From the NCBI RefSeq assembly GCF_013315695.1, contig NZ_CP054353.1: DNA of 64,000 bases. The stretch is one strand, 5' to 3'. Source of the DNA: Escherichia coli. GTDB taxonomy: Bacteria; Pseudomonadota; Gammaproteobacteria; Enterobacterales; Enterobacteriaceae. Below the pieces are notes generated by a model. The model saw only the letters and a program-made list of their open reading frames with translations. It did not search any database and had not been told where the DNA came from. Of this stretch, positions 1 through 64,000 are shown one piece after another; within the stretch, counting starts at the first letter, position 1; each line of letters starts with the position of its first letter. The translations under genes and the position numbers were made by a program.

Positions 1-151
1 ACATATTTATATTGTGAGTAATTTATGTAAATAATGGCTTTTTAAATTCAGAGTGTGAATAAAATTACTCGGCGTAATCTCCGCGGGATATTCATAAAGT
101 TTTTCCTTTCCTGGCCGAAAATCTTGCATCGGTCCACAGGAAAGAGAAACC

Positions 152-1813
152 ATGTTAAAACGTATCAAAATTGTGACCAGCTTACTGCTGGTTTTGGCCG
201 TTTTTGGCCTTTTACAACTGACATCAGGCGGTCTGTTCTTTAATGCCTTAAAGAATGACAAAGAAAATTTCACTGTTTTACAAACCATTCGCCAGCAGCA
301 ATCCACGCTGAATGGCAGCTGGGTCGCGTTGTTGCAGACGCGTAACACCCTCAACCGCGCGGGTATCCGCTACATGATGGATCAGAATAATATTGGTAGC
401 GGTTCAACCGTTGCTGAGCTGATGGAGAGTGCCAGTATTTCGCTGAAACAGGCGGAAAAAAACTGGGCGGATTACGAAGCGTTGCCGCGTGACCCGCGTC
501 AGAGCACCGCCGCAGCGGCAGAGATCAAACGTAATTACGATATTTATCACAATGCGCTGGCGGAGCTGATCCAACTGTTAGGTGCAGGCAAAATCAACGA
601 GTTCTTTGATCAGCCGACCCAGGGATATCAGGACGGTTTCGAGAAGCAGTATGTGGCTTACATGGAGCAAAACGATCGGCTCTATGATATCGCCGTCAGC
701 GATAATAATGCCTCCTACAGCCAGGCGATGTGGATTCTGGTGGGCGTGATGATCGTCGTACTGGCGGTCATCTTCGCCGTCTGGTTCGGTATTAAAGCCT
801 CGCTGGTAGCGCCAATGAATCGCCTGATTGACAGCATTCGTCATATTGCAGGCGGCGATCTGGTGAAACCGATTGAGGTGGATGGCTCTAATGAGATGGG
901 GCAACTGGCAGAGAGTTTGCGCCATATGCAGGGAGAGCTGATGCGTACCGTCGGTGATGTGCGCAACGGGGCCAATGCCATTTATAGCGGTGCCAGCGAA
1001 ATCGCCACCGGCAATAACGATCTCTCTTCGCGCACCGAGCAACAGGCCGCTTCGCTGGAAGAGACGGCAGCCAGCATGGAGCAACTGACCGCAACGGTGA
1101 AACAGAACGCCGAGAATGCGCGCCAGGCCAGCCACCTGGCGTTAAGTGCTTCTGAAACGGCGCAACGTGGCGGCAAAGTGGTGGATAACGTAGTACAGAC
1201 TATGCGCGATATCTCCACCAGCTCGCAGAAAATCGCCGATATTATCAGCGTAATTGACGGCATTGCCTTCCAGACCAATATTCTGGCTTTGAACGCGGCG
1301 GTTGAAGCAGCGCGTGCGGGTGAGCAAGGGCGCGGTTTTGCGGTGGTTGCGGGAGAAGTGCGTAATCTGGCCCAGCGTAGCGCCCAGGCGGCTCGTGAAA
1401 TTAAAAGCCTGATTGAAGACTCGGTGGGGAAAGTGGATGTTGGCTCTACGCTGGTCGAAAGCGCCGGGGAAACAATGGCGGAGATTGTCAGTGCTGTGAC
1501 CCGCGTGACGGACATTATGGGCGAAATAGCTTCTGCTTCTGATGAGCAGAGCCGTGGTATCGATCAGGTTGGCTTAGCGGTCGCTGAGATGGACCGGGTA
1601 ACTCAACAGAACGCTGCGCTGGTGGAAGAATCTGCCGCCGCCGCCGCGCTGGAAGAGCAGGCCAGTCGCCTGACCGAAGCTGTGGCAGTGTTCCGGATTC
1701 AGCAACAGCAGCAACATCAGCGTGAAACATCGGCTGTGGTAAAAACCGTGACGCCAGCTGCGCCGCGTAAAATGGCCGTAGCAGATAGCGGGGAGAACTG
1801 GGAAACGTTTTAA
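152..1813 (+). CDS. tsr: Methyl-accepting chemotaxis protein I (serine chemoreceptor)
   Basis: 553-aa ORF; N-terminus [27 protein letters not shown] with TM segment, HAMP and MCP signalling domain; ATG at 152. Confidence 0.95.
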
Positions 1814-1824
1814 TCGCCATAAAA

Positions 1825-1854
1825 ATGCCCGATAAGCAAAATGTTATCGGGCAT
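1825..1854. terminator. Hairpin between convergent tsr and lgoT (likely bidirectional terminator)
   Basis: Inverted repeat atgcccgataa / ttatcgggcat read directly, located between the two convergent stop codons. Confidence 0.6.
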
Positions 1855-1861
1855 AGGGAGA

Positions 1862-3223
1862 TTAATCTTTCCGTGGGGCGTTGATCGGCTGACGAACCAG
1901 GAAGATGTACGTCAGTGCACCCGCCGCAGTGACGCAACCGCAGATGATTAGTGCCAGACGGAATGAATGGGTGGTATCAACAATAAAACCAGTAATGATC
2001 GGCGCGAAAGAGGCGCAGATGAAGCTGGCAAAGTTCTGGATACTGCCCACCGACGCCGTCATGCGAGAAGCAACTGCGACGTGGATCAAGCCCCAGCAGG
2101 ATGTTCCGGCAAAGTGAATACAAAACAGTGCCATGCCAATCAGCAGAACCGCTGTCATGGATGTTGTCGCTTGCGGTACGACCAGCGTAAAGGCGGCAGA
2201 ACAGAACATCCCGGCAATAATGCAGATCTTACGGCTTTTAATCGGAGCCATTCCCCCTTTGACCAGCCAGTCGGTAACGTAACCGTTGACCAGCATCCCG
2301 GCAGCCCCAAACAGGAAAGGGATAGCCGCCATCAATCCTGTGCTTTTTAAATCTAGGTTATAGGCTGTTTGCAGGTAACCAGGAAGCCAGGCCAGATACA
2401 GCCACGCAGTGTAGTTGATGCCACTGAATCCGAGCATCATTCCCCACATTGTGCGGTTACGGAACAGGCTGCGCCATTCGGCAAAACTGAGCGGATCTCG
2501 GCGGGCATTGACGCTACCTGCATTGAGATAAGCTTGTTCAACGGCAGTCAGTTCTACGTGCTCGCGGTTGCGATAGAGCATATACCAGCCGATGGCGAGA
2601 AAAATCCCCAGTACACCAATGGTAATAAACATCCCGCGCCAGCCCATCACCAGCATCATCGCCGCCAGAATCGGTGGGCTTACGGCAACGCCAATGGTAG
2701 AAGCTGCGTTGAAAAAGCCCATCGGGCGTCCGCGCTCTTTGATGTTGAACCAGTCGTTAATGACTTTTACACCGCATGGGTTCATCGGCGCTTCACCAAT
2801 CCCCATACCAATACGCACCAACACGAACTGCGTAAAGCTGTGCACCATGCCAGACATGGCCTGGAACAGTGACCAGAAGAACATCCCCAGTCCCAGCATC
2901 AGGCGTGGGCCTTTACGATCCAATAGTGGGCCGCAAGGAAGTTGCGCAATCCCGTAAGCGAGTGAAAACACGGAGAGCAAAGCGCCGATTTCGGTGGCAC
3001 TTAATCCCAATTCTTCACGAATCGTTAAATTTACTACCGACAGCGAACTGCGGTCGAGATAATTGATTACCGCCGCAAAAAATAATAACAACATGGCGGT
3101 GGCTTGAATGCGTTTAATTCGGGTACTGCGTTGAACTAATCCATCTGGTGGCACGGGAATATCTGCCGACGAAGATGGAGTAAATGAAGAACGCGGATCG
3201 ATGGTGATATTTTCTTTTTCCAC
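1862..3223 (-). CDS. lgoT: MFS-family L-galactonate transporter
   Basis: 453-aa ORF, multi-pass hydrophobic membrane protein with MFS-like motifs; position next to tsr as in E. coli. Confidence 0.85.
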   Translation of the reverse strand: MEKENITIDPRSSFTPSSSADIPVPPDGLVQRSTRIKRIQATAMLLLFFAAVINYLDRSSLSVVNLTIREELGLSATEIGALLSVFSLAYGIAQLPCGPLLDRKGPRLMLGLGMFFWSLFQAMSGMVHSFTQFVLVRIGMGIGEAPMNPCGVKVINDWFNIKERGRPMGFFNAASTIGVAVSPPILAAMMLVMGWRGMFITIGVLGIFLAIGWYMLYRNREHVELTAVEQAYLNAGSVNARRDPLSFAEWRSLFRNRTMWGMMLGFSGINYTAWLYLAWLPGYLQTAYNLDLKSTGLMAAIPFLFGAAGMLVNGYVTDWLVKGGMAPIKSRKICIIAGMFCSAAFTLVVPQATTSMTAVLLIGMALFCIHFAGTSCWGLIHVAVASRMTASVGSIQNFASFICASFAPIITGFIVDTTHSFRLALIICGCVTAAGALTYIFLVRQPINAPRKD

Positions 3224-3257
3224 GCCGGACTCCTATATTTATAATTTTAATTGTTTA

Positions 3258-3274
3258 CGTAATTGTGCATTACG
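3258..3274. promoter_or_regulatory. Perfect palindrome cgtaat-N5-attacg upstream of lgoT (candidate GntR-type operator)
   Basis: Read directly: cgtaattgtgcattacg, about 35-50 bp upstream of lgoT start, containing the GT..AC core typical of GntR/FadR-type sites. Confidence 0.35.
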
Positions 3275-3325
3275 CAAGGTTGACATTAACGGCAGGTTAA
3301 AGTTTTAGGACTTTACTACCGCTCA

Positions 3326-4520
<1,195 letters not shown>

Positions 4521-4649
4521 CTTGTGAGTCCATTAAAACCCGATTTAAAACATTTTTATGCGTGTGTTTTCACAAAACAGATTTTCCGTTCCGCTGCCAT
4601 TTTTCATTTTCATTGATATCTAAGGCAACAAAAAATGGAGAGCCGAATC

Positions 4650-5672
4650 ATGTCTACGATGAATGTTTTAATTTGCCAGCAGCCGAAAGAATTAGTCTGG
4701 AAACAACGCGAGATACCTATTCCGGGTGACAATGAAGCATTAATAAAAATTAAGTCTGTCGGGATTTGCGGTACCGATATTCATGCCTGGGGTGGACATC
4801 AACCATTTTTTAGTTATCCACGGGTTTTAGGCCATGAAATATGTGGGGAGATTGTTGGGCTGGGTAAAAATATTGCTGATCTTAAAAATGGTCAGCAAGT
4901 TGCTGTGATCCCTTATGTTGCCTGTCAGCAATGCCCAGCGTGTAAAAGCGGTCGTACCAATTGCTGTGAAAAAATTTCAGTCATCGGCGTGCATCAGGAT
5001 GGCGGTTTTAGTGAGTATTTGAGCGTGCCGGTGGCGAACATTTTGCCCGCAGACGGTATTGACCCGCAGGCGGCCGCATTGATTGAACCTTTCGCTATTA
5101 GCGCTCATGCGGTGCGTCGCGCAGCCATTGCTCCCGGCGAGCAGGTGCTGGTGGTCGGGGCGGGGCCAATCGGTCTGGGCGCGGCGGCAATCGCTAAAGC
5201 CGATGGCGCACAGGTGGTGGTGGCGGATACCAGTCCGGCGCGCCGTGAACATGTGGCAACGCGTCTGGAGTTGCCCGTGCTGGACCCGTCAGCCGAAGAT
5301 TTTGACGCGCAGCTGCGGGCGCAGTTTGGTGGTTCGCTGGCGCAGAAAGTGATCGACGCGACAGGTAATCAACATGCGATGAATAACACCGTGAATCTGA
5401 TTCGTCACGGCGGCACGGTGGTATTTGTCGGCCTGTTTAAAGGTGAGTTGCAGTTCTCCGATCCGGAATTCCATAAAAAAGAAACGACGATGATGGGCAG
5501 CCGCAACGCCACGCCGGAAGATTTCGCTAAAGTCGGTCGACTGATGGCGGAAGGGAAAATCACTGCTGACATGATGTTAACCCATCGCTATCCGTTCGCC
5601 ACGCTGGCAGAAACCTACGAGCGCGATGTGATTAACAATCGTGATTTGATTAAGGGTGTAATTACTTTCTGA
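4650..5672 (+). CDS. lgoD: Zn-dependent L-galactonate 5-dehydrogenase (MDR alcohol dehydrogenase family)
   Basis: ORF with GHE..CG..C zinc-ADH motifs and GxGxxG Rossmann motif; ATG at 4650 preceded by ggag; track ORF starts 15 nt earlier. Confidence 0.85.
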   Translation: MSTMNVLICQQPKELVWKQREIPIPGDNEALIKIKSVGICGTDIHAWGGHQPFFSYPRVLGHEICGEIVGLGKNIADLKNGQQVAVIPYVACQQCPACKSGRTNCCEKISVIGVHQDGGFSEYLSVPVANILPADGIDPQAAALIEPFAISAHAVRRAAIAPGEQVLVVGAGPIGLGAAAIAKADGAQVVVADTSPARREHVATRLELPVLDPSAEDFDAQLRAQFGGSLAQKVIDATGNQHAMNNTVNLIRHGGTVVFVGLFKGELQFSDPEFHKKETTMMGSRNATPEDFAKVGRLMAEGKITADMMLTHRYPFATLAETYERDVINNRDLIKGVITF

Positions 5673-5767
5673 TAAGGCGAGATTATTAAAGTTGCCATGC
5701 AGCGTCCGGGGAAGTGTTGGGCGCTGTTTTTTTGTTTCTTAATAATGTGTTGTAAGCCGTAGAAGGT

Positions 5768-5796
5768 GTGTAGGTCGCACCTTATGCGACCTACAC
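5768..5796. terminator. Perfect 12-bp stem hairpin between convergent lgoD and opgB
   Basis: gtgtaggtcgca-cctta-tgcgacctacac read directly; no strong U-tract, so could be a REP-like or RNA-stability element rather than an intrinsic terminator. Confidence 0.5.
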
Positions 5797-5808
5797 ATCA
5801 GTCAGGAA

Positions 5809-8100
5809 TTACCCTTCACGTTCTACCACTTTAATTTCCACCATGCCGATCCCGAGCTTACGCGGCGAGTGTCCGAGGATATTCCCTTCGTTGGTTGAGA
5901 CAGGTTCCGGCGGCACAATTACCAGTGTGTCGGCATCGGTTGGGTTATCGAAATGCAGTGTGGTGGTGGTCACTTCATTGCCCAGCACAAGAGTTTGTTC
6001 TTCATTGCCTACGCGTACCGGAATAGGACGGCTGGCGTTATTGCCGTATGCTTTGGCGGTAATCACCAGGTCAAATTTCTTCGGCAGCGGATGCTTGTAC
6101 TCGATTTTTACTTCATCGCCCAGCTGCGCGTTGGACCAGCGGCCCCACGACTCCGGACGGGAAATCCCGCGAAACTGTTTCACCTCTTCTGGCGCACCGG
6201 CGACGTTAAAGATGAAACTGTCGGCTTTGTAGCGAATATCGTTATCAACAATCTTCAGCGTATCGACATTGCCTTTGTAACGCGCCATGTCGATGACCGT
6301 ATCTTTAAATGCCGTTTTGCCCTTCCATGTTGTTTTGTCAACATGCTGAACAATTTGCTGACCGCCAAGCTGCCCCTGCGAGACACACCAGTCGGTGGAA
6401 AGTGCCAGTTCCGGAGCCCAGAGTTGTGCCATCTTGTAGCAACGGTCAACCCAGACGAAATTGTCGCGTGGAGCGAAATCGGCCAGCTGGAAACGCAGCG
6501 GTGCTGAGTATTCGCTTTCCGGCAGCGGTTCCACGCGTTTGTCTGAAACCCGCAACAGCAGCGGCAAACGGAAATGGCTACCCGAGAAGGCAATCATGTT
6601 TTTCTGCTGGTCGATGGTGAACTCTTTCATCTCTTTAGGGAATTTCCACAGGCGGATGATATCTGGCTTCCACGCCAATGTTTTCTCTTTGATATTGAGG
6701 AAGATTTCCGACATCGACTGCCCGGATAAACTGCTACGACCAAGTCCGAGATAGTTATCGCCACCGAGAATGTCCAGCACCGTCGCGCCGTTATCCATCG
6801 TGTTACGCTTCACTGCCAGCGTCTCTTGCTGCGGCTTGTCGCCACGAATGACAAAAAACAGGTTATTGCGATCCTGCTTATTGAGGTATTTCCACGCCGT
6901 GTTGTTCATCGCTAAATGGTCAGAAGAGACGACGATGACGGTATCTTTAAACCACGGTGACGCTTTGATTTTGTTGATAAACGTCGCGATGTTCTCCTGG
7001 CTGCAACTTACCGCGCTGAATGACTGATTAGGCTTACCGTCAAAATCATATTTTTTGCGGTTACAGGTGCGCGAGATAAAACCATCCGGGTGATGGGTAT
7101 CGACCGTCAGGGTAAACAGTGAGAATCGCTGACCTGAGCGGGAAAGCTCTTCAAACTTTTTCCACGCTTCATCGAGAACGGTATCGTCGTAGAATCCCCA
7201 GTCGTTGCGATAGTGCGGGTCGGCCACCACGCTTTTCAGCTCTTCTGAGCCGTATAAGTGGTCGAAGCCGTGCGATTTCAGGAACACATCTTTACCGGCA
7301 AAACGCAGATTCGCGCCCTGCACGAAATAGTTCTGATAACCCGAGTTTTTCAGGATATCGCCCAGACAGATGTTCTGCGGGAAGAAGCTGGAGACAGAGG
7401 CGGAGGCGTTGCCTTCAAAGGGGGCAAACAGCGGTATGCCGCACTGAGAAGCCACCATGCCCGCAATCGTGTAATCCGTTCCTGGCAGCTGCTGCGTGTG
7501 GCTGAAATCCAGGCCTTCATTTTTCAACGCGCCCAGTTCAGGCGTGAGATCCGGGAAAGCTTCGTTATCAAAATAGGTTCGCTCGAGACTTTCGCCGTAG
7601 ATATAAACCAGGTTGAGTTTCGGGTCAGGGATAGTTTTCGACGGCTCTTTATAATAAGCCGCAAAGTCCGGGTCGCCGTCGCGTGACTGGGATTTCACCA
7701 GTTCCGTTATCTGACGAAATGCCGGGCTGGCATCCACTGAACCCAGCGCCAGTAAGAGCGCCAGCAGGCTGTAACCAAAATGGTGCGGATGATGACGACG
7801 ACGGCGCAGGATCCAGCCCAGCGCACCGAACACCGCTGTCAGCCCCAGCACAATGCCGATACCCGGCAGGATGTATTTGCTGACGCCAGCACCGGTCAGG
7901 CTGTTGGTTAAGGTATAGAGAACCGCGTCGTTAATACCATCGCCAGTAAAATAGTCGCTGGCAAACAGGGTGATATTTAAAACGACAAATAGCCCCAGCA
8001 CCGTTAATGTGGCTGCAAACCACCAGGTGTTACGTCCCGCTTTCCATGCGTAAATCAGCACAGAGGCGAGAAAAAGGGCGAAAGAGAGTAGTTCTGACAA
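5809..8100 (-). CDS. opgB: Phosphoglycerol transferase I (osmoregulated periplasmic glucan biosynthesis)
   Basis: 763-aa ORF, N-terminal TM helices plus sulfatase-like domain; matches MdoB/OpgB length. Confidence 0.9.
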
Positions 8101-8353
8101 CGGGCGATCCTCACTAAACCGGGCCGTTTAGCCAACGTTTAAGCTTTTTGAGAAGCACAATGTAATGGCGTCGCCATATTGCTGCAATTCTAGTGTCAAA
8201 AAAATGCGATGTTGTTAGGAATTAGTTTATAAACAGACTTTTTTGATCGCGGTCGCTTCCCGTGTAACAGGGGGAAAACCGTCCAGGAGCAGGGAAAAGG
8301 GCAGGAGAGAGCCGCGTCAGCCGGGTAACAGCTAAAACGCGGCGTTTCGCGGT

Positions 8354-8848
8354 TCAGGAAATGAAGTTCAGCCCCTGCTTTAACACCAGATCGCAGGCTT
8401 TGGTTTTCACCTTTTCTGCCAGCGGAGTCGTTCCGATGTTATCCAGATTGAGTTGCTGACCATCTTTGGTTTTCAGCAAACCCTGAATACCGTCCAGATA
8501 GTTGGTGTCTTCTTTTTGCTCTTCACTGTTCAGGCCCAGCTTTTCCAGCACCTGATTCTTGATGTTTTCGGCATCGGTTACCGAAGCCAGCTTTTGCTTC
8601 GCGCAGTATTGCAGAATGCCTGCGGCGTTGTTCATGTTATCTGCGCTTAAGGCCTGGTTCCCGCTGCTAAGCAAGTTAGTTAATGACGCGAGCGACCAAC
8701 CGCCTTCCTGTGTCGTGCTGTTTTGGTTGCCAAGTTCGCTGGCGGCGCTGGAGAGCGCATCTTTCTAGGACGCAGCATGCACCCCGGTGGAAATTAATGC
8801 GCTGGCGGCAATGGCACAGCACAGAAGATGTTTAACAGTTTTCATCAT
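8354..8848 (-). pseudogene. yjjA: yjjA interrupted by in-frame amber codon (TAG at 8765-8767) after the signal peptide
   Basis: Minus-strand ATG at 8848 gives MMKTVKHLLCCAIAASALISTGVHAAS then TAG; reading continues in the same frame to the stop at 8354 (total 164 codons). Track shows only the distal 106-aa piece. Confidence 0.7.
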
Positions 8849-8896
8849 CATTACTCAAGGTGGAATTGTGTCGCAGTATACCGCCAGAAACGGGGA

Positions 8897-9634
8897 TTAA
8901 TACTCTTTACCTGTTACACGGCTACGGTAGCTATCCCAGTTGAAGATCACCCACAAACTGTTACCCAGGCGCATACGGTCCATCACGCGTTCGCCCAGCA
9001 ACTTGGTCATCTCTTCCATATTACTGTTGGTCAGCATCCCGGTTGGGCGTTTGGAAGAAGAGCGGCGATCGACGATCTGGTTGATGATCACTTTTTCGTA
9101 TTTCGATTCGGTCTGCACGCCGATCTCATCGATCACCAGCAGATCAACGTTGCTCAGATCGTTAAGCAGTTGTTCTTCGCTGGTACCGCTATTCCTGAAG
9201 GTATCTTTCATCGCCGACATAATATCGGCCACGGTGATGATCAATACGGATTTACCGCGTAGCAGCAGCTCATTGCAGATTGCCGCCGCCAGATGGTTTT
9301 TGCCGGTTCCTGGCTTACCAGAAAAGATGAAGCTGGCGATGTTGCCGTCAAACTCTTCGACATACTGGCGCGCTTTGCTTAACGCATTCATCTGCCCTTC
9401 ACACTCAACGCGATAGTTCTCAAAGGAGCAGTTCTGATGCAGTGGACGAATACCGGAGCGGTTAAAGGTGCGCTGCATTTTCATCGCCCGATTTTCACGT
9501 TCGAGAGCGGCGGAGCGGATCGCCCCTTGTTCTTTCTGCCAGGCCAGTAGTTCTTCACCCGTTTTAAACGCAGGTTTGATATGGGCAGGCATCATTTTTT
9601 GCAGGCGTTGCATCAGGTCGCCAACGTTTTTCAT
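8897..9634 (-). CDS. dnaC: DNA replication helicase loader DnaC
   Basis: 245-aa ORF with Walker A GKPGTGKNHLAAAI; adjacent to dnaT. Confidence 0.95.
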   Translation of the reverse strand: MKNVGDLMQRLQKMMPAHIKPAFKTGEELLAWQKEQGAIRSAALERENRAMKMQRTFNRSGIRPLHQNCSFENYRVECEGQMNALSKARQYVEEFDGNIASFIFSGKPGTGKNHLAAAICNELLLRGKSVLIITVADIMSAMKDTFRNSGTSEEQLLNDLSNVDLLVIDEIGVQTESKYEKVIINQIVDRRSSSKRPTGMLTNSNMEEMTKLLGERVMDRMRLGNSLWVIFNWDSYRSRVTGKEY

Positions 9635-9636
9635 CG

Positions 9637-10176
9637 TTACCCTCTGAATCCTGGTGGAATTTGGCTGTCAGGTTCGCTGACCGTATTCACATCTCGTTTC
9701 GGCAGTCCGCCGTTGCTGGCACGGCCGATTTGCAGGCTGCGCGCCAGTTTTTGTTGCCACTGTACATGGTGAAAGACTTTACCTTCCGCCTGCCAGTAGG
9801 CAATGAATGAGGCCAGTTCTTCGGTGGTCACCGGCTCTCTTAGCGCCACGCCCCATAGCGCCGCCAGGCGGATAAAGTCGGCATCGGGTTGCCAGTCCGG
9901 ATACATGGCGAATTTCCCCATGGGTACAGCAACGGGAGCGGCTTGCGGTTCCTGATAGAGTTGATCGTCCAGAGCGACATCGCTTCCCGGACGCGCCAGC
10001 TTTTCTTCCAGCGCCAGCAGTTCAGCCAGGCGTGCAGGCGTGACGGCATAAAACGCCGGGGCATTGTTAGCAAATACGGCAACCACACCGCCTTCAGCTT
10101 TTGCCAGAACGGTTTGGTGATCGTGTACCAGGGCGTCAATACCAACGACGTCCGGGGTCAAAACTCTGGAAGACAT
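9637..10176 (-). CDS. dnaT: Primosomal protein DnaT
   Basis: ORF ...[23 protein letters not shown]...; immediately upstream of dnaC in same orientation. Confidence 0.9.
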
Positions 10177-10283
10177 ACTGTTTCTCAAATATGGAACGAT
10201 GAACGAGAAGGGAGATAACTTTTATAGTAACACATGGAGGAGAGGAGGCTGTCTCTCATCCGTGTGCTTTAAGCGAGGCAATT

Positions 10284-10757
10284 TTATACGCGAGGGCGCT
10301 TGCGGTACAACCATAATCCAGGAATGGAAAGACCGATGGATAACGCACCAACAATCGATGAAGCTGTAAGAAAGTTGGTTAACAGGGTAATCATCAATGA
10401 CTCGCTGTAACCTAACTGGCTGATTTTTACCGCCGAAATCATTGCGGTATAAGCCGATATGCCAGGGAACATAGGGATAACGGCCGCCACGGTAAACACT
10501 TTCGGATGCGCCAGATACCAGCGCGACCATTGAATACCAATGGTGCCGACCAGCATAGAAGCCATAAAAGTTGACCACTCAATATTCAGCCCGCTGGTCA
10601 TTAAGATCATTCGTGAACCATGACCAATCGCGCCAAGCAGCGCACACCAGCGTAACGCCCGAACGGGAACGTTGAACACCATCGCAAAGCCGACCGCTGG
10701 AATGGCGGCGAGGATCATATCCTGCGCCAATGTAAACAGAAACTCGATCACACCCAT
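10284..10757 (-). CDS. yjjB: Inner-membrane protein YjjB (putative succinate exporter subunit)
   Basis: Hydrophobic ORF of about 157 aa overlapping the end of yjjP. Confidence 0.8.
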
Positions 10758-11518
10758 CCGCGTAGCCCCCAAATCGTCAGTGCCATCACCACGCCGACGC
10801 AGGTAGCCAGTGTCAGCAGACTGGCGATCGCCCAGCGTGCCAGTCCGGTATTGATGTGGCCTTTAAACATATCGGCGACGGCATTAATCAACGGAAAGCC
10901 CGGCACCAGCAGCAGAACGCTGGCGGCCATCGCGATGGTGGGGGTATTGCTGAAAGTAGGGAGTTGCAAAAGCAATCCGGAAATGGTGGTGGCGGCGAAA
11001 GCGGTAAGGCAAAAGTTGATCTGTGGATGAAGATGACGTTGTGCCAGCAGCTGGCGGATATACATCGCGGCCGTACTGGCAAAGAAGGTGATGACGGCAC
11101 CATCCCAGCCACCTTTATTGAGTTTACAGAAACAGGCGCAGGAAAGGCCAACCATTAAGGCTACCAGCCATCTTGGGTAACGTAATGGCTGAATTTGGCT
11201 AAATCGTTTCTCTACGCCTTTGTAATCCAGCAGATGATGCTCCGCCAGAATCACAATGTGCTGGACTTCAGTCACCACATGCATATTAATGCCGCGATCT
11301 TGATTTTTACGTGTCGATGTCAGGCATTGCCCATCTTTAATGGTTGTCAGCACTATGGCGTTCGAAGAGATAGAACTTTCGACGCTGTCCATCCCCAACG
11401 CCCGACCCAGTCGTGAGGAAAGCTCATCAACCAACGCGCTTTCCGCACCATGTTGCAAAAGAAATAATCCACACTGGATACAAAGCCGTGTTACGGCTCG
11501 CTGTTGCTCAGTTTGCAT
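10748..11518 (-). CDS. yjjP: Inner-membrane protein YjjP (putative succinate exporter subunit)
   Basis: Membrane ORF; start taken at [12 protein letters not shown]...; track ORF extends 21 codons further upstream. Confidence 0.8.
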
Positions 11519-12137
11519 AACTCGCCCTTTGTCATAGACGTGCTGCGTATTGTTCAGATAATGAGAATCCATTTGTATCATGAAGCACGGTTGTTTTGCG
11601 GTAGGTTAAGATCAAAATTGCGCTGATTAATCCTGGTTATCGGGAGATGCTCGGTGATAAAAAGCGAATTATCTCTCGCCGTAAACAAACTATCGCATGA
11701 ATATTATCACTATAATGAATTTGTTATTTGGCCTTTACGAGTCAGGATAATAGATAGCTGGGCGCGTTTTTTTATGTTAACAAGTTAAAACCATCAGATT
11801 TTATTGAATAAATATTGATTGTGTGATTCCCGCACTCTGCGGGAAGAGATATCATTTAATTATAAATTAAATGAATGAGATTTCTGTTTTTCATTAAGTA
11901 TTTCTAACAACTTAATGTAGATATTTTAAATGTCTCCAGGCTATTTCACCAGGTTATCATTTGATGCTAACCTTCTGACACATGCAGTGGAGTTGTTGTG
12001 CAGCAGGAGTATGCTGATATGAAAGTGAATGCTAAGGATAATTTATTCGCTTAATCTATTAATTTGCTGGAAATATTTAAGGAATGAATACCTTGAATAA
12101 ACCATCATGATTTTTAGACAGTGGATGTGGAGGAAAT

Positions 12138-12863
12138 ATGTTGCCAGGATGCTGCAAAAATGGAATTGTTATCAGTAAAATACCTGTTATGCAAGCAGGG
12201 TTAAAAGAGGTCATGAGGACTCACTTCCCTGAATATGAAATAATATCCAGCGCCTCTGCGGAGGACCTTACCTTATTACAATTACGTCGTTCCGGATTAG
12301 TCATTGCTGATTTGGCCGGTGAAAGTGAAGATCCACGTTCCGTTTGTGAGCATTATTACTCTTTAATCTCACAATATCGGGAAATTCACTGGGTTTTCAT
12401 GGTGTCACGCTCCTGGTATTCCCAGGCAGTAGAATTGCTCATGTGCCCTACGGCGACGTTATTGTCTGATGTTGAACCCATTGAGAATCTGGTCAAGACC
12501 GTACGTTCCGGCAATACGCACTCAGAGCGTATCAGCGCCATGCTGACCTCTCCGGCAATGACTGAAACTCATGATTTTAGCTATCGCTCCGTCATTCTCA
12601 CTCTTTCAGAGCGCAAGGTACTGCGGCTATTAGGTAAAGGATGGGGCATCAACCAGATAGCTTCATTGCTTAAGAAAAGTAATAAAACTATTAGCGCCCA
12701 AAAAAACAGTGCGATGCGTCGACTGGCAATTCACAGCAACGCTGAAATGTATGCATGGATAAATAGCGCGCAGGGTGCAAGAGAACTTAACTTGCCTTCT
12801 GTTTATGGAGATGCCGCAGAATGGAACACAGCCGAATTAAGAAGAGAAATGTCGCACTCATAG
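12138..12863 (+). CDS. yjjQ: LuxR-family transcriptional regulator
   Basis: 241-aa ORF with C-terminal LuxR-type HTH; AT-rich gene preceded by a long AT-rich intergenic region. Confidence 0.85.
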
Positions 12864-13498
12864 AAAAATGCGTCATGAGTCGTATCGGTATTGAGAGTTT
12901 ATTCAGAAAGTTTGCAGGTAACCCTTATAAGCTCCATACCTATACCAGTCAGGAGTCATTTCAGGATGCCATGTCGCGGATCTCGTTTGCAGCGGTCATT
13001 TTTTCTTTTTCTGCCATGAGAAGTGCGCGCAGAGAGGGATTATCCTGCCTGACTGAACTGGCGATTAAGTTTCCGCGTACCCGGCGTTTAGTTATTGCGG
13101 ATGATGATATTGAAGCTCGGCTGATTGGTTCATTATCGCCATCACCGCTGGACGGTGTATTAAGTAAAGCGTCAACGCTGGAGATTTTTCATCAGGAACT
13201 CTTTTTGTCATTAAATGGTGTACGTCAGGCGACCGATCGACTGAACAATCAGTGGTACATTAACCAAAGCCGGACGTTAAGCCCGACGGAGAGAGAAATA
13301 TTGCGCTTTATGTCGCGTGGCTACTCAATGACACAAATTGCCGAGCAGCTTAAACGCAATATCAAAACGATCCGTGCACATAAATTTAATGTGATGTCGA
13401 AACTGGGCGTCAGTTCTGATGCAGGGTTGTTGGAGGCCGCAGATATTCTGTTATGTATGCGGCATTGCGAAACAAGTAATGTGTTGCATCCTTATTAA
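12821..13498 (+). CDS. bglJ: LuxR-family regulator BglJ (partner of RcsB)
   Basis: 225-aa [23 protein letters not shown]... overlapping yjjQ 3' end; C-terminal LuxR HTH. Confidence 0.85.
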
Positions 13499-13535
13499 TC
13501 CGCATGATGCCGGGTTTACTTCCCCGGCAGTGCTT

Positions 13536-14324
13536 TCATTTCAGCGTACAATCGCCACATTGCTGCACATCCGGTAAGCGATAACGCTGGCAGCAAGTGC
13601 GGCGCACCAGCAGGCCGTCGCGTAGCACCACGGTACGCCAGAGTGGATTATCTTCACCGGTAGTAAGCGTTTTCTCAAAAAAGAGGGCATAGCGCAGCGA
13701 TTCAACCGTCGCCTCGCCGAGCAGCTGTTTCATCTCAGTCAGATACCAGTTGATCAAATAACCGGTATTGCTCCAGATAAGTTTGCCGTTAATCTCTCCC
13801 GTTGCTTCTAGTGCCTGCACAACCGGAACCAGCGCCTGGCTGATTAACGTTTCCATTCGCTGCTGCAGCGAATGTAGTGTTGCGTTTTTATCTTCACACA
13901 CATCGACCCAGAAACAGGCGGCGCGTCCGGTTTCGTGAAACTCAACGTGGACATGTTCCGGCGACACATCTAATGCTTTTTCCTGAGTCAGCAGCGCCAG
14001 CATTAATGGTGGTACCATCAGGCCGATATACCATTGCGCCCACAGTGAGATCAGCGGTTTGTTTTCGCGGATCATCAAAGGTTGGTTGCGGTAGATATGA
14101 TCGGAATAGACTGCGAGTAGAGAACTTAGCGCATTAGGTGATGACCATTGCGCCAGCGTCATGGCGTTAAGTGGGGCGGGTTCATCCAGGCGGATAAACT
14201 CCAGCAAATGTTCACGATGTTCGGCGATCGTCGCCCGCACGGCTTGTGCAAGCCCAGCATCCTGCGGCTGGAGATGCGTTCGCCAGATAACATCTTCATA
14301 GAGCGGTGCGGAACGATAGGCCAT
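13536..14324 (-). CDS. fhuF: Ferric-siderophore reductase FhuF (2Fe-2S)
   Basis: 262-aa ORF ending with C-C-x10-C-x2-C cluster motif (CCQRYRLPDVQQCGDCTL). Confidence 0.9.
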   Translation of the reverse strand: MAYRSAPLYEDVIWRTHLQPQDAGLAQAVRATIAEHREHLLEFIRLDEPAPLNAMTLAQWSSPNALSSLLAVYSDHIYRNQPLMIRENKPLISLWAQWYIGLMVPPLMLALLTQEKALDVSPEHVHVEFHETGRAACFWVDVCEDKNATLHSLQQRMETLISQALVPVVQALEATGEINGKLIWSNTGYLINWYLTEMKQLLGEATVESLRYALFFEKTLTTGEDNPLWRTVVLRDGLLVRRTCCQRYRLPDVQQCGDCTLK

Positions 14325-14407
14325 AATCGTGATAGTAATCTAAATGATAATTATTGCTAATCCTATCGATAGGTTTACCCGATAGCAAGGGATTTCTCTG
14401 GCTTGCA

Positions 14408-14448
14408 AATGATAAAAATTATCATATGATATTAGTTATCATTATCAA
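14408..14448. promoter_or_regulatory. Fur-box-like AT-rich repeats in the fhuF/yjjZ divergent intergenic region
   Basis: gataaaaattatcatatgatattagttatcattatc resembles overlapping gataat/attatc Fur hexamers; directly upstream of the yjjZ ATG. Confidence 0.6.
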
Positions 14449-14464
14449 TGAAAGAGATGAAACC

Positions 14465-14701
14465 ATGTTGCAACGTACGCTGGGCAGTGGCTGGGGAGTG
14501 TTGCTGCCGGGATTGCTGATTGCAGGGCTGATGTATGCGGATTTATCGCCGGATCAATGGCGGATTGTCATTCTGATGGGATTGGTATTGACGCCGGTGA
14601 TGCTGTATCACAAACAGTTACGGCATTACGTTTTGCTACCATCGTGCCTGGCGCTTATTGCTGGCATCATGCTGATGATAATGAATTTGAATCAGGGGTG
14701 A
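14465..14701 (+). CDS. yjjZ: Small membrane protein YjjZ
   Basis: 78-aa ORF from ATG 14465 (MLQRTLGSGWGVLLPGLLIAGLMY...); track ORF starts further upstream. Confidence 0.7.
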   Translation: MLQRTLGSGWGVLLPGLLIAGLMYADLSPDQWRIVILMGLVLTPVMLYHKQLRHYVLLPSCLALIAGIMLMIMNLNQG

Positions 14702-14739
14702 TAAAACAGTGAGGAGACAAGAAAAGAAGTAAAGATAAT

Positions 14740-14826
14740 TGGTGCGAGGGGGGGGACTTGAACCCCCACGTCCGTAAGGACACTAACACCTGAAGCTAGC
14801 GCGTCTACCAATTCCGCCACCTTCGC
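14740..14826 (-). tRNA. leuV: tRNA-Leu (CAG), tandem copy 1
   Basis: Reverse complement reads GCGAAGGTGGCGGAATTGGTAGACGCGCTAGCTTCAGGTGTTAGTGTCCTTACGGACGTGGGGGTTCAAGTCCCCCCCCTCGCACCA, 87 nt; gene-name assignment among the copies is arbitrary. Confidence 0.95.
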
Positions 14827-14860
14827 ACAGTCATCTTACTTTTTTTGATATCGCCTCGTT

Positions 14861-14947
14861 TGGTGCGAGGGGGGGGACTTGAACCCCCACGTCCGTAAGG
14901 ACACTAACACCTGAAGCTAGCGCGTCTACCAATTCCGCCACCTTCGC
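14861..14947 (-). tRNA. leuP: tRNA-Leu (CAG), tandem copy 2
   Basis: Identical 87-nt sequence and identical 34-bp spacer to copy 1. Confidence 0.95.
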
Positions 14948-14981
14948 ACAGTCATCTTACTTTTTTTGATATCGCCTCGTT

Positions 14982-15069
14982 TGGTGCGAGGGGGGGGGAC
15001 TTGAACCCCCACGTCCGTAAGGACACTAACACCTGAAGCTAGCGCCTCTACCAATTCCGCCACCTTCGC
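14982..15069 (-). tRNA. tRNA-Leu (CAG)-like, divergent tandem copy 3 (88 nt)
   Basis: Same unit but with a 9-C run instead of 8 in the T-stem/acceptor region and one D-arm substitution (GGTAGAGGCGC versus GGTAGACGCGC). Confidence 0.75.
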
Positions 15070-15097
15070 CCAGTGCGAGCAATATCAACGTGGTTTT

Positions 15098-15184
15098 TGG
15101 TGCGAGGGGGGGGACTTGAACCCCCACGTCCGTAAGGACACTAACACCTGAAGCTAGCGCGTCTACCAATTCCGCCACCTTCGC
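15098..15184 (-). tRNA. leuQ: tRNA-Leu (CAG), promoter-proximal copy 4
   Basis: Identical 87-nt tRNA-Leu sequence; 28-bp spacer to copy 3. Confidence 0.95.
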
Positions 15185-15225
15185 ATACCATCAATTCTTA
15201 AAAAGAATTGCTACCACGGAGGCGC

Positions 15226-15253
15226 ATTCTAGTGGTTTTCAGCTTTTCGTCAA
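15226..15253 (-). promoter_or_regulatory. Sigma-70 promoter of the tRNA-Leu operon with GC-rich discriminator
   Basis: Minus strand reads TTGACG-16 bp-TAGAAT followed by GCGCCTCC; an AT-rich tract lies further upstream. Confidence 0.65.
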
Positions 15254-15383
15254 TAGTTAATTATCGACAGAGGTGTAATTGCTGGAAAAATGTCCATCAG
15301 CGGATTGTGGATAATTCGTTTGTCGGTCAGATAAGGCATGTACGCCGCATCCGACACGGTATGCGGCGACATATATCAGATAC

Positions 15384-16415
15384 TCAACCTTTCTTCGCCT
15401 GGCGGGTCATAATGGCGCGATACACCTTGAAGCGCCCGGTTTGCGCAATCACTTCGTGGAAACCAAATGTCTCATCCAGCACGTCCGGGTAAGGCAGGAA
15501 GGCGTTCGCTACAATTCGCAACTCGCCGCCGCTGTTAAGATGACGCACCGCGCCGCGAATCAGCGTTTGCGCCGCATCCAGGCTGGTTTGCATCCCATCG
15601 TGGAACGGCGGGTTGGAGATTATCATATCAAAGCGACCTTTCACCTCGGAAAAGACGTTGCTGGCAAAGACTTCACCTTCAACACTGTTGGCAGCAAGTG
15701 TTGCGCGACTGGCTTCTACCGCTGGTGCAGAGACATCGCACAGAGTGAGGCGGATCTTCGGTGAATGGCGCGCAAAAGCAACGGAAAGCACTCCCGCGCC
15801 GCAGCCGACATCCAGCACTTTACCTTTCGTGTGTGGAGTTAGCGTCGAGAGCAGCAACTGACTGCCGACATCCAGACCGTCGCGGCTAAACACGCCCGGC
15901 AGTGTTTTGACCGTCAAGCCATCGACGCTGTATTCGCCCCAGAATTTATTGGCATCAAATACCGGCTGCTTTTCCAGACGACCAAAATAGAGGCCACAGC
16001 GACGGGCGCTGTCCACCTTATTCAACGGTGCATAATCGGCCAGCATCTGCTCGGCGCTGCGCACGCCGCTGCGGTTCTCGCCAACGACAAAAATATCCGT
16101 GCCCACTGGCAGCAGAGAAAGTAAATTCATCAACTGGAACTGGGCTTCCGGTTTGTTCTTCGGCCAGTAGTAAATCAGCGTATCGCAATCTGCGACATCA
16201 TTCGCCGTGGCGACCAGACTAAAACGGGCGTTATCCCCCATCTGGCGGCTTAACACCTGCCAGTGGTGGAATTGCTGGGTATGAGCACGGCTGGCCGCGG
16301 TATCTAAACGCGCGGGCAGGTCATCCTGTAAGTCTCCGGCAAACAGAATACGGCTTTGTTCGAAATCATCACTGTGACGCAGCAAGACTTCACTTGCCGG
16401 GGTAAATGCAGACAT
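15384..16415 (-). CDS. rsmC: 16S rRNA (guanine1207-N2)-methyltransferase
   Basis: 343-aa ORF with SAM-binding motif [12 protein letters not shown] and NPPFH. Confidence 0.9.
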
Positions 16416-16517
16416 GGAATGCTCCTCAATTGATACTGGCGGCGATTATAGCCATATGTTGGCGCGGTATCGACGAATTTGCTATATTTGCGCCCCTGAC
16501 AACAGGAGCGATTCGCT

Positions 16518-16931
16518 ATGACATCCCGACGAGACTGGCAGTTACAGCAACTGGGCATTACCCAGTGGTCGCTGCGTCGCCCTGGCGCGTTGCAGGGGGA
16601 GATTGCCATTGCGATCCCGCCACACGTCCGTCTGGTGATGGTGGCAAACGATCTTACCGCCCTGACCGATCCTCTGGTGAGCGATGTTCTGCGTGCGTTA
16701 ACCGTCAGCCCCGATCAAGTGCTGCAACTGACGCCAGAAAAAATCGCGATGCTGCCGCAAGGCAGCCGCTGCAACAGCTGGCGGTTGGGTACTGACGAAC
16801 CGCTATCACTGGAAGGCGCTCAGGTGGCATCACCGGCGCTCACCGAATTACGGGCAAACCCAACGGCACGCGCCGCGTTATGGCAACAAATTTGCACATA
16901 TGAACACGATTTCTTCCCTCGAATCGACTGA
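16518..16931 (+). CDS. holD: DNA polymerase III psi subunit
   Basis: 137-aa ORF MTSRRDWQLQQLGITQW...; followed by overlapping rimI. Confidence 0.9.
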   Translation: MTSRRDWQLQQLGITQWSLRRPGALQGEIAIAIPPHVRLVMVANDLTALTDPLVSDVLRALTVSPDQVLQLTPEKIAMLPQGSRCNSWRLGTDEPLSLEGAQVASPALTELRANPTARAALWQQICTYEHDFFPRID

Positions 16932-17346
16932 TTTACCAGCTGCTTTCCACATTGAACAACGCGCCCACACCTTTCCGTGGAGTGAAAAAACCTTTGCCAG
17001 CAACCAGGGCGAGCGCTATCTCAACTTTCAGTTAACGCAAAACGGCAAAATGGCGGCGTTTGCGATTACGCAAGTGGTGCTGGATGAAGCTACATTGTTC
17101 AATATTGCGGTCGATCCTGACTATCAGCGTCAGGGATTGGGAAGGGCGCTGCTGGAACATCTGATCGACGAACTGGAAAAACGCGGCGTGGCGACGCTAT
17201 GGCTGGAAGTCCGTGCCTCAAATGCTGCCGCCATTGCCCTGTACGAAAGTTTAGGCTTTAACGAGGCGACGATTCGCCGCAATTACTACCCCACCACGGA
17301 CGGTCGCGAAGACGCCATCATCATGGCGTTACCAATCAGTATGTAA
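16900..17346 (+). CDS. rimI: Ribosomal protein S18 alanine N-acetyltransferase
   Basis: 148-aa GNAT-fold ORF ([13 protein letters not shown]). Confidence 0.9.
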
Positions 17347-17360
17347 GACAAGGTGGAATA

Positions 17361-18038
17361 ATGAAGTGGGACTGGATTTTCTTTGATGCCGATGAAACGC
17401 TGTTTACCTTTGACTCATTCACCGGCCTGCAGCGGATGTTTCTTGATTACAGCGTCACCTTTACCGCTGAAGATTTTCAGGACTATCAGGCCGTTAACAA
17501 GCCACTGTGGGTGGATTATCAAAACGGCGCGATCACTTCATTACAGCTTCAGCACGGGCGGTTTGAGAGCTGGGCCGAACGGCTGAACGTCGAACCGGGT
17601 AAACTCAACGAGGCCTTTATTAATGCGATGGCGGAAATCTGTACGCCGTTGCCGGGGGCGGTTTCCCTGCTTAACGCCATTCGTGGCAACGCCAAAATCG
17701 GCATCATCACCAACGGCTTTAGCGCCTTGCAACAGGTACGTCTGGAACGCACGGGCCTGCGTGATTACTTCGATTTGCTGGTGATTTCCGAAGAAGTTGG
17801 CGTTGCCAAACCGAATAAGAAAATTTTCGATTATGCGCTGGAACAGGCGGGCAATCCTGACCGTTCACGCGTGCTGATGGTTGGTGACACTGCCGAGTCC
17901 GATATTCTCGGTGGCATCAACGCCGGGCTTGCGACCTGCTGGCTGAATGCGCACAATCGCGAGCAACCAGAAGGCATCGCGCCCACCTGGACCGTTTCTT
18001 CGTTGCACGAACTGGAGCAGCTCCTGTGTAAACACTGA
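17361..18038 (+). CDS. yjjG: HAD-family pyrimidine 5'-nucleotidase
   Basis: 225-aa ORF with N-terminal HAD motif FFDADETL. Confidence 0.85.
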
Positions 18039-18128
18039 TTGCCTCCCCCCCGTTGATGGGTAAAATAGCCGCAATTTTTCGTTTTCAACAAGCGCGGCGC
18101 GATGCCGCTTACTCAAGAAGAAAGAATT

Positions 18129-19718
18129 ATGACGTTGTCTCCTTATTTGCAAGAGGTGGCGAAGCGCCGCACTTTTGCCATTATTTCTCACCCGGACGCC
18201 GGTAAGACTACCATCACCGAGAAGGTGCTGCTGTTCGGACAGGCCATTCAGACCGCCGGTACAGTAAAAGGCCGTGGCTCTAACCAGCACGCTAAGTCGG
18301 ACTGGATGGAGATGGAAAAGCAGCGTGGGATCTCCATCACTACGTCTGTGATGCAGTTTCCGTATCACGACTGCCTGGTTAACTTGCTCGATACCCCGGG
18401 GCACGAAGACTTCTCGGAAGATACCTATCGTACCCTGACGGCGGTGGACTGCTGCCTGATGGTTATCGACGCCGCAAAAGGTGTAGAAGATCGTACCCGT
18501 AAGCTGATGGAAGTTACCCGTCTGCGCGATACGCCGATCCTCACCTTTATGAACAAACTTGACCGTGATATCCGCGACCCGATGGAACTGCTCGATGAAG
18601 TTGAGAACGAGCTGAAAATCGGCTGCGCACCGATCACCTGGCCGATTGGCTGCGGCAAGCTGTTTAAAGGCGTTTACCACCTTTATAAAGATGAAACCTA
18701 TCTCTATCAGAGCGGTAAAGGCCACACCATTCAGGAAGTCCGCATTGTTAAAGGGCTGAATAACCCGGATCTCGACGCTGCGGTTGGTGAAGATCTGGCA
18801 CAGCAGCTGCGTGACGAACTGGAGCTGGTGAAAGGCGCGTCTAATGAGTTCGACAAAGAGCTGTTCCTTGCGGGCGAAATCACCCCGGTATTCTTTGGTA
18901 CTGCGCTGGGTAACTTCGGCGTCGATCATATGCTGGATGGCCTGGTGGAGTGGGCGCCTGCGCCGATGCCGCGTCAGACCGATACCCGTACCGTAGAAGC
19001 GAGCGAAGATAAATTTACCGGCTTCGTATTTAAAATTCAGGCCAACATGGACCCGAAACATCGCGACCGCGTGGCGTTTATGCGCGTGGTATCCGGTAAA
19101 TATGAAAAAGGCATGAAGCTGCGCCAGGTGCGCACCGCGAAAGATGTAGTGATCTCCGACGCGCTGACCTTTATGGCAGGCGACCGTTCGCACGTTGAAG
19201 AAGCGTATCCGGGCGATATCCTCGGTCTGCACAATCACGGCACCATTCAGATCGGCGATACCTTTACCCAGGGTGAGATGATGAAGTTCACCGGTATTCC
19301 GAACTTCGCGCCAGAACTGTTCCGTCGTATCCGCCTGAAAGATCCGCTGAAGCAAAAACAGCTGCTCAAAGGGCTGGTACAGCTTTCCGAAGAGGGGGCG
19401 GTGCAGGTGTTCCGTCCGATCTCCAACAACGATCTGATCGTTGGCGCGGTTGGTGTGCTGCAGTTTGATGTGGTGGTAGCGCGCCTGAAGAGCGAATACA
19501 ACGTTGAAGCAGTGTATGAGTCAGTCAACGTTGCCACCGCCCGCTGGGTAGAATGTGCGGACGCGAAGAAATTCGAAGAGTTCAAGCGTAAGAACGAAAG
19601 CCAACTGGCGCTTGATGGCGGAGATAACCTCGCTTACATCGCTACCAGCATGGTCAATCTGCGCCTGGCGCAGGAACGTTATCCGGACGTTCAGTTCCAC
19701 CAGACCCGCGAGCATTAA
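18129..19718 (+). CDS. prfC: Peptide chain release factor 3 (GTPase)
   Basis: 529-aa from ATG 18129 ([29 protein letters not shown]1 motif, DTPGH). Confidence 0.95.
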
Positions 19719-20110
19719 TTCTAGCCTCCAGGGCGCGGTAGCCGCTGCGCCCTGTCAATTTCCCTTCCTTATTAGCCGCTTACGGAATGTTCTTAAAACA
19801 TTCACTTTTGCTTATGTTTTAGCTGATATCCCGAGCGGTTTCAAAATTGTGATCTATATTTAACAAAGTAATGACATTTATGACGGCGTTAAATACCGTT
19901 CAATGCGTAGATATCAGTATCTAAAGCCGTCGATTGTCATTCTACCGATATTAATAACTGATTCAGAGGCTGTAATGGTCGTTATTCATCACCCATCGCT
20001 TTTGTGATGGCGACCATTGACTTCTGTAGAGGGTGAAGTCTCTCCCTATTCAGCAATGCAACCTCGTGTTGCCAGGCTCAAATTACGAGCAAACATACAG
20101 GAATAAATCG

Positions 20111-20716
20111 ATGACTATGACAAGACTGAAGATTTCGAAAACTCTGCTGGCTGTAATGTTGACCTCTGCCGTCGCGACCGGCTCTGCCTACGCAGAAAAC
20201 AACGCGCAGACTACCAATGAAAGCGCAGGGCAAAAAGTCGATAGCTCTATGAATAAAGTCGGTAATTTCATGGATGACAGTGCCATCACCGCGAAAGTGA
20301 AGGCAGCCCTGGTGGACCATGACAACATCAAGAGCACCGATATCTCTGTCAAAACCGATCAAAAAGTCGTGACCCTGAGCGGTTTCGTTGAAAGCCAGGC
20401 TCAGGCCGAAGAGGCGGTGAAAGTGGCGAAAGGTGTTGAGGGCGTGACCTCTGTCAGCGACAAACTGCACGTTCGCGACGCTAAAGAAGGCTCTGTGAAG
20501 GGCTACGCGGGTGACACCGCCACCACCAGTGAAATCAAAGCCAAACTGCTGGCGGACGATATCGTCCCTTCCCGTCATGTGAAAGTTGAAACCACCGATG
20601 GCGTGGTCCAGCTCTCCGGTACCGTAGATTCTCAGGCACAGAGCGACCGTGCTGAAAGTATCGCCAAAGCGGTAGATGGTGTGAAAAGCGTTAAAAATGA
20701 TCTGAAAACTAAGTAA
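20111..20716 (+). CDS. osmY: Osmotically inducible periplasmic protein OsmY (two BON domains)
   Basis: 201-aa from ATG 20111, signal peptide [28 protein letters not shown]. Confidence 0.9.
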
Positions 20717-20842
20717 TTCGTCGTAATTCGACCTCCCGAACTTTGTCGGGAGGCGCGATGTGCACCACACTAAAAATATCGCATTGAGTGATTTTCACGC
20801 TCATATCAAGCGGTGACATTAACTATGGTAAAGGAGACGCTT

Positions 20843-21004
20843 ATGTTTCGTTGGGGCATCATATTTCTGGTTATCGCGTTAATCGCCGCCGCACTTGGGT
20901 TTGGTGGTCTGGCCGGTACTGCTGCAGGCGCAGCTAAAATTGTCTTTGTCGTCGGGATTATTCTGTTCCTGGTGAGTTTGTTCATGGGCCGAAAACGACC
21001 CTAG
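20843..21004 (+). CDS. ytjA: Small membrane protein YtjA (DUF1328)
   Basis: 53-aa hydrophobic [25 protein letters not shown]... preceded by aaggag. Confidence 0.75.
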
Positions 21005-21035
21005 ATTTCAGACCATTAAGAAAATTTTATCCAAA

Positions 21036-21058
21036 GCCAGTCCAGCGGACTGGCTTTT
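21036..21058 (+). terminator. Intrinsic terminator downstream of ytjA
   Basis: gccagtcc-agc-ggactggc stem followed by tttt. Confidence 0.6.
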
Positions 21059-21125
21059 GCGGTTTTAGCGAATAATAAATTGCGTTACTTTGTCATTCTT
21101 TCACAACAAAAACAGGAAGGCAGAG

Positions 21126-22199
21126 GTGGGGCAGCGAATACCTGTAACGCTTGGTAATATTGCGCCGTTGTCGCTAAGGCCGTTCCAGCCTGGACGGATT
21201 GCTCTGGTGTGCGAAGGCGGCGGACAACGTGGAATTTTCACGGCTGGCGTGCTGGATGAGTTTATGCGCGCGCAGTTTAATCCTTTCGATCTTTATCTCG
21301 GCACATCTGCCGGGGCGCAGAACCTCTCGGCGTATATCTGCAATCAGCCCGGTTACGCGCGCAAAGTCATCATGCGTTACACCACAAAACGCGAATTTTT
21401 CGATCCATTGCGCTTTGTCCGTGGAGGAAATCTTATCGATCTCGACTGGCTGGTGGAGGCCACCGCAAGCCAGATGCCGTTGCAAATGGACACCGCAGCG
21501 CGGTTATTTGACAGCGGCAAATCGTTTTATATGTGCGCCTGTCGTCAGGATGACTATGCGCCGAATTACTTTTTGCCAACTAAACAAAACTGGCTGGATG
21601 TGATTCGCGCCTCCAGTGCGATACCTGGCTTTTATCGTAGCGGAGTGTCGCTGGAAGGTATTAACTACCTGGATGGTGGGATCAGTGATGCGATCCCGGT
21701 TAAAGAGGCGGCAAGGCAGGGAGCAAAAACGTTGGTCGTCATCCGCACTGTGCCGTCACAAATGTACTACACGCCACAGTGGTTCAAACGCATGGAACGC
21801 TGGCTGGGTGACAGTAGCCTGCAGCCGCTGGTCAATCTGGTGCAGCATCATGAAACCAGCTATCGTGAGATTCAGCAATTTATTGAGAAACCACCGGGCC
21901 AGCTGCGGATATTCGAAATTTATCCGCCGAAGCCATTGCATAGTATCGCGCTCGGCAGTCGGATTCCGGCGCTGCGTGAAGACTATAAACTTGGGCGTTT
22001 ATGTGGGCGTTATTTTCTGGCAACGGTCGGTAAATTATTGACTGAAAAAGCGCCGCTGAGCCGCCATCTGGTGCCGGTGGTGACGCCGGAGTCGATCGTT
22101 ATTCCGCCTGCGCCAGTCGCCAACGATACGCTGGTTGCCGAAGTGAGCGACGCTCCGCAGGCGAACGACCCGACATTTAACAATGAGGATCTGGCTTGA
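21126..22199 (+). CDS. yjjU: Patatin-like phospholipase family protein
   Basis: GGGxRG and GTSAG patatin motifs; GTG start at 21126 after aggaagg. Confidence 0.8.
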   Translation: MGQRIPVTLGNIAPLSLRPFQPGRIALVCEGGGQRGIFTAGVLDEFMRAQFNPFDLYLGTSAGAQNLSAYICNQPGYARKVIMRYTTKREFFDPLRFVRGGNLIDLDWLVEATASQMPLQMDTAARLFDSGKSFYMCACRQDDYAPNYFLPTKQNWLDVIRASSAIPGFYRSGVSLEGINYLDGGISDAIPVKEAARQGAKTLVVIRTVPSQMYYTPQWFKRMERWLGDSSLQPLVNLVQHHETSYREIQQFIEKPPGQLRIFEIYPPKPLHSIALGSRIPALREDYKLGRLCGRYFLATVGKLLTEKAPLSRHLVPVVTPESIVIPPAPVANDTLVAEVSDAPQANDPTFNNEDLA

Positions 22200-22975
22200 T
22201 TTGCCGTTTTATCGACACCCACTGCCATTTTGATTTCCCGCCGTTTAGTGGCGATGAAGAGGCCAGCCTGCAACGCGCGGCACAAGCGGGCGTAGGCAAG
22301 ATCATTGTTCCGGCGACAGAGGCGGAAAATTTTGCCCGCGTGCAGGCGTTAGCGGAAAAATATCAACCGCTGTATGCCGCATTGGGCTTGCATCCTGGTA
22401 TGTTGGAAAAACATAGCGATGTGTCTCTTGATCAGCTACAGCAGGCGCTGGAAAGGCATCCGGCGAAGGTGGTGGCGGTGGGGGAAATCGGTCTGGATCT
22501 CTTTGGCGACGATCCGCAATTTGAGAGGCAGCAGTGGTTACTCGACGAACAACTGAAACTGGCGAAACGCTACGATCTGCCGGTGATCCTGCATTCACGA
22601 CGCACGCACGACAAACTGGCGATGCATCTTAAACGCCACGATTTACCGTGCACTGGCGTGGTTCATGGTTTTTCCGGCAGCCTGCAACAGGCCGAACGGT
22701 TTGTGCAACTGGGCTACAAAATTGGCGTAGGCGGGACTATCACCTATCCACGCGCCAGTAAAACCCGCGATGTCATCGCAAAATTACCGCTGGCATCGTT
22801 GTTGCTGGAAACCGACGCACCAGATATGCCGCTCAATGGTTTTCAGGGGCAGCCTAATCGCCCTGAACAGGCCGCCCGTGTGTTTGCCGTGCTTTGCGAG
22901 TTACGACCGGAACCGGCGGATGAGATTGCCGAAGTGTTGCTTAATAACACCTATACGTTGTTTAACGTGCCGTAG
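22196..22975 (+). CDS. yjjV: TatD-family metal-dependent hydrolase
   Basis: 259-aa ORF with HCHFDF motif; TTG start overlapping the yjjU stop. Confidence 0.8.
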   Translation: MICRFIDTHCHFDFPPFSGDEEASLQRAAQAGVGKIIVPATEAENFARVQALAEKYQPLYAALGLHPGMLEKHSDVSLDQLQQALERHPAKVVAVGEIGLDLFGDDPQFERQQWLLDEQLKLAKRYDLPVILHSRRTHDKLAMHLKRHDLPCTGVVHGFSGSLQQAERFVQLGYKIGVGGTITYPRASKTRDVIAKLPLASLLLETDAPDMPLNGFQGQPNRPEQAARVFAVLCELRPEPADEIAEVLLNNTYTLFNVP

Positions 22976-23091
22976 GCCGGACAAGGCGTTTACGCCGCAT
23001 CCGGCCGTTGGCGCACAATGCCTGATGCGACGCTTGACGCGTCTTATCATGCCTACAGGTCTGTGCCGATCCGTAGGCCACATCCGGCATG
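22976..23091. repeat. REP/BIME cluster between convergent yjjV and yjjW
   Basis: Three REP-like palindromic units (gccggacaaggcgtttacgccgcatccggc; gcctgatgcgacgcttgacgcgtcttatcatgcctac; gtaggccacatccggcatg). Confidence 0.75.
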
Positions 23092-23955
23092 TCACAAATA
23101 TAGCGCCGGAAATATTAACCGGCTCACCCCGCGCTCCCGTAACGCATCAGCCAGTTGTTCCACATCCTCCGGCGTGGCGCTCGGCCAGCTTTGCGCCTCG
23201 CCATACACGCCGTGGGCATGAAACGCGTTCAGGCGTACCGGAACATCGCCAAGTCCCTTGATTAACGCCGCCAGTTCTTCGATATGTTGCAAATAATCCA
23301 CCTGGCCAGGGATTACCAGCAAACGCAGTTCCGCCAGCTTACCGCGCTCTGCCAGCAAACAGATGCTGCGCTTGATCTGCTGATTATCGCGTCCGGTTAA
23401 TTGCTGATGACATTCGCTCCCCCACGCTTTGAGATCGAGCATTGCGCCGTCACACACCGGGAGCAATTTTTCCCAGCCGGTTTCGCTCAACATGCCGTTA
23501 CTGTCCACGAGGCAGGTGAGATGGCACAGTTGCGGATCGTTTTTGATGGCAGTAAACAGCGCCACCACAAACGGCAACTGGGTCGTGGCTTCGCCGCCGC
23601 TTACCGTTATCCCTTCAATAAACAGAACCGCTTTGCGGACATGGTTAAGCACCTCGTCCACGCTCATGGATTGCGCCATTGGCGTAGCATGTTGCGGACA
23701 CATCTTCAGGCAGGTATCACATTGCTCGCAGGCAGCCGCGCTCCACGCCACTTTGCCGTCGACAATCTGCAACGCCTGATGCGGACACTGCGGCACGCAC
23801 TCTCCGCAATCATTACAGCGCCCCATCGTCCACGGATTGTGACAGTTTTTGCAGCGCAGATTGCAGCCCTGCAAAAACAGAGCCAGACGACTGCCTGGCC
23901 CGTCAACGCAGGAGAAGGGGATAATCTTACTGACTAAAGCGCATCTGCTGTTCAT
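23092..23955 (-). CDS. yjjW: Glycyl-radical enzyme activating protein (radical SAM, PflA family)
   Basis: 287-aa ORF with CxxxCxxC ([12 protein letters not shown]) and extra Cys-rich ferredoxin-like clusters. Confidence 0.85.
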
Positions 23956-25477
23956 GGCTTATCACGCGCGGCTGGCGTTCCAGAATACGAGTGTTGCGTG
24001 CGGCTTCTTCTCCCAGCCAGGTAGTGTTGGTGCGTGAACCTTCGGCGCGATATTTTTCTAAATCCGACAAACGCACCATATAACCGGTAACGCGAACCAG
24101 ATCGTTACCGCTGACATTGGCGGTAAATTCACGCATTCCGGCTTTAAAGGCACCGAGGCAAAGCTGTACCAGCGCCTGCGGATTACGTTTGATGGTTTCG
24201 TCGAGCGTCAGAATGTCGCTGATGCCGGAATAATAATAAGCATGATGCGGGGCGACAGTTTGCAGATGGGTAATCGGATCTGGCTCATCGCCATATGGTA
24301 AACGCGCGCCCGGCGTGGTGCCGATATCGGAACTTATCCCCGACTGTGCGTGTAACATGGCGCGTTTTTGCCAGCCATATTTCACGGGGGTATTGGCGAC
24401 AAACTCCGCCAGTTGCGCGCTAATGCGATAACCCACTTCATTTGCGGCGGCCTCTTTACCGTAGCGTGCGGCAATCCCTTCTTTTTCACACAGCAAGTTA
24501 ACCGCTTCCGCCAGCCCATACATGCCAAACATCGGCACAAAACGTTCAGGGTTAATCAGCCCTTCTTTCACCAGGAAGCTATTCTCAAAGAAGTGTGATT
24601 GTTGATAGAGGAATTCACACCGCGCATCGATGATGGCGATCTGCTGTTGGCAGTAGTGCGGTAGAGTGCGCGTAAAGAAGTCCTCCAGCGATTCACTGCG
24701 CTCGGCAATGGCTTTCAGGTTTAGGCGTACCAGCGTGCTGCCACCACCCGCCAGCGGCAGTGAGTTGTAACAGCTCACAATCCCGTAGCCCCCTTTTGTG
24801 AAAATTTTATCATGCACCGGACCGTTGGCGATGTGCGGTTTGCTACATTCACAGATGTTTTTCGCCACTTCCAGCAGCAGGTCATCAGGGGTGATATCAG
24901 GATCGTAGATAAAGGTCAGGTTCGGTGAAACCTGCTTCAGCTCTGCGTCTGCACGTAATATCGCACGGGTAATGGGCGAATCAGACGGGCCGATATTGGC
25001 ATGCATAAAGGCGTCTGGCAGGGTTCTGTCGAGGTAACGCCAGAAACGTTTTATTCGAATATCGATCTCGTCTTGTGTTAGAATTCTAACATACGGTTGC
25101 AACAACGCATCCAGTTGCCCCAGGTAGACCGGCATCGATGTGACCGAAGGAACGTGGTGGTAAAGAATGGTCAGCAGAGAGAGTGCGTCATCAAGATCTT
25201 TTGCGCCTTCCAGCTCCAGCCATTCGGAACCGTTGGCCAAAAAACGGGCGTAATCGGGTAAGACATAGCGCGGTTTGTACGGCGCATGACCTTCAAACAT
25301 ATCGCAGATTACCCCCTCATCCAGCGCGCGGCGGGCTTCGGCAGGCAGCTGTGGGTAAGGCAGATTATTTTCTGCTTCCAGTGCCAGAAAATGGCGCTTC
25401 TGCTCCGGGCTAAGTACCGGGCTGGTGACAATTTGCTGGCAACGTTGTTGCAGTGCATTTTCATGAGAAGTGGGCAT
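23927..25477 (-). CDS. yjjI: Uncharacterised glycine-radical-like protein (DUF3029)
   Basis: 516-aa ORF overlapping the yjjW start; co-oriented with its predicted activase. Confidence 0.8.
24797..24812. promoter_or_regulatory. Candidate distal DeoR operator (OE-like)
   Basis: tgtgaaaattttatca, 12/16 identical to the O1 palindrome; 279 bp upstream of O1, inside yjjI coding sequence. Confidence 0.45.
25076..25091. promoter_or_regulatory. DeoR operator O1 (deoP1 region)
   Basis: Perfect 16-bp palindrome tgttagaattctaaca, exactly 599 bp upstream of the second palindrome. Confidence 0.8.
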
Positions 25478-25674
25478 CTTCTTTTCCTTTTATGCCGAAG
25501 GTGATGCGCCATTGTAAGAAGTTTCGTGATGTTCACTTTGATCCTGATACGTTTGCCACCACTGACGCATTCATTTGAAAGTGAATTATTTGAACCAGAT
25601 CGCATTACAGTGATGCAAACTTGTAAGTAGATTTCCTTAATTGTGATGTACATCGAAGTGTGTTGCGGAGTAGA

Positions 25675-25690
25675 TGTTAGAATACTAACA
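25675..25690. promoter_or_regulatory. DeoR operator O2 (deoP2 region)
   Basis: 16-bp palindrome tgttagaatactaaca about 45 bp upstream of deoC; CRP/CytR-like tgtga motif nearby at about 25642. Confidence 0.8.
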
Positions 25691-25734
25691 AACTCGCAAG
25701 GTGAATTTTATTGGCGACAAGCCAGGAGAATGAA

Positions 25735-26514
25735 ATGACTGATCTGAAAGCAAGCAGCCTGCGTGCACTGAAATTGATGGACCTGACCACCCTGAATGAC
25801 GACGACACCGACGAGAAAGTGATCGCCCTGTGTCATCAGGCCAAAACTCCGGTCGGCAATACCGCCGCTATCTGTATCTATCCTCGCTTTATCCCAATTG
25901 CTCGCAAAACGCTGAAAGAGCAGGGCACCCCGGAAATCCGTATCGCTACGGTAACTAACTTCCCACACGGTAACGATGACATCGAAATCGCGCTGGCAGA
26001 AACCCGTGCGGCAATCGCCTACGGTGCCGATGAAGTTGACGTAGTGTTCCCGTACCGTGCGCTGATGGCAGGTAACGAGCAGGTTGGTTTTGACCTGGTG
26101 AAAGCCTGTAAAGAGGCTTGCGATGCGGCGAACGTACTGCTGAAAGTGATTATTGAAACCGGCGAACTGAAAGACGAAGCGCTGATCCGTAAAGCGTCTG
26201 AAATCTCCATCAAAGCGGGTGCTGACTTCATCAAAACCTCTACCGGTAAAGTGGCTGTGAATGCGACGCCGGAAAGCGCGCGCATCATGATGGAAGTGAT
26301 CCGCGATATGGGCGTAGAAAAAACCGTTGGTTTCAAACCGGCGGGCGGCGTGCGTACTGCGGAAGATGCGCAGAAATATCTCGCCATTGCAGATGAACTG
26401 TTCGGTGCTGACTGGGCTGATGTGCGTCACTACCGCTTTGGTGCTTCCAGCTTGCTGGCAAGCCTGCTGAAAGCTCTGGGCCACGGCGACGGTAAGAGCG
26501 CCAGCAGCTACTAA
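25735..26514 (+). CDS. deoC: Deoxyribose-phosphate aldolase
   Basis: 259-aa from ATG 25735 after aggag ([26 protein letters not shown]). Confidence 0.95.
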
Positions 26515-26591
26515 GGCTTGATTTGCCGGATGATGCAGCGATGCTCATCCGGTTCCCCGATTACCTCGTCTCTTTTCCACGGGAGGTTACC

Positions 26592-27914
26592 TTGTTTCTC
26601 GCACAAGAAATTATTCGTAAAAAACGTGATGGTCATGCGCTGAGTGATGATGAAATTCGTTTCTTTATCAATGGCATTCGCGACAACACTATCTCCGAAG
26701 GGCAGATTGCCGCCCTCGCGATGACCATTTTCTTCCACGATATGACAATGCCTGAGCGTGTCTCGCTGACCATGGCGATGCGAGATTCAGGAACCGTTCT
26801 CGACTGGAAAAGCCTGCATCTGAATGGCCCGATTGTTGATAAACACTCGACCGGCGGTGTCGGCGATGTGACTTCGCTGATGTTGGGGCCGATGGTCGCT
26901 GCCTGTGGCGGCTATATTCCGATGATCTCCGGTCGCGGCCTCGGTCATACTGGCGGTACGCTCGACAAACTGGAATCCATCCCTGGCTTCGACATTTTCC
27001 CGGATGACAACCGTTTCCGCGAAATTATTAAAGACGTCGGCGTGGCGATTATCGGCCAGACCAGCTCACTGGCTCCGGCGGATAAACGTTTCTACGCGAC
27101 CCGCGATATTACCGCAACCGTGGATTCAATCCCGCTGATCACCGCCTCTATTCTGGCGAAGAAACTGGCGGAAGGTCTGGACGCGCTGGTGATGGACGTG
27201 AAAGTGGGTAGCGGCGCGTTTATGCCGACCTACGAACTCTCTGAAGCCCTTGCCGAAGCGATTGTTGGCGTGGCTAACGGCGCTGGCGTGCGCACCACCG
27301 CGCTGCTCACCGATATGAATCAGGTACTGGCCTCCAGTGCAGGTAACGCGGTTGAAGTTCGTGAAGCGGTGCAGTTCCTGACGGGTGAATATCGTAACCC
27401 GCGTCTGTTTGATGTCACGATGGCACTGTGCGTGGAGATGCTGATCTCCGGCAAACTGGCGAAAGATGACGCCGAAGCGCGCGCGAAATTACAGGCGGTG
27501 CTGGACAACGGTAAAGCGGCAGAAGTCTTTGGTCGTATGGTAGCGGCACAAAAAGGCCCGACCGACTTCGTTGAGAACTACGCGAAGTATCTGCCGACAG
27601 CGATGCTGACGAAAGCAGTCTATGCTGATACCGAAGGGTTTGTCAGTGAAATGGATACCCGCGCGCTGGGGATGGCAGTGGTTGCAATGGGCGGCGGACG
27701 CCGTCAGGCATCTGACACCATCGATTACAGCGTCGGCTTTACTGATATGGCGCGTCTGGGCGACCAGGTAGACGGTCAGCGTCCGCTGGCAGTTATCCAC
27801 GCGAAAGACGAAAACAGCTGGCAGGAAGCGGCGAAAGCGGTGAAAGCGGCAATTAAACTTGCCGATAAAGCACCGGAAAGCACACCAACTGTCTATCGCC
27901 GTATCAGCGAATAA
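26592..27914 (+). CDS. deoA: Thymidine phosphorylase
   Basis: 440-aa from TTG 26592 after gggagg ([22 protein letters not shown]...). Confidence 0.9.
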
Positions 27915-27944
27915 CGGTATACTGATCTGATCATTTAAATTTGA

Positions 27945-29189
<1,245 letters not shown>

Positions 29190-29245
29190 TGGATTTGGGC
29201 GGAGCAGTGACTCCGCCTTTAATATGTCACAAAAAGGATAAAATG

Positions 29246-29965
29246 ATGGCTACTCCACACATTAATGCAGAAATGGGCGATTTTGCTGACGTAGTTTTGA
29301 TGCCAGGTGACCCGCTGCGTGCGAAGTATATTGCTGAAACTTTCCTTGAAGATGCCCGTGAAGTGAACAACGTTCGCGGTATGCTGGGCTTCACTGGTAC
29401 TTACAAAGGCCGCAAAATTTCCGTAATGGGCCACGGTATGGGTATCCCGTCCTGCTCCATCTACACCAAAGAACTGATCACTGATTTCGGCGTGAAGAAA
29501 ATTATCCGCGTTGGTTCCTGTGGCGCTGTTCTGCCGCACGTAAAACTGCGCGACGTCGTTATCGGTATGGGTGCCTGCACCGATTCCAAAGTTAACCGCA
29601 TCCGTTTTAAAGACCATGACTTTGCCGCTATCGCTGACTTCGACATGGTGCGTAACGCGGTAGACGCGGCAAAAGCACTGGGCGTTGATGCTCGTGTTGG
29701 TAACCTGTTCTCCGCTGACCTGTTCTACTCTCCGGACGGCGAAATGTTCGACGTGATGGAAAAATACGGCATCCTCGGCGTGGAAATGGAAGCGGCTGGT
29801 ATCTACGGCGTCGCTGCAGAATTTGGCGCGAAAGCCCTGACCATCTGCACCGTGTCTGACCACATCCGCACTCACGAGCAGACCACTGCCGCTGAGCGTC
29901 AGACCACCTTCAACGACATGATCAAAATCGCGCTGGAATCCGTTCTGCTGGGCGATAAAGAGTAA
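29246..29965 (+). CDS. deoD: Purine nucleoside phosphorylase
   Basis: 239-aa from ATG 29246 ([26 protein letters not shown]). Confidence 0.95.
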
Positions 29966-29997
29966 TTGTGTTTTGCTGAAAGGCGATTGTCGTGTGA

Positions 29998-30027
29998 AGC
30001 CGGAGTGGGAGACTGCTCCGGCTTTTT
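29998..30027 (+). terminator. Intrinsic terminator of the deo operon
   Basis: agccggag...ctccggct stem followed by ttttt. Confidence 0.75.
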
Positions 30028-30095
30028 ATTATCTATTCATTTCTCTCTCCAGCTTGAATATTTTCGCTATACTTTTCAGTGAAATGTGTTAATAA

Positions 30096-30131
30096 ATCTA
30101 TTCAAGTATCTATTCACGAATCTATTCATTA
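30096..30131. repeat. Three tandem 12-bp direct repeats (atctattca+NNN) abutting the yjjJ start codon
   Basis: atctattcaagt / atctattcacga / atctattcatta read directly; a fourth copy of atctattca at 30031-30039. Confidence 0.8.
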
Positions 30132-31463
30132 ATGAGCGAATTGACCGATCTTTTATTGCAAGGGCCGCGTTCTGCCCCGGAATTGCGCCAGCGTCTGGCA
30201 ATCAGTCAGGCGACGTTCTCACGCCTTGTTGCCAGAGAAGATCGGGTGATTCGCTTTGGTAAAGCACGGGCAACGCGATATGCACTGCTGCGTCCTTATC
30301 GCGGAATTGAGCGTATTCCCGTATGGCGAGTGGATGATGCCGGAAAGGCGCATAAATTCGCCGACATTCAGTTGTGCTGGCCGCAGGGAAGTTGTCTGGT
30401 AACAGGCGCAGATGGCGACGAACGGTGGTTTGATGGTTTGCCCTGGTATTTGACCGATCTGCGACCGCAGGGGTTTTTGGGGCGCGCGTGGGGCAGGAAG
30501 TTAGCCGCGCAACTGAATCTTACTGAAGATATCCGTCTCTGGCAGGAAGAAGATGTGCTCTACGCCCTGACCGTATTTAGCGGTGAATACACCGGCGGCT
30601 GGCTGGTCGGGGAGGGGAATTATCAGCGATGGATTACTGCACAACGCCCTGCGGCAATTCCTCTGGATCAAAAACTCACCCATTACGAACAACTGGCAAG
30701 CGATGCACTGGCAGGAGAAATTGTGGGTTCTTCTGCGGGCGGTGAGCAGCCAAAATTTACCTGCTATGCACAAACGCCGTCAGGCAATAAACATGTGCTG
30801 GTTAAATTCACCGTGCCACAGCAAACCGCGGTCAGCCAACGTTGGGGCGACTTGCTTATTGCGGAATCTATTGCCGCGCAAATCCTGCGCGACGGCGGGA
30901 TCCACGCCATCGAGTCAACGGTGCTTGTAACAAGTAACAGGCAGGTATTCCTTGAAGCGGAACGATTTGACTGCAAAGGTAACGATGGTCGCTTGCCCAT
31001 TGTGTCGCTGGAGGCGGTGCAGAGTGAGTTTATCTCTTCTCCGGGATCGTGGCCGGAGGCTATGCGCCGTTTGTGTGAGCAACAACTTGTCACTCACCAG
31101 AGCGTGGCGCAAACAGAAGTGATCTGGGCGTTTGGGCGACTTATCGCCAACAGCGATATGCACGCAGGCAATTTATCATTTTATTTATCTGAACCACCAT
31201 TTGCGCTGACGCCCGTCTACGACATGCTGCCGATGGCCTATGCACCAAACAGCGCCGGAATGTTGCGTGATGCTGCCATTGAGGTGAGGTTTGATCTTAA
31301 CGTCAGTAAAAGTGCATGGTTAACGGCGATCCCGCTGGCGCAGCAGTTCTGGCAAACGGTCGCCGGAGATCCGCGTATCAGCGAGGCATTTCGCCACATT
31401 GCACAAGAAATGCCGGAAAAAATCCGGCAAATCGAAGGGAAAGTTGCCCGCATGGGCGGGTAA
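30132..31463 (+). CDS. yjjJ: HipA-like Ser/Thr kinase with N-terminal HTH (toxin-like)
   Basis: 443-aa ORF; N-terminal HTH-like segment and C-terminal HipA-like catalytic region (IANSDMHAGNLSF). Confidence 0.8.
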   Translation: MSELTDLLLQGPRSAPELRQRLAISQATFSRLVAREDRVIRFGKARATRYALLRPYRGIERIPVWRVDDAGKAHKFADIQLCWPQGSCLVTGADGDERWFDGLPWYLTDLRPQGFLGRAWGRKLAAQLNLTEDIRLWQEEDVLYALTVFSGEYTGGWLVGEGNYQRWITAQRPAAIPLDQKLTHYEQLASDALAGEIVGSSAGGEQPKFTCYAQTPSGNKHVLVKFTVPQQTAVSQRWGDLLIAESIAAQILRDGGIHAIESTVLVTSNRQVFLEAERFDCKGNDGRLPIVSLEAVQSEFISSPGSWPEAMRRLCEQQLVTHQSVAQTEVIWAFGRLIANSDMHAGNLSFYLSEPPFALTPVYDMLPMAYAPNSAGMLRDAAIEVRFDLNVSKSAWLTAIPLAQQFWQTVAGDPRISEAFRHIAQEMPEKIRQIEGKVARMGG

Positions 31464-32480
31464 CTATCGCACCGCCCCCGCTATCCATGCCGACAACTCC
31501 CGTAGCTCTTTTTCCTGTTCCGGGAAGTCAACCAGCAGCGCTTCGCACTCCTGTTGCAGCATATCCGCGCGGTACAGACAGCCTTGCAGTCGCCCGGCGA
31601 GGGCTTCCAGCGGCGCGGGGTTGAGACTGTCGGTAAACACCTGGGCGCGGGTGATATGGCCTTTTTCAACGTCGAAATGCAGTTCCACGCCGCCCCAGGT
31701 AAAGCGTTCATCCAGCAGATGCGAGAATGCCGGAGCCTGACCGAAGTTCCATTCCCAGCTACTCTGGCGGGCAAAGGTTTCGGCGAAGTTTGGCAAGTCT
31801 GGCGTTTTGTCCGGGGAGATGATTTCCGCTTCCACGCGCTCGCCATAATGGGCGAAAAAGGCCTCGGTTATGGCCTCGCAAACCTGCTCATGGGTGATCC
31901 CCGGTAGCAATTCGGTCAGATTGGTCACGCGGGAACGCACTGAGGTAATGCCTTTCGCCGCCAGTTTCTTTTTATCCGGATTGAGATAGTTTGCCAGGCG
32001 GCTAAGGTCGGAATTGAGCAGCAAAGTGCCGTGGTGGAAGCCACGATCTTTGGTTTCGCGATAGGCCGAGCCTGAGACTTTGCGATCGCCTTCGGCGGTT
32101 TTCACCACCAGATCGTTACGCCCGGAAGCTTCGGCGCTGACGCCGAGCGCGTTCAGCGCATTGAGCACAATCGACGTGGAGATGGTTTTATCGTACTCCG
32201 GCTTGCCAGCCATAAAGGTAAAACAGGTATTGCCGAGATCGTGGAACACTGCGCCGCCACCGCTACTGCGCCGCGCCAGGCGGACGTTATCTTCTTCCAT
32301 CCGCCGGGTATTACACTCTTTCCACGGGTTCTGCGCGCGACCAATCACTACCGTGTCGGCATTGCGCCAGAGAAACAGAACGCGCTGCGTAGCCGGCATC
32401 TGGCGAAAAATACACTCCTCTACCGCCAGGTTAAACCACGGGTCGTAAGAGTCAGAGATGAGCAGGCGTAATGTGGACAT
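31464..32480 (-). CDS. lplA: Lipoate-protein ligase A
   Basis: 338-aa [25 protein letters not shown]...; stop codon abuts yjjJ stop. Confidence 0.95.
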
Positions 32481-32507
32481 AACGATTTCCTTTCTTGTAG
32501 TAATGGG

Positions 32508-33152
32508 TCACTCTTTTTTCTCGCTTTCTTCCTCTTCCGGCACCGGTTTACTGGCGGTTAACAGGAAGGGCGATTGCTGCCAGCGGGTGCGTTTACCCTG
32601 TAGCAGCGTGCGGGTCAGCACTACGCCGATTGCCAGCGAGAGCAGCAACATCAGGCGTAAAATGTTAGTGGTGTTATCCACCTGTTGGGCTTCGGTGGCG
32701 AGCGTATGGGTGTCGAGCGTCAGGCGCAGATAGCCGAGCGGTCCGTTTTTACCCGCAATGGGTTCGACAATCTGCTGGTTAAAATAGCCGCCCGCTTTTT
32801 TGCCGTCGAGCGCCAGCCGGTCGCGCACGTCGACGCTTTCGCCAGAACGGGCGATAAGATCGCCTTGCTCATCATATACGCCTGCGTCGAGAATGCGGCT
32901 TTCATCCGTTAACTGATCGAGGATCGCCTGAATGCGTTTTTCATCCGGTGAGTCGGTACGCATCAGCGGTGCAACGTTTAGCGTCACCTGCCGCGCCAGG
33001 GTGCGGGCCAGTTCTTCCAGTTGCGGATTACGCTGTCGCTGGTGGTTTTGACTAAACCATGACGCCCCCTGCATCAGCGCCACTAACAAGGCAAGACAGA
33101 ACAGGACAATCACTGCCCGATGCAGCCGGAATTTCAGTTTTGTGCGAGCCAT
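32508..33152 (-). CDS. ytjB: Inner-membrane protein YtjB (Smp)
   Basis: 214-aa ORF with N-terminal TM helix; divergent from serB. Confidence 0.8.
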   Translation of the reverse strand: MARTKLKFRLHRAVIVLFCLALLVALMQGASWFSQNHQRQRNPQLEELARTLARQVTLNVAPLMRTDSPDEKRIQAILDQLTDESRILDAGVYDEQGDLIARSGESVDVRDRLALDGKKAGGYFNQQIVEPIAGKNGPLGYLRLTLDTHTLATEAQQVDNTTNILRLMLLLSLAIGVVLTRTLLQGKRTRWQQSPFLLTASKPVPEEEESEKKE

Positions 33153-33257
33153 CTTCCACCCTTTGAAAATTTGAGACTTAATGTTGCCAGAAGCAATGGA
33201 TACAAGGTAGCCTCATGCGTTATTTTCCCTGCTTCGAACGATTTTACAGGAGCCTTA

Positions 33258-34226
33258 ATGCCTAACATTACCTGGTGCGACCTGCCTGAAGATGTCTCTT
33301 TATGGCCTGGTCTGCCTCTTTCATTAAGTGGTGATGAAGTGATGCCACTGGATTACCACGCAGGTCGTAGCGGCTGGCTGCTGTATGGTCGTGGGCTGGA
33401 TAAACAACGTCTGACCCAATACCAGAGCAAACTGGGCGCGGCTATGGTGATTGTTGCCGCCTGGTGCGTGGAAGATTATCAGGTGATTCGTCTGGCAGGT
33501 TCACTCACTGCGCGGGCTACGCGCCTGGCCCATGAAGCGCAACTGGATGTCGCGCCGCTGGGGAAAATCCCACACCTGCGCACGCCGGGGTTGCTGGTGA
33601 TGGACATGGATTCCACCGCCATCCAGATTGAATGTATTGATGAAATTGCCAAACTGGCCGGAACGGGCGAGAGGGTGGCGGAGGTAACCGAACGGGCGAT
33701 GCGCGGCGAACTCGATTTTACCGCCAGCCTGCGCAGCCGCGTGGCGACGCTGAAAGGCGCTGACGCCAATATTCTGCAACAGGTGCGTGAAAATCTGCCG
33801 CTGATGCCAGGCTTAACGCAGCTGGTACTCAAGCTGGAAACGCTGGGCTGGAAAGTGGCGATTGCCTCCGGCGGCTTTACTTTCTTTGCTGAATACCTGC
33901 GCGACAAGCTGCGCCTGACAGCCGTGGTAGCCAATGAACTGGAGATCATGGACGGTAAATTTACCGGCAATGTGATCGGCGACATCGTTGACGCGCAATA
34001 TAAAGCGAAAACCCTGACCCGCCTCGCGCAGGAGTATGAAATCCCGCTGGCGCAGACCGTGGCGATTGGCGATGGAGCCAATGACCTGCCGATGATCAAA
34101 GCGGCAGGGCTGGGGATTGCCTACCATGCCAAGCCAAAAGTGAATGAAAAGACGGAAGTCACCATCCGTCACGCTGACCTGATGGGGGTATTCTGCATCC
34201 TCTCTGGCAGCCTGAATCAGAAGTAA
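33258..34226 (+). CDS. serB: Phosphoserine phosphatase
   Basis: 322-aa from ATG 33258 after aggag; HAD motif DMDST. Confidence 0.95.
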   Translation: MPNITWCDLPEDVSLWPGLPLSLSGDEVMPLDYHAGRSGWLLYGRGLDKQRLTQYQSKLGAAMVIVAAWCVEDYQVIRLAGSLTARATRLAHEAQLDVAPLGKIPHLRTPGLLVMDMDSTAIQIECIDEIAKLAGTGERVAEVTERAMRGELDFTASLRSRVATLKGADANILQQVRENLPLMPGLTQLVLKLETLGWKVAIASGGFTFFAEYLRDKLRLTAVVANELEIMDGKFTGNVIGDIVDAQYKAKTLTRLAQEYEIPLAQTVAIGDGANDLPMIKAAGLGIAYHAKPKVNEKTEVTIRHADLMGVFCILSGSLNQK

Positions 34227-34274
34227 TTGTCCGCCCGTCATCCTGCGGGCGGCACAGCATTAACGAGGTACATC

Positions 34275-35657
34275 GTGGCAAAAGCTCCAAAACGCGCCTT
34301 TGTTTGTAATGAATGCGGGGCCGATTATCCGCGCTGGCAGGGGCAGTGCAGTGCCTGTCATGCCTGGAACACCATCACCGAGGTGCGTCTTGCAGCGTCG
34401 CCAACGGTGGCGCGTAACGAGCGTCTCAGCGGCTATGCCGGTAGCGCCGGAGTGGCAAAAGTCCAGAAACTTTCCGACATCAGCCTTGAAGAGCTGCCGC
34501 GTTTTTCCACCGGATTTAAAGAGTTCGACCGCGTATTAGGCGGCGGCGTGGTGCCGGGAAGCGCCATTCTGATTGGCGGTAACCCTGGTGCGGGGAAATC
34601 CACGCTGTTGCTGCAAACGCTGTGCAAACTGGCGCAGCAGATGAAAACGCTGTATGTCACCGGCGAAGAGTCGCTGCAACAGGTGGCAATGCGCGCTCAT
34701 CGCCTTGGCCTGCCGACTGACAATCTTAATATGCTGTCGGAAACCAGCATCGAGCAGATCTGCCTGATTGCCGAAGAAGAGCAACCGAAGCTGATGGTAA
34801 TTGACTCCATCCAGGTGATGCATATGGCGGATGTACAATCATCGCCTGGCAGCGTGGCACAGGTGCGTGAAACGGCGGCTTATCTGACGCGCTTCGCCAA
34901 AACGCGCGGTGTGGCGATTGTCATGGTCGGGCACGTAACCAAAGATGGCTCGCTGGCTGGCCCTAAAGTGCTGGAACACTGTATCGACTGTTCGGTGCTT
35001 TTGGATGGTGATGCCGACTCACGTTTTCGCACCTTACGCAGCCATAAAAACCGCTTCGGCGCGGTGAATGAGCTGGGTGTCTTCGCAATGACCGAGCAGG
35101 GGCTGCGTGAAGTCAGCAACCCTTCGGCAATTTTCTTAAGTCGCGGCGATGAAGTGACCTCCGGTAGCTCAGTGATGGTAGTGTGGGAAGGAACGCGTCC
35201 GCTGCTGGTGGAGATTCAGGCGCTCGTCGATCACTCGATGATGGCGAATCCACGCCGCGTGGCAGTCGGGCTGGAGCAAAACCGTCTGGCAATCCTGCTG
35301 GCGGTGCTTCACCGTCACGGTGGTCTACAAATGGCCGATCAGGATGTGTTTGTTAACGTGGTCGGTGGCGTGAAGGTGACGGAAACCAGTGCCGATTTAG
35401 CGTTACTGCTGGCGATGGTTTCCAGCCTGCGTGACAGACCGCTACCGCAGGATCTGGTGGTGTTTGGTGAAGTCGGGCTGGCAGGGGAGATCCGCCCGGT
35501 GCCCAGCGGCCAGGAACGAATCTCAGAAGCGGCGAAACACGGTTTTCGCCGGGCAATTGTTCCGGCAGCTAACGTGCCGAAAAAAGCGCCGGAAGGGATG
35601 CAGATTTTTGGCGTTAAAAAACTCTCCGACGCGCTTAGCGTGTTCGACGACTTATAA
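34275..35657 (+). CDS. radA: DNA repair protein RadA/Sms
   Basis: 460-aa from GTG 34275; C4 zinc finger CNECGADYPRWQGQCSAC, Walker A GGNPGAGKST, Lon-like C-terminus. Confidence 0.9.
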   Translation: MAKAPKRAFVCNECGADYPRWQGQCSACHAWNTITEVRLAASPTVARNERLSGYAGSAGVAKVQKLSDISLEELPRFSTGFKEFDRVLGGGVVPGSAILIGGNPGAGKSTLLLQTLCKLAQQMKTLYVTGEESLQQVAMRAHRLGLPTDNLNMLSETSIEQICLIAEEEQPKLMVIDSIQVMHMADVQSSPGSVAQVRETAAYLTRFAKTRGVAIVMVGHVTKDGSLAGPKVLEHCIDCSVLLDGDADSRFRTLRSHKNRFGAVNELGVFAMTEQGLREVSNPSAIFLSRGDEVTSGSSVMVVWEGTRPLLVEIQALVDHSMMANPRRVAVGLEQNRLAILLAVLHRHGGLQMADQDVFVNVVGGVKVTETSADLALLLAMVSSLRDRPLPQDLVVFGEVGLAGEIRPVPSGQERISEAAKHGFRRAIVPAANVPKKAPEGMQIFGVKKLSDALSVFDDL

Positions 35658-35677
35658 TGAGAGATACGGAGGGAGAT

Positions 35678-36910
35678 ATGTCGTCATTTGATTACCTGAA
35701 AACTGCCATCAAGCAACAGGGCTGCACGCTACAGCAGGTAGCTGATGCCAGCGGTATGACCAAAGGGTATTTAAGCCAGTTACTGAATGCCAAAATTAAA
35801 AGCCCCAGCGCACAAAAGCTGGAGGCATTGCACCGTTATTTGGGACTTGAATTTCCCCGGCAGAAGAAAACGATCGGTGTCGTATTCGGTAAGTTTTACC
35901 CGCTGCATACTGGACATATCTACCTTATCCAGCGCGCCTGTAGCCAGGTTGACGAGCTGCATATCATTATGGGTTTTGACGATACCCGTGACCGCGCGTT
36001 GTTCGAAGACAGTGCCATGTCGCAGCAGCCGACCGTGCCGGATCGTCTGCGCTGGTTATTGCAAACTTTTAAATATCAGAAAAATATTCGCATTCATGCT
36101 TTCAACGAAGAGGGCATGGAGCCGTATCCGCACGGCTGGGATGTGTGGAGCAACGGTATCAAAAAGTTTATGGCTGAAAAAGGGATCCAGCCGGATCTGA
36201 TCTACACCTCGGAAGAAGCCGATGCGCCACAGTATATGGAACATCTGGGGATCGAGACGGTGCTGGTCGATCCGAAACGTACCTTTATGAGTATCAGCGG
36301 TGCGCAGATCCGCGAAAACCCGTTCCGCTACTGGGAATATATTCCTACCGAAGTGAAGCCGTTTTTTGTGCGTACCGTGGCGATCCTTGGCGGCGAGTCG
36401 AGCGGTAAATCCACCCTGGTAAACAAACTTGCCAATATCTTCAACACCACCAGTGCGTGGGAATATGGCCGCGATTATGTCTTTTCACACCTCGGTGGTG
36501 ATGAGATCGCATTGCAGTATTCCGACTACGATAAAATCGCGTTGGGCCACGCACAATACATTGATTTTGCAGTGAAATATGCCAATAAAGTGGCGTTTAT
36601 TGACACCGATTTTGTCACTACCCAGGCGTTCTGCAAAAAGTACGAAGGGCGTGAGCATCCGTTCGTGCAGGCGCTGATTGATGAATACCGTTTTGATCTG
36701 GTGATCCTGCTGGAGAACAACACGCCGTGGGTGGCGGATGGTTTACGCAGCCTCGGCAGTTCGGTGGATCGCAAAGAGTTCCAGAACTTGCTGGTGGAGA
36801 TGCTGGAAGAGAACAATATCGAATTTGTGCGGGTTGAAGAGGACGATTATGACAGCCGTTTCCTGCGCTGCGTGGAGCTGGTGCGGGAGATGATGGGGGA
36901 GCAAAGATAA
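35678..36910 (+). CDS. nadR: Trifunctional NAD regulator NadR (HTH / NMN adenylyltransferase / ribosylnicotinamide kinase)
   Basis: 410-aa from ATG 35678 after ggaggg; GGESSGKST P-loop. Confidence 0.95.
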   Translation: MSSFDYLKTAIKQQGCTLQQVADASGMTKGYLSQLLNAKIKSPSAQKLEALHRYLGLEFPRQKKTIGVVFGKFYPLHTGHIYLIQRACSQVDELHIIMGFDDTRDRALFEDSAMSQQPTVPDRLRWLLQTFKYQKNIRIHAFNEEGMEPYPHGWDVWSNGIKKFMAEKGIQPDLIYTSEEADAPQYMEHLGIETVLVDPKRTFMSISGAQIRENPFRYWEYIPTEVKPFFVRTVAILGGESSGKSTLVNKLANIFNTTSAWEYGRDYVFSHLGGDEIALQYSDYDKIALGHAQYIDFAVKYANKVAFIDTDFVTTQAFCKKYEGREHPFVQALIDEYRFDLVILLENNTPWVADGLRSLGSSVDRKEFQNLLVEMLEENNIEFVRVEEDDYDSRFLRCVELVREMMGEQR

Positions 36911-36943
36911 CCGTGACGAAACGGCTCAAAGGCGAGGTATAAA

Positions 36944-37228
36944 ATGAGTTTTTTTGATGAGTTGAAAACCTCTCTGGAAGAGGCTGTCGAGATTAAACAA
37001 GGTTTAAAAGAACCTGCACGGGTGACCCGCTACGAAATTGCGGATGTTAAAGCTATTCGTGAGCAACTCAACGTTTCTCAAAGTGAGATGGCAAAAGCTC
37101 TGGGAACCAGTGTAGATACCATTAAAAGCTGGGAATCGAAGCGAAGAAATCCTACGGGATTGGCTGCAAAAGTACTTGCCACAATTAAAGAAAATCTTGC
37201 CTTTTTCCGGGAACTTGCCTCCCATTAA
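36944..37228 (+). CDS. Small XRE-family HTH protein (YiaG/COG2944-like, antitoxin-like), no adjacent toxin
   Basis: 94-aa ORF with SD gaggt 5 nt upstream; HTH signature LNVSQSEMAKALGTSVDTIKSWESKRRNP; first 60 nt about 38 percent GC versus GC-rich flanks. Confidence 0.6.
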   Translation: MSFFDELKTSLEEAVEIKQGLKEPARVTRYEIADVKAIREQLNVSQSEMAKALGTSVDTIKSWESKRRNPTGLAAKVLATIKENLAFFRELASH

Positions 37229-37241
37229 TCATTTAACTATT

Positions 37242-37274
37242 ACCGGATGCGATGCTGGCGCGCCGCACCCGGCA
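37242..37274. repeat. REP-like palindromic unit
   Basis: accggatgcgatgctggcgcgccgcacccggca between the HTH ORF and the ettA stop. Confidence 0.55.
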
Positions 37275-37283
37275 TTTTACGCA

Positions 37284-38951
37284 TTACTTCGCAATACGCT
37301 TGTACTTGATACGCTTCGGCTCCAGCGCGTCTGCGCCCAGCGTGCGTTTTTTGTACTCTTCGTACTCGGTAAAGTTACCTTCGAAGAACTCAACTTTACC
37401 TTCATCCTGGTAATCCAGGATGTGCGTGGCGATACGGTCGAGGAACCAACGGTCGTGCGAGATAACCATCGCGCAGCCCGGGAACTCCAGCAGGGCGTTT
37501 TCCAGCGCGCGCAGGGTTTCGATATCCAGGTCGTTGGTTGGTTCGTCGAGCAGCAGCATGTTGCCGCCAACTTGCAGCAGCTTCGCCAGATGCAGACGAC
37601 CGCGCTCACCGCCGGAGAGTTCGCCAACGCGTTTACCCTGATCAACCCCTTTAAAGTTAAAGCGGCCAACGTAGGCGCGGCTTGGCATCTCGGTGTTGCC
37701 GATCTTCATGATATCCAGCCCGCCGGAAACTTCTTCCCAAACGGTTTTGCTGTTATCCATTGAGTCACGGAACTGATCAACCGATGCCAGTTTCACCGTT
37801 TCACCCAAAGTGATGGTGCCGCTGTCCGGCTGTTCCTGACCAGAGATCATACGGAACAGGGTCGATTTACCCGCACCGTTCGGACCGATGATCCCGACGA
37901 TCGCCCCTTTCGGGATCGAGAAACTCAGGTCATCAATCAGCAGACGATCGCCATAGGATTTACGCAGGTTGCTGACTTCCAGCACTTTATCGCCAAGACG
38001 CGGTCCAGGTGGAATAAACAGTTCGTTGGTTTCGTTACGTTTCTGATATTCGGTGCTGTTCAGCTCTTCAAAACGCGCCAGACGTGCTTTACCTTTCGAC
38101 TGGCGGCCTTTAGTTCCCTGACGTACCCACTCCAGCTCTTTCTCAATCGACTTACGACGCGCAGCTTCTTGTGAAGCTTCCTGCGCCAGACGTTGATCTT
38201 TCTGCTCCAGCCAGGAGGAGTAGTTACCTTCCCACGGAATACCTTCACCGCGGTCCAGTTCGAGGATCCAGCCTGCAACGTTATCAAGGAAGTAACGGTC
38301 GTGGGTAATCGCCACAACGGTGCCTTCGAAGTCGTGCAGGAAGCGTTCCAGCCAGGCCACGGATTCGGCATCCAGGTGGTTGGTCGGTTCGTCGAGCAGC
38401 AGCATGTCTGGTTTTTCCAGCAGCAGGCGGCACAACGCCACGCGACGACGCTCACCACCGGAGAGGTTAGCGATTTTCGCGTCCCAGTCCGGCAGACGCA
38501 GCGCATCCGCCGCACGCTCCAGCTGAACGTTCAGGTTGTGACCGTCGTGAGCCTGAATGATCTCTTCCAGACGGCCTTGTTCAGCGGCCAGCTTGTCAAA
38601 ATCGGCATCCGGATCGGCGTACAGCGCATACACTTCATCCAGGCGTTTCAGGGCGTTAACCACTTCAGAAACCGCTTCTTCAATGGACTCACGCACGGTG
38701 TGTTCCGGGTTCAGCTGCGGTTCCTGCGGCAGATAACCAATCTTGATATCCGGTTGCGGACGCGCTTCGCCTTCGATGTCTTTATCAATGCCCGCCATAA
38801 TGCGCAGCAGGGTGGACTTACCCGCGCCGTTCAGACCCAGGACACCAATTTTTGCCCCAGGGAAGAAACTCAGAGAGATGTTTTTCAAAATATGACGTTT
38901 CGGCGGAACAACTTTGCCGACACGATGCATGGTATAAACGAATTGAGCCAC
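37284..38951 (-). CDS. ettA: Energy-dependent translational throttle ABC-F protein
   Basis: 555-aa ORF with two ABC cassettes (GLNGAGKSTL, GPNGAGKSTL). Confidence 0.95.
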   Translation of the reverse strand: MAQFVYTMHRVGKVVPPKRHILKNISLSFFPGAKIGVLGLNGAGKSTLLRIMAGIDKDIEGEARPQPDIKIGYLPQEPQLNPEHTVRESIEEAVSEVVNALKRLDEVYALYADPDADFDKLAAEQGRLEEIIQAHDGHNLNVQLERAADALRLPDWDAKIANLSGGERRRVALCRLLLEKPDMLLLDEPTNHLDAESVAWLERFLHDFEGTVVAITHDRYFLDNVAGWILELDRGEGIPWEGNYSSWLEQKDQRLAQEASQEAARRKSIEKELEWVRQGTKGRQSKGKARLARFEELNSTEYQKRNETNELFIPPGPRLGDKVLEVSNLRKSYGDRLLIDDLSFSIPKGAIVGIIGPNGAGKSTLFRMISGQEQPDSGTITLGETVKLASVDQFRDSMDNSKTVWEEVSGGLDIMKIGNTEMPSRAYVGRFNFKGVDQGKRVGELSGGERGRLHLAKLLQVGGNMLLLDEPTNDLDIETLRALENALLEFPGCAMVISHDRWFLDRIATHILDYQDEGKVEFFEGNFTEYEEYKKRTLGADALEPKRIKYKRIAK

Positions 38952-39161
38952 GTTGGACTTCGCCTCTATGTTTATCGTGATGATGAGTTTTCAAAGGCGA
39001 AGTGTAGCCTGTTTCCTTATCTAATCCCAGCCGGTCGATCACCCTCGCAGTAAAAGTAAAAAAGTGTCCGTAACGTGGCGTAAACGGCAATGACTGGTTA
39101 GCATAAATCTATTACGTGGCATGACGCTGCATTGATGTATTTACACTTAGAGGATGCGCTT

Positions 39162-41099
39162 GTGGAAAAAGCCAAACACGTTACCTGGCGGCTGTTGGCT
39201 GCCGGTGTCTGTCTGCTGACGGTCAGCAGCGTGGCGCGAGCCGACTCACTGGATGAGCAGCGTAGTCGTTACGCGCAAATCAAGCAGGCCTGGGATAATC
39301 GACAAATGGATGTGGTCGAACAAATGATGCCTGGACTGAAAGATTATCCGCTTTATCCCTACCTGGAATACCGTCAGATCACCGATGACCTGATGAATCA
39401 ACCGGCGGTGACGGTCACTAACTTTGTTCGCGCTAACCCCACGCTTCCTCCCGCTCGCACGCTGCAATCTCGTTTCGTCAATGAACTGGCGCGGCGTGAA
39501 GACTGGCGTGGCTTGTTAGCCTTTAGCCCGGAAAAACCCGGAACTACCGAAGCGCAATGTAATTACTACTATGCGAAATGGAACACCGGGCAGAGTGAAG
39601 AAGCCTGGCAAGGGGCGAAAGAGCTGTGGCTAACCGGCAAGAGCCAGCCTAACGCCTGTGACAAGTTATTTAGCGTCTGGCGTGCGTCAGGTAAACAAGA
39701 TCCGCTGGCGTATTTAGAGCGTATCCGTCTGGCGATGAAAGCGGGTAACACCGGCCTGGTAACAGTGCTGGCAGGGCAGATGCCTGCCGATTACCAGACT
39801 ATCGCTTCGGCAATCATTTCACTGGCGAACAACCCTAATACGGTACTGACCTTCGCGCGTACAACCGGCGCGACCGATTTTACCCGTCAAATGGCGGCGG
39901 TGGCGTTTGCCAGCGTGGCGCGGCAGGATGCTGAAAATGCACGGCTGATGATTCCATCGCTTGCTCAGGCACAGCAGCTTAATGAAGATCAGATTCAGGA
40001 ACTGCGCGATATCGTCGCCTGGCGTTTGATGGGCAACGATGTCACCGACGAGCAGGCGAAATGGCGCGATGACGCCATTATGCGCTCGCAATCCACCTCG
40101 TTGATTGAACGCCGAGTGCGGATGGCGCTTGGCACTGGCGATCGGCGTGGACTGAATACCTGGCTGGCGCGTTTGCCGATGGAAGCGAAAGAGAAAGATG
40201 AATGGCGTTACTGGCAGGCCGATTTATTGCTGGAACGCGGACGTGAAGCTGAAGCGAAAGAGATTCTGCATCAACTCATGCAACAGCGTGGTTTCTACCC
40301 GATGGTTGCAGCACAGCGCATCGGCGAAGAGTATGAGCTGAAGATTGATAAAGCGCCGCAGAATGTTGACAGCACCCTGACTCAGGGGCCGGAGATGGCG
40401 CGCGTGCGCGAGTTGATGTACTGGAATCTCGATAACACCGCGCGTAGCGAGTGGGCCAATCTGGTGAAGAGCAAGTCAAAAACAGAGCAGGCACAGCTGG
40501 CACGGTATGCTTTCAACAACCAATGGTGGGATCTCAGCGTTCAGGCGACGATCGCCGGGAAGCTTTGGGATCATCTGGAAGAGCGATTCCCGCTGGCCTA
40601 CAACGATCTTTTCAAACGTTACACCAGTGGGAAGGAGATCCCGCAAAGCTATGCGATGGCGATTGCCCGTCAGGAGAGTGCCTGGAATCCGAAAGTGAAA
40701 TCACCGGTAGGGGCCAGCGGCCTGATGCAGATTATGCCTGGTACCGCGACCCATACGGTGAAGATGTTCTCTATTCCCGGTTATAGCAGCCCAGGGCAAT
40801 TGCTGAATCCGGAAACGAACATCAACATTGGCACCAGTTACCTGCAATATGTTTATCAGCAGTTTGGCAATAACCGTATTTTCTCCTCAGCAGCTTATAA
40901 CGCCGGACCAGGGCGGGTGCGAACCTGGCTTGGCAACAGCGCAGGGCGTATCGACGCAGTGGCATTTGTCGAGAGTATTCCATTCTCCGAGACGCGCGGT
41001 TATGTGAAGAACGTGCTGGCTTATGACGCTTACTACCGCTATTTCATGGGGGATAAACCGACATTGATGAGCGCCACGGAATGGGGACGTCGTTACTGA
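39162..41099 (+). CDS. slt: Soluble lytic murein transglycosylase Slt70
   Basis: 645-aa from GTG 39162; signal peptide; C-terminal lysozyme-like ES..GLMQIMP motif. Confidence 0.9.
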   Translation: MEKAKHVTWRLLAAGVCLLTVSSVARADSLDEQRSRYAQIKQAWDNRQMDVVEQMMPGLKDYPLYPYLEYRQITDDLMNQPAVTVTNFVRANPTLPPARTLQSRFVNELARREDWRGLLAFSPEKPGTTEAQCNYYYAKWNTGQSEEAWQGAKELWLTGKSQPNACDKLFSVWRASGKQDPLAYLERIRLAMKAGNTGLVTVLAGQMPADYQTIASAIISLANNPNTVLTFARTTGATDFTRQMAAVAFASVARQDAENARLMIPSLAQAQQLNEDQIQELRDIVAWRLMGNDVTDEQAKWRDDAIMRSQSTSLIERRVRMALGTGDRRGLNTWLARLPMEAKEKDEWRYWQADLLLERGREAEAKEILHQLMQQRGFYPMVAAQRIGEEYELKIDKAPQNVDSTLTQGPEMARVRELMYWNLDNTARSEWANLVKSKSKTEQAQLARYAFNNQWWDLSVQATIAGKLWDHLEERFPLAYNDLFKRYTSGKEIPQSYAMAIARQESAWNPKVKSPVGASGLMQIMPGTATHTVKMFSIPGYSSPGQLLNPETNINIGTSYLQYVYQQFGNNRIFSSAAYNAGPGRVRTWLGNSAGRIDAVAFVESIPFSETRGYVKNVLAYDAYYRYFMGDKPTLMSATEWGRRY

Positions 41100-41123
41100 T
41101 CCGCACGTTTATGATATGCTATC

Positions 41124-41141
41124 GTACTCTTTAGCGAGTAC
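41124..41141. promoter_or_regulatory. TrpR operator (trpR autoregulation)
   Basis: gtactctttagcgagtac palindrome about 50 bp upstream of trpR start, matching the GTACT...AGTAC operator pattern. Confidence 0.75.
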
Positions 41142-41173
41142 AACCGGGGGAGGCATTTTGCTTCCCCCGCTAA

Positions 41174-42036
<863 letters not shown>

Positions 42037-42075
42037 TCAGAAAATTAACGTTACAGCAGTATACGGAAAAAAAGC

Positions 42076-42723
42076 ATGTTACAGGTATACCTAGTCCGCC
42101 ACGGTGAAACGCAGTGGAACGCCGAGCGACGTATTCAGGGCCAGTCTGACAGCCCGCTGACTGCCAAAGGTGAGCAACAGGCGATGCAGGTGGCGACCCG
42201 TGCCAAAGAGCTTGGCATTACGCATATCATCAGTAGCGATTTAGGACGCACCCGCCGCACGGCGGAAATCATCGCCCAGGCCTGCGGCTGCGATATTCTC
42301 CTTGATCCTCGTCTGCGTGAATTAAATATGGGTGTACTGGAAACAAGAAATATCGATTCACTCACCGAAGAAGAAGAAAACTGGCGTCGCCAGCTGGTCA
42401 ATGGCACTGTCGACGGACGTATTCCTGAAGGCGAGTCTATGCAGGAGCTCAGCGATCGTGTCAATGCGGCACTGGAATCTTGTCGGGAATTACCGCAGGG
42501 AAGCCGACCGCTGCTGGTGAGCCACGGTATTGCACTGGGATGCCTGGTGAGTACGATTCTCGGATTACCAGCATGGGCAGAGCGTCGCTTACGTCTGCGT
42601 AACTGTTCTATTTCGCGCGTGGATTATCAGGAAAGCCTGTGGCTGGCGTCTGGCTGGGTCGTTGAAACCGCAGGGGACATCTCGCATCTGGACGCCCCTG
42701 CATTAGATGAGCTGCAGCGTTAA
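42076..42723 (+). CDS. ytjC: Histidine-phosphatase family protein (GpmB-like)
   Basis: 215-aa ORF with RHGETQWN catalytic motif. Confidence 0.9.
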   Translation: MLQVYLVRHGETQWNAERRIQGQSDSPLTAKGEQQAMQVATRAKELGITHIISSDLGRTRRTAEIIAQACGCDILLDPRLRELNMGVLETRNIDSLTEEEENWRRQLVNGTVDGRIPEGESMQELSDRVNAALESCRELPQGSRPLLVSHGIALGCLVSTILGLPAWAERRLRLRNCSISRVDYQESLWLASGWVVETAGDISHLDAPALDELQR

Positions 42724-43589
42724 CGACGGATCGGAATCAGCAGTTCACAGCGTAGATTAATTGGGCGATCTCCCGCTTTGGCATCTTCTGCCGGGTAGTA
42801 TCGCTCAATATCCTGACCTTTACGGCGCGTCAGGTTGAGCATTGGCATGCACGTTCCGTATACCGTCAGGATAAACTCCTGCACGCCGGTTCCCAGACCT
42901 TCATAGGTAAACATCACATATTCGCCGCCCTGCAGCATCACCGGATGCCCCGTCAGTACATAGCCATCTGCCTGATCCTGGGCTAACGCGGTGGTATAGA
43001 ATACCTCTTGTTCGTCGTCTTTATCCTGACTCGGACGCGTTTCATTCAGGCCGTAGAGCACCGGCGGAATGGTCGGCGCGTTGCCGAGAAAATCGTGCCA
43101 GAACTGATAACGCATTTCATGGCGGAAATCAGAGATTTGCTCCAGCGAACAGGAGTAGCTCTGGGTAACACCAATCAGCGGCGTATCTTCCAGGGTGACA
43201 AATTTGTGCTCTGGCATAGTGAATTCACCCAGGCGTAGCGGCGGGCGAATACCAAAGGCGCTCCATTCAGGAGAACGGCGGTAAAGTGCAGGAGTCTGGG
43301 CAAACTGCTTCTTGAATGCGCGGGTAAATGTCTGTTGAGAGTCGAAGCGGTATTGCAGCGCGATGTCCAGAATCGGACGCGCAGTCAGGCGTAGTGCGAC
43401 CGCCGATTTCGACAAACGACGAGCACGAATATACGCGCCAATAGCATGGCCAGTGACATCTTTAAACATTCTCTGTAAGTGCCACTTGGAATAACCTGCT
43501 TTCGCCGCTACATTGTCGAGCGACAGGGGCTGATCCAGATGACCTTCCAGCCAGATTAAAAGGTCGCGAATAATGCCGGCCTGATCCAT
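42720..43589 (-). CDS. rob: AraC/XylS-family right-origin-binding protein
   Basis: 289-aa ORF with N-terminal AraC-type HTH and C-terminal GyrI-like domain. Confidence 0.9.
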   Translation of the reverse strand: MDQAGIIRDLLIWLEGHLDQPLSLDNVAAKAGYSKWHLQRMFKDVTGHAIGAYIRARRLSKSAVALRLTARPILDIALQYRFDSQQTFTRAFKKQFAQTPALYRRSPEWSAFGIRPPLRLGEFTMPEHKFVTLEDTPLIGVTQSYSCSLEQISDFRHEMRYQFWHDFLGNAPTIPPVLYGLNETRPSQDKDDEQEVFYTTALAQDQADGYVLTGHPVMLQGGEYVMFTYEGLGTGVQEFILTVYGTCMPMLNLTRRKGQDIERYYPAEDAKAGDRPINLRCELLIPIRR

Positions 43590-43799
43590 AAAATATCCTC
43601 ATCCTTTCAACAACGAGCACCTGACATCAGGTAATTGGATAATAGCATTTTTTGCTGTTTTAGCATTCAGTGTTTTTTTCTTAGTCGAGTATGTTTTAGG
43701 GCTTGACGGAAATAAAAGTATTGAGATTTTGTTCTTAATCAATATGTTATTTACCGTGACGAACTAATTGCTCGTGTAATAGATAAAAATGGTAACAAT

Positions 43800-44273
43800 A
43801 TGAAATACAAGCATTTGATCCTGTCTTTAAGCCTGATAATGCTGGGGCCATTGGCTCATGCAGAAGAGATTGGTTCGGTCGACACCGTATTTAAAATGAT
43901 CGGCCCGGATCACAAAATTGTTGTGGAAGCCTTTGATGATCCCGATGTGAAAAATGTCACCTGTTATGTGAGCCGGGCGAAAACCGGTGGTATTAAAGGG
44001 GGATTGGGTCTGGCGGAAGATACCTCCGATGCGGCCATTTCTTGTCAGCAAGTCGGGCCGATTGAACTGTCGGATCGTATTAAAAACGGCAAAGCTCAGG
44101 GCGAGGTAGTATTCAAAAAACGCACGTCCCTGGTCTTTAAGTCGTTACAGGTCGTGCGCTTTTATGATGCCAAACGCAACGCGCTCGCTTATCTGGCTTA
44201 CTCCGACAAAGTTGTAGAAGGTTCGCCGAAAAACGCGATTAGCGCGGTTCCTGTCATGCCGTGGCGGCAATAA
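43800..44273 (+). CDS. creA: Periplasmic protein CreA
   Basis: 157-aa ORF with signal peptide, first gene of creABCD. Confidence 0.85.
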
Positions 44274-44285
44274 CAGAGGCGATTT

Positions 44286-44975
44286 ATGCAACGGGAAACG
44301 GTCTGGTTAGTAGAAGACGAGCAAGGGATAGCCGATACTCTGGTCTACATGTTGCAACAGGAAGGTTTTGACGTCGAGGTCTTTGAGCGAGGCTTGCCAG
44401 TGCTGGATAAAGCTCGCCAGCAGGTTCCCGATGTCATGATTCTCGATGTTGGTTTGCCTGATATCAGCGGCTTTGAATTGTGCCGCCAGTTACTGGCGCT
44501 CCATCCGGCGTTACCTGTACTGTTCCTGACGGCCCGAAGTGAAGAGGTCGATCGCCTGCTTGGGCTGGAAATTGGCGCTGACGACTATGTGGCTAAACCG
44601 TTTTCACCCCGCGAAGTGTGCGCCAGGGTGCGCACCTTACTGCGTCGGGTGAAGAAGTTCTCGACGCCGTCTCCCGTCATCCGTATTGGTCATTTTGAAT
44701 TGAATGAACCCGCGGCGCAGATCAGCTGGTTTGACACGCCATTAACGCTGACGCGGTATGAGTTTTTATTGCTGAAGACGTTACTCAAGTCGCCAGGCCG
44801 CGTCTGGTCCCGCCAGCAACTGATGGATAGCGTGTGGGAAGATGCGCAGGACACCTACGATCGCACCGTCGATACCCACATTAAAACGCTGCGTGCCAAG
44901 CTGCGCGCCATCAACCCCGATCTTTCACCGATTAATACTCATCGCGGCATGGGATATAGCCTGAGGGGCCTGTAA
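44286..44975 (+). CDS. creB: Two-component response regulator CreB
   Basis: 229-aa OmpR-family response regulator. Confidence 0.9.
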   Translation: MQRETVWLVEDEQGIADTLVYMLQQEGFDVEVFERGLPVLDKARQQVPDVMILDVGLPDISGFELCRQLLALHPALPVLFLTARSEEVDRLLGLEIGADDYVAKPFSPREVCARVRTLLRRVKKFSTPSPVIRIGHFELNEPAAQISWFDTPLTLTRYEFLLLKTLLKSPGRVWSRQQLMDSVWEDAQDTYDRTVDTHIKTLRAKLRAINPDLSPINTHRGMGYSLRGL

Positions 44976-46399
44976 TGCGTATCGGCATGCGGTTGTTGCT
45001 GGGCTATTTTTTACTGGTGGCGGTGGCAGCCTGGTTCGTACTGGCCATTTTTGTCAAAGAAGTTAAACCGGGCGTGCGAAGAGCAACGGAGGGGACGTTG
45101 ATCGACACCGCAACGTTGCTGGCGGAGCTGGCGCGTCCCGATTTGCTCTCTGGGGACCCAACGCATGGGCAACTGGCGCAGGCGTTTAATCAGCTACAAC
45201 ATCGCCCGTTTCGCGCCAATATCGGTGGCATTAACAAAGTGCGAAACGAATATCATGTCTATATGACCGATGCGCAGGGCAAAGTATTGTTCGATTCGGC
45301 AAATAAAGCCGTTGGACAGGATTATTCGCGCTGGAATGACGTCTGGCTAACGTTGCGTGGTCAGTATGGTGCGCGCAGCACGTTGCAAAATCCTGCCGAT
45401 CCCGAAAGTTCTGTGATGTATGTTGCCGCACCGATTATGGACGGCTCGCGGCTTATTGGCGTTTTGAGCGTAGGCAAACCGAACGCGGCGATGGCTCCGG
45501 TCATTAAGCGTAGCGAGCGGCGAATTTTATGGGCCAGCGCCATTTTGTTGGGGATTGCACTGGTGATTGGCGCAGGCATGGTTTGGTGGATCAACCGCTC
45601 TATTGCCCGGCTCACTCGCTATGCTGATTCCGTCACTGACAATAAGCCCGTTCCTCTCCCCGATCTCGGTAGTAGCGAGTTGCGTAAACTCGCGCAGGCG
45701 CTGGAAAGTATGCGCGTGAAGCTGGAAGGGAAAAACTATATTGAGCAGTATGTTTACGCATTAACTCATGAGCTAAAAAGCCCACTGGCGGCGATTCGTG
45801 GCGCGGCGGAAATTTTACGCGAAGGTCCGCCGCCGGAAGTGGTGGCTCGTTTTACTGACAACATTCTGACGCAAAATGCGCGTATGCAGGCATTGGTAGA
45901 AACGTTACTACGCCAGGCAAGACTGGAGAATCGTCAGGAAGTCGTTCTGACTGCTGTTGATGTGGCGGCATTATTCCGCCGCGTCAGCGAAGCGCGCACC
46001 GTGCAGTTGGCAGAAAAAAAAATCACTCTGCATGTTACGCCCACCGAGGTTAACGTTGCTGCTGAACCGGCGTTACTGGAGCAGGCGCTGGGAAATTTAC
46101 TGGATAACGCCATCGATTTTACCCCCGAGAGCGGTTGCATCACGCTAAGCGCCGAAGTGGATCAGGAACACGTCACGCTTAAGGTGCTGGATACCGGTAG
46201 TGGTATTCCTGACTACGCGCTTTCACGTATTTTTGAACGCTTTTACTCTTTGCCTCGTGCAAATGGGCAAAAAAGCAGCGGTCTGGGGTTGGCGTTCGTC
46301 AGTGAGGTCGCCCGTTTGTTTAACGGCGAAGTCACGCTGCGCAACGTGCAGGAAGGTGGCGTGCTGGCCTCGCTTCGACTTCACCGTCACTTCACATAG
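44975..46399 (+). CDS. creC: Sensor histidine kinase CreC
   Basis: 474-aa ORF with TM segments and H-box (ALTHELKSPLAAIRGAAE); start overlaps creB stop (taATG). Confidence 0.9.
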   Translation: MRIGMRLLLGYFLLVAVAAWFVLAIFVKEVKPGVRRATEGTLIDTATLLAELARPDLLSGDPTHGQLAQAFNQLQHRPFRANIGGINKVRNEYHVYMTDAQGKVLFDSANKAVGQDYSRWNDVWLTLRGQYGARSTLQNPADPESSVMYVAAPIMDGSRLIGVLSVGKPNAAMAPVIKRSERRILWASAILLGIALVIGAGMVWWINRSIARLTRYADSVTDNKPVPLPDLGSSELRKLAQALESMRVKLEGKNYIEQYVYALTHELKSPLAAIRGAAEILREGPPPEVVARFTDNILTQNARMQALVETLLRQARLENRQEVVLTAVDVAALFRRVSEARTVQLAEKKITLHVTPTEVNVAAEPALLEQALGNLLDNAIDFTPESGCITLSAEVDQEHVTLKVLDTGSGIPDYALSRIFERFYSLPRANGQKSSGLGLAFVSEVARLFNGEVTLRNVQEGGVLASLRLHRHFT

Positions 46400-46456
46400 C
46401 TTCAAATTCTTCCCACATAGCCTTCGTATCCTGCTGCCATTGCAAAGGAGAAGACT

Positions 46457-47809
46457 ATGTTGAAATCCCCCCTGTTCTGGAAAATGACCACCCTGTTTGG
46501 TGCAGTATTGCTGTTGTTGATTCCGATAATGCTGATTCGGCAGGTGATTGTCGAACGTGCTGATTACCGTAGCGATGTGGAAGATGCGATTCGCCAAAGT
46601 ACCAGCGGGCCGCAAAAACTCGTTGGGCCGCTCATCGCTATTCCTGTGACCGAGCTTTATACGGTGCAGGAAGAGGATAAAACCGTGGAGCGGAAACGAA
46701 GTTTTATCCATTTTTGGTTACCTGAGTCATTGATGGTTGATGGCAATCAGAACGTGGAAGAACGCAAGATAGGGATTTATACCGGTCAGGTCTGGCACAG
46801 TGATTTAACGCTAAAAGCCGATTTCGATGTTTCGCGTCTTAGCGAACTCAACGCGCCAAATATCACCTTAGGCAAGCCATTTATTGTGATTAGCGTCGGG
46901 GATGCGCGTGGTATTGGTGTGGTGAAAGCGCCTGAAGTTAACGGAACGGCGCTGACCATTGAACCCGGCACCGGGTTAGAGCAAGGCGGGCAGGGCGTAC
47001 ATATCCCTTTACCCGAAGGGGACTGGCGAAAGCAGAACCTGAAGCTGGATATGGCACTGAATTTAAGCGGTACCGGCGATCTTTCTGTGGTGCCTGCTGG
47101 GCGTAATAGCGAAATGACCTTAACCAGCAACTGGCCGCATCCCAGTTTTTTAGGTGATTTTCTACCAGCCAAACGGGAAGTTAGCGAGTCAGGTTTTCAG
47201 GCGCACTGGCAAAGCAGCTGGTTTGCTAATAATCTCGGTGAGCGTTTTGCTTCAGGCAATGATACCGGTTGGGAAAACTTCCCGGCGTTTAGCGTCGCAG
47301 TAACGACGCCAGCCGATCAATACCAATTAACTGACCGGGCGACTAAGTACGCCATTCTGCTGATTGCGCTGACTTTTATGGCGTTCTTTGTTTTTGAAAC
47401 GCTCACCGCGCAACGTTTACACCCAATGCAATATTTGCTGGTGGGGCTTTCATTGGTGATGTTTTATTTGCTCTTGCTGGCGCTTTCTGAACATGCCGGT
47501 TTTACCGTGGCATGGATAATCGCCAGTCTGATTGGGGCGTTAATGAACGGTATTTATTTGCAGGCGGTATTGAAAGGTTGGCGCAACAGCATGTTGTTTA
47601 CCCTCGCGCTGTTGTTGCTGGATGGTGTGATGTGGGGACTGCTCAACTCTGCCGATAGCGCGCTGTTGTTGGGAACCAGTGTGCTGGTGGTGGCGCTGGC
47701 CGGCATGATGTTTGTGACCCGTAATATCGACTGGTATGCGTTTTCACTGCCGAAAATGAAAGCCAGTAAAGAAGTTACAACGGACGATGAGTTACGTATC
47801 TGGAAATAA
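46457..47809 (+). CDS. creD: Inner-membrane protein CreD
   Basis: 450-aa multi-TM ORF. Confidence 0.9.
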   Translation: MLKSPLFWKMTTLFGAVLLLLIPIMLIRQVIVERADYRSDVEDAIRQSTSGPQKLVGPLIAIPVTELYTVQEEDKTVERKRSFIHFWLPESLMVDGNQNVEERKIGIYTGQVWHSDLTLKADFDVSRLSELNAPNITLGKPFIVISVGDARGIGVVKAPEVNGTALTIEPGTGLEQGGQGVHIPLPEGDWRKQNLKLDMALNLSGTGDLSVVPAGRNSEMTLTSNWPHPSFLGDFLPAKREVSESGFQAHWQSSWFANNLGERFASGNDTGWENFPAFSVAVTTPADQYQLTDRATKYAILLIALTFMAFFVFETLTAQRLHPMQYLLVGLSLVMFYLLLLALSEHAGFTVAWIIASLIGALMNGIYLQAVLKGWRNSMLFTLALLLLDGVMWGLLNSADSALLLGTSVLVVALAGMMFVTRNIDWYAFSLPKMKASKEVTTDDELRIWK

Positions 47810-47820
47810 GGTTGAAAAAT

Positions 47821-47850
47821 AAAAACGGCGCTAAAAAGCGCCGTTTTTTT
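47821..47850. terminator. Bidirectional intrinsic terminator between creD and arcA
   Basis: aaaaacggcgctaaaaagcgccgttttttt: hairpin flanked by A-run and T-run. Confidence 0.8.
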
Positions 47851-47868
47851 TGACGGTGGTAAAGCCGA

Positions 47869-48585
47869 TTAATCTTCCAGATCACCGCAGAAGCGATAAC
47901 CTTCACCGTGAATGGTGGCGATGATTTCCGGCGTATCCGGCGTAGATTCGAAATGTTTACGAATACGGCGGATCGTCACGTCTACAGTACGGTCGTGCGG
48001 TTTCAGCTCACGGCCGGTCATTTTCTTCAGCAGTTCAGCACGGGACTGAATTTTGCCTGGGTTTTCACAGAAGTGAAGCATGGCGCGGAACTCGCTGCGC
48101 GGCAGCTTGTACTGCTCGCCATCAGGGCCGATCAACGAACGGCTGTTGATGTCCAGTTCCCAACCATTGAACTTGTAGCTTTCAACGCTACGACGTTCTT
48201 CGCTGACAGTACCCAGATTCATGGTACGGGACAGCAGGTTGCGTGCACGAATCGTCAGTTCACGCGGGTTGAACGGTTTGGTGATGTAGTCATCTGCACC
48301 GATTTCGAGGCCGAGAATTTTATCGACTTCGTTGTCACGGCCAGTCAGGAACATCAACGCAACATTCGCCTGCTCGCGCAGTTCACGCGCTAACAGAAGA
48401 CCGTTCTTACCCGGCAGATTGATATCCATGATCACCAGGTTGATGTCATATTCAGAGAGGATCTGATGCATTTCCGCGCCATCTGTCGCTTCGAAAACAT
48501 CATAGCCTTCCGCTTCGAAAATACTTTTCAACGTGTTGCGTGTTACCAACTCGTCTTCAACGATAAGAATGTGCGGGGTCTGCAT
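47869..48585 (-). CDS. arcA: Aerobic respiration control response regulator ArcA
   Basis: 238-aa [31 protein letters not shown]... Confidence 0.95.
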
Positions 48586-48680
48586 GTTTGCTACCTAAAT
48601 TGCCAACTAAATCGAAACAGGAAGTACAAAAGTCCCTGACCTGCCTGATGCATGCTGCAAATTAACATGATCGGCGTAAC

Positions 48681-48821
48681 ATGACTAAAGTACGTAATTG
48701 CGTTCTTGATGCACTTTCCATCAACGTCAACAACATCATTAGCTTGGTCGTGGGTACTTTCCCTCAGGACCCGACAGTGTCAAAAACGGCTGTCATCCTA
48801 ACCATTTTAACAGCAACATAA
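48681..48821 (+). CDS. yjjY: Small protein YjjY
   Basis: 46-aa ORF MTKVRNCVLDALSINVNNIISLVVGTFPQDPTVSKTAVILTILTAT, below the 60-aa cutoff of the ORF track. Confidence 0.5.
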   Translation: MTKVRNCVLDALSINVNNIISLVVGTFPQDPTVSKTAVILTILTAT

Positions 48822-49220
48822 CAGGCTAAGAGGGGCCGGACACCCAATAAAACTACGCTTCGTTGACATATATCAAGTTCAATTGTAGCACGTTAACAGT
48901 TTGATGAAATCATCGTATCTAAATGCTAGCTTTCGTCACATTATTTTAATAATCCAACTAGTTGCATCATACAACTAATAAACGTGGTGAATCCAATTGT
49001 CGAGATTTATTTTTTATAAAATTATCCTAAGTAAACAGAAGGATATGTAGCATTTTTTAACAATTAAACCGTTAGTACAGTAAGGAAATAGTTTAGCCTT
49101 TTTTAAGCTAAGTAAAGGGCTTTTTCTGCGACTTACGTTAAGAATTTGTAAATTCGCACCGCGTAATAAGTTGACAGTGATCACCCGGTTCGCGGTTATT
49201 TGATCAAGAAGAGTGGCAAT

Positions 49221-49907
49221 ATGCGTATAACGATTATTCTGGTCGCACCCGCCAGAGCAGAAAATATTGGGGCAGCGGCGCGGGCAATGAAAACGATGGG
49301 GTTTAGCGATCTGCGGATTGTCGATAGTCAGGCACACCTGGAGCCAGCCACCCACTGGGTCGCACATGGATCTGGTGATATTATTGATAATATTAAAGTT
49401 TTCCCGACACTGGCTGAATCGTTACACGATGTCGATTTCACTGTCGCCACCACTGCGCGCAGTCGGGCGAAATATCATTACTACGCCACGCCAGTTGAAC
49501 TGGTGCCGCTGTTAGAGGAAAAATCTTCATGGATGAGCCATGCCGCGCTGGTGTTTGGTCGCGAAGATTCCGGGTTGACTAACGAAGAGTTAGCGTTGGC
49601 TGACGTTCTTACTGGTGTGCCGATGGTGGCAGATTATCCTTCGCTCAATCTTGGGCAGGCGGTGATGGTCTATTGCTATCAATTAGCAACATTAATACAA
49701 CAACCGGCGAAAAGTGACACAACGGCAGACCAACATCAACTGCAAGCTTTACGCGAACGAGCCATGGCATTGCTGACGACTCTGGCAGTGGCAGATGACA
49801 TAAAACTGGTCGACTGGTTACAACAACGCCTGGGGCTTTTAGAGCACCGAGACACGGCAATGTTGCACCGTTTGCTGCATGATATTGAAAAAAATATCAC
49901 CAAATAA
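49221..49907 (+). CDS. lasT: SpoU/TrmH-family tRNA/rRNA methyltransferase
   Basis: 228-aa from ATG 49221 (MRITIILVAPARAENIGAAARAMKTMGF). Confidence 0.85.
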   Translation: MRITIILVAPARAENIGAAARAMKTMGFSDLRIVDSQAHLEPATHWVAHGSGDIIDNIKVFPTLAESLHDVDFTVATTARSRAKYHYYATPVELVPLLEEKSSWMSHAALVFGREDSGLTNEELALADVLTGVPMVADYPSLNLGQAVMVYCYQLATLIQQPAKSDTTADQHQLQALRERAMALLTTLAVADDIKLVDWLQQRLGLLEHRDTAMLHRLLHDIEKNITK

Positions 49908-50117
49908 AAAACGCCTTAGTAAGTATTTTTCAGCTTTTCATTCTGACTGCAACGGGCAATATGTCTCTGTGTGGATTAAAAAAAGAGTGTCTGATAGCAG
50001 CTTCTGAACTGGTTACCTGCCGTGAGTAAATTAAAATTTTATTGACTTAGGTCACTAAATACTTTAACCAATATAGGCATAGCGCACAGACAGATAAAAA
50101 TTACAGAGTACACAACA

Positions 50118-50186
<69 letters not shown>

Positions 50187-50204
50187 CGCGTACAGGAAAC
50201 ACAG

Positions 50205-50240
50205 AAAAAAGCCCGCACCTGACAGTGCGGGCTTTTTTTT
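50205..50240 (+). terminator. thr attenuator (rho-independent terminator)
   Basis: aaaaaagcccgcacctgacagtgcgggc followed by an 8-T run. Confidence 0.9.
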
Positions 50241-50266
50241 CGACCAAAGGTAACGAGGTAACAACC

Positions 50267-52729
50267 ATGCGAGTGTTGAAGTTCGGCGGTACATCAGTGG
50301 CAAATGCAGAACGTTTTCTGCGTGTTGCCGATATTCTGGAAAGCAATGCCAGGCAGGGGCAGGTGGCCACCGTCCTCTCTGCCCCCGCCAAAATCACCAA
50401 CCACCTGGTGGCGATGATTGAAAAAACCATTAGCGGCCAGGATGCTTTACCCAATATCAGCGATGCCGAACGTATTTTTGCCGAACTTCTGACGGGACTC
50501 GCCGCTGCCCAACCGGGATTCCCGCTGGCGCAACTGAAAACTTTCGTCGACCAGGAATTTGCCCAAATAAAACATGTCCTGCATGGCATTAGTTTGTTGG
50601 GGCAGTGCCCGGATAGCATCAACGCTGCGCTGATTTGCCGTGGCGAGAAAATGTCGATCGCCATTATGGCCGGCGTGTTAGAAGCGCGTGGTCACAACGT
50701 TACCGTTATCGATCCGGTCGAAAAACTGCTGGCTGTGGGGCATTACCTCGAATCTACCGTCGATATTGCTGAGTCCACCCGCCGTATTGCGGCAAGTCGT
50801 ATTCCGGCTGATCACATGGTGCTGATGGCAGGTTTCACCGCCGGTAATGAAAAAGGCGAACTGGTGGTGCTTGGACGCAACGGTTCCGACTACTCCGCGG
50901 CGGTGCTGGCTGCCTGTTTACGCGCCGATTGTTGCGAGATTTGGACGGACGTTGACGGGGTCTATACCTGCGACCCGCGTCAGGTGCCCGATGCGAGGTT
51001 GTTGAAGTCGATGTCCTACCAGGAAGCGATGGAGCTTTCCTACTTCGGCGCTAAAGTTCTTCACCCCCGCACCATTACCCCCATCGCCCAGTTCCAGATC
51101 CCTTGCCTGATTAAAAATACCGGAAATCCTCAAGCACCAGGTACGCTCATTGGTGCCAGTCGTGATGAAGACGAATTACCGGTCAAGGGCATTTCCAATC
51201 TGAATAACATGGCAATGTTCAGCGTTTCCGGCCCGGGGATGAAAGGAATGGTCGGCATGGCGGCGCGCGTCTTTGCTGCAATGTCACGCGCCCGTATTTC
51301 CGTGGTGCTGATTACGCAATCATCTTCCGAATACAGTATCAGTTTCTGCGTTCCGCAAAGCGACTGTGTGCGAGCTGAACGGGCAATGCAGGAAGAGTTC
51401 TACCTGGAACTGAAAGAAGGCTTACTGGAGCCGCTGGCGGTGACGGAACGGCTGGCCATTATCTCGGTGGTAGGTGATGGTATGCGCACCTTGCGTGGGA
51501 TCTCGGCGAAATTCTTTGCCGCGCTGGCCCGCGCCAATATCAACATTGTCGCCATTGCTCAGGGATCTTCTGAACGCTCAATCTCTGTCGTGGTAAATAA
51601 CGATGATGCGACCACTGGCGTGCGCGTTACTCATCAGATGCTGTTCAATACCGATCAGGTTATCGAAGTGTTTGTGATTGGCGTCGGTGGCGTTGGCGGT
51701 GCGCTGCTGGAGCAACTGAAGCGTCAACAAAGCTGGCTGAAGAATAAACATATCGACTTACGTGTCTGCGGCGTTGCCAACTCGAAGGCTCTGCTTACCA
51801 ATGTGCATGGCCTAAACCTGGAAAACTGGCAGGAAGAACTGGCTCAAGCCAAAGAGCCGTTTAATCTCGGGCGCTTAATTCGCCTCGTGAAAGAATATCA
51901 TCTGCTGAACCCGGTCATTGTTGACTGCACTTCCAGCCAGGCAGTGGCGGATCAGTATGCCGACTTCCTGCGCGAAGGTTTCCACGTCGTCACGCCGAAC
52001 AAAAAGGCTAACACCTCGTCGATGGATTACTACCATCTGTTGCGTCATGCGGCGGAAAAATCGCGGCGTAAATTCCTCTATGACACCAACGTTGGGGCTG
52101 GATTACCGGTTATTGAGAACCTGCAAAATCTGCTCAATGCTGGTGATGAATTGATGAAGTTCTCCGGCATTCTTTCAGGTTCGCTTTCTTATATCTTCGG
52201 CAAGTTAGACGAAGGCATGAGTTTCTCCGAGGCGACCACACTGGCGCGGGAAATGGGTTATACCGAACCGGACCCGCGAGATGATCTTTCTGGTATGGAT
52301 GTGGCGCGTAAGCTATTGATTCTCGCTCGTGAAACGGGACGTGAACTGGAGCTGGCGGATATTGAAATTGAACCTGTGCTGCCCGCAGAGTTTAACGCCG
52401 AGGGTGATGTCGCCGCTTTTATGGCGAATCTGTCACAGCTCGACGATCTCTTTGCCGCGCGTGTGGCGAAGGCCCGTGATGAAGGAAAAGTTTTGCGCTA
52501 TGTTGGCAATATTGATGAAGATGGCGTCTGCCGCGTGAAGATTGCCGAAGTGGATGGTAATGATCCGCTGTTCAAAGTGAAAAATGGCGAAAACGCCCTG
52601 GCCTTCTATAGCCACTATTATCAGCCGCTGCCGTTGGTACTGCGCGGATATGGTGCGGGCAATGACGTTACAGCTGCCGGTGTCTTTGCTGATCTGCTAC
52701 GTACCCTCTCATGGAAGTTAGGAGTCTGA
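50267..52729 (+). CDS. thrA: Bifunctional aspartokinase I / homoserine dehydrogenase I
   Basis: 820-aa from ATG 50267 ([17 protein letters not shown]). Confidence 0.97.
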
Positions 52730-52730
52730 C

Positions 52731-53663
52731 ATGGTTAAAGTTTATGCCCCGGCTTCCAGTGCCAATATGAGCGTCGGGTTTGATGTGCTCGGGGCGGCGG
52801 TGACACCTGTTGATGGTGCATTGCTCGGAGATGTAGTCACGGTTGAGGCGGCAGAGACATTCAGTCTCAACAACCTCGGACGCTTTGCCGATAAGCTGCC
52901 GTCAGAACCACGGGAAAATATCGTTTATCAGTGCTGGGAGCGTTTTTGCCAGGAACTGGGTAAGCAAATTCCAGTGGCGATGACCCTGGAAAAGAATATG
53001 CCGATCGGTTCGGGCTTAGGCTCCAGTGCCTGTTCGGTGGTCGCGGCGCTGATGGCGATGAATGAACACTGCGGCAAGCCGCTTAATGCCACTCGTTTGC
53101 TGGCTTTGATGGGCGAGCTGGAAGGCCGTATCTCCGGCAGCATTCATTACGACAACGTGGCACCGTGTTTTCTCGGTGGTATGCAGTTGATGATCGAAGA
53201 AAACGACATCATCAGCCAGCAAGTGCCAGGGTTTGATGAGTGGCTGTGGGTGCTGGCGTATCCGGGGATTAAAGTCTCGACGGCAGAAGCCCGGGCTATT
53301 TTACCGGCGCAGTATCGCCGCCAGGATTGCATTGCGCACGGGCGACATCTGGCAGGCTTCATTCACGCCTGTTATTCCCGTCAGCCTGAGCTTGCCGCGA
53401 AGCTGATGAAAGATGTTATCGCTGAACCCTACCGTGAACGGTTATTGCCTGGCTTTCGGCAGGCGCGGCAGGCGGTTGCGGAAATCGGCGCGGTAGCGAG
53501 CGGTATCTCCGGCTCCGGCCCGACTTTGTTCGCTCTGTGTGACAAGCCGGATACCGCCCAGCGCGTTGCCGACTGGTTGGGTAAGAACTACCTGCAAAAT
53601 CAGGAAGGTTTTGTTCATATTTGCCGGCTGGATACGGCGGGCGCACGAGTACTGGAAAACTAA
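52731..53663 (+). CDS. thrB: Homoserine kinase
   Basis: 310-aa [28 protein letters not shown] kinase. Confidence 0.97.
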
Positions 53664-54950
53664 ATGAAACTCTACAATCTGAAAGATCACAATGAGCAGG
53701 TCAGCTTTGCGCAAGCCGTAACCCAGGGGTTGGGCAAAAATCAGGGGCTGTTTTTCCCGCACGACCTGCCGGAATTCAGCCTGACTGAAATTGATGAGAT
53801 GCTGAAGCTGGATTTTGTCACCCGCAGTGCGAAGATCCTCTCGGCGTTTATTGGTGATGAAATCCCGCAGGAAATCCTGGAAGAGCGCGTACGCGCGGCG
53901 TTTGCCTTCCCGGCTCCGGTCGCCAATGTTGAAAGCGATGTCGGTTGTCTGGAATTGTTCCACGGGCCAACGCTGGCATTTAAAGATTTCGGCGGTCGCT
54001 TTATGGCACAAATGCTGACCCATATTGCGGGCGATAAGCCAGTGACCATTCTGACCGCGACATCCGGTGATACCGGAGCGGCAGTGGCTCATGCTTTCTA
54101 CGGTTTACCGAATGTGAAAGTGGTTATCCTCTATCCACGAGGCAAAATCAGTCCACTGCAAGAAAAACTGTTCTGTACATTGGGCGGCAATATCGAAACT
54201 GTTGCCATCGACGGCGATTTCGATGCCTGTCAGGCGCTGGTGAAGCAGGCGTTTGATGATGAAGAACTGAAAGTAGCGCTGGGGCTAAACTCTGCTAACT
54301 CCATTAACATCAGCCGTTTGCTGGCGCAGATTTGCTACTACTTTGAAGCTGTTGCGCAGCTGCCGCAGGAAGCGCGCAACCAGCTGGTTGTCTCGGTGCC
54401 GAGCGGTAACTTCGGCGATTTGACTGCGGGCCTGCTGGCGAAATCTCTTGGCCTGCCGGTGAAGCGTTTTATCGCTGCCACTAACGTGAACGATACCGTG
54501 CCGCGTTTCCTGCACGACGGGCAGTGGTCACCCAAAGCGACTCAGGCGACGTTATCCAACGCGATGGACGTGAGTCAACCGAACAACTGGCCGCGTGTGG
54601 AAGAGTTGTTCCGCCGCAAAATCTGGCAACTGAAAGAGCTGGGTTATGCAGCCGTAGATGATGAAACCACGCAACAGACAATGCGTGAGTTAAAAGAACT
54701 GGGCTATACCTCGGAGCCGCACGCTGCCGTAGCTTATCGTGCGCTGCGTGACCAGTTGAATCCAGGCGAATATGGTTTGTTCCTCGGCACCGCGCATCCG
54801 GCGAAATTTAAAGAGAGCGTGGAAGCGATTCTCGGTGAAACGTTGGATCTGCCAAAAGAGCTGGCAGAACGTGCTGATTTACCCTTGCTTTCGCATAACC
54901 TGCCCGCCGATTTTGCTGCGTTGCGTAAATTGATGATGAATCATCAGTAA
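53664..54950 (+). CDS. thrC: Threonine synthase
   Basis: 428-aa ORF MKLYNLKDHNEQVSFAQAVTQGLG. Confidence 0.97.
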   Translation: MKLYNLKDHNEQVSFAQAVTQGLGKNQGLFFPHDLPEFSLTEIDEMLKLDFVTRSAKILSAFIGDEIPQEILEERVRAAFAFPAPVANVESDVGCLELFHGPTLAFKDFGGRFMAQMLTHIAGDKPVTILTATSGDTGAAVAHAFYGLPNVKVVILYPRGKISPLQEKLFCTLGGNIETVAIDGDFDACQALVKQAFDDEELKVALGLNSANSINISRLLAQICYYFEAVAQLPQEARNQLVVSVPSGNFGDLTAGLLAKSLGLPVKRFIAATNVNDTVPRFLHDGQWSPKATQATLSNAMDVSQPNNWPRVEELFRRKIWQLKELGYAAVDDETTQQTMRELKELGYTSEPHAAVAYRALRDQLNPGEYGLFLGTAHPAKFKESVEAILGETLDLPKELAERADLPLLSHNLPADFAALRKLMMNHQ

Positions 54951-54971
54951 CATCTATTCATTATCTCAATC

Positions 54972-55006
54972 AGGCCGGGTTTGCTTTTATGCAGCCCGGC
55001 TTTTTT
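54972..55006 (+). terminator. thr operon terminator
   Basis: aggccgggtttgcttttatgcagcccggc followed by tttttt. Confidence 0.8.
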
Positions 55007-55163
55007 ATGAAGAAAATATGGAGAAAAACGACAGGGAAAAAGGAGAAATTCTCAATAAATGCGGTAACTTAGAGATTAGGATTGCGGAGAATAACAACTG
55101 CCGTTCTCATCGCGTAATCTCCGGATATCGACCCATAACGGGCAATGATAAAAGGAGTAACCT

Positions 55164-55460
55164 GTGAAAAAGATGCAATCTATCGTAGTCGCACTTTCCC
55201 TGGTTCTGGTCGCTCCCATGGCAGCGCAGGCTGCGGAAATTACGCTAGTCCCGTCAGTAAAATTACAGATAGGCGATCGTGATAATCGTGGCTATTACTG
55301 GGATGGCGGTCACTGGCGCGACCACGGCTGGTGGAAACAACATTATGAATGGCGAGGCAATCGCTGGCACCCACATGGACCGCCGCCATCGCCGCGCCAT
55401 AACAAGCACAATGATCATCGTGGCGATCATCGTCCGGGGCCTGACAAACATCATCGCTAA
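55164..55460 (+). CDS. yaaX: His/Trp-rich secreted small protein YaaX (DUF2502)
   Basis: 98-aa ORF with signal peptide [23 protein letters not shown]; GTG start. Confidence 0.8.
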
Positions 55461-55499
55461 ATATCAATGCCGGATTGCCATCCGGCATTGACTACAAAC

Positions 55500-56276
55500 T
55501 TAACGCTGCTCGTAGCGTTTAAACACCAGTTCGCCATTGCTGGAGGAAGCTTCATCAAAGAAGTAACCTTCGCTATTAAAACCAGTCAGTTGCTCTGGTT
55601 TGGTCAGCCGATTTTCAATAATGAAACGACTCATCAGACCGCGTGCTTTCTTAGCGTAGAAGCTGATGATCTTAAATTTGCCGTTCTTCTCATCGAGGAA
55701 CACTGGCTTGATAATCTCGGCATTCAATTTCTTCGGCTTCACCGATTTAAAATACTCATCTGACGCCAGATTAATCACCACATTATCGCCTTGTGCTGCG
55801 AGCGCCTCGTTCAGCTTGTTGGTGATGATATCTCCCCAGAATTGATACAGATCTTTCCCTCGGGCATTCTCAAGACGGATCCCCATTTCCAGACGATAAG
55901 GCTGCATTAAATCGAGCGGGCGCAGTACGCCATACAAGCCGGAAAGCATTCGCAAATGCTGTTGGGCAAAATCGAAATCGTCTTCGCTGAAGGTTTCGGC
56001 CTGCAAGCCGGTGTAGACATCACCTTTAAATGCCAGAATCGCCTGGCGGGCATTCTCCGGCGTGAAATCTGGCTGCCAGTCATGAAAGCGAGCGGCGTTG
56101 ATACCCGCCAGTTTGTCGCTGATGCGCATCAGGGAGCTAATCTGCGGGGGCGTCAGTTTCCGCGCTTCATGGATCAGCTGCTGGGAGTTGTCTAACAGCT
56201 CCGGCAGCGTATAGCGCGTGGTGGTCAACGGGCTTTGGTAATCAAGCGTTTTCGCAGGTGAAATAAGAATCAGCAT
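55500..56276 (-). CDS. yaaA: Peroxide stress resistance protein YaaA (DUF328)
   Basis: 258-aa [20 protein letters not shown]... Confidence 0.9.
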
Positions 56277-56345
56277 ATCCAGTCCTTGCAGGAAATTTAT
56301 GCCGACTTTAGCAAAAAAAGAGAATGAGTTGATCGATAGTTGTGA

Positions 56346-57782
56346 TTACTCCTGCGAAACGTCATCCCACGCGTCTGGAGAAAGCTGGCGACCGATCTCC
56401 GGATAACGCAACGGATCAAACACCGGGCGCACGCCGAGTTTACGCTGGCGTAGATAATCACTGGCAATGGTATGAACCACAGGCGAGAGCAGTAATATGG
56501 CGGTCAAATTGGTAATAGCCATGCAGGCCATTATGATATCTGCCAGTTGCCACATCAGCGGAAGACTTAGCAAGGTACCGCCGATGACCGTTGCGAAGGT
56601 GCAGATCCGCAGACACCAGATCGCTTTAGGGTTGTTCAGGCGTAAGAAGAAGAGATTGTTTTCGGCATAAATGTAGTTGGCAACGATGGAGCTGAAGGCA
56701 AACAGAATAACCACGAGGGTAACAAACTCCGCACCCCAGGAACCCATTAACACCCGCATCGCCTTCTGGATAAGCTGAATACCTTCCAGCGGCATGTAGG
56801 TTGTGCCGTTACCCGCCAGTAATATCAGCATGGCGCTTGCCGTACAGATGACCAGGGTGTCGATAAAAATGCCAATCATCTGGACAATTCCTTGCGCTGC
56901 CGGATGCGGAGGCCAGGACGCCGCTGCCGCTGCCGCTGCCGCGTTTGGCGTCGACCCCATTCCTGCCTCATTGGAAAACATACTGCGCTGAAAACCGTTA
57001 GTAATCGCCTGGCTTAAGGTATATCCCGCCGCGCCGCCTGCCGCTTCCTGCCAGCCAAAAGCACTCTCAAAAATAGACCAAATGACGTGGGGAAGTTGCC
57101 CGATATTCATTACGCAAATTACCAGGCTGGTCAGTACCCAGATTATCGCCATCAACGGGACAAACCCCTGCATGAGCCGGGCGACGCCATGAAGACCGCG
57201 AGTGATTGCCAGCAGAGCAAAGACAGCGAGAATAATGCCTGTCACCAGCGGAGGAAAATCAAAAGAAAAACTCAGGGCGCGGGCAACGGCGTTCGCCTGA
57301 ACTCCGCTGAAAATTATGCCGTAAGCGATGAGCAAAAAGAGGGCGAACAGAACGCCCATCCAGCGCATCCCCAGCCCGCGCGCCATATACCATGCCGGTC
57401 CGCCACGAAACTGCCCATTAACGTCACGTTCTTTATAAAGTTGTGCAAGGGAACATTCGGTAAACGAGGTCGCCATGCCGATAAACGCGGCAACCCACAT
57501 CCAGAAGACGGCACCTGGTCCACCGGCGGTAATAGCCAGCGCAACGCCAGCCAGGTTGCCGCTACCCACGCGCGCCGCAAGACTGGTACACAATGACTGA
57601 AATGAGGTTAAACCGCCTGGCTGTGGATGAATGCTATTTTTAAGACTTTTGCCAAACTGGCGGATGTAGCGAAACTGCACAAATCCGGTGCGAAAAGTGA
57701 ACCAACAACCTGCGCCGAAGAGCAGGTAAATCATTACCGATCCCCAAAGGACGCTGTTAATAAAGGAGAAAAAATCTGGCAT
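56346..57782 (-). CDS. yaaJ: Alanine/glycine:cation symporter family transporter
   Basis: 478-aa multi-TM ORF containing a poly-Ala stretch. Confidence 0.9.
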   Translation of the reverse strand: MPDFFSFINSVLWGSVMIYLLFGAGCWFTFRTGFVQFRYIRQFGKSLKNSIHPQPGGLTSFQSLCTSLAARVGSGNLAGVALAITAGGPGAVFWMWVAAFIGMATSFTECSLAQLYKERDVNGQFRGGPAWYMARGLGMRWMGVLFALFLLIAYGIIFSGVQANAVARALSFSFDFPPLVTGIILAVFALLAITRGLHGVARLMQGFVPLMAIIWVLTSLVICVMNIGQLPHVIWSIFESAFGWQEAAGGAAGYTLSQAITNGFQRSMFSNEAGMGSTPNAAAAAAAASWPPHPAAQGIVQMIGIFIDTLVICTASAMLILLAGNGTTYMPLEGIQLIQKAMRVLMGSWGAEFVTLVVILFAFSSIVANYIYAENNLFFLRLNNPKAIWCLRICTFATVIGGTLLSLPLMWQLADIIMACMAITNLTAILLLSPVVHTIASDYLRQRKLGVRPVFDPLRYPEIGRQLSPDAWDDVSQE

Positions 57783-58060
57783 GCATATCCCTCTTATTGC
57801 CGGTCGCGATGACTTTCCTGTGTAAACGTTACCAATTGTTTAAGAAGTATATACGCTACGAGGTACTTGATAACTTCTGCGTAGCATACATGAGGTTTTG
57901 TATAAAAATGGCGGGCGATATCAACGCAGTGTCAGAAATCCGAAACAGTCTCGCCTGGCGATAACCGTCTTGTCGGCGGTTGCGCTGACGTTGCGTCGTG
58001 ATATCATCAGGGCAGACCGGTTACATCCCCCTAACAAGCTGTTTAAAGAGAAATACTATC

Positions 58061-59014
58061 ATGACGGACAAATTGACCTCCCTTCGTCAGTACACCACCG
58101 TAGTGGCCGACACTGGGGACATCGCGGCAATGAAGCTGTATCAACCGCAGGATGCCACAACCAACCCTTCTCTCATTCTTAACGCAGCGCAGATTCCGGA
58201 ATACCGTAAGTTGATTGATGATGCTGTCGCCTGGGCGAAACAGCAGAGCAACGATCGCGCGCAGCAGATCGTGGACGCGACCGACAAACTGGCAGTAAAT
58301 ATTGGTCTGGAAATCCTGAAACTGGTTCCGGGCCGTATCTCAACTGAAGTTGATGCGCGTCTTTCCTATGACACCGAAGCGTCAATTGCGAAAGCAAAAC
58401 GCCTGATCAAACTCTACAACGATGCAGGTATTAGCAACGATCGTATTCTGATCAAACTGGCTTCTACCTGGCAGGGTATCCGTGCTGCAGAACAGCTGGA
58501 AAAAGAAGGTATCAACTGTAACCTGACCCTGCTGTTCTCTTTCGCTCAGGCTCGTGCTTGTGCGGAAGCAGGCGTGTTCCTGATCTCGCCATTTGTTGGC
58601 CGTATTCTTGACTGGTACAAAGCGAATACTGATAAGAAAGAGTACGCTCCGGCAGAAGATCCGGGCGTGGTTTCTGTATCTGAAATCTACCAGTACTACA
58701 AAGAGCACGGTTATGAAACCGTGGTGATGGGCGCAAGCTTCCGTAACATCGGCGAAATTCTGGAACTGGCAGGCTGCGACCGTCTGACCATCGCACCGGC
58801 ACTGCTGAAAGAGCTGGCGGAGAGCGAAGGGGCTATCGAACGTAAACTGTCTTACACCGGCGAAGTGAAAGCGCGTCCGGCGCGTATCACTGAGTCCGAG
58901 TTCCTGTGGCAGCACAACCAGGATCCAATGGCAGTAGATAAACTGGCGGAAGGTATCCGTAAGTTTGCTGTTGACCAGGAAAAACTGGAAAAAATGATCG
59001 GCGATCTGCTGTAA
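58061..59014 (+). CDS. talB: Transaldolase B
   Basis: 317-aa from ATG 58061 ([24 protein letters not shown]). Confidence 0.97.
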
Positions 59015-59022
59015 TCATTCTT

Positions 59023-59048
59023 AGCGTGACCGGGAAGTCGGTCACGCT
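59023..59048 (+). terminator. Hairpin downstream of talB
   Basis: agcgtgaccgg-gaagt-cggtcacgct; weak U-tract. Confidence 0.5.
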
Positions 59049-59128
59049 ACCTCTTCTGAAGCCTGTCTGTCACTCCCTTCGCAGTGTATCATTCTGTTTA
59101 ACGAGACTGTTTAAACGGAAAAATCTTG

Positions 59129-59716
59129 ATGAATACTTTACGTATTGGCTTAGTTTCCATCTCTGATCGCGCATCCAGCGGCGTTTATCAGGATAAAGGC
59201 ATCCCTGCGCTGGAAGAATGGCTGACATCGGCGCTAACCACGCCGTTTGAACTGGAAACCCGCTTAATCCCCGATGAGCAGGCGATCATCGAGCAAACGT
59301 TGTGTGAGCTGGTGGATGAAATGAGTTGCCATCTGGTGCTCACCACGGGCGGAACTGGCCCGGCGCGTCGTGACGTAACGCCCGATGCGACGCTGGCAGT
59401 AGCGGACCGCGAGATGCCAGGCTTTGGTGAACAGATGCGCCAGATCAGCCTGCATTTTGTACCAACTGCGATCCTTTCGCGTCAGGTGGGTGTGATTCGC
59501 AAACAGGCGCTGATCCTTAACTTACCCGGTCAGCCGAAGTCGATTAAAGAGACGCTGGAAGGTGTAAAGGACGCTGAGGGTAACGTTGTGGTGCACGGTA
59601 TTTTTGCCAGCGTACCGTACTGCATTCAGTTGCTGGAAGGGCCATACGTTGAAACGGCACCGGAAGTGGTTGCTGCATTCAGACCGAAGAGTGCAAGACG
59701 CGAAGTTAGCGAATAA
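59129..59716 (+). CDS. mog: Molybdopterin adenylyltransferase
   Basis: 195-aa from ATG 59129 (MNTLRIGLVSISDRAS). Confidence 0.95.
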   Translation: MNTLRIGLVSISDRASSGVYQDKGIPALEEWLTSALTTPFELETRLIPDEQAIIEQTLCELVDEMSCHLVLTTGGTGPARRDVTPDATLAVADREMPGFGEQMRQISLHFVPTAILSRQVGVIRKQALILNLPGQPKSIKETLEGVKDAEGNVVVHGIFASVPYCIQLLEGPYVETAPEVVAAFRPKSARREVSE

Positions 59717-59736
59717 AAAAATCCCCCCGGGCGGGG

Positions 59737-61162
59737 TAATGCCAGTCAGTTAAGCAACTGACTGGCTCTTTTTCGGGGCTGTGGGGTATTTCCAGGGCCT
59801 CTCCTTTACCACTCTCGGGAAGGCCCTTTCCCTTCTTGTCGGTAATTTCACAAGTTGTCCCATACTTGCAAGATCGCGCATCAGCTCCGGTATACGTCCC
59901 GGTGAAGCGCCCTGCAATGTCATCAGCATTCTCATCACCATTCCGCATGATTCTGAGAAACTCAGTTGATTCGGCCAGTAACCTTTCAGATGTTCCGCCA
60001 TTTTAATCATCTGATATCTCACCAGATTATAAGCCAGTAAGACACCCCACAGCTCTTGCTCCACAAGCTCCGGTTTTTTACTTCTCAGCGTCAGCCTGCT
60101 CAGTTGCATCGTCTGTTTTATCTCCCTGTATCCCAGTTCGATTTCCCAGCGATGACTGTACAGATCCGCCATTTCTCCTCCGGGGAAGCGCATGGCGTCC
60201 GTCATCGACGTCAGCAGATGGCAGACTTTTCCTTTGCGCGTCACGGTCAGCAGGCGGGCTGTCACTTCATTTCCCAGTCCCGGCCACTTTTTTCGTGCCT
60301 GCGGGCTGGTTTTCAGCTTCACCAGATGATCGCCTTTACCCAGTTTTCTGATCTCTTCATATTGCGCTCCCTTTCTGAGAGGTATCATCCAGTGGCGGTG
60401 TTCTCCCGCCAGGCTCCAGGCATTTAACAGTCCCAGTGAGTAATAACCTTTATCCATTAACGTCAGAGTGTTATCGCCGGTTTGTTCTATAAGTTGCTCA
60501 GCAAGCTCATTTTCGCTGTTCTTCATCGTGCCGAAGGCTGCAGCCGTCAGCAGATGGCTGGTCAGTTCCATCTGGCAGACCATTTTGACCTGCGGGTAGA
60601 GCGCCGGGTTCCCGGCATGTGTCTGGCGGGGGAAGGCTGCATCGTTCTCTGGTGTATCCGGTGTGCGCCAGAACACACCATCGATGGCCAGCAGGGTCAG
60701 GCCGCACCAGTGCGGATGCGGCGTGGCGTTATGCCAGAGCTGCGCTGTTTTCGTGAACACGCGGCGGACAGCCTCACTTCCCAGGCGCTGGCGGGCCTGA
60801 ATAACGGCACTGGGGGCAACGAAGGGGCGATTGCCCGGCAGCATGATGTCCAGGCGATTCACAATCTGGTGAAGAGGTTCTTTACGCTCAAGCGCCATGC
60901 CAACAATACACCAGACCATCATTTCGAGGGGAAGACGGCGCTTGCGTAGCGTTACAGTACCTGATTCGGCAAGGCAACGAGAGATGAGTTCGGGGTCGAG
61001 GTAATCCCCCAGAGAAGTCAGTGGGTTACGCAGAGAATCGTAACGGGATACCAGATCAAGAGCCTGTCCAATGTGCATAAAAAAATCCGGAAACAAGTGA
61101 GCGTTTCCGGATTCTTACACAGCCACTGGATCGGTCAACTGATCCTTAACTGATCGGCATTA
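59737..61162 (-). mobile_element. IS4 insertion sequence, complete (1426 bp), flanked by 12-bp direct repeats
   Basis: 18-bp terminal inverted repeats taatgccagtcagttaag / cttaactgatcggcatta; identical 12-mer ccccgggcgggg at 59725-59736 and 61163-61174. Confidence 0.9.
59750..61078 (-). CDS. insG: IS4 transposase (DDE, IS4 family)
   Basis: 442-aa from [16 protein letters not shown]...; contains HRWEIE...YREIK motif of IS4-family transposases. Confidence 0.9.
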
Positions 61163-61188
61163 CCCCGGGCGGGGGGATCTCAAAACAA

Positions 61189-61755
61189 TTAGTGCGATTC
61201 ATCAATCGGCAGAACGGTGCGACCAAACTGCTCGTTCAGCACTTCACCCATCGCCAGATAGATTGCGCTGGCACCGCAGATCAGACCAATCCAGCCGGCA
61301 AAGTGGATGATCGCGGCATTACCGACAATGTTACCGATCGCCAGCAGGGCAAACAGCACGGTCAGGCTAAAGAAAACGAATTGCAGAACGCGTGCGCCTT
61401 TCAGCGTGCCGAAGAACATAAACAGCGTAAATACGCCCCACAGACCCAGGTAGACACCAAGGAACTGTGCATTTGGCGCATCGGTCAGACCCAGTTTCGG
61501 CATCAGCAGAATCGCAACCAGCGTCAGCCAGAAAGAACCGTAAGAGGTGAATGCGGTTAAACCGAAAGTGTTGCCTTTTTTGTACTCCAGCAGACCAGCA
61601 AAAATTTGCGCGATGCCGCCGTAGAAAATGCCCATTGCAAGAATAATACCGTCAAGAGCGAAATAACCCACGTTGTGCAGGTTAAGCAGAATGGTGGTCA
61701 TGCCGAAGCCCATCAAGCCCAGCGGTGCCGGATTAGCCAACTTAGTGTTGCCCAT
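61189..61755 (-). CDS. satP: Succinate-acetate/proton symporter
   Basis: 188-aa 6-TM ORF MGNTKLANPAPLGLMGFGMTTILLNL (GPR1/FUN34/YaaH family). Confidence 0.95.
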   Translation of the reverse strand: MGNTKLANPAPLGLMGFGMTTILLNLHNVGYFALDGIILAMGIFYGGIAQIFAGLLEYKKGNTFGLTAFTSYGSFWLTLVAILLMPKLGLTDAPNAQFLGVYLGLWGVFTLFMFFGTLKGARVLQFVFFSLTVLFALLAIGNIVGNAAIIHFAGWIGLICGASAIYLAMGEVLNEQFGRTVLPIDESH

Positions 61756-61903
61756 AATTCCTCAAAAATCATCATCGAATGAATGGTGAAATAATTTCCC
61801 TGAATAACTGTAGTGTTTTCAGGGCGCGGCATAATAATCAGCCAGTGGGGCAGTGTCTACGATCTTTTGAAGGGAAAATGAAAATTTTCCCCGGTTTCCG
61901 GTA

Positions 61904-62617
61904 TCAGACCTGAGTGGCACTAACCATCCGGCGCAGGCAGGCGATTTGCAGTACGGCTGGAATCGTCACGCGATAGGCGCTGCCGCTGACCGCTTTAACC
62001 CCATTTAGTGCCGCGCCTACAGGGCCTCCCAGCCCCGCGCCGCGAAGCAAACCATGCCCAAGTACGCTCATTGCTGCGTGGGTGCGTAAAATGCGGGTCA
62101 ATTGGCTGGAAAGCAAATGCGACACGCCTTTTGCCAATAATTTGTCTTTCATCAGCAGCGGCAGCAGCTCTTCCAGCTCATTCACCCTGGCATCGACCGC
62201 GTGCAGAAACTCCTGCTTATGTTCCTCGTCCATTTTCTTCCAGGTATTACGCAGAAATTGTTCCAGTAACTGTTGCTCAATTTCAAACGTAGACATCTCT
62301 TTGTCGGCTTTCAGCTTCAATCGTTTTGAAACATCGAGCAAAATGGCCCGATACAATTTACCGTGTCCGCGCAGTTTGTTGGCGATACTATCGCCACCAA
62401 AATGTTGTAATTCTCCGGCAATCAGCTGCCAGTTGCGGCGGTGTTGCTCGGGATGTCCTTCCATCGATTTAAACAGTTCGTTGCGCATCAGTACGCTGGA
62501 GAGGCGAGTTTTGCCTTTTTCATTATGAGTGAGCAGCCGGGCGAAATTTGCCAATTGTTCCTCACTACAATGCTGGAGAAAATCCAGATCTGAATCATTC
62601 AGGTAATTAACATTCAT
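61904..62617 (-). CDS. yaaW: UPF0174 protein YaaW
   Basis: 237-aa ORF. Confidence 0.85.
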   Translation of the reverse strand: MNVNYLNDSDLDFLQHCSEEQLANFARLLTHNEKGKTRLSSVLMRNELFKSMEGHPEQHRRNWQLIAGELQHFGGDSIANKLRGHGKLYRAILLDVSKRLKLKADKEMSTFEIEQQLLEQFLRNTWKKMDEEHKQEFLHAVDARVNELEELLPLLMKDKLLAKGVSHLLSSQLTRILRTHAAMSVLGHGLLRGAGLGGPVGAALNGVKAVSGSAYRVTIPAVLQIACLRRMVSATQV

Positions 62618-62642
62618 TTTTTGTGGCTTCTATATTCTGGCG

Positions 62643-63047
62643 TTAGTCGTCGCCGATAATTTTCAGCGTGGCCATATCCGATGAGTTCACCGTATGACCG
62701 GAAAAGGTGATTTTTGAGACGCAGCGTTTATTGTTGTTATCGCTGTTAATGTTGATCCAGTCAGTGGTTTGCCCTTCTTTTATTTCTGAAGGAATATTCA
62801 GACTCTGACTGGCGCTACGGGCGGCTTTGAAATAAACCGATGCACCACTTAACTGTAAATCGCCATGGTCGGCAGTGAGTTGAATACGTTTAACAATGCG
62901 ACAAACAGGAAGTTTCAGCGCCAGATCGTTGGTTTCGTTACGCGGCATCGCAATGACGCCGAGGATTTTATGGTTGTTTGCCTGCGCCGTGCAGCACAGC
63001 AGCAGGCTAATCGCCAGGCTGGCGGAAAGCGTAAAAACGGATTTCAT
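62643..63047 (-). CDS. yaaI: Periplasmic DUF2541 protein YaaI
   Basis: 134-aa ORF with signal peptide [23 protein letters not shown]. Confidence 0.85.
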
Positions 63048-63422
63048 AAGTATTCTCTTAGTGGGGAGAGGTAGGGGATGAATACCCGCTAGTTTACTGC
63101 TGATAAAGAGAAGATTCAGGTACGTAATATTTTCTTTTTATTACAATTTTTCTATGAATGTCTTGGCTGTCATTCATTCTCTATATGAATAAAATTGCTG
63201 TCAGTTTCATGTCTTGTCCTGCCATATCGCGAAATTTCTGCGCAAAAGCACAAAAAATTTTTGCATCTCCCCCTTGATGACGTGGGTTACGACCCCATTT
63301 AGTAGTCAACCGCAGTGAGTGAGTCTGCAAAAAAATGAAATTGGGCAGTTGAAACCAGACGTTTCGCCCCTATTACAGACTCACAACCACATGATGACCG
63401 AATATATAGTGGAGACGTTTAG

Positions 63423-64000
63423 ATGGGTAAAATAATTGGTATCGACCTGGGTACTACCAACTCTTGTGTAGCGATTATGGATGGCACCACTCCTCGTGTA
63501 CTGGAGAACGCCGAAGGCGATCGCACCACGCCTTCTATCATTGCCTATACCCAGGATGGTGAAACTCTGGTTGGTCAGCCGGCTAAACGTCAGGCAGTGA
63601 CGAACCCGCAAAACACCCTGTTTGCGATTAAACGCCTGATTGGCCGCCGCTTCCAGGACGAAGAAGTACAGCGTGATGTTTCCATCATGCCGTTCAAAAT
63701 TATTGCTGCTGATAACGGCGACGCATGGGTCGAAGTTAAAGGCCAGAAAATGGCACCGCCGCAGATCTCTGCTGAAGTGCTGAAAAAAATGAAGAAAACC
63801 GCTGAAGATTACCTGGGTGAACCGGTAACTGAAGCTGTTATCACCGTACCGGCATACTTTAACGATGCTCAGCGTCAGGCAACCAAAGACGCAGGCCGTA
63901 TCGCTGGTCTGGAAGTAAAACGTATCATCAACGAACCGACCGCAGCTGCGCTGGCTTACGGTCTGGACAAAGGTACTGGCAACCGTACTATCGCGGTTTA
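63423..64000 (+). CDS. dnaK: Molecular chaperone DnaK (Hsp70), 5' part only; runs off window end
   Basis: [43 protein letters not shown]...; truncated by window boundary. Confidence 0.97.

What the first reader, a model, noticed from the sequence alone, without database searches (positions are those of the whole stretch)
56921..56944. GCCGCT hexanucleotide repeat encoding a poly-Ala tract in yaaJ
gccgctgccgctgccgctgccgcg is a simple-sequence repeat inside the yaaJ coding region (poly-Ala in the protein). The ORF here is 478 aa, which is 2 aa longer than the 476 aa I recall for K-12, consistent with one extra repeat unit. Such repeats vary by slipped-strand mispairing while staying in frame.
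Basis: partly seen in the sequence, partly recalled or inferred. Interest (0 to 1): 0.2.

Follow-up and report, generated by a model that had tools for sequence, protein, structure and literature searches.

The report
Extra alanine-repeat unit in yaaJ
A six-base repeat inside the E. coli alanine-transporter gene yaaJ carries one extra copy in this strain, giving eight alanines instead of the usual six; this is a real but rare and ordinary in-frame length variant of the kind produced by replication slippage.

Summary
It encodes Ala281-Ala288 of a 478-aa yaaJ (56346-57782, minus strand). K-12 yaaJ is 476 aa with six Ala, exactly one GCGGCA unit fewer.

Among 5,424 complete E. coli genomes, 7 carry eight Ala and 4 carry four Ala. 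Essentially all the rest carry six; no 2- or 10-Ala allele appeared, and neither did the two 5- and 7-Ala forms probed.

The variants sit on at least ten different yaaJ haplotypes, counting the window's. All five tested differ from a common six-Ala allele by the 6-bp indel alone. That indicates recurrent gain and loss of one unit, not one allele spread by recombination. All ORFs stay intact, so this is not a phase-variable switch.

E. fergusonii, E. albertii, E. whittamii and Citrobacter keep six Ala with scrambled codons. Tract length is therefore conserved, and the repeat is an E. coli accident of codon choice.

The tract follows the substrate-binding FSNEAGxGS motif. The window's 20-residue segment is unique among 125 proteins compared across the family. 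Functional effect is untested.

Interest is low.

The parts
56346..57782 (-). yaaJ coding sequence, 478 codons plus stop; alanine/glycine:cation symporter (AGCS) family protein
   Evidence: ORF list. RefSeq annotation of the homologous gene in 5,424 E. coli genomes. Pfam PF01235, 486 bits. AgcS 6CSE, E = 8e-81. AlphaFold model pLDDT 93.9, matching 6CSE with TM 0.83/0.92. The exact protein is WP_174183202.1.
56919..56942 (-). Ala281-Ala288 codons: (GCGGCA)x3 + GCGGCG. One GCGGCA unit more than the common E. coli allele; which of the three units is 'extra' cannot be assigned.
   Evidence: Codon-by-codon translation. Comparison with K-12 and the nearest relative MS 21-1, both with (GCGGCA)x2 + GCGGCG.
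56920..56942 (+). Perfect tandem repeat as seen on the + strand: GCCGCT, period 6, 3.8 copies
   Evidence: Tandem Repeats Finder, 100% matches. Longest lag-6 repeat in the window; none of 200 shuffles reached it.
56943..56978 (-). Codons for F269-N280 (FSNEAGMGSTPN). This is the conserved unwound substrate/Na+-binding segment immediately N-terminal to the Ala tract; S270 and E272 align with AgcS S274 and E276.
   Evidence: HMMER alignment to AgcS 6CSE. The AgcS preprint 10.1101/293811 states that Ser274 and Glu276 of TM7 contact the bound alanine and Na+. N271, E272, A273, G274 and G276 are invariant or nearly invariant in a 107-sequence family alignment.

Best explanation
The tract is a short coding microsatellite. 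In most E. coli the six-Ala stretch of YaaJ happens to be written as (GCGGCA)2GCGGCG or a near variant. During replication the nascent and template strands can misalign by one 6-nt unit, which adds or removes two alanines without changing the frame. The window's lineage carries one such gain, giving eight Ala and 478 aa. With only 2-3 units the event is rare. With an in-frame unit it does not switch the gene on or off. The extra two Ala lengthen the short helix and loop between the substrate-binding unwound segment (FSNEAGMGS) and the next transmembrane helix. The variant is probably neutral or mildly deleterious in a transporter whose proposed role overlaps that of another alanine importer, CycA.

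Shown: the repeat, the allele series, its rarity, its recurrence on independent haplotypes, conservation of length in other species, and its position in the protein. Inferred: slippage as the molecular mechanism, and the fitness effect.
For: The repeat is perfect and non-random.

Allele series in 5,424 complete genomes:
- Eight Ala in 7 genomes: ECONIH4, ARS-C101, W24, UTAK-15, Z1323HEC0422, Z1323HEC0399, JCKP02.
- Four Ala in 4 genomes: MS10711, 30EVA1, A41, F719.
- All changes are exactly +/-6 nt, and every ORF is intact.

A distant-mode scan covered all 5,424 genomes at 80% of the query or more. Only one genome fell below 90% identity, which excludes +/-12-nt alleles and +/-6-nt alleles on the divergent haplotypes.

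Evidence for independent events:
- Eight-Ala alleles lie 11-33 SNPs apart, and the ±30-nt flanks differ among backgrounds, five distinct flank-plus-tract haplotypes in all.
- The ARS-C101, UTAK-15 and Z1323HEC alleles each have many six-Ala sister alleles with zero SNPs (2615 bits = 1431 matches plus one 6-nt gap).
- The same holds for the four-Ala alleles of MS10711 and 30EVA1 (2604 bits).
- The window's nearest relative, MS 21-1, has six Ala and differs by 2 SNPs.

Evidence for heritability: the exact window protein, WP_174183202.1, occurs on 7-16 other contigs, and the five fetched differ by one synonymous SNP. Other variant proteins occur on up to 77 contigs.

Evidence for a length constraint:
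- E. fergusonii, E. albertii, E. whittamii and C. farmeri all encode NAAAAAAS with different, non-repeating codons.
- The segment from the conserved GS to the conserved Q is 16 aa in 112 and 18 aa in 12 of 124 family representatives; it is 20 aa only in the window.

All 11 variant genomes derive from tract types that carry two perfect GCGGCA units.
Against: Slippage itself was not observed; unequal or illegitimate recombination between the same direct repeats would give identical products.

The census relies on 28-mer probes and identity bands rather than per-genome alignments, so a few alleles on unusual haplotypes could be missed. Alleles differing by 3 nt (5 or 7 Ala) were tested for only two specific sequences.

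The absence of variants on the less repetitive tract types (c and d, roughly 1,300 genomes) is only weakly significant, since about 3 would be expected.

No functional data exist for any allele. The drop in AlphaFold confidence (block 281-290: pLDDT 81 against 96 in the isogenic six-Ala model) is what one expects for any insertion absent from the alignment, so it is not evidence of impaired function.
Confidence: 0.87

Rival explanations
1. The eight-Ala allele arose once and was moved between lineages by homologous recombination (gene conversion of a short patch), so repeat instability plays no role.
For: E. coli recombines frequently, and yaaJ haplotypes look mosaic. For example, the rare flank variant tcggcgccaaac is shared by JCKP02 (eight Ala) and F719 (four Ala).
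Against: Among the eight-Ala alleles there are five distinct flank-plus-tract haplotypes within ±30 nt of the tract. Three eight-Ala alleles are identical over the whole 1.4-kb gene to common six-Ala alleles except for the 6 nt, which would require conversion tracts that carry no other marker. Contractions to four Ala also occur, on four further backgrounds.
Confidence: 0.04
2. The extra six bases are a sequencing or assembly artefact in a GC-rich repeat.
For: Short GC-rich repeats can be miscalled, and the variant is very rare (0.13% of genomes).
Against: The identical 478-aa protein is recorded from NCBI, ENA and Logan on 7-16 independent contigs. Five fetched contigs from different samples all carry (GCGGCA)3GCGGCG. 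ARS-C101 (Texas) and W24 (Xinjiang) share an identical eight-Ala gene. Only +/-6-nt changes are seen, never frameshifts, in the fetched alleles.
Confidence: 0.02
3. Tract length is functionally tuned. Changing the spacer after the substrate-binding segment alters YaaJ transport, and the 4- and 8-Ala alleles are selected in particular niches; this would be a slow, in-frame contingency mechanism.
For: The tract directly follows the residues that bind alanine and Na+ in AgcS. The segment length is otherwise almost fixed in the family. Four of the seven eight-Ala genomes come from bovids (cattle, calf, veal, yak), and the sister alleles of two more lineages include bovine or STEC strains. Some variant proteins are seen on 46-77 contigs.
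Against: Frequency is 0.2%, changes go in both directions, and no lineage shows a run of alleles. Other genera conserve six Ala through synonymous change, which indicates purifying rather than diversifying selection. The bovine excess is confounded by phylogroup, because the pure-repeat tract type predominates in the lineages sampled from cattle. There is no transport evidence.
Confidence: 0.05

Closest known systems
In-frame coding simple-sequence repeats (microsatellites) varying by slipped-strand mispairing in bacteria
   Same: A perfect short tandem repeat inside an ORF. Alleles differ by whole units. The same change recurs on unrelated haplotypes. The frame is preserved.
   Different: There are only 2-3 units, so mutability is low: 99.8% of genomes share one length. 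No published description of this locus turned up in a full-text search for 'yaaJ'.
Contingency loci / phase-variable genes of Haemophilus, Neisseria and Campylobacter (established knowledge)
   Same: A simple-sequence repeat within a gene for a surface or envelope protein, changed by slippage.
   Different: In those loci the units are not multiples of three or sit in promoters, copy numbers are high, and switching is frequent and turns expression ON or OFF. Here the unit is 6 nt, every allele is an intact ORF, and variation is rare.
Poly-alanine tract length variants in eukaryotic proteins, encoded by GCN runs (established knowledge)
   Same: In-frame gain or loss of alanines within an Ala run encoded by mixed GCN codons. 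Length is otherwise conserved across species.
   Different: This is a bacterial membrane transporter, the change is only +/-2 residues, no phenotype is known, and no aggregation-type mechanism is implied.
AgcS, the Na+/alanine symporter of Methanococcus maripaludis (PDB 6CSE/6CSF)
   Same: Same family and fold: E = 8e-81, 39% identity, TM 0.83/0.92. Same FSNEAGxGS motif followed by an Ala run (AgcS has APIAAAAAKTDHP).
   Different: Between that motif and the conserved HP, the window's YaaJ has four more residues than AgcS, and the common E. coli allele has two more. YaaJ is only a 'proposed' alanine importer (PMC7373191).

Membership tests
Coding microsatellite with slippage-type length polymorphism | Perfect tandem repeat of a 1-6-nt unit, beyond chance | tested here: met
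   TRF: period 6, 3.8 copies, 100% matches. None of 200 shuffles reached the observed run.
Coding microsatellite with slippage-type length polymorphism | Alleles in the population differ by whole repeat units | tested here: met
   Tracts of 12, 18 and 24 nt (4, 6 and 8 Ala) in fetched genomes. Probes for one 5-Ala and one 7-Ala form found nothing.
Coding microsatellite with slippage-type length polymorphism | Recurrent independent events (homoplasy) rather than a single origin | tested here: met
   At least 6 backgrounds for eight Ala and 4 for four Ala. Sister six-Ala alleles with zero SNPs were found for all five alleles tested.
Coding microsatellite with slippage-type length polymorphism | Indel rate depends on the repeat (replication slippage shown directly) | not testable with these tools
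   Needs mutation-rate assays with native and codon-scrambled tracts. The only hint is that all 11 variant genomes derive from tract types with two perfect GCGGCA units.
Phase-variable contingency locus | A change in repeat number shifts the reading frame or promoter spacing, switching expression ON/OFF | tested here: not met
   The unit is 6 nt. All 17 fetched alleles translate without stops to 474, 476 or 478 aa.
Phase-variable contingency locus | High mutability: many repeat-number alleles among close relatives | tested here: not met
   11 of 5,424 genomes deviate from six Ala. The same variant protein is found on up to 77 contigs.
AGCS family, alanine/glycine:cation symporters (Pfam PF01235) - the host gene | Profile match above the curated threshold over the whole domain | tested here: met
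   486.4 bits against a cutoff of 24, covering profile positions 7-392 of 392.
AGCS family, alanine/glycine:cation symporters (Pfam PF01235) - the host gene | LeuT-type fold with conserved substrate/Na+ site residues (AgcS S274, E276) | tested here: met
   S270 and E272 align to AgcS S274 and E276. The AlphaFold model matches 6CSE with TM 0.83/0.92 and rmsd 2.5.
AGCS family, alanine/glycine:cation symporters (Pfam PF01235) - the host gene | Demonstrated cation-coupled alanine/glycine transport | not testable with these tools
   The literature calls YaaJ a proposed alanine importer alongside CycA (PMC7373191).

The most novel reading that the evidence does not exclude
The Ala-tract length acts as a slow, in-frame tuning knob for YaaJ. 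Adding or removing two residues right after the substrate-binding unwound segment would change alanine/glycine (or cysteine) uptake, and the 8-Ala and 4-Ala alleles would be maintained by selection in particular host-associated lineages, for example bovine ones.
Probability: 0.04. Interest if true: 0.45.

Novelty: new member of a known kind. Interest (0 to 1): 0.1.

Why it matters
It matters little. The locus is a clean, well-documented small example of how synonymous codon choice alone can create a mutable microsatellite inside a length-conserved protein segment. E. coli writes six Ala as a repeat and shows recurrent +/-2-Ala variants; the one sequence examined from each related species writes them with scrambled codons. 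The tract could serve as a minor typing marker, or as a natural allelic series (4, 6 and 8 Ala) for probing the spacer after the substrate-binding segment of an AGCS transporter. It raises no new biological question.

Tried and rejected
1. A first concatenated multi-probe query was mis-designed. Two probes shared 28-30-nt exact words with ordinary six-Ala alleles and flooded the output. It was redesigned after an in-silico longest-common-substring check and rerun. The failed run still gave rough counts of the two main tract types (about 2,600 GCG-type and about 1,490 GCT-type).

2. Hairpin or slipped-structure idea. The tract can be read as alternating CGG/CAG triplets, but single-strand DNA folding of either strand, for both the 8- and 6-Ala versions, is no more stable than dinucleotide shuffles (z = -0.34 to +0.87). 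No special secondary structure needs to be invoked.

3. Phase variation was rejected: the unit is in frame, all ORFs are intact, and variation is rare.

4. Artefact was rejected: there are multiple independent assemblies and samples.

5. A megablast scan with a 78-nt query missed about 900 genomes with divergent local haplotypes. It was repeated in distant mode, which covered all 5,424, and the haplotypes were inspected.

6. A literature search for 'yaaJ' found nothing on this repeat.

Full report
**Observation**

Tandem Repeats Finder calls a perfect period-6 array, GCCGCT x3.8, at 56920-56942.

It is the longest lag-6 repeat in the 64-kb window, with 17 consecutive self-matches. In 200 Markov shuffles the longest run averaged 7.9 and peaked at 13.

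The only long ORF across it is 56346-57782 on the minus strand, 478 aa. On that strand, 56919-56942 reads GCG GCA GCG GCA GCG GCA GCG GCG, which is Ala281-Ala288, inside ...FSNEAGMGSTPN-AAAAAAAA-SWPPHPAAQG....

**Identity of the gene**

The ORF matches the gene annotated yaaJ (alanine/glycine:cation symporter family) in 5,424 of 5,426 complete E. coli genomes, at 97-99.4% identity. Other evidence agrees:
- Pfam Na_Ala_symp scores 486 bits against a cutoff of 24.
- The only solved relative is AgcS (6CSE), at E = 8e-81.
- An AlphaFold model (pLDDT 93.9) superposes on 6CSE with TM 0.83/0.92.
- The literature treats YaaJ, together with CycA, as a proposed alanine importer (PMC7373191).

**Comparison with K-12 and the nearest relative**

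K-12 yaaJ is 1431 nt / 476 aa, and its tract is GCGGCAGCGGCAGCGGCG (six Ala). Outside the tract it differs from the window at 31 SNPs.

The closest complete genome, MS 21-1, differs by 2 SNPs and also has six Ala.

**Population census**

| Search | Result |
|---|---|
| 44-nt probe spanning the eight-Ala tract | 7 genomes: ECONIH4, ARS-C101, W24, UTAK-15, Z1323HEC0422, Z1323HEC0399, JCKP02. No hit longer than the 28-nt partial matches given by six-Ala alleles, so no ten-Ala allele. |
| Validated set of allele-specific probes | Four-Ala alleles in MS10711, 30EVA1, A41 and F719. Nothing for one 5-Ala form, one 7-Ala form or a further 8-Ala form. |
| Distant-mode scan with a 78-nt query | All 5,424 genomes covered at 80% or more; only MS10711 below 90% identity. 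This excludes +/-12-nt alleles and +/-6-nt alleles on the more divergent local haplotypes. |

Every sampled row other than MS10711 had the six-Ala length.

The local haplotypes seen were:
- a: GCGGCAGCGGCAGCGGCG
- b: GCGGCAGCGGCAGCTGCG
- c: GCAGCA... starts
- d: GCGGCAGCGGCGGCTGCG
- one strain with Ala->Thr inside the tract

All fetched alleles are intact ORFs of 474, 476 or 478 aa. The estimate is six Ala in about 99.8% of genomes, eight Ala in 0.13% and four Ala in 0.07%.

**Independent origins**

Outside the tract, the eight-Ala alleles differ from one another by 11-33 SNPs. Their ±30-nt flanks also differ, giving five distinct flank-plus-tract haplotypes.

Whole-gene searches gave the same result for every allele tested:
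- The ARS-C101, UTAK-15 and Z1323HEC0422 alleles each returned many six-Ala genomes at 2615 bits. That score is what 1431 identities plus a single 6-nt gap yield, so there are zero SNPs.
- The four-Ala alleles of MS10711 and 30EVA1 likewise have zero-SNP six-Ala sisters at 2604 bits.

None of the 51 genomes at 99% identity or more to the window's yaaJ is among the eight-Ala or four-Ala genomes found.

Counting the window, that makes at least six separate gains and four separate losses of exactly one unit. A single origin spread by recombination would need marker-free conversion tracts in every case.

**Heritability and authenticity**

The window's exact protein is WP_174183202.1. It is recorded on 7 contigs in the cluster table, and 16 contigs were read in the locus look-up. 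Five fetched contigs from different samples carry the same 24-nt tract and differ from the window by one synonymous SNP.

Other variant proteins occur on 1-77 contigs. ARS-C101 (Texas cattle) and W24 (Xinjiang calf) share an identical gene. The alleles are therefore real and stably inherited, not flickering.

**Why E. coli, and what constrains the tract**

E. fergusonii, E. albertii, E. whittamii and Citrobacter farmeri all encode NAAAAAAS, but with scrambled codons (for example GCT GCC GCC GCA GCT GCA) that form no repeat. C. freundii has AAASAA and C. amalonaticus AAAAAS at the same length.

So the six-residue length is conserved through synonymous and conservative change. The microsatellite is a by-product of E. 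coli's particular codon choice.

I also measured the segment from the GS of the FSNEAGxGS motif to the conserved Q across 124 full-length representatives from the 50%-identity library. It is 16 residues in 112 of them and 18 in 12 (the YaaJ-like group). It is 20 only in the window.

In AgcS, Ser274 and Glu276 of this motif bind the substrate and Na+ (10.1101/293811). They align to S270 and E272 here.

In the AlphaFold models the tract forms a 5-6-residue helical turn between the unwound segment and the loop before the next helix. The 10-residue block containing it has pLDDT 81 in the eight-Ala protein, against 96 in an isogenic six-Ala version. That is the expected behaviour for an insertion absent from the alignment, and I do not treat it as functional evidence.

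**Mechanism**

The best-supported reading is replication slippage at a 2-3-unit hexanucleotide repeat; unequal exchange between the same direct repeats would be equivalent. It occurs at a low rate and produces in-frame +/-2-Ala variants that are neutral or mildly deleterious in a transporter whose proposed role overlaps that of CycA.

- The tract shows no unusual single-strand folding (z about 0 against shuffles).
- It does not meet the definition of a phase-variable contingency locus: there is no frameshift and no high allele diversity.
- An adaptive "tuning" role is not excluded but has no positive support. The apparent excess of bovine sources among eight-Ala genomes is confounded by phylogroup.

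**Verdict**

This is an ordinary example of a known kind of polymorphism, documented here for yaaJ. Interest is low.

Noticed in passing
window 14740-15184 (minus strand): Four tandem tRNA-Leu(CAG) genes (period about 121 bp). Most complete E. coli genomes carry three at this locus next to yjjZ (span 529 against 651 bp), and sampled O157:H7 genomes show one. Only 43 records match at 99% identity or more; MSB1_4I, annotated with four copies, is 100% identical. This is a tandem copy-number polymorphism of the leuQPV-type tRNA array.
   Followed up: partly
window 50129-50160: A 12-bp repeat, CATTACCACCAC (2.7 copies), lies just upstream of the 834-aa ORF at 50225-52729. Its position and sequence fit the Thr/Ile codon run of the thr operon leader peptide (thrL). 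That identification is from memory and was not tested.
   Followed up: no
database proteins P0001, P0002, P0005-P0007 (not in the window): 758-aa E. coli ORFs carrying both Na_Ala_symp and the YaaA (PF03883) domain. In P0001, the one read, the YaaJ sequence runs through its usual stop position and the intergenic region into yaaA; in the window the two genes are separate (56346-57782 and 55500-56276).
   Followed up: no
L029 (E. coli strain 23779, NZ_CM190130.1), yaaJ tract: An Ala->Thr substitution inside the tract (NAATAAAS; GCG->ACG). It shows that point changes in the tract also occur at six-residue length.
   Followed up: no
one search hits H35 (NZ_OZ121069.1) and H40 (Z1323HEC0393): One genome has a 1430-nt match, a possible 1-nt deletion or frameshift in yaaJ. 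Another matches in two pieces covering 92% of the gene, and shorter YaaJ proteins of 437-448 aa exist in the protein database. Occasional yaaJ disruption would fit a dispensable gene.
   Followed up: no
'on plasmids: 3 places': Three records labelled as plasmids carry a full-length yaaJ. These may be mislabelled replicons or large chromosomal fragments; they were not examined.
   Followed up: no

Follow-up and report, generated by a model that had tools for sequence, protein, structure and literature searches.

IS4, the founding member of the IS4 family, is carried by Escherichia coli K-12 as a single copy (insG) between yjgZ and nanX, with a 442-aa transposase that contains the Nterm_IS4 and DDE_Tnp_1 domains and the YREK motif, and it is flanked there by a 12-bp target duplication. 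The specificity of IS4 for the arms of its target was noted decades ago, and Mayaux et al. in 1984 reportedly gave AAA-N20-TTT as the consensus of IS4 targets. Another IS4 family element, IS231A, is said (Hallet et al., 1994) to prefer GGG(N)5CCC flanked by A/T-rich bent DNA. In IS10 and IS50 the transposase start is sequestered by a fold-back structure that forms in read-through RNA. The hairpins found at gene ends are familiar surroundings for several kinds of mobile element: class C group II introns are found after intrinsic terminators, and IS200 next to terminator hairpins. REP sequences are targeted by IS110/IS1111 or IS1397-type elements (PMC1525189). Members of the IS4 subgroup are recognised by the end signature -AATR- (PMC2266710, Table 1) and by a target-site duplication of 10-13 bp (PMC2266710).

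Here, a complete IS4 is described in the 64,000-nt stretch of E. coli DNA that was analysed (the window), inserted between the convergent genes mog and satP (Table 1). The first-pass annotation had placed an IS4 at 59737-61162, and both the coordinates and the identity are confirmed: the element is 1426 bp long and differs from the IS4 of K-12 MG1655 at only four positions (1422/1426, 99.7% identity), which rules out a novel IS. Matches of 100% are annotated 'IS4-like element IS4 family transposase' in RefSeq genomes. Its first letters, from 59737 on, are TAATGCCAGTCAGTTAAG, and its last, up to 61162, are CTTAACTGATCGGCATTA; the terminal inverted repeats, TAATGCCAGTCAGTTAAG and TAATGCCGATCAGTTAAG, are imperfect, matching at 16/18 positions; they begin TAATGCC and so contain the end signature of the IS4 subgroup. 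The transposase is encoded by a single ORF on the minus strand, in the same sense as satP as had been annotated, and differs from the K-12 transposase at 2 of 442 residues. Its Pfam matches to Nterm_IS4 (3e-33) and DDE_Tnp_1 (8.7e-32) are well above threshold, its translation contains the motif Y(2)R(3)E(6)K, and the 12-bp duplication falls inside the range of the subgroup. The window element is therefore a canonical IS4 in each defining feature that can be tested, and with its ORF and both ends intact this copy is apparently functional. It shares length, terminal repeats, transposase architecture and duplication length with the K-12 element and differs from it in location only, K-12 having its copy between yjgZ and nanX and the window in the mog/satP terminator. 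IS4 is widespread in the species: 2686 of 5426 complete E. coli genomes have it, at a median of 1 place each and at no more than 32 in any one genome, and the chromosomal places in this genome set number roughly 5300. The window contains one copy.

Table 1. Coordinates of the features of the mog-IS4-satP locus, numbered from the first letter of the window.
Feature	Position	Strand	Basis
mog (molybdopterin adenylyltransferase), intact	59129..59716	+	ORF; mog annotated at the equivalent place in AF3, E1, SCU-313, MSB1_4I and K-12
A7 run and 'tcc', left palindrome arm at the ancestral site; supplies the U-tract when the satP terminator is read on the minus strand	59717..59724	.	sequence, fold
Left copy of the target-site duplication, ccccgggcgggg	59725..59736	.	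string comparison
IS4	59737..61162	-	4 mismatches vs K-12 IS4; sole copy in the window
IS4 terminal inverted repeat, end near the transposase 3' end	59737..59754	.	sequence, repeat finder
Inward-facing terminator-like hairpin, facing transcription from mog	59741..59775	+	terminator scan, fold
IS4 transposase (InsG-type), 442 aa and stop, intact	59750..61078	-	ORF, Pfam, K-12 comparison
Hairpin and U7 directly before the transposase AUG; predicted to stop satP read-in and hide the start codon	61079..61116	-	fold, covariation
Promoter-like site: TTGACC, 16 nt, AAGAAT, preceded by TG	61111..61138	-	consensus scan
IS4 terminal inverted repeat, end near the transposase 5' end	61145..61162	.	sequence, repeat finder
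Right copy of the target-site duplication, ccccgggcgggg	61163..61174	.	string comparison
Right palindrome arm at the ancestral site, ggatctcaaaacaa, reaching to the satP stop codon	61175..61188	.	sequence, fold
satP (acetate/succinate transporter), intact	61189..61755	-	ORF; counterparts in AF3, E1, SCU-313, MSB1_4I and K-12

The insertion lies in the short interval between the two stop codons. On the left, the mog stop codon (TAA, 59714-59716) is followed by aaaaaaatcc and then ccccgggcgggg, which places it 20 nt from IS4; on the right, the second ccccgggcgggg and ggatctcaaaacaa lead to the satP stop codon (61189-61191, minus strand), 26 nt from IS4. Because both stop codons are outside the element, gene disruption is ruled out, and the mog and satP coding sequences are both uninterrupted. 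The perfect 12-bp target duplication that had been proposed was verified by string comparison, ccccgggcgggg being present at 59725-59736 and 61163-61174 with 12/12 positions identical, a match that has a chance probability of about 4^-12 at a fixed position. An automatic direct-repeat search did not return the duplication among the 20 families listed; it surfaced within a 34-nt inverted pair composed of the duplication and the terminal repeat, because ccccgggcgggg is itself nearly palindromic. An assembly artefact is ruled out as well, since the same junctions are found in eight independent assemblies. A search of Rfam found no known RNA family in or beside IS4.

Deletion of 59737-61174, i.e. 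the IS and one repeat, gives the empty site gaataaaaaaatccccccgggcggggggatctcaaaacaattag, in which a hairpin is restored as the first-pass annotation had described, and K-12 MG1655 carries the same empty site except for one loop base (gagc). The annotation had also stated that K-12 lacks an IS here, and indeed none is present in the mog-satP interval of MG1655; the edited window aligns with the insertion-free K-12 talB-dnaK region collinearly over 4501 nt at 98.3% identity. As described, the hairpin is cut in two by the element; the duplicated 12 bp have their midpoint in its loop. In both the reconstituted and the K-12 site no more than about 10 nt separate the hairpin from the satP stop codon. 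Folded in the satP sense, the reconstituted site forms an 11-bp stem (-19.1 kcal/mol) followed by AUUUUUUU, with U7 after the hairpin on the satP strand; folded in the mog sense, it forms an 8-bp stem (-16.1 kcal/mol) followed by CUCAAAAC, without a U-tract. On these folds the ancestral hairpin is predicted to be a canonical intrinsic terminator for satP only, and for mog it would be at most a non-canonical or bidirectional terminator. The 'shared terminator' of mog and satP in the first-pass annotation therefore holds only as a shared hairpin, the satP half of the claim being upheld by the 11-bp stem and U7 and the mog half failing for want of a U-tract. A literature search for mog/satP as a mapped bidirectional terminator returned general papers only.

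The mog/satP site has been occupied by IS4 repeatedly. Among 5426 complete E. coli genomes, eight carry IS4 between mog and satP, four in the orientation of the window (AF3, MSB1_4I, E1 and SCU-313) and four with IS4 inverted (AF14, OZ546911, 24AR0376 and SY033); the same insertion is thus already present, annotated as IS4, in public genomes. The same 12-bp register was found in every carrier locus examined (seven of the eight genomes and the window). Both repeat copies have the loop allele gggc in the window, AF3, MSB1_4I, AF14 and 24AR0376 and the loop allele gagc in E1, SCU-313 and SY033, and each allele is present in each IS4 orientation. Two orientations combined with two loop alleles imply, from the sequences compared, at least four independent insertions at mog/satP, and several independent insertions at one site would in turn imply that IS4 has been recently active in E. 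coli.

Near-identical flanks join some of the carriers. The window, AF3 and MSB1_4I differ by 0-1 SNP in 4.3 kb, the window being about 99.9% identical to the AF3/MSB1_4I lineage across its whole length and having the same IS4 orientation, loop allele and 12-bp register, while E1 and SCU-313 have identical flanks; within each of these two groups the insertion was probably inherited. Even so, the window is identical to none of the other carriers, differing by 1-2 nt in the IS and 1 SNP in the flanks, and the remaining carriers differ from it in loop allele, orientation or transposase integrity. The similarity within the two groups is what would be expected of one ancient insertion, spread by vertical inheritance or by recombination between strains without any hot spot, but as an account of all the carriers this history is extremely unlikely. 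Flanks differ between carrier groups by about 45 SNPs per 4.3 kb, IS4 is present in both orientations, and both repeat copies match the local loop allele, with gggc and gagc each found in each orientation; a single event would need parallel mutation of both repeat copies as well as an in-place flip of the IS. AF14 has flanks identical to those of AF3 across 4.3 kb and has its IS4 flipped. Presence, orientation and loop allele at mog/satP are thus homoplastic and provide no clonal marker unless the flanks are checked.

Recurrence might also reflect selection, the insertion being kept for changed satP or mog expression, e.g. because the satP 3' UTR is lengthened or the stability of the mRNA altered, and the site has indeed been occupied repeatedly in human-associated isolates from the UK, Australia, China, the USA, New Zealand and Korea. 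Adaptive retention is nonetheless very unlikely: only 8 of 5426 genomes carry the insertion, both orientations are equally frequent, and some of the copies are decaying, with a pseudogene transposase in two of the four same-orientation copies of other genomes (one with an internal stop, one with a frameshift). Target preference alone accounts for the recurrence. The site is a hot spot in relative terms only, with IS4 at mog/satP in eight genomes while 2686 have IS4.

Six IS4 copies picked regardless of their flanks (K-12, strain 2452, NCTC86, CE10/IAI39, strain 20 and XDL) have targets made up of an A-run, stem, loop, stem and T-run, and include the adhE and aroA 3' ends. Five further sites (L013-L017) of the 15 that were reconstructed include the convergent pairs pdxK/crr and ompX/opgE as well as copies within fiu, an ABC permease gene and IS66 tnpA, but were taken from hits ranked partly by flank similarity to mog/satP and are biased to that extent. 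Duplications at the 14 other IS4 sites are 11-13 bp long. In 13 of the 15 reconstructed empty targets the loop centre lies no more than 1 nt from the duplication centre, and 10 of the 15 fold at least 2 sd better than shuffles. Pairing between the two ends of the duplicated bases exceeded that of partner-shuffled controls in 1000/1000 shuffles. The coincidence of loop centre and duplication centre therefore indicates cuts that are symmetric about the dyad of terminator-like palindromes.

The pattern extends to relatives of IS4. A scan for IS4 left ends in one genome per species gave 67 loci in many Enterobacterales, with elements 75-90% identical to IS4. Across 65 non-redundant left flanks of IS4 and IS4-like elements, A is found at -20 to -17 in 72-86%, positions -12 to -9 are C-rich and G is dominant at -4 and -1; an A-run of at least 4 is present in 50/65, compared with 5.5% of random positions. 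The resulting target pattern is roughly AAAA-N3-[11-13 bp]-N3-TTTT, and the native IS4 site of K-12 fits the older AAA-N20-TTT exactly. IS4 and its relatives thus generally insert at the dyad centre of A-run/GC stem/loop/stem/T-run sequences. The mog/satP site itself is only half a match to this symmetric pattern, its left arm (A7) being strong and its right arm (TCT; ggatctc without the usual T-run) weak, and the presence of both orientations there would fit a symmetric rule for which one good arm is sufficient. Compared with the targets of IS231A, those of IS4 are alike in having a palindromic GC core, A/T tracts and cuts centred on the dyad, and unlike in core, spacing and subgroup. A literature search found no usable explicit statement that IS4 targets terminators.

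An association with terminators could arise by survivorship if IS4 inserted more or less randomly, hits in genes being purged and hits in terminators tolerated. Terminators and the gaps between convergent genes are low-cost sites, and a family-level survey reported ISs to be enriched between convergent genes, with half of IS families favouring convergent gene pairs and an over-representation of terminator-like sequences just upstream of and inside ISs (bioRxiv 10.1101/2025.07.22.666184). Moreover, four of eight new IS4 insertions in selection-free mutation-accumulation lines were in coding sequence (PMC5009759). However, selection could not account for the single-nucleotide register that is seen, with 13/15 centres within 1 nt and the same 12 bp used in at least four independent events, and the IS4 copies that interrupt genes (fiu, ygeA, an ABC permease and IS66 tnpA) keep the A-run and CCCC at the same offset. 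Survivorship is accordingly considered quite unlikely, and insertion by target preference remains the preferred reading of the recurrence.

Insertion leaves each mog/satP junction with only a 4-bp CCCC/GGGG stem, and the satP side is without a U-tract. Two hairpins are present inside the element. The left-end hairpin (59741-59766) starts 4 nt inside IS4 and has a perfect 11-bp stem and a 4-nt loop followed by TCTTTTTC, its tail when written through 59775 being TCTTTTTCG; it folds at -19 to -20 kcal/mol with a z-score of about -5.9. IS4 relatives that are 75-90% identical retain its T-run, and conservation of the hairpin itself is uninformative in that set because the exact-match pattern used to collect the relatives covers the hairpin. 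The second hairpin (61116-61081) has a stem of about 15 bp, and folds at -35.6 kcal/mol in context (z -6.0); U7 comes next and then, directly, the transposase AUG (61078). It was passed over by the terminator scan, in which extension of the stem consumed the T-run, and was recovered by folding. Across six IS4 relatives of 75-83% identity this start-codon hairpin shows two compensatory double changes (G-C to A-U; C-G to U-A or U-G) and a variable loop. The hexamers of the promoter-like site upstream are conserved in IS4 relatives, and the start that this site implies falls inside the 5' arm of the start-codon hairpin. When folded, read-through RNA reaches -34.5 kcal/mol with the AUG paired, and RNA beginning near 61105 reaches -7.3 kcal/mol with the AUG open.

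The first-pass annotation had the mog and satP transcripts ending within IS4 or reading into it; with hairpins at both IS4 ends, the narrower prediction is that read-in goes no further than a few tens of nucleotides past either junction: read-in from mog would stop about 30-40 nt inside IS4, and read-in from satP about 85-90 nt inside, before the transposase start. As the start-codon hairpin pairs the AUG, satP read-in should not drive transposase synthesis. The transposase is thus likely to be insulated from satP read-in, and mog and satP expression is likely to be little changed. The arrangement would resemble that of IS10 and IS50: a hairpin occupies the stretch from the IS end to the transposase start, and the element's own, putative promoter would fire from the 5' arm, leaving only RNA initiated outside the element able to fold. 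Unlike in IS10 and IS50, U7 comes after the IS4 hairpin and gives it the look of a full intrinsic terminator too. A literature search found no experimental evidence for such protection in IS4, and none of the papers found maps RNA 3' ends at the ancestral hairpin or at the two inside IS4.

The opposite outcome, the stronger reading of the first-pass annotation, would be that termination has been abolished, with satP reading into the transposase and activating transposition, and with transposase and mog transcripts running antisense into the neighbouring gene. The reduction of the junction hairpins to 4 bp, the loss of the satP-side U-tract and the shared direction of transposase and satP would all allow this, and the lineage does have many IS4 copies, at 18-19 places in AF3 and MSB1_4I. 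It is judged unlikely, given that the 15-bp hairpin and U7 between the IS4 end and the transposase AUG are kept by compensatory changes in diverged relatives, that an 11-bp hairpin with a T-run faces mog, and that in the predicted folds the AUG is paired in read-through RNA and free in RNA from the putative internal promoter. Furthermore, the decay of two of the four same-orientation copies, noted above, gives no sign of selection for expression.

Taken as a whole, the locus is very probably the product of a canonical IS4 that transposed, by target preference, into the intrinsic terminator between convergent mog and satP and brought replacement hairpins with it. An intact IS4 would have made staggered cuts symmetric about the hairpin dyad, and the central 12 bp, comprising part of the 5' stem, the loop and part of the 3' stem, would thereby have been duplicated. 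IS4-group transposases are proposed to favour an A-run, GC-rich stem, loop, stem and T-run, which is the shape of (bidirectional) intrinsic terminators, and the site would be recurrent for that reason. The native satP terminator would have been destroyed, leaving the 4-bp stem, and mog and satP transcripts would instead end at the element's own hairpins. Transcripts from the promoter of IS4 would start in the hairpin 5' arm and so escape the hairpin. Neither gene is broken and no phenotype is expected.

The finding is real, correctly read and ordinary, in that a known element behaves as expected, and for the window it has little consequence: a textbook IS occupies a non-coding site and leaves both neighbours intact. 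What is mildly new is only that three things are explicitly linked: the arm specificity of IS4, the cutting of terminators at their dyad, and the presence of a terminator-like hairpin at each end of the element. The literature that was searched seemingly does not spell out for IS4 the combination of dyad-centred terminator cutting and built-in replacement terminators. In common with the elements that home to terminators or REP sequences, IS4 uses a ubiquitous, non-coding, dyad-symmetric gene-end sequence where the cost of insertion is low; it differs from them as a DDE cut-and-paste element that makes dyad-symmetric cuts and duplicates 11-13 bp, the others inserting beside the hairpin or using a different chemistry.

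These features permit the tentative suggestion, which is offered as something short of an even chance, that the IS4 group are dedicated terminator-homing ISs, which cut bidirectional terminators symmetrically about the dyad and carry an inward-facing replacement terminator at each end. If so, an insertion would cost the flanking genes almost nothing, and the transposase would be shielded from host transcription. IS4 at the 3' end of a gene should not automatically be assumed to be polar or to cause read-through, since IS4 seems to bring terminators of its own. Furthermore, the pattern of A-run, stem, loop, stem and T-run, cut at the dyad, is a simple, testable rule by which IS4 hot spots may be predicted throughout the Enterobacterales.

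Copies of IS4 at the mog/satP terminator differ between strains in both orientation and integrity. In SCU-313 the element measures 1430 bp, is frameshifted and retains 98.1% identity to the copy in the window, while that of MSB1_4I contains an internal stop; the mog/satP copies are therefore decaying in some lineages. AF14 and AF3, both UK blood-culture isolates, match exactly over 4.3 kb of flanking sequence and have the same 12 bp duplicated at this site, yet their IS4 copies lie in opposite orientations: a single lineage may have been hit a second time independently, the element may have flipped in place, or the discrepancy may stem from assembly.

AF3 is also closely related to the window elsewhere (see the table). 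It carries an IS5-like ISKpn26-family transposase gene between lgoT and lgoD, and the window is collinear with AF3 at 99.97% across this stretch, so that on alignment grounds the same IS should also be present in the window. Only two tRNA-Leu(CAG) genes are annotated at the corresponding place in AF3 versus four in the window, where alignment of the two shows the surplus genes to be tandemly duplicated; the leu tRNA array looks like a case of copy-number variation between close relatives. Judging by the threonine operon leader, the conventional origin of E. coli coordinates falls at about 49930 in the window.

Additional features of the window
Feature	Window position	Strand	Basis or remark
Predicted second IS (IS5-like, ISKpn26-family)	~3394-4374		Collinearity with transposase gene at 3637-4617 of AF3 locus L089
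tRNA-Leu(CAG), four tandem genes	14740-15184	minus	~121 nt spacing
naRNA4 (REP-derived nucleoid-associated RNA)	22975-23053	+	Rfam match
Threonine operon leader	50122-50241	+	Rfam match

Beyond E. coli, IS4-like ends were also found in assemblies with non-enterobacterial labels, namely Chryseobacterium sp. 18061 (L085) and an Oscillospiraceae MAG (L088). The Chryseobacterium contig shares an identical 40-nt flank with a contig of Citrobacter sp. 18056 (L045) from the same project, suggesting cross-contamination or mislabelling and not a real host range. Within the Enterobacterales, the exact 30-nt IS4 left end marks expanded elements in several genera other than Escherichia, including 16 left ends in the single draft genome of Kosakonia oryziphila REICA_142 (L059-L074) and further expansions in Budvicia diplopodorum, Silvania hatchlandensis, Buttiauxella sp. 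A111 and Dryocola boscaweniae. Those expanded elements with enough sequence for alignment are 75-90% identical to IS4, and nearly all of the expanded elements adjoin a flank with an A-run and hairpin. A possible exception to this target rule, i.e. insertion at the centre of a terminator-like dyad, is found in three species of Pectobacterium (L040, L075 and L086), in which an IS4-like left end lies at the same flank, ttttctagcaagaaaatcattttctgaa, that has neither an A-run nor a GC hairpin. The Pectobacterium end may belong to an old copy, vertically inherited or degenerate, that breaks the rule.
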